This document shows positions 1 through 6,896 of a stretch of 6,896 nt of DNA, one piece after another. The notes below the pieces were generated by a model. That model saw only the letters and a program-made list of their open reading frames with translations, was not told where the DNA came from and searched no databases. The stretch is from IMG/VR virus record IMGVR_UViG_3300007747_000052. One strand, written 5' to 3'. The translations under genes and the position numbers were made by a program. Position 1 is the first letter of the stretch, and every line of letters begins with the position of its first letter. This DNA comes from a virus (lineage: Duplodnaviria; Heunggongvirae; Uroviricota; Caudoviricetes).

Positions 1-217
1 TCCACAGTGAGCGGGAAACCAGCCAGGCATTGATATCCATCCCCATCCGCAGAAAAGCAATCTGTCGTTCAGCCTCCGGCAGTTCTCCCTCTTCGGCATC
101 AAACTTTGCCGTTCGCTGCTGAACAAACGCCAGATATTCAATTCTCTGCAGCCCGGACAGCTCACTGAGCACCACGGACTGCTTTTCATAATTAAACGTG
201 CCCTGTTTCAGAAACAT
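1..217 (-). CDS. Tail assembly chaperone, lambda gpG-like; 5' part only, the 3' end lies beyond window position 1
   Basis: Minus-strand frame from ATG at 217..215 (a second ATG lies at 220..218) stays open to the window edge and translates MFLKQGTFNYEKQSVVLSELSGLQRIEYLAFVQQRTAKFDAEEGELPEAERQIAFLRMGMDINAWLVSRSLW. The MFLK start and TLSELSxLQRIExLA motif resemble the lambda G N-terminus as I recall it. GGTGGAG lies upstream of the ATG. It sits directly downstream of the gpV-like gene, as in lambda. Not in the ORF track because no stop is present in the window. Confidence 0.7.
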   Translation of the reverse strand, partial: MFLKQGTFNYEKQSVVLSELSGLQRIEYLAFVQQRTAKFDAEEGELPEAERQIAFLRMGMDINAWLVSRSLW

Positions 218-231
218 CATGTTCTCCACCT

Positions 232-257
232 GCAAAAAAGCCCCGGATAACCGGGGC
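232..257 (-). terminator. Putative rho-independent terminator downstream of the major tail gene
   Basis: Minus-strand reads GCCCCGG-TTAT-CCGGGGC (7 bp GC-rich stem, plus 240..257) followed directly by TTTTTT (plus A-run 234..239). It lies about 20 nt after the gpV-like stop at 278..280. Orientation fits the minus strand only. Confidence 0.6.
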
Positions 258-277
258 AAATGATGAGTAGCGTCCTG

Positions 278-923
278 TTAACCTGCGGCGCTGACAGCCA
301 CCGCAGCCACTGCCACAAAATCGCCGTCAGAAGTCATGCCCACAATGCTGACACTGCCCTGCTTCACGCCTTTCACCGTGGCCACAAGCCCGTTCAGGGT
401 CACCGTGGCAGTCCGTGGATCTGTCGAATGCACACTGATCGCTTTGTCACTGGCTCCGTCAGGTTTTACTGTAAAGGTCAGCGTGGTGGTTGCTCCCACT
501 TTTACACTGGCAGATGCCGGTGCCACCGTCAGCCCGGTAACGCTCACTGTTTCAGTGCCTTCCTCTGCCAGATACGGACGCCCCACACCGCTGATTTTCA
601 CGGTGCGGGTCATCACGTCTTTTGAGGCAATGGTTTTACCCAGTGAGCTCAGCCAGCCACGGAAAACATCAACAGTGCCGTTGGGATATTTGAACGGATT
701 TCTGCCCCTGGGTTGTCGTTTTCCAGTCTGCATCTTCATCATCGAGATAAGTGTCATCTTCTGCATCAGCGGTCATTTCGCCAGGTTGCAGATCCTTCAC
801 CATCGCAAGACGCAGCCAGTCAGTGTCCGATAAAGGGTTCGCAAACGCATCGCCCTTGCCGGTGTACATCCAGAACGTCGTTCCCGCACCTTTCGTTTTT
901 GCCAGTGGATTTGGTGTGGTCAT
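278..923 (-). pseudogene. Major tail protein, lambda gpV-like, with Ig-like (Big_2-type) C-terminal domain; reading frame is broken near 690..700
   Basis: AGGAGG then 5 nt then ATG at 923..921, immediately after the gpU-like stop (937..935). The N-terminal frame gives [76 protein letters not shown], then runs into a stop at 669..671. The homologous continuation [40 protein letters not shown]... plus an Ig-like tail is in a different frame (ORF 278..766). Both parts resemble lambda V as I remember it ([30 protein letters not shown]). Confidence 0.75.
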
Positions 924-934
924 TGCCACCTCCT

Positions 935-1336
935 TTAATTCGTGTACGTGATCTGGTACGTGATTTCCGCCATCGCCCAGGTGGCCATCTCATTATCACG
1001 TTGATAGTTAAAACCGAGAGGGATCAGGGTGTCGATGAGTCCGGAAAGTGCCGGTATATCATTCAGAGCCGGGAAAATGGTGCTCTCCATCCACATATCC
1101 AGCTCTGAATCCGGTGCCTGTGCCCGGATGAAGACAGCAATATGCAGAACAGCCTGCCAGTCATCTTCATCCGTCATTTTTCCGGTGTACTGAGCATCAC
1201 TCAGCCACACCGCCACGGCAGGCAGTTCCTGCGCATCAATAAATGCCGGAAGCCCGTCAAAAAACGTGGCGCTGTCTCCACACTGTTCCCGAAGGCGTGC
1301 CAGTACGGCCTGGCGGATTTGTGTATGTCGGTTCAT
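935..1336 (-). CDS. Tail terminator protein, lambda gpU-like
   Basis: 133-aa product from ATG 1336..1334 ([15 protein letters not shown]...[31 protein letters not shown]...[42 protein letters not shown]...ITYQITYTN). It is colinear with lambda U as recalled (ATFFDG, PAVAV, PDSELD.WMES, DIPALS, TY.ITY). The ATG overlaps the gpZ-like stop as ATGA. The ORF track starts 4 codons earlier at 1348, which I consider less likely. Confidence 0.85.
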
Positions 1337-1876
1337 CGGGTCAGCCATAACCTCAGTTGTTGTTTCAGTGCATACCCCAGCTGTTTCGGCATTTCCGCAG
1401 CAATGATGCGGTCGCGGGCATCTTCAAATGCCTGTGTCAGCGGTCCGGACAGCGGGATTTTCACTTTTTTCTTGGCCTGCCCTGATGGTCATGCCCTGTT
1501 GCAAAACGCGCTTCAGGAAGACGCCTCAGAACATGCCAGCGGCCATTCGCCAGTTGCTGAACAAATGCCCCCCGGAAAAAGTATTTTCCCACTCTCAGTC
1601 CTTCACCAGCACGCCGCCGTGTTGTGTTCAGTTTGATGGCGGGCAGATTGCCCCGGTTAACGCGGATCCTGGCCGTCATTTTTCCTGACGGACTGGCTTT
1701 AAACACCCGGACACGCTGACGTACCAGTTTCACGCAACGGTATTCCCGGCAACCTGCCGGGTGGCAACCGAGACCGCTTTCTGTGCCACACGGTTTATCG
1801 CCCATGCGCTGGCCTGTGGCACCATACGGGTATCAAGGCTGTTCAGATTGCGGATGGCATTCTCAAGCCCCTTCAT
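1333..1876 (-). pseudogene. Tail completion / minor tail protein, lambda gpZ-like; reading frame is interrupted twice (or is recoded)
   Basis: RBS AGAGGTG then ATG at 1876..1874. Frame A gives MKGLENAIRNLNSLDTRMVPQASAWAINRVAQKAVSVATRQVAGNTVA then TGA at 1732..1730. The homologous continuation VKLVRQRVRVFKASPSGKMTARIRVNRGNLPAIKLN...RGAFVQQLANGRWHVLRRL... is in frame B (ORF 1461..1805) and stops at 1463..1461. The C-terminal part [45 protein letters not shown] is in frame C, ending at TGA 1335..1333. All three segments match consecutive parts of lambda Z as recalled (IKVNRG.LP.IKL, GAF.QQL.NGRWHV, VKIP...PL..AF, LGYAL..QL). Confidence 0.65.
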
Positions 1877-1887
1877 CCCACACCTCT

Positions 1888-2163
1888 TTACTCAATAAAG
1901 ATCATTGGCTTACCGTTAAAGCGTTCATGCCGTGTGACCGTCCAATGTTGTCCGTCATAAACAACGCGATCCCCGCGCCGTGGGCGGTATCCCGAAGAAA
2001 ACACCACCAGAGAGACCGCAGGTCCGGACAGAGCATTCAGCTCTGCCAGTGTTTCTCCCGGGATCACAGTCATATCGACATCATTAATCGAGGCTGTCTT
2101 TCCCATCTTTCTGACCGTGATCGCATCCATACGCGCTGCCAGCCGGGAAAAGGGATCAGACAT
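1888..2163 (-). CDS. Head-tail joining protein, lambda gpFII-like
   Basis: 91-aa ORF MSDPFSRLAARMDAITVRKMGKTASI...RRGDRVVYDGQHWTVTRHERFNGKPMIFIE. It resembles lambda FII as recalled (AA..R.D..I....G.SA.I; RRGD...W.V) and sits in the FII position between the capsid genes and Z. The start ATG 2163..2161 overlaps the upstream gene's TGA (2158..2156) by 8 nt (ATGTCTGA). Confidence 0.7.
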   Translation of the reverse strand: MSDPFSRLAARMDAITVRKMGKTASINDVDMTVIPGETLAELNALSGPAVSLVVFSSGYRPRRGDRVVYDGQHWTVTRHERFNGKPMIFIE

Positions 2164-2479
2164 TGAGTTTTACCGGCACTTCTTCTGCACTGGTTCCGGC
2201 ATCTGCCCAGACAACCCCGACCAGCGGATCAGAGCCGCTGTTAGTCAGCTGAACTTTTCCGGACTTCAGATAAACCTTCTTACCCGTTTTCATGTCATCC
2301 GTTTTCAGCTTAGGCAGCATAAACACACCTTCGGTCAGGCCGTCGCCTGTTTCACCCTGTGGAATATCGGTCAGTGCCACCGCAAAAACATCACCCACCT
2401 GCACCAGATCTCCGCTGCTGATGGCTGCACTGGCAACAATCGCCACCGTTTTTCCTTCTTCTACAAAATTCTTTGCCAT
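2156..2479 (-). CDS. Small head-module protein, possibly a DUF2190-type capsid accessory or decoration-like protein; function uncertain
   Basis: 107-aa product from ATG 2479..2477 (MAKNFVEEGKTVAIVASAAISSGDLVQVGDVFAVALTDIPQGETGDGLTEGVFMLPKLKTDDMKTGKKVYL...VKLNV), preceded by GGAGA at good spacing. It lies between the capsid gene and the FII-like gene. The family assignment is from memory of the MAKN...TEGVF.LPK pattern and is tentative. The ORF-track start at 2524 would overlap the upstream terminator and lacks an RBS. Confidence 0.6.
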   Translation of the reverse strand: MAKNFVEEGKTVAIVASAAISSGDLVQVGDVFAVALTDIPQGETGDGLTEGVFMLPKLKTDDMKTGKKVYLKSGKVQLTNSGSDPLVGVVWADAGTSAEEVPVKLNV

Positions 2480-2520
2480 AACTGTCTCCGCACAGCCCCG
2501 TTCAGGGGCTGATTTCAGGT

Positions 2521-2545
2521 ACAAAAAAAGCCCTTACGGGCCATC
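2521..2545 (-). terminator. Putative weak rho-independent terminator or attenuator downstream of the major capsid gene
   Basis: Minus strand reads G-GCCC-GTAA-GGGC (4 GC pairs plus a G.U) followed by TTTTTTT (plus A-run 2523..2529), about 20 nt after the capsid ORF stop (2566..2568) and before the next gene's RBS. The stem is short, hence modest confidence. Confidence 0.45.
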
Positions 2546-2565
2546 AGAGTTGTTGTCTGCGACGT

Positions 2566-4419
2566 TTACGCCGTACATTTCACCAGACCGCGGTGATCAA
2601 CTGGCGCGACACCGGCGTCAATACGCACTTTCGTTGTCACGCCATCCACACTGAAGCCCTCCATCTGATCAATATATGGCGTATCCACACCGTTGAGATA
2701 AGCCACTTCAATCGTATCGGAGCCTTTTGACGCAGCCAGGTAGAAGGTGGTCTGGCTGTTATCATCAAGACGAGGCTCTGCAATAACGGTCGCAAAATCT
2801 TTCACCGGGTTAATAATACCGGCGTTAATGTCAGCCCCCTTGACACTTGAGGAGCGAATGACCTGGTTAGCAACAGACTCCATCGCCGTCGGTACCAGTA
2901 CGAACGCAGGACGAATATTCAGATGACGCTCCCCCTCTTTCTGAACGCGCATCAACTGGCGGGCTTTATCCAGCGATGCCACGTCCATTGCAGCGCTCTC
3001 CAGTACGTTTGCATGTTTCGCTTTATCGAACAGACTTACATTATCTGTGGAGATTTTCGGGTTAGACGTCAGAATGGCATAAACCAGATCGGCAATAGTG
3101 GATTTCGCCGCACGGCCCAGTTTCATCGGGACATCGGTCAGCATATTCAAATCATCATTGATAATGGCCTGACGGGTGATACTGAACAGCTCGCCATAGG
3201 TCGCCAGTGCAATAGTGGCCTGTTTATCTCCGGTGGTGACGTATTTATATTCCGCCCCTTCACGCACCTGACGCAGAGCACTGAAGCCCCCCATACCCAC
3301 ACGATGGGCAATTTTAAAATCAGACAACTGACCTTTCCGCGTCCACTGTTCATAGGTTTCAGGGGCATCTTCCCAGCCCTGCAGAATGGCTTTGTTCGCA
3401 ACATCCAGCAGAATATTACCGAAGTCAGACGTACTGTGTGTGAACGCCGCACCGACCATCTGCATCGGGTTATAACTGGAAACCCCAATACCCCGTTCAG
3501 TCAGTGACATACGGGCATATTCACGCAGAGTCATCCCGTTGTAGACATTATCACGTTCGGTTTTTTCAAATCCGGCACGCGCCATCAGCGCCTGGCGGAT
3601 CCCGTCCCCCACAAAATTACCGTTACCGGCATAAATATGAGCCGGNNNNNNNNNNNNNCCGCCAAACATGGCAAACAGATCATTAATACCGTTTACACGC
3701 GCTTTTTGCTCTGCCAGTACCTGCGCACGGATACTGTTTTCATCCACCACTGGTGCTGCTGCCTGCACTGGCGTCCGGGGTGCTGCTGGTTCATCATCCG
3801 GTACGCGTGGAGCACTGTTGCGTGGCGGAGTAATCATGTTTCGAATGGATTCCGGCATCTTTTTAAATTCCTCTGTACGTTTTGACTGAATACATGCCAT
3901 TGCCTTAACGGCTGGCGTTACCTGATCAGCAAATCCATGAGCCAGACATTCGGCTCCGGACATCCAGGTCTCATCCGCCAGCATGGCAGCAATTTCATCG
4001 GTGGTTTTCCCGGTTTTCTGTGCATAAGCGGGTAACAGAACCGCCTCAACCTTATCGAGCAGGTCGGCATAGGTGCGCATGTCCTCCGCATCACCGCCCG
4101 TAAAGCCAAATGGTTTATGAATCATCATGAAGGTGTTTTCCGGCATAATGACCGGGTTTCCCACCATCGCAATGACCGACGCCATTGACGCCGCCACACC
4201 GTCGACATAAACGGTAATGGACGCACCATGTGTTTTCAGCGCATTAAAAATGGCGATGCCTTCAAAGACATCGCCACCCGGTGAATTGATATGGAGATTA
4301 ATGTGGGTGATATCGCCCAGTGCATTCAGATCACTGATAAACTGCTTCGCTGTAACCCCCCAGAAACCAATCTCGTCATAAATATAAATATCCGCGTCAC
4401 TCTGGTGACCAGCCTGCAT
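2566..4419 (-). CDS. Prohead protease (ClpP family) fused in frame to a scaffold-like linker and a major capsid protein domain
   Basis: 617-codon reading frame from ATG 4419..4417, 13 nt after the portal stop. N-terminal ~190 aa: IYIYDEIGFWGV...HINSPGGDVFEGIAIFNALK...VDGVAASMASVIAMVG...MMIHKPFGFTGG, i.e. ClpP-like Ser and His motifs. Then a Pro/Ala-rich linker (PPRNSAPRVPDDEPAAPRTPVQAAAPVV). The C-terminal ~360 aa (NGMTLREYARMSLTERGIGVSS...GADINAGIINPVKDFATVIAEPRLD...) looks to me like an HK97-type capsid protein, but that call is pattern recognition only. The frame across the N gap at 3646..3658 is assumed, not observed. The ORF-track extension to 4680 overlaps the portal gene and has no protease similarity. 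Confidence 0.75.
   Translation of the reverse strand: MQAGHQSDADIYIYDEIGFWGVTAKQFISDLNALGDITHINLHINSPGGDVFEGIAIFNALKTHGASITVYVDGVAASMASVIAMVGNPVIMPENTFMMIHKPFGFTGGDAEDMRTYADLLDKVEAVLLPAYAQKTGKTTDEIAAMLADETWMSGAECLAHGFADQVTPAVKAMACIQSKRTEEFKKMPESIRNMITPPRNSAPRVPDDEPAAPRTPVQAAAPVVDENSIRAQVLAEQKARVNGINDLFAMFGXXXXXPAHIYAGNGNFVGDGIRQALMARAGFEKTERDNVYNGMTLREYARMSLTERGIGVSSYNPMQMVGAAFTHSTSDFGNILLDVANKAILQGWEDAPETYEQWTRKGQLSDFKIAHRVGMGGFSALRQVREGAEYKYVTTGDKQATIALATYGELFSITRQAIINDDLNMLTDVPMKLGRAAKSTIADLVYAILTSNPKISTDNVSLFDKAKHANVLESAAMDVASLDKARQLMRVQKEGERHLNIRPAFVLVPTAMESVANQVIRSSSVKGADINAGIINPVKDFATVIAEPRLDDNSQTTFYLAASKGSDTIEVAYLNGVDTPYIDQMEGFSVDGVTTKVRIDAGVAPVDHRGLVKCTA
3646..3658. other. Assembly gap (13 N) inside the protease-capsid ORF
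   Basis: Run of 13 n characters in the sequence. True length and content are unknown, and frame continuity across it cannot be verified. Confidence 0.99.
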
Positions 4420-4432
4420 CCTGAACCAGGAA

Positions 4433-5941
4433 TTATTCTTCGGACTGGTCGTCGGTGTGCTGCGGCTCCTGTCGTTTCGTTGCGGCACTGCTGCCTCCTT
4501 TATCACTGGCCGGATCGGTATCAAATACCAGATCCAGCTTGCGGTTTTCATCAATTTCGGCCTTGCGCCGACGTTTGACATCATCCGGATTACGACCACC
4601 AGCACGTACCCAGTCTGATTCTGTCGCCGCTCCACCACGAATCTGGATTTTCCAGGCCTCAGCCTCCTTAACAGGGTCAATCCACGGCATCACTGGTCCG
4701 GAATACACCGCGGTATACAGTGAAGAACGGTCAAGATCACGGGGTAGCCTGATAACACCGGATGCCACAGCCTGTTTCAGCCATGCACGATACATCGGGC
4801 GGGTGACGGCACCAATAAACCAGTCCTGCAGGATCAGGTAGCCATCAGTAGACTCAACCAGTTCCTGACGCTGGGCGCTGTAAGTGCCGTTATAGTTGCG
4901 TGCCGTACTGGAAAAACTCAGACGACTGCCCGCCGCCACGGCACGCAACTGACCATTACGAAAAGTTTCAAGATTAGGATTGGGGCGATCCGACTTCACC
5001 ATTCCAATTTCTTCGCCGGGTTTCAGATCGTCGTAAATAATGCCTGGCTGAATGGTAAGCTCGCGTTCCTTATCCTTGCTGCCATTACCATCCGGTTCAT
5101 AGCTCTGCCCGTCGCCTTTCCGGATGTACATCCCCAGAGCAGCGGCGATCCTTGCTGCAGTCAGCTCAGAATCTTCATACTCTTTCAGGGCACTGAGGCG
5201 GATCAGCACACCGGACAACAAAGACGTCCCGCGCATCTGGTGCAGACGGCGAACAAATTTAAGATGCAGCATTCGCTCTGCATCCACTTCTTTGGTTTCC
5301 ATCTGCCGTCCGGATACGGGACGGCTTTTATACACCAGATATTTTTCGGGACGCCCCCAGTCATCAACAAACACGCCCTGATTCAGCCTGTTGCTCTCAT
5401 CACTGGTCATGGGAATAAAGTCTGGCTCGAGCGCCTCCAGCCAGAAATGAACATCGGCAGAAGGCGTCAGGCTGTTTATGCGCCCGGAAACCATCTGGGC
5501 AAACACCTCACCATCGCGCAGCCAGGTACGCAGCATCAGACGTTCCAGCATCGGACGGGTAAACTGCCCGGTGACTTCCGGGCTGACAGACCATTCACTC
5601 CATCGGGTGCGAATCTCCGCTGCCAGATCACGGGCAATGGCCCCATTGCGTAATACCGGATGTGGCTCGACAATAATCCCGTTTTTCCCCACCACCCGTT
5701 CTTCCAGCTTGTCAAATACACCAATAACCAGATCGTGGTTGTTATCAAGGTAACGGGCCTGCTCACGTAACGACACGGCCCCGTACTGGCTTAACTGGTC
5801 GGCAGTTCGGTTTTCCCGCCGGGCTTTGTGTGTCCGCGTCGTTTTTACGGCCTCATAAGCCTGGATCACCGCACGGGAACGCAGCCTTGCCGCTTTCCAT
5901 CCTGGTGAAAAAACGCCAATCACATCATCAATAATTGCCAT
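4433..5941 (-). CDS. Portal protein, lambda gpB-like
   Basis: 502-aa product from ATG 5941..5939 (MAIIDDVIGVFSPGWKAARLRSRA...), stop TAA at 4435..4433. It sits in the portal position between the W-like gene and the protease/capsid gene, with size and overall composition similar to lambda B. The ATG overlaps the gpW-like TGA as ATGA; GAGG lies 6 nt upstream. The ORF-track start at 6013 would overlap the W-like gene by 70 nt. Confidence 0.85.
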   Translation of the reverse strand: MAIIDDVIGVFSPGWKAARLRSRAVIQAYEAVKTTRTHKARRENRTADQLSQYGAVSLREQARYLDNNHDLVIGVFDKLEERVVGKNGIIVEPHPVLRNGAIARDLAAEIRTRWSEWSVSPEVTGQFTRPMLERLMLRTWLRDGEVFAQMVSGRINSLTPSADVHFWLEALEPDFIPMTSDESNRLNQGVFVDDWGRPEKYLVYKSRPVSGRQMETKEVDAERMLHLKFVRRLHQMRGTSLLSGVLIRLSALKEYEDSELTAARIAAALGMYIRKGDGQSYEPDGNGSKDKERELTIQPGIIYDDLKPGEEIGMVKSDRPNPNLETFRNGQLRAVAAGSRLSFSSTARNYNGTYSAQRQELVESTDGYLILQDWFIGAVTRPMYRAWLKQAVASGVIRLPRDLDRSSLYTAVYSGPVMPWIDPVKEAEAWKIQIRGGAATESDWVRAGGRNPDDVKRRRKAEIDENRKLDLVFDTDPASDKGGSSAATKRQEPQHTDDQSEE

Positions 5942-6153
5942 CAGAACCTCGCCAGCCGGTACCCGGGATGCCCCCGTCGTCGTGTAATCAGAGCCGCAAG
6001 GCGGCGCTCCCACTCCTGCCGTCCCTGCCGGATCTCAGATAAGTTTTCCATGGTCATCTGCTGACCATTAAAGGTGACGGATTTTCCGTCCAGCACCGCC
6101 ATTTCAGCTTCCGTATAACGCTGAATCATGGCTTCAATATCATTCTGATTCAT
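5941..6153 (-). CDS. Head completion / head-tail joining protein, lambda gpW-like
   Basis: 70-aa product MNQNDIEAMIQRYTEAEMAVLDGKSVTFNGQQMTMENLSEIRQGRQEWERRLAALITRRRGHPGYRLARF. Size, basic C-terminus and position between terminase and portal match lambda W. GGAGG lies 6 nt upstream of ATG 6153..6151 (the ATG at 6159 abuts the RBS, so is disfavoured). The ATG overlaps the terminase TGA (6152..6150). Confidence 0.7.
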   Translation of the reverse strand: MNQNDIEAMIQRYTEAEMAVLDGKSVTFNGQQMTMENLSEIRQGRQEWERRLAALITRRRGHPGYRLARF

Positions 6154-6896
6154 AACCATCCTCCGGAAGTCAGCCAGGGGTTAACATCGTCAGTTACTGT
6201 TTTCTTCCGTTTTTGTTTTTTAACAGGCGTGGATACCGGTTCCGGTGAGGGTGACGGTTCGGTACTGTCCGGGACACACTCCAGCCAGGTTTCCCGGCTC
6301 GCCCACTCCGGTGCATCCGGCCAGCGGATCTTTTCGTATCCATGCAGAATGACCAGAGCCTCGGCATACACCATCAGGTCAAAGGCTTCGTTGGCACCGC
6401 GACCCGGCTTACTCCATTTCCCGTCACTGCTCCGCTCTTCATACGTCAGTTCGTCGTAAAACCAGCTCCCCAGCCAGTCAGGGAAATGCACATAGCCTGG
6501 ACCTGGCGAGTCACGCCATAACGCGTTATTCACCCGGTCTTTCAGGGCATCCGTCTGAAGAAGCCAGAGCGGCACATCACCTGCGGCCTGCGCCCGTCGG
6601 CCCGTTCGTCCGGTGTTATCAGGGAATGTACGGGTGATCAGTTTTGCGCGCCGGATGCTGTCGCCCTTAAACAGGTAAATACGTTTACCAAGGCCATCAC
6701 GACGGCAACGACGCCAGAATTTATAGGCATTATCAGTGACCCCGTCTTCACCGCCGGAGTCCACCGCCATTGCCATCAGTCGCATTTGTTGAGAAGGATC
6801 GGAGGCCAGCGGCCAGCTTTTATGAAAAACATCCGTCAGCAGGACATCCCAGTCTTCCGGATAGCTGGCCGGATCAATTCGCTGGCTCTCCCCGTC
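6150..6896 (-). CDS. Terminase large subunit, lambda gpA-like; C-terminal part only, the 5' end lies beyond position 6896
   Basis: Minus-strand frame is open from the window edge to TGA at 6152..6150 (DGESQRIDPASYPEDWDVLLTDVFHKSWPLASDPSQQMRLMAMAVDSGGEDGVTDNAYKFWRRCRR...GKRIYLFKGDS...YVHFPDWLGSWFYDELTYEE...KPGRGANEAFDLMVYAEAL...). It is directly upstream of the W-like and portal genes. The motifs resemble the lambda gpA C-terminal region as recalled. Confidence 0.75.
   Translation of the reverse strand, partial: DGESQRIDPASYPEDWDVLLTDVFHKSWPLASDPSQQMRLMAMAVDSGGEDGVTDNAYKFWRRCRRDGLGKRIYLFKGDSIRRAKLITRTFPDNTGRTGRRAQAAGDVPLWLLQTDALKDRVNNALWRDSPGPGYVHFPDWLGSWFYDELTYEERSSDGKWSKPGRGANEAFDLMVYAEALVILHGYEKIRWPDAPEWASRETWLECVPDSTEPSPSPEPVSTPVKKQKRKKTVTDDVNPWLTSGGWL

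Follow-up and report, generated by a model that had tools for sequence, protein, structure and literature searches.

A 98-nt gap breaks the reading frame of tail tube gene V in a lambdoid Escherichia coli prophage sequence and most likely arose in assembly

The tail tube protein of phage lambda, gpV, is represented by several structures (PDB 6p3e and 8iyk, with 2k4q for the N domain and 2l04 for the Ig-like C domain), and close relatives of the gene considered here follow its plan throughout: an intact V aligns to gpV end to end (E = 7e-87), has the same two-domain layout (PF16461 followed by PF02368) and lies in the same gene order, Z-U-V-G-T. The intact protein is 247 aa long, its residues 18-152 matching PF16461 and its residues 161-239 Big_2, and in all annotated relatives it is encoded by a single 744-nt ORF. 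The closest described DNA comes from phage Ayreon (MF807953), mEp460, cdtI and the intact prophage of E. coli FDAARGOS_536 (NZ_CP033762; locus L002 below), whose V flanks share 97.5-99.7% nucleotide identity with the 6,896-nt viral record IMGVR_UViG_3300007747_000052, the whole of which we call the window; the FDAARGOS_536 prophage, in which V occupies 4392767-4393510 of NZ_CP033762.1, is identical to the window over 5.1 kb. All four of these relatives possess 98 nt of V, 118 nt that lie under a run of N in the window, and an undeleted gene Z; the window has none of the three. Compared with gpV, its V product has lost residues 78-109 and changes frame, leaving the tube domain incomplete.

All genes of the window lie on the minus strand, in the order terminase large subunit (C-terminus), W-like, portal, ClpP-protease/major-capsid fusion, DUF2190, FII-like, Z, U, V, a terminator and the start of G. 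The window represents the head-tail module of a lambdoid E. coli prophage of the mEp460/Ayreon/cdtI type, and a very common one: of 5,426 complete E. coli genomes, 2,911 contain similar DNA, at up to six places each. The tail terminator gene U is intact at 935..1336(-) and encodes 133 aa, a protein listed in 44,313 blocks of the collection; the intrinsic terminator behind V, at 231..257(-), retains its GCCCCGG-TTAT-CCGGGGC hairpin and T run and is annotated in Ayreon; and beyond V the window has exactly the L002 sequence in which G starts. Placement of V between U and the G/T chaperone genes agrees with the synteny of the annotated relatives (L001-L006). The complete E. coli genome CP035879.1 carries two Z-U-V-G-T copies, at 539026-544427 (L186) and 969554-974955 (L187), with identical U proteins, an example of the repeated copies that mislead short-read assemblers.

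Within this setting V is split between two frames, as an earlier note made from the sequence alone had proposed. Its N-terminal fragment (669..923, minus strand) lies in an ORF spanning 669..929(-) that has an ATG at 923, yields a protein beginning MTTPNPL and ends at the stop 671..669, just where the note had placed the end of this frame. Translation and profile positions 1-60 of PF16461 (Phage_TTP_12) identify 77 native residues (M1-V77), which are followed by seven out-of-frame residues, QISQRHC. The C-terminal part (278..691, minus strand) is read in a different frame, from 694/691 down to 278, where it ends SAAG*; it comprises native K111-G247 plus the stop, and its frame stays open upstream as far as an ATG at 766. 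The note's estimate of about 697 for the start of this continuation was thus off by 3-6 nt. The C-terminal part carries the last third of the tube domain (PF16461 positions 93-135) together with the Ig-like Big_2 domain, which is retained (PF02368, E = 5e-12). The window therefore keeps 77 + 137 = 214 of 247 native residues; the note had given about 214 aa against about 246 aa for lambda V, which indeed has 246. According to Pfam, positions 61-92 of PF16461 match neither part, so that no single frame of the window encodes a complete N-terminal tube domain, while the intact relative spans PF16461 1-135. The 32 absent codons correspond to the conserved core of PF16461, which is present in the lambda gpV structures. 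Taken at face value, V would give a dead-end product of 84 aa, with its C-terminal part out of frame, and a tail tube would be impossible because core positions 61-92 are absent and the rest of the tube domain and the Ig-like domain are out of frame.

The cause of the split is a single window-specific gap of exactly 98 nt, as revealed by alignment to Ayreon (L001) and five intact E. coli prophages (L002-L006). The junction lies at 693..694(-) and reads CCGT|TCAAAT where relatives read CCGT|CGGTG...98 nt...TTTCGTA|TCAAAT; the sequence absent from the window, CGGTGATACT...TTTCGTA, corresponds to positions 7248-7345 of the L002 locus and to nt 231-328 of V. Codons 78-109 are lost entirely, together with the last base of codon 77 and the initial base of codon 110, and the frame shifts because 98 mod 3 is 2. 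These results closely match the earlier proposal of a missing segment of about 30 residues and roughly 100 nt of non-triplet length (about 33 codons by alignment), as distinct from a 1-nt error, and a homopolymer or single-nucleotide sequencing error is excluded by the size of the gap. The alignment to lambda V and close homologs that the note had called for likewise bears it out, since intact V aligns from end to end and the window alone has the gap. The 98 nt are found in each close relative examined, and more than 1,800 E. coli prophage copies, every one of them with the 98 nt, match the flanking sequence at 99.7-99.9% identity, so the gap is no chance effect. No direct repeats and no microhomology occur at the junction. 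Slipped-strand deletion was considered and rejected: direct repeats are absent, and the nearest candidate pair, TCCGT/TTCGT, would give a 97-nt product, which differs from that observed.

Could V instead be a natural short form of about 215 aa, or a recoded one read by programmed frameshifting? Two open frames, and nothing further, speak for this idea, which the alignments refute and which we regard as vanishingly improbable. Every relative has a 247-aa V in one ORF, the 32 missing codons are conserved core seen in the gpV structures, and the junction occurs in no other sequence among the collections searched. A 34-mer across it had 0 matches in viral_contigs (IMG/VR), genome_contigs (GTDB representative genomes) and metagenome_contigs (JGI metagenomes), and an 80-nt junction query against the 5,426 complete E. 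coli genomes returned only two-piece matches spanning 178 nt. The exact broken products (V of 84 aa, V of 86 aa, a 162-aa C-terminal ORF and a 114-aa middle ORF of Z) are likewise absent from the record. Homologs that are naturally near 215 aa and share this junction, which the earlier note counted, in combination with reads showing a single-base error, as evidence against a defect, were found neither among relatives nor in the collections searched.

The V gap has company. A seven-sequence alignment reveals four window-specific missing stretches within 3 kb, of 118, 28, 19 and 98 nt. The 118-nt stretch belongs to the ClpP-protease/major-capsid fusion and is represented by a scaffold gap of 13 N (3646..3658, no strand assigned), whose stated length is wrong and which keeps the capsid-fusion frame by chance. 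The minor tail gene Z (1333..1876, minus strand) is broken by the 28-nt gap at 1733|1732 and the 19-nt gap at 1466|1465. Between these, 267 nt have 0 mismatches to L003-L006 and 73 to L002, and thus represent the other Z allele. Elsewhere the window is of the L002 type: gaps aside, there are 0 mismatches over rc 1-5164, a difference at rc 5432 reflects merely the placement of the 19-nt Z gap, and after the second Z gap the sequence is L002-type again, including the unaltered 772 nt that separate the Z patch from the V gap. Looking for signs of neutral decay (substitutions, IS elements) in the window relative to L002, we found a lone substitution, at rc 6483 within the 1.46 kb that follow the second Z gap, and no insertions. 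Microhomology at all junctions amounts to 0-1 nt; that is, they are blunt.

Some of the gap edges coincide with sites at which prophage alleles differ. Over 182 related loci, only 4% of columns have a minor allele frequency (MAF) of at least 0.1. Under the N gap, the first base is one at which L002 differs from all other loci and the last is a C/A site with MAF 0.17; the V gap opens on a C/T site with MAF 0.26. In L002 these three positions are 4143, 4260 and 7248. Three of six edges (both of the N gap and the left one of the V gap) thus fall on allele-differing sites, and the other three (the right one of the V gap and both of the 28-nt Z gap) lie away from common polymorphic sites. Because both its edges sit on allele-differing sites, the N gap behaves exactly as expected if a contig had broken between two slightly divergent prophage copies residing in one genome. 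At its left edge the V gap fits this pattern too, although the overall fit is incomplete. A simple dropped-bubble model that assumes two copies, one resembling L002 and the other L003, is exact for the N gap and fails for the V right edge and the 28-nt Z gap. Assemblies made elsewhere bear on that Z gap as well: Logan/ENA contigs from unrelated runs (L007-L016) end 0-2 nt from its left edge (GCG/GCGG/GCGGG), which suggests a recurrent branch point of assembly graphs there. A 48-aa Z fragment appears in 69 blocks, a count selected by the design of the look-up, and in all 10 places shown the gene is cut by a contig end.

We posit that the V gap is most likely an artefact of scaffolding or gap closure over a multi-copy prophage. 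In such a scenario, the source would be a scaffolded short-read draft in which this prophage module, often found in several near-identical copies per genome, broke into small contigs; one contig join would have been left as the 13-N gap, and three others (V, 98 nt; Z, 28 and 19 nt) would have been closed or abutted with loss of the intervening bases. We infer that the bases missing from the window are present in the real genome. This reading is favored by the clustering of four missing stretches in 3 kb, one of them an explicit and mis-sized N gap; by the location of the N-gap edges and the first missing base of V on allele-variable sites; by blunt junctions with 0-1 nt of microhomology; by the allele switch in Z, where 267 nt are unlike their flanks; and by the multi-copy nature of the module (up to six places per complete genome, two in CP035879.1). 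Independent short-read assemblies break at the left edge of the 28-nt Z gap, the junction and the broken products are absent from all collections searched, and comparable faults of V exist in public assemblies, including a palindromic chimeric scaffold, all of which argue in the same direction. Gap closers have been reported to insert sequence that differs from the true one (PMC8848313). Several points weigh against an artefact: most assemblers write N at unresolved joins instead of abutting contigs, the V right edge and both 28-nt Z edges lie off common polymorphic sites, natural mosaics with this Z allele exist (L005), so that the allele switch need not be chimeric, and truncated V genes are real in complete genomes (P0005, P0008 and P0031).

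Truncated V products in complete genomes and named records (P0005, P0008, P0012) lend weight to a possible but less likely alternative in which the deletion is real and strain specific, the prophage having been recently inactivated by loss of 98 nt from V and of 28 and 19 nt from Z, with the N gap as the only assembly problem. The sequence shows the gap unambiguously, half of the edges lie off polymorphic sites, and E. coli prophages with damaged morphogenesis genes are common, as is generally known (De Paepe et al. 2014, PMC3945230). This account must, however, accommodate three frame-breaking losses in 1.04 kb of a sequence that differs from an intact prophage by only 0-1 substitutions. In E. 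coli mutation spectra, deletions of at least 19 nt are normally much rarer than point changes, and three such deletions in so short a stretch would therefore be very improbable as independent natural events, a consideration that again favors an artefact. Deletions that arise spontaneously in E. coli usually involve short direct repeats, which the blunt junctions here lack; moreover, the lesions lie near a scaffold gap, and the junction is missing from the 5,426 complete E. coli genomes and the three contig collections. Alternatively, the Z patch and all three blunt deletions might stem from one complex natural rearrangement, such as template switching or aberrant recombination involving two lambdoid prophages of the same cell, whose outcome would be a newly inactivated tail module surrounded by pristine DNA. 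The clustering of the three gaps, the allele switch between the two Z gaps and the pristine state of the remaining sequence are in keeping with such an event, which we nevertheless consider very unlikely: neither microhomology nor any other footprint of template switching is present, the 772 nt separating the V gap from the Z patch are unaltered L002-type DNA, and no second example occurs in the collections searched.

Returning to the assembly artefact as the preferred explanation, the earlier conclusion that V is a defective major tail gene holds in part. A frame-breaking gap is present in the sequence; a true defect in the source strain is less likely. The V gap is one of four missing stretches in 3 kb, one of which is an explicit scaffold gap, the surrounding DNA is almost without substitutions, the junctions are blunt and several edges coincide with inter-allele SNPs, a pattern better explained by an assembly artefact than by three independent natural deletions. 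Judged against intact close relatives, V displays the frame-breaking lesion of a pseudogene, with its 98-nt gap and premature stop, and the region also displays what is expected of an artefact, a mis-sized unresolved assembly gap (13 N standing for 118 nt at 3646..3658). Nothing is novel under either main reading: the gene family is known, the prophage is very common, and the lesion is either a draft fault or an ordinary pseudogenizing deletion. Taken at face value, with Z broken too, the sequence would describe a tail-defective prophage, and if the gap is real, one strain carries a prophage unable to build tails, a case of routine prophage decay. If the gap is an artefact, its significance is that of a warning for annotation, in that draft scaffolds over multi-copy lambdoid prophages can hide losses of tens of bases with no N to mark them. 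Such silent losses look like pseudogenes, and counts of defective prophage genes taken from drafts therefore need checking against reads.

Real as well as technical lesions of V are commonplace. A protein search returned many truncated V products, among them ones of 123 aa (P0005 and P0012) and 102 aa (P0008); P0005, P0008 and P0031 are on megabase contigs (4.86 Mb for P0005), and P0012 is a named record, Shigella flexneri 2850-71. The 123-aa form recurs across sources (P0005, P0010, P0011, P0012). P0012 and L062 (143-270, its run one A fewer) fit loss of 1 nt in the A6 run CAGAAAAAACTG, and P0005 changes frame several codons before that run; these 123-aa products may be real pseudogenes or homopolymer errors. 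On a 1.5-kb draft contig (L184; GCA_026281325.1 JALZSJ010000027.1, 330-345), V has a 14-nt gap with 2-nt microhomology that starts at or next to the same base as the V gap of the window and gives product P0002. In a palindromic chimeric metagenome scaffold (L185; ENA ERZ28585791 scaffold_17553, 400-640), the N-terminus of V is joined to an inverted V, giving P0001.

These truncated products share with the window a V family protein broken inside the tube domain; their lesions are 1-nt shifts, a 14-nt gap and an inversion chimera, and none has the 98-nt junction of the window. A broader parallel is offered by the defective lambdoid prophages of E. coli, reportedly documented for the O157 Sakai prophage pool by Asadulghani and colleagues in 2009. 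Like the window, the Sakai prophages are said to possess morphogenesis genes with frameshifts or deletions; their defects, however, are said to have been verified in finished genomes, whereas the lesion of the window lies in a scaffolded draft, beside a run of N.

Follow-up and report, generated by a model that had tools for sequence, protein, structure and literature searches.

Reading-frame breaks in the tail genes Z and V of a lambda-like siphophage record are probably collapsed joins of a gapped scaffold

Three breaks of reading frame, two in the tail gene Z and one in the tail gene V, interrupt the stretch of DNA analysed here, which comprises 6,896 nucleotides and is referred to as the window. 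Comparison with complete genomes and related contigs makes it probable (about 0.85) that this record is a gapped and probably chimeric scaffold in which small gaps were collapsed, and that the frame breaks are assembly artefacts; they are most likely no biological feature. This reading was built on what can be observed directly in the record and its relatives, namely a division into separate blocks that are identical to intact prophages, junctions between these blocks that are unique to the record, and a gap written as N.

The window represents an entire JGI/IMG draft record and contains a run of N, because of which it was regarded as a scaffold. It was regarded as a complete record because two V gene calls from the window, which were looked up in a collection of 15 billion proteins, were each present in one copy only, in both cases on this 6,896-bp JGI/IMG contig. 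The first is the 84-aa N-terminal fragment of V including its shifted tail (P0001) and the second is the 111-aa gene call of the C-terminal fragment (P0061). All genes of the window are located on the minus strand and only phage structural genes are present, in the order terminase, W, portal, protease/capsid, decoration, FII, Z, U, V and G, as deduced from the open reading frames (ORFs) and from the RefSeq annotation of relatives (Table 1). Gene annotation was transferred from these relatives, with locus L013 used for terminase and G. The Pfam profiles Minor_tail_Z, Phage_tail_U and Phage_TTP_12 together with Big_2 confirmed Z, U and V, and precomputed family hits were available for Phage_portal_2, CLP_protease with Phage_capsid_4, Phage_cement_2 and Gifsy-2. 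Judged by this gene content, the window is the head-tail structural module of a lambda-like E. coli siphophage of the mEp460/Ayreon/Tritos type. Since the 6,896-bp contig is without host flanks, the term prophage is an assumption when it is applied to the window.

Two terminator-like hairpins were observed in the window. The stronger one (GCCCCGG-TTAT-CCGGGGC followed by TTTTTT) is located between V and G at 234-257 on the minus strand and is kept in relatives, and a weaker one is located at 2529-2542 upstream of the DUF2190 gene. At about position 936, in the U stop/U-V spacer, the length of the sequence differs by one A (AATTAAAGG versus AATTAAGG); this polymorphism is also present in MS6198, FDAARGOS_536 and TUM9812 and is natural variation, not an error.

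Table 1. Coordinates of genes, gene fragments, junctions (J1 to J3) and blocks (S1 to S5) in the 6,896-bp window.
Feature	Position	Strand	Basis
G tail assembly chaperone, start only, runs off the window	1-217	minus	L013 annotation
V, two fragments overall	278-923	minus	Pfam tail-tube and Big_2
V fragment 2: end of the tail-tube domain and Big_2 Ig-like domain	278-693	minus	ORF, Pfam
Junction J3 without microhomology; lacks the 98 bp at 4392997-4393094 of the FDAARGOS_536 record	693-694		Alignment
V fragment 1: 77 codons in the true frame, followed by 7 out of frame and a stop	669-923	minus	ORF, Pfam
U tail terminator, PF06141, intact	935-1336	minus	Pfam
Z, three fragments overall	1333-1876	minus	Pfam, relatives
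Z fragment 3, C-terminal 43 codons and stop	1333-1464	minus	ORF, Pfam
Junction J2, 19 bp missing, TCGTCTTCCTGTGGAGGTA; 1464/1465 or 1465/1466, ambiguous by one A	1464-1466		Alignment
Block S3, Z middle fragment, 267 bp of Z allele A, off-haplotype	1466-1732	minus	Genome comparison
Junction J1 without microhomology; lacks 28 bp, which read GGAGATAACCAGGTGAAAGGGATCCCCC in 214-4 (allele A) and have A at position 12 in EC6	1732-1733		Alignment
Z fragment 1, codons 1-48; stop TGA at 1730-1732 made by the junction	1733-1876	minus	ORF, Pfam
FII-position head-tail joining gene, PF13856 Gifsy-2, intact	1888-2163	minus	Pfam, relatives
DUF2190/Phage_cement_2 head decoration gene, intact	2156-2479	minus	Pfam, relatives
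ClpP-like prohead protease/major capsid fusion, N run inside	2566-4488	minus	ORF, Pfam, relatives
Run of 13 N, scaffold gap for 118 bp (FDAARGOS_536 record 4389892-4390009)	3646-3658		Relatives
Portal, PF05136, intact	4433-5941	minus	ORF, Pfam, FDAARGOS_536 match
W-position small gene, 70 aa, hypothetical	5941-6153	minus	ORF, relatives' annotation
Large terminase, C-terminal part, off the window end	6150-6896	minus	100% identity to FDAARGOS_536, L013 annotation
Block S5	1-693		692/693 to FDAARGOS_536
Block S4	694-1464		771/771 to FDAARGOS_536
Block S2	1733-3645		1913/1913 to FDAARGOS_536
Block S1	3659-6896		3238/3238 to FDAARGOS_536

The three frame breaks described in an earlier note on this DNA are present in the record, at 1732/1733 (J1), at about 1465 (J2) and at 693/694 (J3), and the terminase fragment, W, portal, FII and U read through as stated there. 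Z is split into three pieces in three different frames, of which the middle one extends as an ORF from 1464 to 1732, and V is split into two pieces. Alignment revealed that 28 bp at J1, 19 bp at J2 and 98 bp at J3 are missing compared with every relative examined, and that all three are clean losses. Homopolymer and single-base sequencing errors were ruled out as the cause, as the lesions comprise 19-98 bp. Of the two readings offered in the earlier note, that of locally poor sequence quality is favoured, in the form of collapsed or unresolved scaffold joins and not of per-base errors. The Pfam Z profile is covered at positions 1-46, 51-139 and 149-190 by the three Z fragments and the Pfam tail-tube profile at positions 1-60 and 94-135 by the V fragments, which in addition include the Big_2 domain; essential parts of the Z and V profiles are missing from the window. 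Restoration of Z with the 28 bp and 19 bp from 214-4 resulted in an intact protein of 196 aa, identical to Z of 214-4, and restoration of V with the 98 bp from FDAARGOS_536 resulted in an intact protein of 247 aa with one residue different. No further lesions were found after restoration of the gaps. Microhomology at J1, J2 and J3 amounted to 0, 1 and 0 nt, respectively, which matches random joins and is unlike slippage between direct repeats, and deletions by replication slippage are on these values unsupported.

Together with the run of N, the lesions divide the window into five blocks, each of which was searched against 5,426 complete E. coli genomes. Four of the blocks (S1, S2, S4 and S5) are identical to the prophage of FDAARGOS_536 (NZ_CP033762.1, 4386654-4393787) in 6,614 of 6,615 bases. 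All genes of this prophage, terminase through J, are annotated as intact; the prophage has the gene order of the window (terL, W, portal, ClpP/capsid, DUF2190, FII, Z, U, V, G) and it possesses the 118, 28, 19-20 and 98 bp that are absent from the window, with exactly 118 bp between S1 and S2 and exactly 98 bp between S4 and S5. The contig contains a single private substitution, at window position 414 (G versus A in all compared relatives), by which a Gln of the Ig-like Big_2 domain of V becomes Arg; either a true variant or an error due to low coverage may underlie it.

The fifth block, S3, comprises the 267 bp between J1 and J2 and is 100% identical to 214-4, EC6 and MS6198. It belongs to Z allele A, a 591-bp gene that represents the minority form: among about 1,830 genomes, 251 cover at least 80% of the query. 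All five complete genomes that carry the rest of the haplotype at an identity of at least 99.9% (FDAARGOS_536, M45, 2017.18.02CC, 1532MA and MLI121) possess allele B of Z, which has a length of 579 bp, and the window differs from FDAARGOS_536 in having a piece of allele A in place of allele B. S3 is the only block off the haplotype, and it is bounded by both Z junctions. Its source was probably a second, co-occurring prophage variant, in which case the scaffold would be chimeric. Due to the fact that allele A adjoins identical local flanks naturally in other genomes, S3 could also be a genuine natural recombinant. At least two sharply different Z alleles occur in E. coli prophages, with a 42-bp in-frame indel in allele B, and the alleles form a mosaic block (window 1466-1641; L013 5857-6131), the right edge of which is located exactly at J2.

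It had further been claimed that the frame disruptions are confined to tail genes and that the head genes are intact. The first of these statements is contradicted by the protease/capsid fusion, a head gene with a comparable fourth lesion, where 13 N stand for 118 bp; the second applies to portal, W, FII and the terminase fragment and is unsupported for protease/capsid. Relatives with the 118 bp are 100% identical to the window on both flanks of the N run. The net loss of 105 bp (118 minus 13) corresponds to 35 codons, and the protease/capsid frame looks open because 105 bp is a multiple of three. In relatives the fusion has a length of 675 aa, and 35 codons fewer are readable in the window. 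The 118 bp replaced by the N run belong to the linker/scaffold region that connects the ClpP domain with the capsid domain. According to our own calculation with a range statistic, the location of the three tail lesions within 1,040 of 6,896 bp has a P of about 0.06 and that of all four lesions within 2,965 bp a P of about 0.21; the clustering of lesions in tail genes is within chance and not statistically remarkable.

The comparison with sister genomes suggested in the earlier note was performed, and the lesions were not reproduced: Z and V of the relatives are intact at all three sites. The three junction 44-mers had no match in the 5,426 complete E. coli genomes, of which 1,825 were matched by a control 44-mer from U, and all 251 allele-A genomes have 714 bp where the window has 667. 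For junction 27-mers and a 30-mer no exact match was obtained in IMG/VR, JGI metagenome contigs and GTDB species representatives. These latter scans were run without positive control and the window's own contig was likewise unmatched in them, so that they were given less weight than the search of complete genomes; they show the absence of the junctions from other records, not sensitivity to a rare junction. A panel of related loci, 95 in number and composed of 80 IMG/VR contigs, complete genomes and Logan/ENA contigs, contained no sequence with a gap inside the four intervals. The other gap runs of at least 8 columns reported for the panel were common to several loci or had a length that is a multiple of three, and the window was alone in displaying four private gaps, of which three shift the frame. 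Uninterrupted Z and V frames at these positions were found in all of the 76-85 panel sequences that span each interval and in at least 1,800 complete genomes. Natural length variants were rejected as an explanation, as the shared in-frame indels of the panel (42 bp in Z allele B, and one of 33 bp) overlap none of the window's gaps. The isolated phages PhiR40_1, Tritos, Ayreon, mEp460 (mEp460_4F5), phi458 and the cdtI phage align to 97-100% of the window with a nucleotide identity of 98.1-98.7%; the corresponding region measures about 7,133-7,145 bp in these phages and 6,896 bp in the window, and none of them lacks the stretches that the window is missing.

Prophage lesions are annotated in three of the genomes used for comparison. 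In MS6198 the genes for the tape measure (H), M, L and I are annotated as frameshifted, in TUM9812 a truncated tape measure (H) gene is joined to the tip gene, which is also truncated, and in 214-4 the capsid fusion gene is annotated as frameshifted. The annotated lesions are located at 8825-14146 of locus L002, at 8543-13611 of locus L014 and at 3580-5639 of locus L015, and may represent real decay or long-read errors.

The ends of the blocks were also compared with the ends of independent contigs. The 48-residue Z fragment that terminates at J1 is encoded at the extreme contig end in Logan/ENA assemblies, of which at least 23 were read independently (69 index blocks); these contigs end 0-2 nt past J1 of the window, and the left side of J1 is a place where assemblies habitually break. 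Contigs of many short-read assemblies that are independent of each other (Logan, ENA; 3' ends of L003-L012) break within 0-2 nt of the same Z position, and several of them also have split capsid genes. The shared break in Z suggests that co-resident lambdoid prophages have a branch point in common here. In a test modelled on the ends of de Bruijn unitigs, 4 of 8 block boundaries, namely both ends of the N gap, J2 on its right side and J3 on its left side, were found to adjoin sites polymorphic among relatives; with a background frequency of such sites of 0.20 (P about 0.05), this coincidence of block ends with polymorphic sites is no more than suggestive.

From these sequence comparisons the following course of events can be proposed. 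The five blocks would have been assembled separately, from low coverage and/or from mixed related prophages, and the stretches of 118, 28, 19 and 98 bp between them would never have been assembled. Read pairs would then have served to string the blocks together. One join would have been written as 13 N, which is 105 bp too few, and at the other three joins the blocks would have been abutted without N, giving rise to apparent deletions of 28, 19 and 98 bp. General knowledge of scaffolders suggests that a similar size bias may have led to estimates of zero or less at these three joins: since their gaps are all shorter than 105 bp, a similar under-call would give a size of zero or below and hence abutment. 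On this view the assembler would have made the joins, owing to low coverage, strain-variant bubbles or both, after taking the gaps to be of size zero or less. Some scaffolders always place at least one N per join, and N-free abutment depends on the pipeline; a literature search yielded no citable account of the behaviour of scaffolders at negative gap estimates. With regard to the record itself, it is a scaffold with a gap, and clean, private losses are found between blocks that match intact relatives.

The alternative proposed in the earlier note, a decaying prophage that could still assemble heads and not complete tails, would require that three to four independent small deletions inactivated Z and V and shortened the capsid scaffold region, so that heads could be formed at most. 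The lesions are present in the deposited record itself, tail genes are annotated as frameshifted or truncated in related prophages of complete genomes (MS6198, TUM9812) and bacterial pseudogenes are biased towards deletion. Because real decay occurs in this prophage family, a small probability was retained for this alternative, which is nevertheless unlikely. Four deletions of 19-118 bp would have to be set against no more than a single substitution over 6,615 bp; in mutation accumulation of E. coli, substitutions far outnumber multi-base deletions. Of the substitutions, nonsense mutations and small indels that are the signature of decay alongside deletions, one substitution in 6,615 aligned bases was all that was found. 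The lesion of the capsid gene is demonstrably a gap of N, and its position is at odds with heads having been spared. Moreover, S3, which two of the lesions enclose, does not belong to the haplotype of the other blocks, the second lesion in Z would be redundant for inactivation of the gene, and the junctions were found in no other genome, contig or assembly searched. Spontaneous deletions in E. coli typically make use of short direct repeats, and the 0, 1 and 0 nt of microhomology speak against decay as well. The intact prophage from which the window differs by this one substitution occurs on several continents.

A somewhat smaller chance still was given to a natural variant of this widespread E. 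coli prophage in which the deletions are real and arose very rapidly and without microhomology, Z being shorter by 28 and 19 bp, V by 98 bp and the capsid scaffold region by about 105 bp. Such a variant would imply an unusual local deletion process or selection for tail-less and defective particles. Real deletions would make the element a further defective prophage, the interest of which would be modest. It is improbable that the case is mixed, with some of the joins being artefacts (certainly the N gap) and one deletion, e.g. the 98 bp in V, being real in a subpopulation. J3 is flanked by two blocks of one haplotype, which speaks for this case, yet it bears the same signature as the other joins in being clean, without microhomology, private to the record and flanked by sequences of 100% identity. 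Programmed recoding or alternative gene forms are hardly conceivable: lambda-like tail modules use a programmed -1 frameshift in G/T, and ribosomal frameshifting as in lambda G/GT was excluded for Z and V, as the breaks are caused by 28, 19 and 98 missing bases, the frames of the relatives are continuous without a conserved frame change, and essential parts of both Pfam profiles are absent. A head-only element similar to a capsid-forming PICI was excluded as well, as Z, U, V and G are present and, apart from the gaps, identical to those of intact prophages.

In their overall appearance, cryptic prophages and capsid-forming PICIs resemble the window superficially in combining readable head genes with unreadable tail genes. 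The window differs from both in that its tail genes are present and match those of intact phages except for clean gaps, substitutions have not accumulated, island genes and host flanks are absent from the contig, and the capsid gene is itself gapped. A likeness also exists to short-read draft and metagenome scaffolds of multi-copy lambdoid prophages with scaffold gaps and chimeric joins, with which the window shares a mis-sized N run, blocks identical to a reference with short losses between them, junctions private to the record and a break point common to many assemblies; the three N-free joins of the window set it apart from these. If the frame breaks of Z and V are indeed collapsed joins, such joins in draft and metagenome scaffolds of multi-copy lambdoid prophages can mimic pseudogenising deletions, and calls of defective prophages or patterns of head versus tail decay derived from these records would mislead. 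Comparison with complete genomes block by block exposes the artefact quickly.

Follow-up and report, generated by a model that had tools for sequence, protein, structure and literature searches.

The closest described systems in which a slippery A_AAA_AAG heptamer has a stop codon close by are E. coli dnaX (tau/gamma) and IS911. In the case of dnaX, -1 frameshifting needs the heptamer, an upstream Shine-Dalgarno-like AGGGAG and a downstream hairpin (PMC5389563). By chance, 68 E. coli genes contain a bare A AAA AAG, and frameshifting that is not stimulated is normally rare (PMC9307594). The gene that concerns us here belongs with lambda gpZ, that is, with the tail-completion proteins of the Pfam family Minor_tail_Z (PF06763), which lie in the gene order head-closure, Z, U, V, G, T. 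Frameshifted pseudogenes of defective prophages are a further point of comparison: prophage decay by deletion is common, and E. coli often carries defective prophages in which small deletions are real.

The window, that is, the whole stretch of DNA analysed here (6,896 nt), appears to be an entire small, stand-alone prophage contig of ~6.9 kb. Its minus strand is a lambdoid late operon that begins with the end of the terminase, a small W-like gene, the portal and a ClpP-protease/major-capsid fusion, and continues through DUF2190, a Gifsy-2-family head-closure gene, Z, U, V and the start of G, of which just the first 217 nt lie in the window. The order is that of lambda, and the placement of the gpZ-like gene between the head-closure gene and U/V is the synteny expected of its family. 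The sequence-only reading had drawn attention to a slippery heptamer followed directly by a stop codon within this gene, and a readout of the minus strand (CAT CAG GGC AGG CCA AGA AAA AAG TGA AAA TCC CGC around the heptamer) confirms both.

1464..1470, minus strand: A_AAA_AAG heptamer, in the frame of ORF 1461..1805
1461..1463, minus strand: TGA stop, natively out of frame (GTA G/TG A/AA) and in frame here through a 19-nt loss

The run consists of six A's (1470..1465) with a G at 1464, and the heptamer conforms to the slippery pattern X_XXY_YYZ in the zero frame of ORF 1461..1805 on the minus strand, which terminates in ...GRPRKK. The piece that a -1 slip would append is ORF 1333..1464 on the same strand. 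Likeness to dnaX and IS911 extends to the identity of the heptamer and the proximity of the stop. However, the window site, unlike dnaX, has no significant hairpin: folding of the 84 nt 3' of the heptamer does not exceed that of shuffles (z = -1.12; 27 of 200 shuffles equal or better). The Shine-Dalgarno-like element upstream is just a weak AGGG at a spacing of 9 nt, native to the gene and found in intact copies too. The absence of stimulators that the sequence-only reading had reported holds on both sides of the motif. Neither is AAAAAAG enriched in the window, where three copies on both strands compare with 0.97 expected, and at least three were found in 16 of 200 shuffles.

We compared the gpZ-like gene with homologues from E. 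coli EC6 and phages PhiR40_1 and Tritos, as well as with the divergent type of mEp460, cdtI, O157:H7 and AR_0081. All aligned homologues are single ORFs of 579-591 nt, and a two-ORF architecture is not conserved. The copy in the window is broken into three reading frames and lacks two blocks.

1333..1876, minus strand: gpZ-like tail-completion gene (Pfam Minor_tail_Z) in three reading frames, 544 nt here against 591 nt (196 aa) in intact relatives
1730..1876, minus strand: gpZ fragment 1, which starts at the true ATG with its Shine-Dalgarno site and runs for 48 aa to TGA 1732..1730, the first three bases past the 28-nt junction
1464..1731, minus strand: gpZ fragment 2, the native-frame middle (KLVRQRV…GRPRKK), reachable solely through a change of frame at junction 1
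1333..1463, minus strand: gpZ fragment 3, the C-terminus (KIPLSGPL…LWLTR, then stop), ending in an ATGA overlap with U
1732..1733, minus strand: junction 1, where 28 nt present in all relatives, GGAGATAACCAAGTGAAAGGGATCCCCC, are absent; 3n+1, with 0 nt of microhomology
1465..1466, minus strand: junction 2, where 19 nt, ATCGTCTTCCTGTGGAGGT or equivalently TCGTCTTCCTGTGGAGGTA, are absent; 3n+1

At junction 2 the EC6-type relatives (EC6, PhiR40_1 and Tritos) read AGA AAA AAT CGT CTT CCT GTG GAG GTA GTG AAA ATC and the mEp460/cdtI/O157 type reads GGC AAA AAT CGT; the stop is absent from either type. The A-run is six A's long in the window and in all EC6-type relatives, and the difference is the 19-nt block, the placement of which is ambiguous by one A. 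Loss of ATCGTCTTCCTGTGGAGGT abuts the native A6 run to GTGAAA and thereby generates A_AAA_AAG with an in-frame TGA. Five or six A's at the start of the heptamer belong to the native run, and the remaining one or two bases derive from sequence beyond the 19-nt gap. The alignment shows the heptamer and its TGA to be the junction scar left by loss of a 19-nt segment from the gpZ gene. Homology resumes in the -1 frame because 19 = 3n+1, which mimics the loss of a single nucleotide.

The same arithmetic makes a single-base homopolymer error, one A lost from a run of seven, look plausible at first sight, since a -1 correction does restore the downstream frame. The relatives, however, also have six A's, followed by 19 nt that are absent from the window, and a miscount of the homopolymer was rejected as the relatives do not differ from the window in the length of the A-run. 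We consider the probability of this explanation negligible. The check that the sequence-only reading had itself suggested, conservation of the A-run and the TGA in relatives, came out against it, with six A's instead of seven and AAT CGT in the place of the TGA. In preferring an indel to recoding it had identified the right class of lesion; what is missing is a 19-nt segment and not a single A.

A slip at the heptamer would indeed lead to the homologous gpZ C-terminus, as had been proposed, without restoring the protein. The trans-frame product reads ...RPRKK-VKIPL against the native ...RPRKNRLPVEVVKVPL, skipping the seven residues N-R-L-P-V-E-V and leaving profile positions 138-148 uncovered. 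Even the divergent mEp460/cdtI/O157 type retains these residues, in the form N-R-[L/Y]-P-[V/I]-[E/D]-V. It is also correct, as had further been proposed, that the C-terminal piece and the U-like gene overlap by ATGA: the ATG lies at 1336..1334 and the TGA at 1335..1333, and the same 4-nt overlap is annotated in relatives.

The assignment to gpZ is borne out by a profile search. The window fragments tile PF06763, covering positions 1-46 (1730..1876), 50-137 (1461..1805) and 149-190 (1333..1464, the C-terminal piece) with scores of 63.3, 70.5 and 41.4 bits against a cut-off of 23.9, and the intact EC6 homologue covers positions 1-190 in a single ORF (E = 8.6e-57). Unlike lambda gpZ and the other members of the family, which would be expected to be a single intact ORF of about 190-196 aa, the window copy is split over three frames and is missing 47 nt in two blocks.

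The second of these blocks, the 28 nt absent at junction 1, had gone unmentioned in the sequence-only reading. The authentic start, ATG 1876, is preceded by AAAGAGGTG. Junction 1 reads GTT GCG TGA, which contains no slippery sequence, and translation from ATG 1876 ends there after 48 residues, at 1732..1730. The heptamer's own ORF opens with 24 out-of-frame residues. The frame of the heptamer cannot be reached from ATG 1876 because the 28-nt loss creates this upstream TGA, and no full-length gpZ product is possible in the window. The origin of the scar was observed directly, as were the second break and the absence of the conserved residues. Both Z losses stop right before a native TGAAA (CTGAAAC and GTGAAAA), so that a TGA arises 0-2 nt from each junction (1730-1733 and 1461-1466), and GTGAAA also occurs inside the missing 28-mer; this coincidence is probably due to chance.

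The alternative that had been left standing beside an indel was a recoding site, that is, a functional or tolerated -1 ribosomal frameshift by which, as at dnaX and IS911, the middle of gpZ would be fused to its C-terminal part. The heptamer is the dnaX slippery sequence, the stop is adjacent on its 3' side, a weak AGGG lies 9 nt upstream, and the -1 frame runs on into a homologous C-terminus. Against this, the heptamer frame is severed from the true start by the 28-nt loss, at a junction that is not slippery. Every homologue is a stop-free single ORF reading A_AAA_AAT, the trans-frame product would be without the conserved NRLPVEV, downstream structure is undetectable, the AGGG is shared with intact genes, and the bare heptamer is found by chance in 68 E. 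coli genes, unstimulated frameshifting being normally rare. Unlike dnaX and IS911, moreover, the window has a zero frame unconnected to a start codon and a motif made by a 19-nt loss. Of what characterizes a dnaX/IS911-type site the window has the heptamer alone; the link to a start, conservation, stimulators and a complete product are all lacking. A programmed, conserved frameshift site is refuted by the comparative data, the lack of downstream structure and the upstream break, and we regard the broader possibility of a functional or tolerated frameshift as very improbable. We are no more inclined to a mixed case, in which a real 19-nt mutation is combined with -1 slippage in vivo on translation from an internal start (e.g. 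ATG 1805) to yield a truncated gpZ-like fusion. Such a fusion could have some residual or dominant-negative activity on tail completion. The heptamer is thus not a genuine recoding feature: it is an accidental by-product in a doubly broken gpZ gene.

The losses in Z have counterparts elsewhere in the window. Aligned over its full length with EC6, the window shows exactly four losses within about 3 kb: 28, 19 and 98 nt, and 118 nt replaced by 13 N.

935..1336, minus strand: U-like tail terminator gene, intact, 402 nt as in relatives
278..923, minus strand: V-like major tail gene, in which 98 nt are lost at junction 694/693, shifting the frame
3646..3658, no strand: run of 13 N where relatives have 118 nt of the ClpP-protease/major-capsid fusion; an incorrectly sized assembler gap

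In the EC6 locus (L004) the four missing segments correspond to positions 3439-3556 (118 nt), 5470-5497 (28 nt), 5765-5783 (19 nt) and 6555-6652 (98 nt); NZ_CP182398.1:4031239-4038383 and PV340560.1 are examples of intact references.

The 98-nt loss splits the V-like gene into two frames, ORFs 669..929 and 278..766. The length of the N-run is off by 105 nt, and the frame of the capsid gene across it appears to be kept by coincidence only. Beyond the four losses, 76 substitutions separate EC6 from the window, and their lengths differ by 1 nt at the intergenic window position 936, where MS6198 needs no gap in a three-way alignment; no 1-nt indels were found inside genes in the full-length alignment with EC6. 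In the three-way comparison 35 substitutions are private to the window, 42 to EC6 and 22 to MS6198, numbers that are upper bounds given that two full-length relatives, EC6 and MS6198, were used. The private codon changes of the window comprise 24 synonymous, 10 nonsynonymous and 0 nonsense, a pattern that, on codon counts, is indicative of purifying selection rather than of a pseudogene in long decay or of reads full of errors. The three junctions without N have 0, 1 and 0 nt of microhomology. No motif is shared among the four missing segments (GATC occurs in just two of the four), and inspection of the full-length EC6 alignment by eye revealed no periodicity in the spacing of the lesions.

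The module is carried by 1,857 of 5,426 complete E. coli genomes, many E. coli genomes having 2-6 copies of it. The Z lesions are shared by none of the 5,426, the best matches all spanning 648 nt against 601 in the window, and by none of 50,697 phage records (best matches again spanning 648 nt). A 100-nt query centred on the junction returned two-piece matches only, spanning 119-120 nt, and no exact copy of the 43-nt junction sequence was found in collections of species-representative genomes, viral sequences and metagenome contigs. Likewise, the frameshifted ORFs 1461..1805, 278..766 and 669..923 have no exact-protein match on record.

The 48-aa fragment behaves differently from those three ORFs: it is on record in exact form in NCBI E. 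coli drafts (EFN5064168.1, EGP3955013.1, EOM7094765.1 and HAJ5382085.1). Among Logan/ENA contigs with the fragment, a contig end explains it in 10 of the 10 listed, and these contigs stop 0-2 nt past the left breakpoint of the window. As a control, N-terminal Z fragments of 44-56 aa were looked up, and every one of them proved frequent in drafts, with 17 contigs for the 44-aa form and ~10 for the 48-aa form. The coincidence of the 48-aa contig ends with the breakpoint is therefore a selection effect of looking up the exact protein; all that it demonstrates is that contigs in public drafts often break in this part of Z. The idea that the gap edges are branch points of a de Bruijn graph was dropped, contig-end truncations being spread over codons 44-56. 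None of the sites that vary among the O157, AR_0081, mEp460 and cdtI variants falls at the edges of the 28-nt gap; for the 19-nt gap, the right edge alone matches the last variable site between EC6-type and mEp460-type genes.

We infer that the losses probably arose as an assembly error in a short-read draft. Related prophages resident in the same cell would collapse in the assembly graph to give a stand-alone prophage contig, and stretches left without support would then be dropped or bridged with a few N. An artefact is favoured because the contig contains an explicit assembler gap, wrongly sized at 13 N against 118 nt, which shows that at least one of the four sites had been left unclosed in assembly, because all four losses, each of at least 19 nt, are packed into 3 kb of otherwise healthy sequence, and because the lesions are confined to a single record, the remaining sequence of which shows no decay. 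The lack of short direct repeats at the junctions (0-1 nt of microhomology) points the same way, as does the late-gene-only content of the contig, typical of collapsed multi-copy prophages (up to 6 copies of the module). In E. coli, deletions that arise spontaneously and independently of RecA are usually flanked by short direct repeats. The window thus resembles draft misjoins in collapsed prophages in being a small stand-alone contig with a wrong-length N-run, microhomology-free losses and a multi-copy module. The 'update contigs' option of CLC Genomics Workbench, as described in its manual, removes regions without mapped reads and joins the flanks, and joining of this kind after removal of unmapped stretches would give exactly this pattern of loss. 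On the other side, N marks just the capsid loss, the other three being seamless joins, and no concrete assembler mechanism could be reconstructed from the sequence.

The four losses may instead be genuine deletions in a defective (cryptic) prophage, with Z hit twice, V once and the capsid lesion hidden by the gap, a possibility that we take seriously while giving it distinctly less than even weight. The 48-aa product is on record with its stop, and hence the deletions stand in the deposited record; capsid genes are fragmented in other assemblies of this prophage family; and modern assemblers rarely drop 19-98 nt silently. As in the frameshifted pseudogenes of defective prophages, the Z losses are of 3n+1 nt, each with a stop immediately after. 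Unlike those pseudogenes, however, the window shows no point-mutational decay, and its lesions are clustered, unique to the record and in one case an N gap. Real deletions would require four independent losses of at least 19 nt in 3 kb with no genic 1-nt indels, no nonsense changes and a synonymous to nonsynonymous ratio of 24:10; one of the lesions would have to coincide with the N gap, the junctions offer just 0-1 nt of microhomology, and the Z lesions recur in none of the complete genomes or phage records searched. If the deletions are real nonetheless, the heptamer and TGA would still be merely a deletion scar, and the lesions in Z and V would be expected to prevent the formation of infectious tails. 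Most probably, the missing 19-nt block was introduced by assembly.

With respect to the capsid genes, the protease-capsid fusion (675 aa) is called in pieces in several independent short-read assemblies of this prophage family (Logan L018, L022, L023, L033 and L034), e.g. as 481+113+79 aa, 481+192 aa or 217+125+233 aa. Either degraded prophage copies circulate, or the gene is error-prone in assemblies.

For annotation, the Z and V genes of this contig are to be treated as disrupted or mis-assembled, and the 48-aa 'phage tail protein' as a fragment; the contig is unsuitable as evidence for recoding in tail-completion genes. It is also a cautionary case: a slippery heptamer, a stop and homology in the -1 frame can all arise from a 3n+1 loss beside a native A-run, and comparison with homologues separates such a scar from recoding at once.

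Several observations concern the neighbouring genes. In the EC6 relative (G and T at 7129-7545 of its locus, L004), gene G lacks the lambda-type G/T heptamer GGGAAAG at its end, the sole copy in that locus lying at 5098, within the head-closure gene. This 91-aa gene upstream of Z (window 1888-2163, minus strand; 5039-5314 in EC6) is a 'DNA breaking-rejoining protein' in RefSeq, whereas it matches Pfam PF13856 (Gifsy-2) and is called a head completion/closure protein in Tritos; the name in RefSeq seems to be a legacy annotation that misleads. The portal and protease-capsid genes overlap by 56 nt in relatives (1156-2664 and 2609-4636 in L004), which is ordinary for the family, and the corresponding minus-strand ORFs of the window, 2566-4680 (protease-capsid) and 4433-6013 (portal), reach upstream to earlier alternative starts.

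What the first reader, a model, noticed from the sequence alone, without database searches (positions are those of the whole stretch)
2566..4419. Prohead protease, linker and major capsid domain in a single reading frame
Lambda makes its protease (C), scaffold (Nu3) and capsid protein (E) from separate or nested genes. Here a ClpP-type protease domain, a Pro/Ala-rich linker and a capsid-like domain lie in one 617-codon frame with no internal stop or restart. If real, the capsid subunit carries its own maturation protease and scaffold as a cleavable N-terminal extension. My impression is that similar fused head proteins exist in some enterobacterial prophages, but I cannot confirm that or the domain boundaries without a search. 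The N gap falls in the linker/scaffold region, exactly where a stop plus restart could be hidden.
Basis: partly seen in the sequence, partly recalled or inferred. Interest (0 to 1): 0.55.

Follow-up and report, generated by a model that had tools for sequence, protein, structure and literature searches.

The report
Fused phage protease–scaffold–capsid gene
This is an ordinary, already catalogued prophage head gene in which the maturation protease, a scaffold segment and the capsid protein share one reading frame, and comparison across species suggests it also has a conserved internal start that would make a protease-free scaffold–capsid protein, much as phage lambda nests Nu3 inside C.

Summary
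On the minus strand, one frame encodes three parts. They are a ClpP-like serine protease with an intact Ser-His-Asp triad, a variable Pro/Ala-rich linker with a helical scaffold segment, and an HK97-fold capsid domain.

It is a known family: NCBIfam NF045540 [quoted passage not shown], 909.9 bits against a cutoff of 475. It occurs in 2085 of 5426 complete E. coli genomes and in phages mEp460 and cdtI.

- **N run:** in relatives identical on both flanks, the 13 N stand for 118 bases. They are in frame and contain no stop. The true product is therefore 35 residues longer than the window suggests.
- **Start codon:** the likely start is GTG at 4488, preceded by AAGGAGG.
- **Internal start:** I do not agree that there is no restart. 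An in-frame ATG at 3858 is invariant in 76 of 76 distinct sequences. All 76 keep a Shine-Dalgarno core upstream, and the gene's strongest synonymous-site constraint lies there. This points to a nested scaffold–capsid product, as with lambda C/Nu3. It is inferred, not shown.

The fusion itself is already known. The nested start is the only possibly new point.

The parts
2566..4488 (-). Whole fusion gene (long form), from GTG start to TAA stop. It has 640 codons in the window as given and 675 aa in gap-free relatives.
   Evidence: ORF. PGAP CDS WP_001442205.1 lies at the matching place in L001. NF045540 scores 909.9 bits against a cutoff of 475. The start site is supported.
4494..4500 (-). Shine-Dalgarno AAGGAGG, 5 nt upstream of GTG 4488. 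It lies inside the 3' end of the portal gene.
   Evidence: Read. Duplex energy with the 16S 3' end is -11.6 kcal/mol. The AAAGGAGG element is kept in most Enterobacterales loci.
3913..4425 (-). ClpP-like (peptidase S14) protease domain, residues 22-192 of the 675-aa numbering. Ser101 is at 4186-4188, His124 at 4117-4119 and Asp172 at 3973-3975.
3868..3873 (-). Internal Shine-Dalgarno-like GAGGAA, 9 nt upstream of the internal ATG (11 nt after the GAGG core).
   Evidence: 76 of 76 distinct sequences keep a GGAG/GAGG/AGGA core here, although the amino acids vary (EE, ED, QE, KD, KE, GD, EN). Codon 206 is GAG in 64 of 64 Glu, against 37% GAG elsewhere.
3856..3858 (-). Internal in-frame ATG (Met211), the proposed start of the nested short form.
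   Evidence: ATG is followed by CCN in 76 of 76 sequences. Synonymous identity peaks at 0.72 on codons 202-210, against a mean of 0.45 and sd of 0.057. Local mRNA is weakly structured and AT-rich.
2566..3858 (-). Proposed nested short form: linker, scaffold and capsid without the protease. It is about 465 aa in gap-free relatives.
   Evidence: Inferred. No protein data are available.
3748..3831 (-). Pro/Ala-rich, hypervariable, disordered linker (residues 220-247).
   Evidence: Indels and low conservation. pLDDT is about 35.
3622..3741 (-). Helical scaffold (delta-domain-like) segment followed by a disordered stretch (residues 250-324). The disordered stretch is the candidate region for maturation cleavage. 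This part contains the N run.
   Evidence: AlphaFold predicts helices 250-273, 280-288 and 294-308 at pLDDT 82-95, and a disordered stretch at 309-324. The gap content comes from relatives.
3646..3658 (.). Run of 13 N. It stands for 118 bases (residues 277-316) in relatives that are identical on both flanks.
2569..3621 (-). Major capsid protein domain (residues 325-675) with an HK97-like fold.
4433..5941 (-). Lambda-type portal gene immediately upstream. Its last 56 nt overlap the fusion gene.
   Evidence: PGAP annotation. phrog_21 portal, 2.5e-139.
2156..2479 (-). Head decoration (cement) protein gene immediately downstream (DUF2190 / Phage_cement_2).
   Evidence: phrog_122 head decoration, 4.9e-47. 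PGAP annotates it as DUF2190. The same neighbour is present in distant loci.
2523..2542 (-). GC hairpin followed by a T7 run between the fusion gene and the decoration gene. It looks like an intrinsic terminator.
   Evidence: Sequence read. The matching site is annotated as a rho-independent terminator in phage mEp460.

Best explanation
The gene is a member of the known 'ClpP-like prohead protease/major capsid protein fusion' family of lambda-like prophages. One frame encodes four parts: a ClpP-fold serine protease, a disordered Pro/Ala linker, a short helical scaffold (delta-like) segment and an HK97-fold capsid domain.

It is most likely read from two in-frame starts.
- GTG 4488 would give the full protease-scaffold-capsid chain (675 aa in gap-free relatives).
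- The conserved internal ATG 3858 would give a scaffold-capsid chain of about 465 aa without the protease.

Both products end in the same capsid domain, so they would co-assemble on the portal into a procapsid. The scaffold and protease parts would point inward. The tethered protease would then cut away everything N-terminal to the capsid domain, probably in the disordered stretch at residues 309-324. After that the shell would mature and bind the decoration protein encoded next door.

Shown here: the domain identities, the intact triad, the single frame in relatives, and the conservation of both start signals. Inferred: use of the internal start, the ratio of the two products, co-assembly and the cleavage site.

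The confidence of 0.6 is for the whole statement, including use of the internal start. Family membership and domain architecture alone I put at about 0.97.
For: **Family membership**
- NF045540 scores 909.9 bits against a cutoff of 475.
- PHROG 133 matches over the full length.
- PGAP annotates the same gene in 100%-identical E. coli chromosomes.

**Domains**
- Pfam.
- ClpP alignment with Ser, His and Asp matched.
- AlphaFold model at pLDDT 80.7 with clear domain boundaries.
- Profile hits to PDB Mu-gpT-type capsid proteins.

**Single frame**
- The gap equals 118 in-frame bases without a stop in relatives.
- 76 of 80 species-level loci are open throughout.
- The head module contains no separate protease, scaffold or capsid gene.

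**Internal start**
- The ATG is invariant in 76 of 76 sequences, and all 76 keep a Shine-Dalgarno core. No other conserved Met column exceeds 7 sequences with such a core.
- The strongest synonymous constraint in the gene lies on codons 202-210.
- Glu206 is GAG in 64 of 64, against 37% overall.
- The core persists where the amino acids change.
- Local mRNA is weakly structured: -3.1 against -7.4 kcal/mol.
- The same AAGGAG-N6-ATG-CCN signal follows the protease domain in three relatives fused to an HK97-type S78 protease, two of them nearly identical. It also occurs in distant ClpP-type relatives.

**Precedent**
- Lambda nu3 is nested in frame inside C.
Against: - No protein-level data exist, so use of the internal ATG is inferred from conservation only.
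- The Shine-Dalgarno core sits 9-11 nt from the ATG, which is on the long side, and it is weaker (-6.0) than the upstream one (-11.6).
- The segment SKRxEEFxKMP is also conserved as protein, so part of the constraint could be structural or a cleavage signal.
- Sequences in the codon alignment are related, so the counts are not independent events.
- The short 'MP...' homologues in the databases turned out to be mostly calls truncated by contig ends, not free-standing genes.
- The window's own gap sequence is unknown.
- This prophage copy has lesions in its tail genes, so the gene may not be in use here.
Confidence: 0.6

Rival explanations
1. Only the full-length chain is made. Every capsid subunit carries its own protease and scaffold as a cleavable N-terminal extension. 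About 415 protease domains would fill a T=7 procapsid and remove themselves.
For: - There is one uninterrupted frame.
- Databases annotate a single CDS.
- The upstream start has the stronger ribosome-binding site.
- By my own rough volume estimate (not a tool result), about 35 kDa of internal cargo per subunit would fit a T=7 procapsid. The load is comparable to P22 scaffold.
Against: This reading does not explain several observations: the invariant ATG-CCN with a conserved Shine-Dalgarno core just after the protease domain, the absolute GAG choice at codon 206, the local peak of synonymous constraint, and the weakly structured AT-rich context. It also does not explain why the same signal appears in fusions to an unrelated protease family.
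Confidence: 0.3
2. The conserved GAGGA...ATG-CCN segment is not a start site. It would be a protein-level or elongation-level feature: a protease recognition or autocleavage motif, a docking helix, or an internal Shine-Dalgarno-like pause that lets the protease domain fold before the linker emerges.
For: - The peptide SKR-x-EEF-x-K-MP is conserved at the amino-acid level.
- AlphaFold places short helices there at moderate confidence.
Against: - A protein-level motif does not explain the codon-level constraint: GAG in 64 of 64, and the core kept through amino-acid changes.
- A pause site does not need an invariant ATG 9-11 nt downstream.
- Gene finders independently choose this Met as a start on truncated contigs.
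Confidence: 0.1
3. In this particular genome the N run hides a stop and restart, or a frameshift. The protease/scaffold and the capsid protein would then be separate genes, or the gene would be broken.
For: - The gap is not length-faithful (13 N for 118 bases).
- The window differs from every complete E. coli genome by deletions in the tail genes, so this copy or its assembly is imperfect.
- One old metagenome contig shows the two halves in different frames.
Against: - Outside the gap the gene is 100% identical to L001.
- 118 minus 13 is 105, a multiple of 3, so the frames on the two sides agree.
- None of the close relatives has a stop there, and 76 of 80 loci are open throughout.
Confidence: 0.04

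Closest known systems
NCBIfam NF045540 'ClpP-like prohead protease/major capsid protein fusion protein' (for example WP_001442205.1, mEp460 gp05, cdtI 'protease/scaffold protein')
   Same: Same gene. Identity is 99-100% outside the gap. Domain order is the same. The position between the lambda-type portal gene and the DUF2190 decoration gene is the same.
   Different: Nothing in the sequence differs. The records annotate one product only and disagree on the start: 675 aa in PGAP against 652 aa in mEp460. None marks the internal start proposed here.
Phage lambda C / Nu3 / E (S49 protease with the nested scaffold Nu3, and a separate capsid gene E)
   Same: - The protease gene follows the portal gene and overlaps its end.
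- It uses a GTG start with a strong Shine-Dalgarno sequence.
- An in-frame nested start just after the protease domain gives a scaffold product.
- A Thr/Ala/Pro-rich stretch is followed by helices.
   Different: - The protease family is S14 (ClpP-like), not S49.
- The capsid domain is appended in the same frame instead of being a separate gene after D.
- Homology of the scaffold segment to Nu3 was not shown (E 0.44 and 0.37).
- The capsid domain shows no detectable sequence similarity to gpE.
HK97 gp5 (capsid protein with an N-terminal delta scaffold domain) together with the gp4 protease
   Same: A helical scaffold segment is fused to the N-terminus of an HK97-fold capsid domain. It would be removed by a prohead protease (established knowledge for HK97; the architecture here comes).
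   Different: In HK97 the protease is a separate gene of family S78. Here it is fused upstream and belongs to the ClpP family. Sister proteins of this capsid family are fused to S78 or S49 proteases instead.
[quoted passage not shown]
   Same: These are published cases of protease, scaffold and HK97-like capsid subunit fused in a single gene (PMC7302621, PMC5513430, PMC9671004).
   Different: The hosts and sequence families differ. Relatedness was not tested here. Those papers call the fusion unusual and do not mention an internal start in the passages read.
Cellular ClpP (TIGR00493)
   Same: Same fold and catalytic triad.
   Different: The score of 59.8 bits is far below the equivalog cutoff of 308.6. 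It is a phage head-maturation branch (NF045542), fused to a capsid protein. There is no evidence of an ATPase partner.

Membership tests
NF045540 ClpP-like prohead protease/MCP fusion | Whole-protein HMM score above the curated cutoff | tested here: met
   909.9 bits against a cutoff of 475, even with the gap.
NF045540 ClpP-like prohead protease/MCP fusion | N-terminal ClpP-related head maturation protease domain with a Ser-His-Asp triad | tested here: met
   NF045542 scores 215.9 bits against a cutoff of 120. Ser101, His124 and Asp172 are present and conserved.
NF045540 ClpP-like prohead protease/MCP fusion | C-terminal major capsid domain (HK97-like fold) | tested here: met
NF045540 ClpP-like prohead protease/MCP fusion | Both domains in one uninterrupted frame | tested here: inconclusive
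   The frame is open on both sides and the two sides agree in frame. However, 13 N replace 118 bases in the window itself. There is no stop in relatives identical on both flanks.
NF045540 ClpP-like prohead protease/MCP fusion | Position in the head module between the portal and decoration genes, with no separate capsid or scaffold gene | tested here: met
   The same synteny is seen in distant loci.
Lambda C/Nu3-type nested protease/scaffold gene | In-frame internal start with its own ribosome-binding site after the protease domain | tested here: met
   Comparative evidence only.
Lambda C/Nu3-type nested protease/scaffold gene | Two protein products actually made from one frame | not testable with these tools
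   This needs proteomics, N-terminal sequencing or initiation-site ribosome profiling.
Lambda C/Nu3-type nested protease/scaffold gene | S49 (SppA-type) protease and sequence homology to Nu3 | tested here: not met
   The protease is S14. Comparison with Nu3 gives BLASTP E 0.44 and hhalign E 0.37.
HK97-type delta-domain capsid protein | Helical N-terminal scaffold segment contiguous with the capsid domain | tested here: met
   AlphaFold predicts helices at 250-308, followed by a disordered stretch at 309-324 and then the capsid fold.
HK97-type delta-domain capsid protein | Removal of the N-terminal segment by the prohead protease after assembly | not testable with these tools
   No virion protein data were found in the library.
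Cellular ClpP (TIGR00493 equivalog) | Score above the equivalog cutoff | tested here: not met
   59.8 bits against a cutoff of 308.6.

The most novel reading that the evidence does not exclude
Protease-capsid fusion genes of this capsid family may be two-product nested genes. They occur with ClpP-type, HK97-type (S78) and SppA-type (S49) proteases, and the internal start signal was seen at DNA level in the ClpP and S78 types only. A conserved internal Shine-Dalgarno plus ATG just after the protease domain would give a protease-free scaffold-capsid subunit. The full-length chain would then be a minority subunit that delivers the protease into the procapsid by being a capsid subunit itself. This would extend the lambda C/Nu3 principle to the capsid protein and would explain how the ratio of protease to capsid subunit is set. 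Current annotation shows one product only, and I found no paper that describes this.
Probability: 0.6. Interest if true: 0.5.

Novelty: already known. Interest (0 to 1): 0.3.

Why it matters
The fusion itself adds nothing new. It has a curated NCBI family, is present in more than a third of complete E. coli genomes, and similar fusions are described in actinobacteriophages.

The useful results are corrections:
- the gap hides 35 codons and no stop;
- the start is probably GTG 4488;
- the gene probably has a second, internal start.

If that internal start is used, thousands of database entries describe only one of two products. The gene would also show a simple way to load a fixed minority of protease into a procapsid, by making the protease a longer version of the capsid subunit. 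That can be tested directly in inducible phages such as mEp460 or cdtI.

Tried and rejected
- **First AlphaFold run.** The alignment was shallow (17 sequences at 75-96% identity). The model had pLDDT 34.9 and was unusable. The run was repeated with 106 diverse sequences.
- **Sequence search of the PDB with the single protein.** It found only ClpP. A profile of diverse capsid domains was needed.
- **Short 'MP...' homologues (444-471 aa) as free-standing scaffold-capsid genes.** Two of the three looked up start at a contig end. The third is an old contig with a frame change between the halves. They are therefore not evidence for split genes.
- **Homology of the scaffold segment to lambda Nu3, and of the capsid domain to gpE.** Neither was significant.
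- **An inversion at window 1465-1641.** Rejected. It is a diverged mosaic patch.
- **Literature.** Ten searches found no experimental work on this E. coli family and nothing on an internal start. Liu and Mushegian 2004 could not be read under the PMC id I recalled.
Full report
**1. Observation**

The minus strand carries an open frame from ATG 4419 to the stop at 2566-2568. It has 617 codons, 5 of them ambiguous because of a run of 13 N at 3646-3658. The frame stays open further upstream, to 4680.

Pfam places a Clp protease domain at residues 23-168 (4e-36) and a phage capsid domain, Phage_capsid_4, at 319-614 (1.4e-54). A weaker Mu-like gpT hit is also present. The segment between the two domains is rich in Pro and Ala. 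It is on the minus strand, which the finding did not state.

**2. Identity**

NCBIfam model NF045540, [quoted passage not shown], matches with 909.9 bits against a curated cutoff of 475. The sister model NF045541 and the domain model NF045542, "head maturation protease, ClpP-related", also match. PHROG 133 matches over the full length.

The DNA is 99-100% identical to prophages in E. coli chromosomes. 2085 of 5426 complete genomes carry a match, and PGAP names the gene with the family name. It is also 98-99% identical to phages mEp460, cdtI, Tritos, Ayreon and phi458. There the same gene is variously called protease, scaffold, Nu3 or major capsid protein. Shiga-toxin phages match at about 79%.

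The neighbours are the lambda-type head module: large terminase, a small W-like protein, the portal, this gene, and then a DUF2190 decoration protein and tail genes. The module has no separate protease, scaffold or capsid gene.

**3. The gap**

The two flanks of the N run occur in L001 (E. coli FDAARGOS_536) and in mEp460 118 bases apart, not 13. The extra 105 bases keep the frame and contain no stop. They encode GRYQALQAQCLADPECSLEQAREKLLNEMGRESTPSNKNT. This accounts for the 35-residue difference between the window's product and the 652-position family model.

Outside the gap the gene is identical to L001. It cannot be excluded for this genome without sequencing.

**4. Start codon**

PGAP starts the gene 23 codons upstream of ATG 4419, at a GTG (window 4488). 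This overlaps the portal gene by 56 nt. The mEp460 record uses the ATG.

The GTG is preceded by AAGGAGG and a 5-nt spacer, with duplex energy -11.6 kcal/mol. The ATG has no good site (-2.2). In 76 distinct sequences from other species, a GTG or ATG with AAAGGAGG-like sequence is kept 31-38 codons before the conserved Asp33. The column of ATG 4419 is Ile or Leu in 27 of them.

The residues between the two candidate starts (NSWFRMQA) form the first strand of the protease fold in the model, and they align with WYxIRA in distant relatives. I take GTG 4488 as the start. Lambda C likewise starts with GTG after a strong Shine-Dalgarno sequence and overlaps the end of the portal gene B.

**5. Domains and fold**

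A first AlphaFold run with a shallow alignment failed at pLDDT 34.9. With 106 diverse fusion proteins the model reached pLDDT 80.7. Its parts, in 675-aa numbering, are:

| Residues | Feature |
|---|---|
| 22-192 | ClpP fold, pLDDT about 90 |
| 193-219 | two short helices of moderate confidence |
| 220-247 | disordered; this is the hypervariable Pro/Ala linker with indels |
| 250-308 | three confident helices, a scaffold or delta-like segment; the N run falls here |
| 309-324 | disordered, but with conserved residues |
| 325-675 | capsid domain with a low-confidence E-loop |

A sequence profile of diverse capsid domains hits solved Mu-gpT-type capsid proteins 8rkc/8rkx (3.9e-11) and 9jod (1.5e-9).

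The catalytic Ser101, His124 and Asp172 align with the ClpP triad. Ser101 and His124 are invariant and Asp172 is at least 90% conserved in 106 sequences. The protein is far below the cutoffs of the cellular ClpP models.

**6. Distribution**

An exhaustive search with the capsid part finds 10,633 cluster representatives. Among the best 150, most are 620-790 aa with the capsid domain at the C-terminal end. 83 have a ClpP-like N-terminus. Others carry an HK97-type Peptidase_S78 or a lambda C-type Peptidase_S49 domain instead. A few have only a scaffold-like extension or none. The same capsid family has thus been joined to three different protease families.

In one genome per species, 80 loci were recovered from Enterobacterales, Pasteurellaceae, Pseudomonas, Vibrionaceae, Shewanella and others. 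76 keep one open frame through all parts.

**7. A conserved internal start**

I made a codon alignment of 76 distinct coding sequences and measured how often sequences with the same amino acid also use the same codon.

- The mean over 9-codon windows is 0.45 (sd 0.057).
- The highest peak in the whole gene, 0.72, lies on codons 202-210.
- The only other region above 0.6 is the 5' end, which overlaps the portal gene.

Codon 211 is ATG in 76 of 76 sequences and is always followed by a Pro codon. Nine to eleven nucleotides upstream, every sequence keeps a GGAG, GAGG or AGGA core. The encoded residues vary: Glu-Glu, Glu-Asp, Gln-Glu, Lys-Asp, Lys-Glu, Gly-Asp and Glu-Asn.

Where residue 206 is Glu, its codon is GAG in 64 of 64 cases. 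At 13 other conserved Glu columns GAG makes up 5-57%, and it is 37% overall. No other conserved Met column has more than 7 sequences with such a core.

The 40 nt around this ATG fold weakly (-3.1 against -7.4 kcal/mol gene-wide) and are AT-rich (63% against 48%).

The same signal appears outside this subfamily:
- In three fusions to an S78 protease, two of them nearly identical, the sequence right after the protease domain is AAAAAGGAGA(C/T)TACC or AAAAGGAGAATCCC followed by ATG CCN.
- In distant ClpP-type relatives it is GGAG followed by ATG CCN.

In the window these elements are GAGGAA at 3873-3868 and ATG at 3858-3856.

These are the marks of a translation start. They suggest a second product that begins MPESIRNM... 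and consists of linker, scaffold and capsid without the protease. It would be about 465 aa in the gap-free gene. This is comparative inference. No protein data were available, related sequences are not independent, and the local peptide is also conserved.

**8. Likely mechanism**

By analogy with lambda, where nu3 is nested in frame within C, and with HK97, where the scaffold is the N-terminal delta domain of the capsid protein (established knowledge), I propose the following.

- Long and short chains share the capsid domain and co-assemble on the portal.
- The scaffold helices and the protease domains of the long chains face the interior.
- The protease cuts off everything N-terminal of the capsid domain, probably in the disordered but conserved stretch 309-324.
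- The fragments leave, the shell matures, and it binds the decoration protein.

The alternative is that only the long chain is made, so that each subunit carries its own protease. This is physically possible by my own rough volume estimate, but it leaves the conserved internal signal unexplained.

In lambda itself a strong AGGAGG plus ATG precedes C codon 309 (MTKETQ...), at the same relative place. Homology between that lambda segment and the one here could not be shown.

**9. What is known**

Fusions of protease, scaffold and HK97-like capsid subunit in one gene have been described as an unusual feature in several groups:
- Microbacterium cluster EE and EL phages (PMC7302621);
- Arthrobacter clusters AM, AU and AN and Rhodococcus phage RRH1 (PMC5513430);
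- small-genome siphoviruses, where they are called common (PMC9671004).

For the E. coli family the knowledge sits in annotation resources. I found no experimental paper and no mention of an internal start in ten full-text searches. That library lacks most subscription journals.

**10. Verdict**

The finding is real and correctly read in outline. It is an already known and very common gene, so its interest is low. Three points add something: the gap hides 35 codons and no stop, the start is probably 69 nt further upstream, and there is a well-supported but unproven internal start. If used, that start would make this a nested two-product gene.

Noticed in passing
window 690-700, 1730-1736 and 1465-1641: Compared with L001, the window lacks 98 bases at about 694 (major tail protein gene) and 28 bases at about 1733 (tail protein gene). 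It also has a diverged patch with indels at 1465-1641. The tail ORFs are split as a result (278-766 / 669-929; 1333-1464 / 1461-1805 / 1730-1876). The ten best-matching complete E. coli genomes listed all span about 2704 bases for this 2560-base stretch, so none of them shares the deletions. Either this prophage copy is defective or the assembly is faulty.
   Followed up: partly
window 2523-2542 (minus strand): A GC hairpin (GCCC GTAA GGGC) followed by T7 lies between the capsid gene stop and the decoration gene. It is annotated as a rho-independent terminator in mEp460. A second hairpin (CAGCCCC TGAAC GGGGCTG) follows, just before the decoration gene's ribosome-binding site. A terminator in the middle of a late operon might tune the ratio of capsid to decoration protein.
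   Followed up: no
proteins P0142, P0145, P0166, P0179, P0212 (S78); P0186, P0233 (S49); loci L086-L088: The same capsid family (Phage_capsid_4) is fused to three unrelated or distantly related prohead protease families: ClpP S14, HK97-type S78 and SppA/lambda C-type S49. The fusion always lies in the same head module between a lambda-type portal gene and a Phage_cement_2 gene. This suggests repeated protease swapping upstream of a constant scaffold-capsid unit.
   Followed up: partly
L089 (phage lambda) 2743-2745, that is C codon 309: The RefSeq lambda record annotates nu3 from 5132 (201 aa), where the ribosome-binding site is weak (-2.7). A strong AGGAGG with a 5-nt spacer precedes the in-frame ATG 70 codons further on (MTKETQ..., 131 aa). 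From memory, the 131-aa form is the one usually given for Nu3.
   Followed up: partly
L003, L005, L009: Contigs filed as a Bacillota MAG, a soil 'Proteobacteria' MAG and a Geobacteraceae MAG carry this gene. L003 and L005 match the E. coli form at 99% identity and L009 at 73%. They are probably mis-binned or contaminating enterobacterial prophage contigs.
   Followed up: no
window 4433-4488: The fusion gene's GTG start and its Shine-Dalgarno sequence lie inside the last 56 nt of the portal gene, in another frame. Synonymous variation is also reduced over the first 15 or so codons of the fusion gene. This fits translational coupling of the portal and the protease-capsid gene, as with lambda B and C (20-nt overlap).
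   Followed up: partly
L083 3230-4030: In one 454-era metagenome contig the ClpP part and the capsid part lie in different frames, with the break in the linker. This could be a homopolymer sequencing error or a naturally split version of the gene.
   Followed up: no
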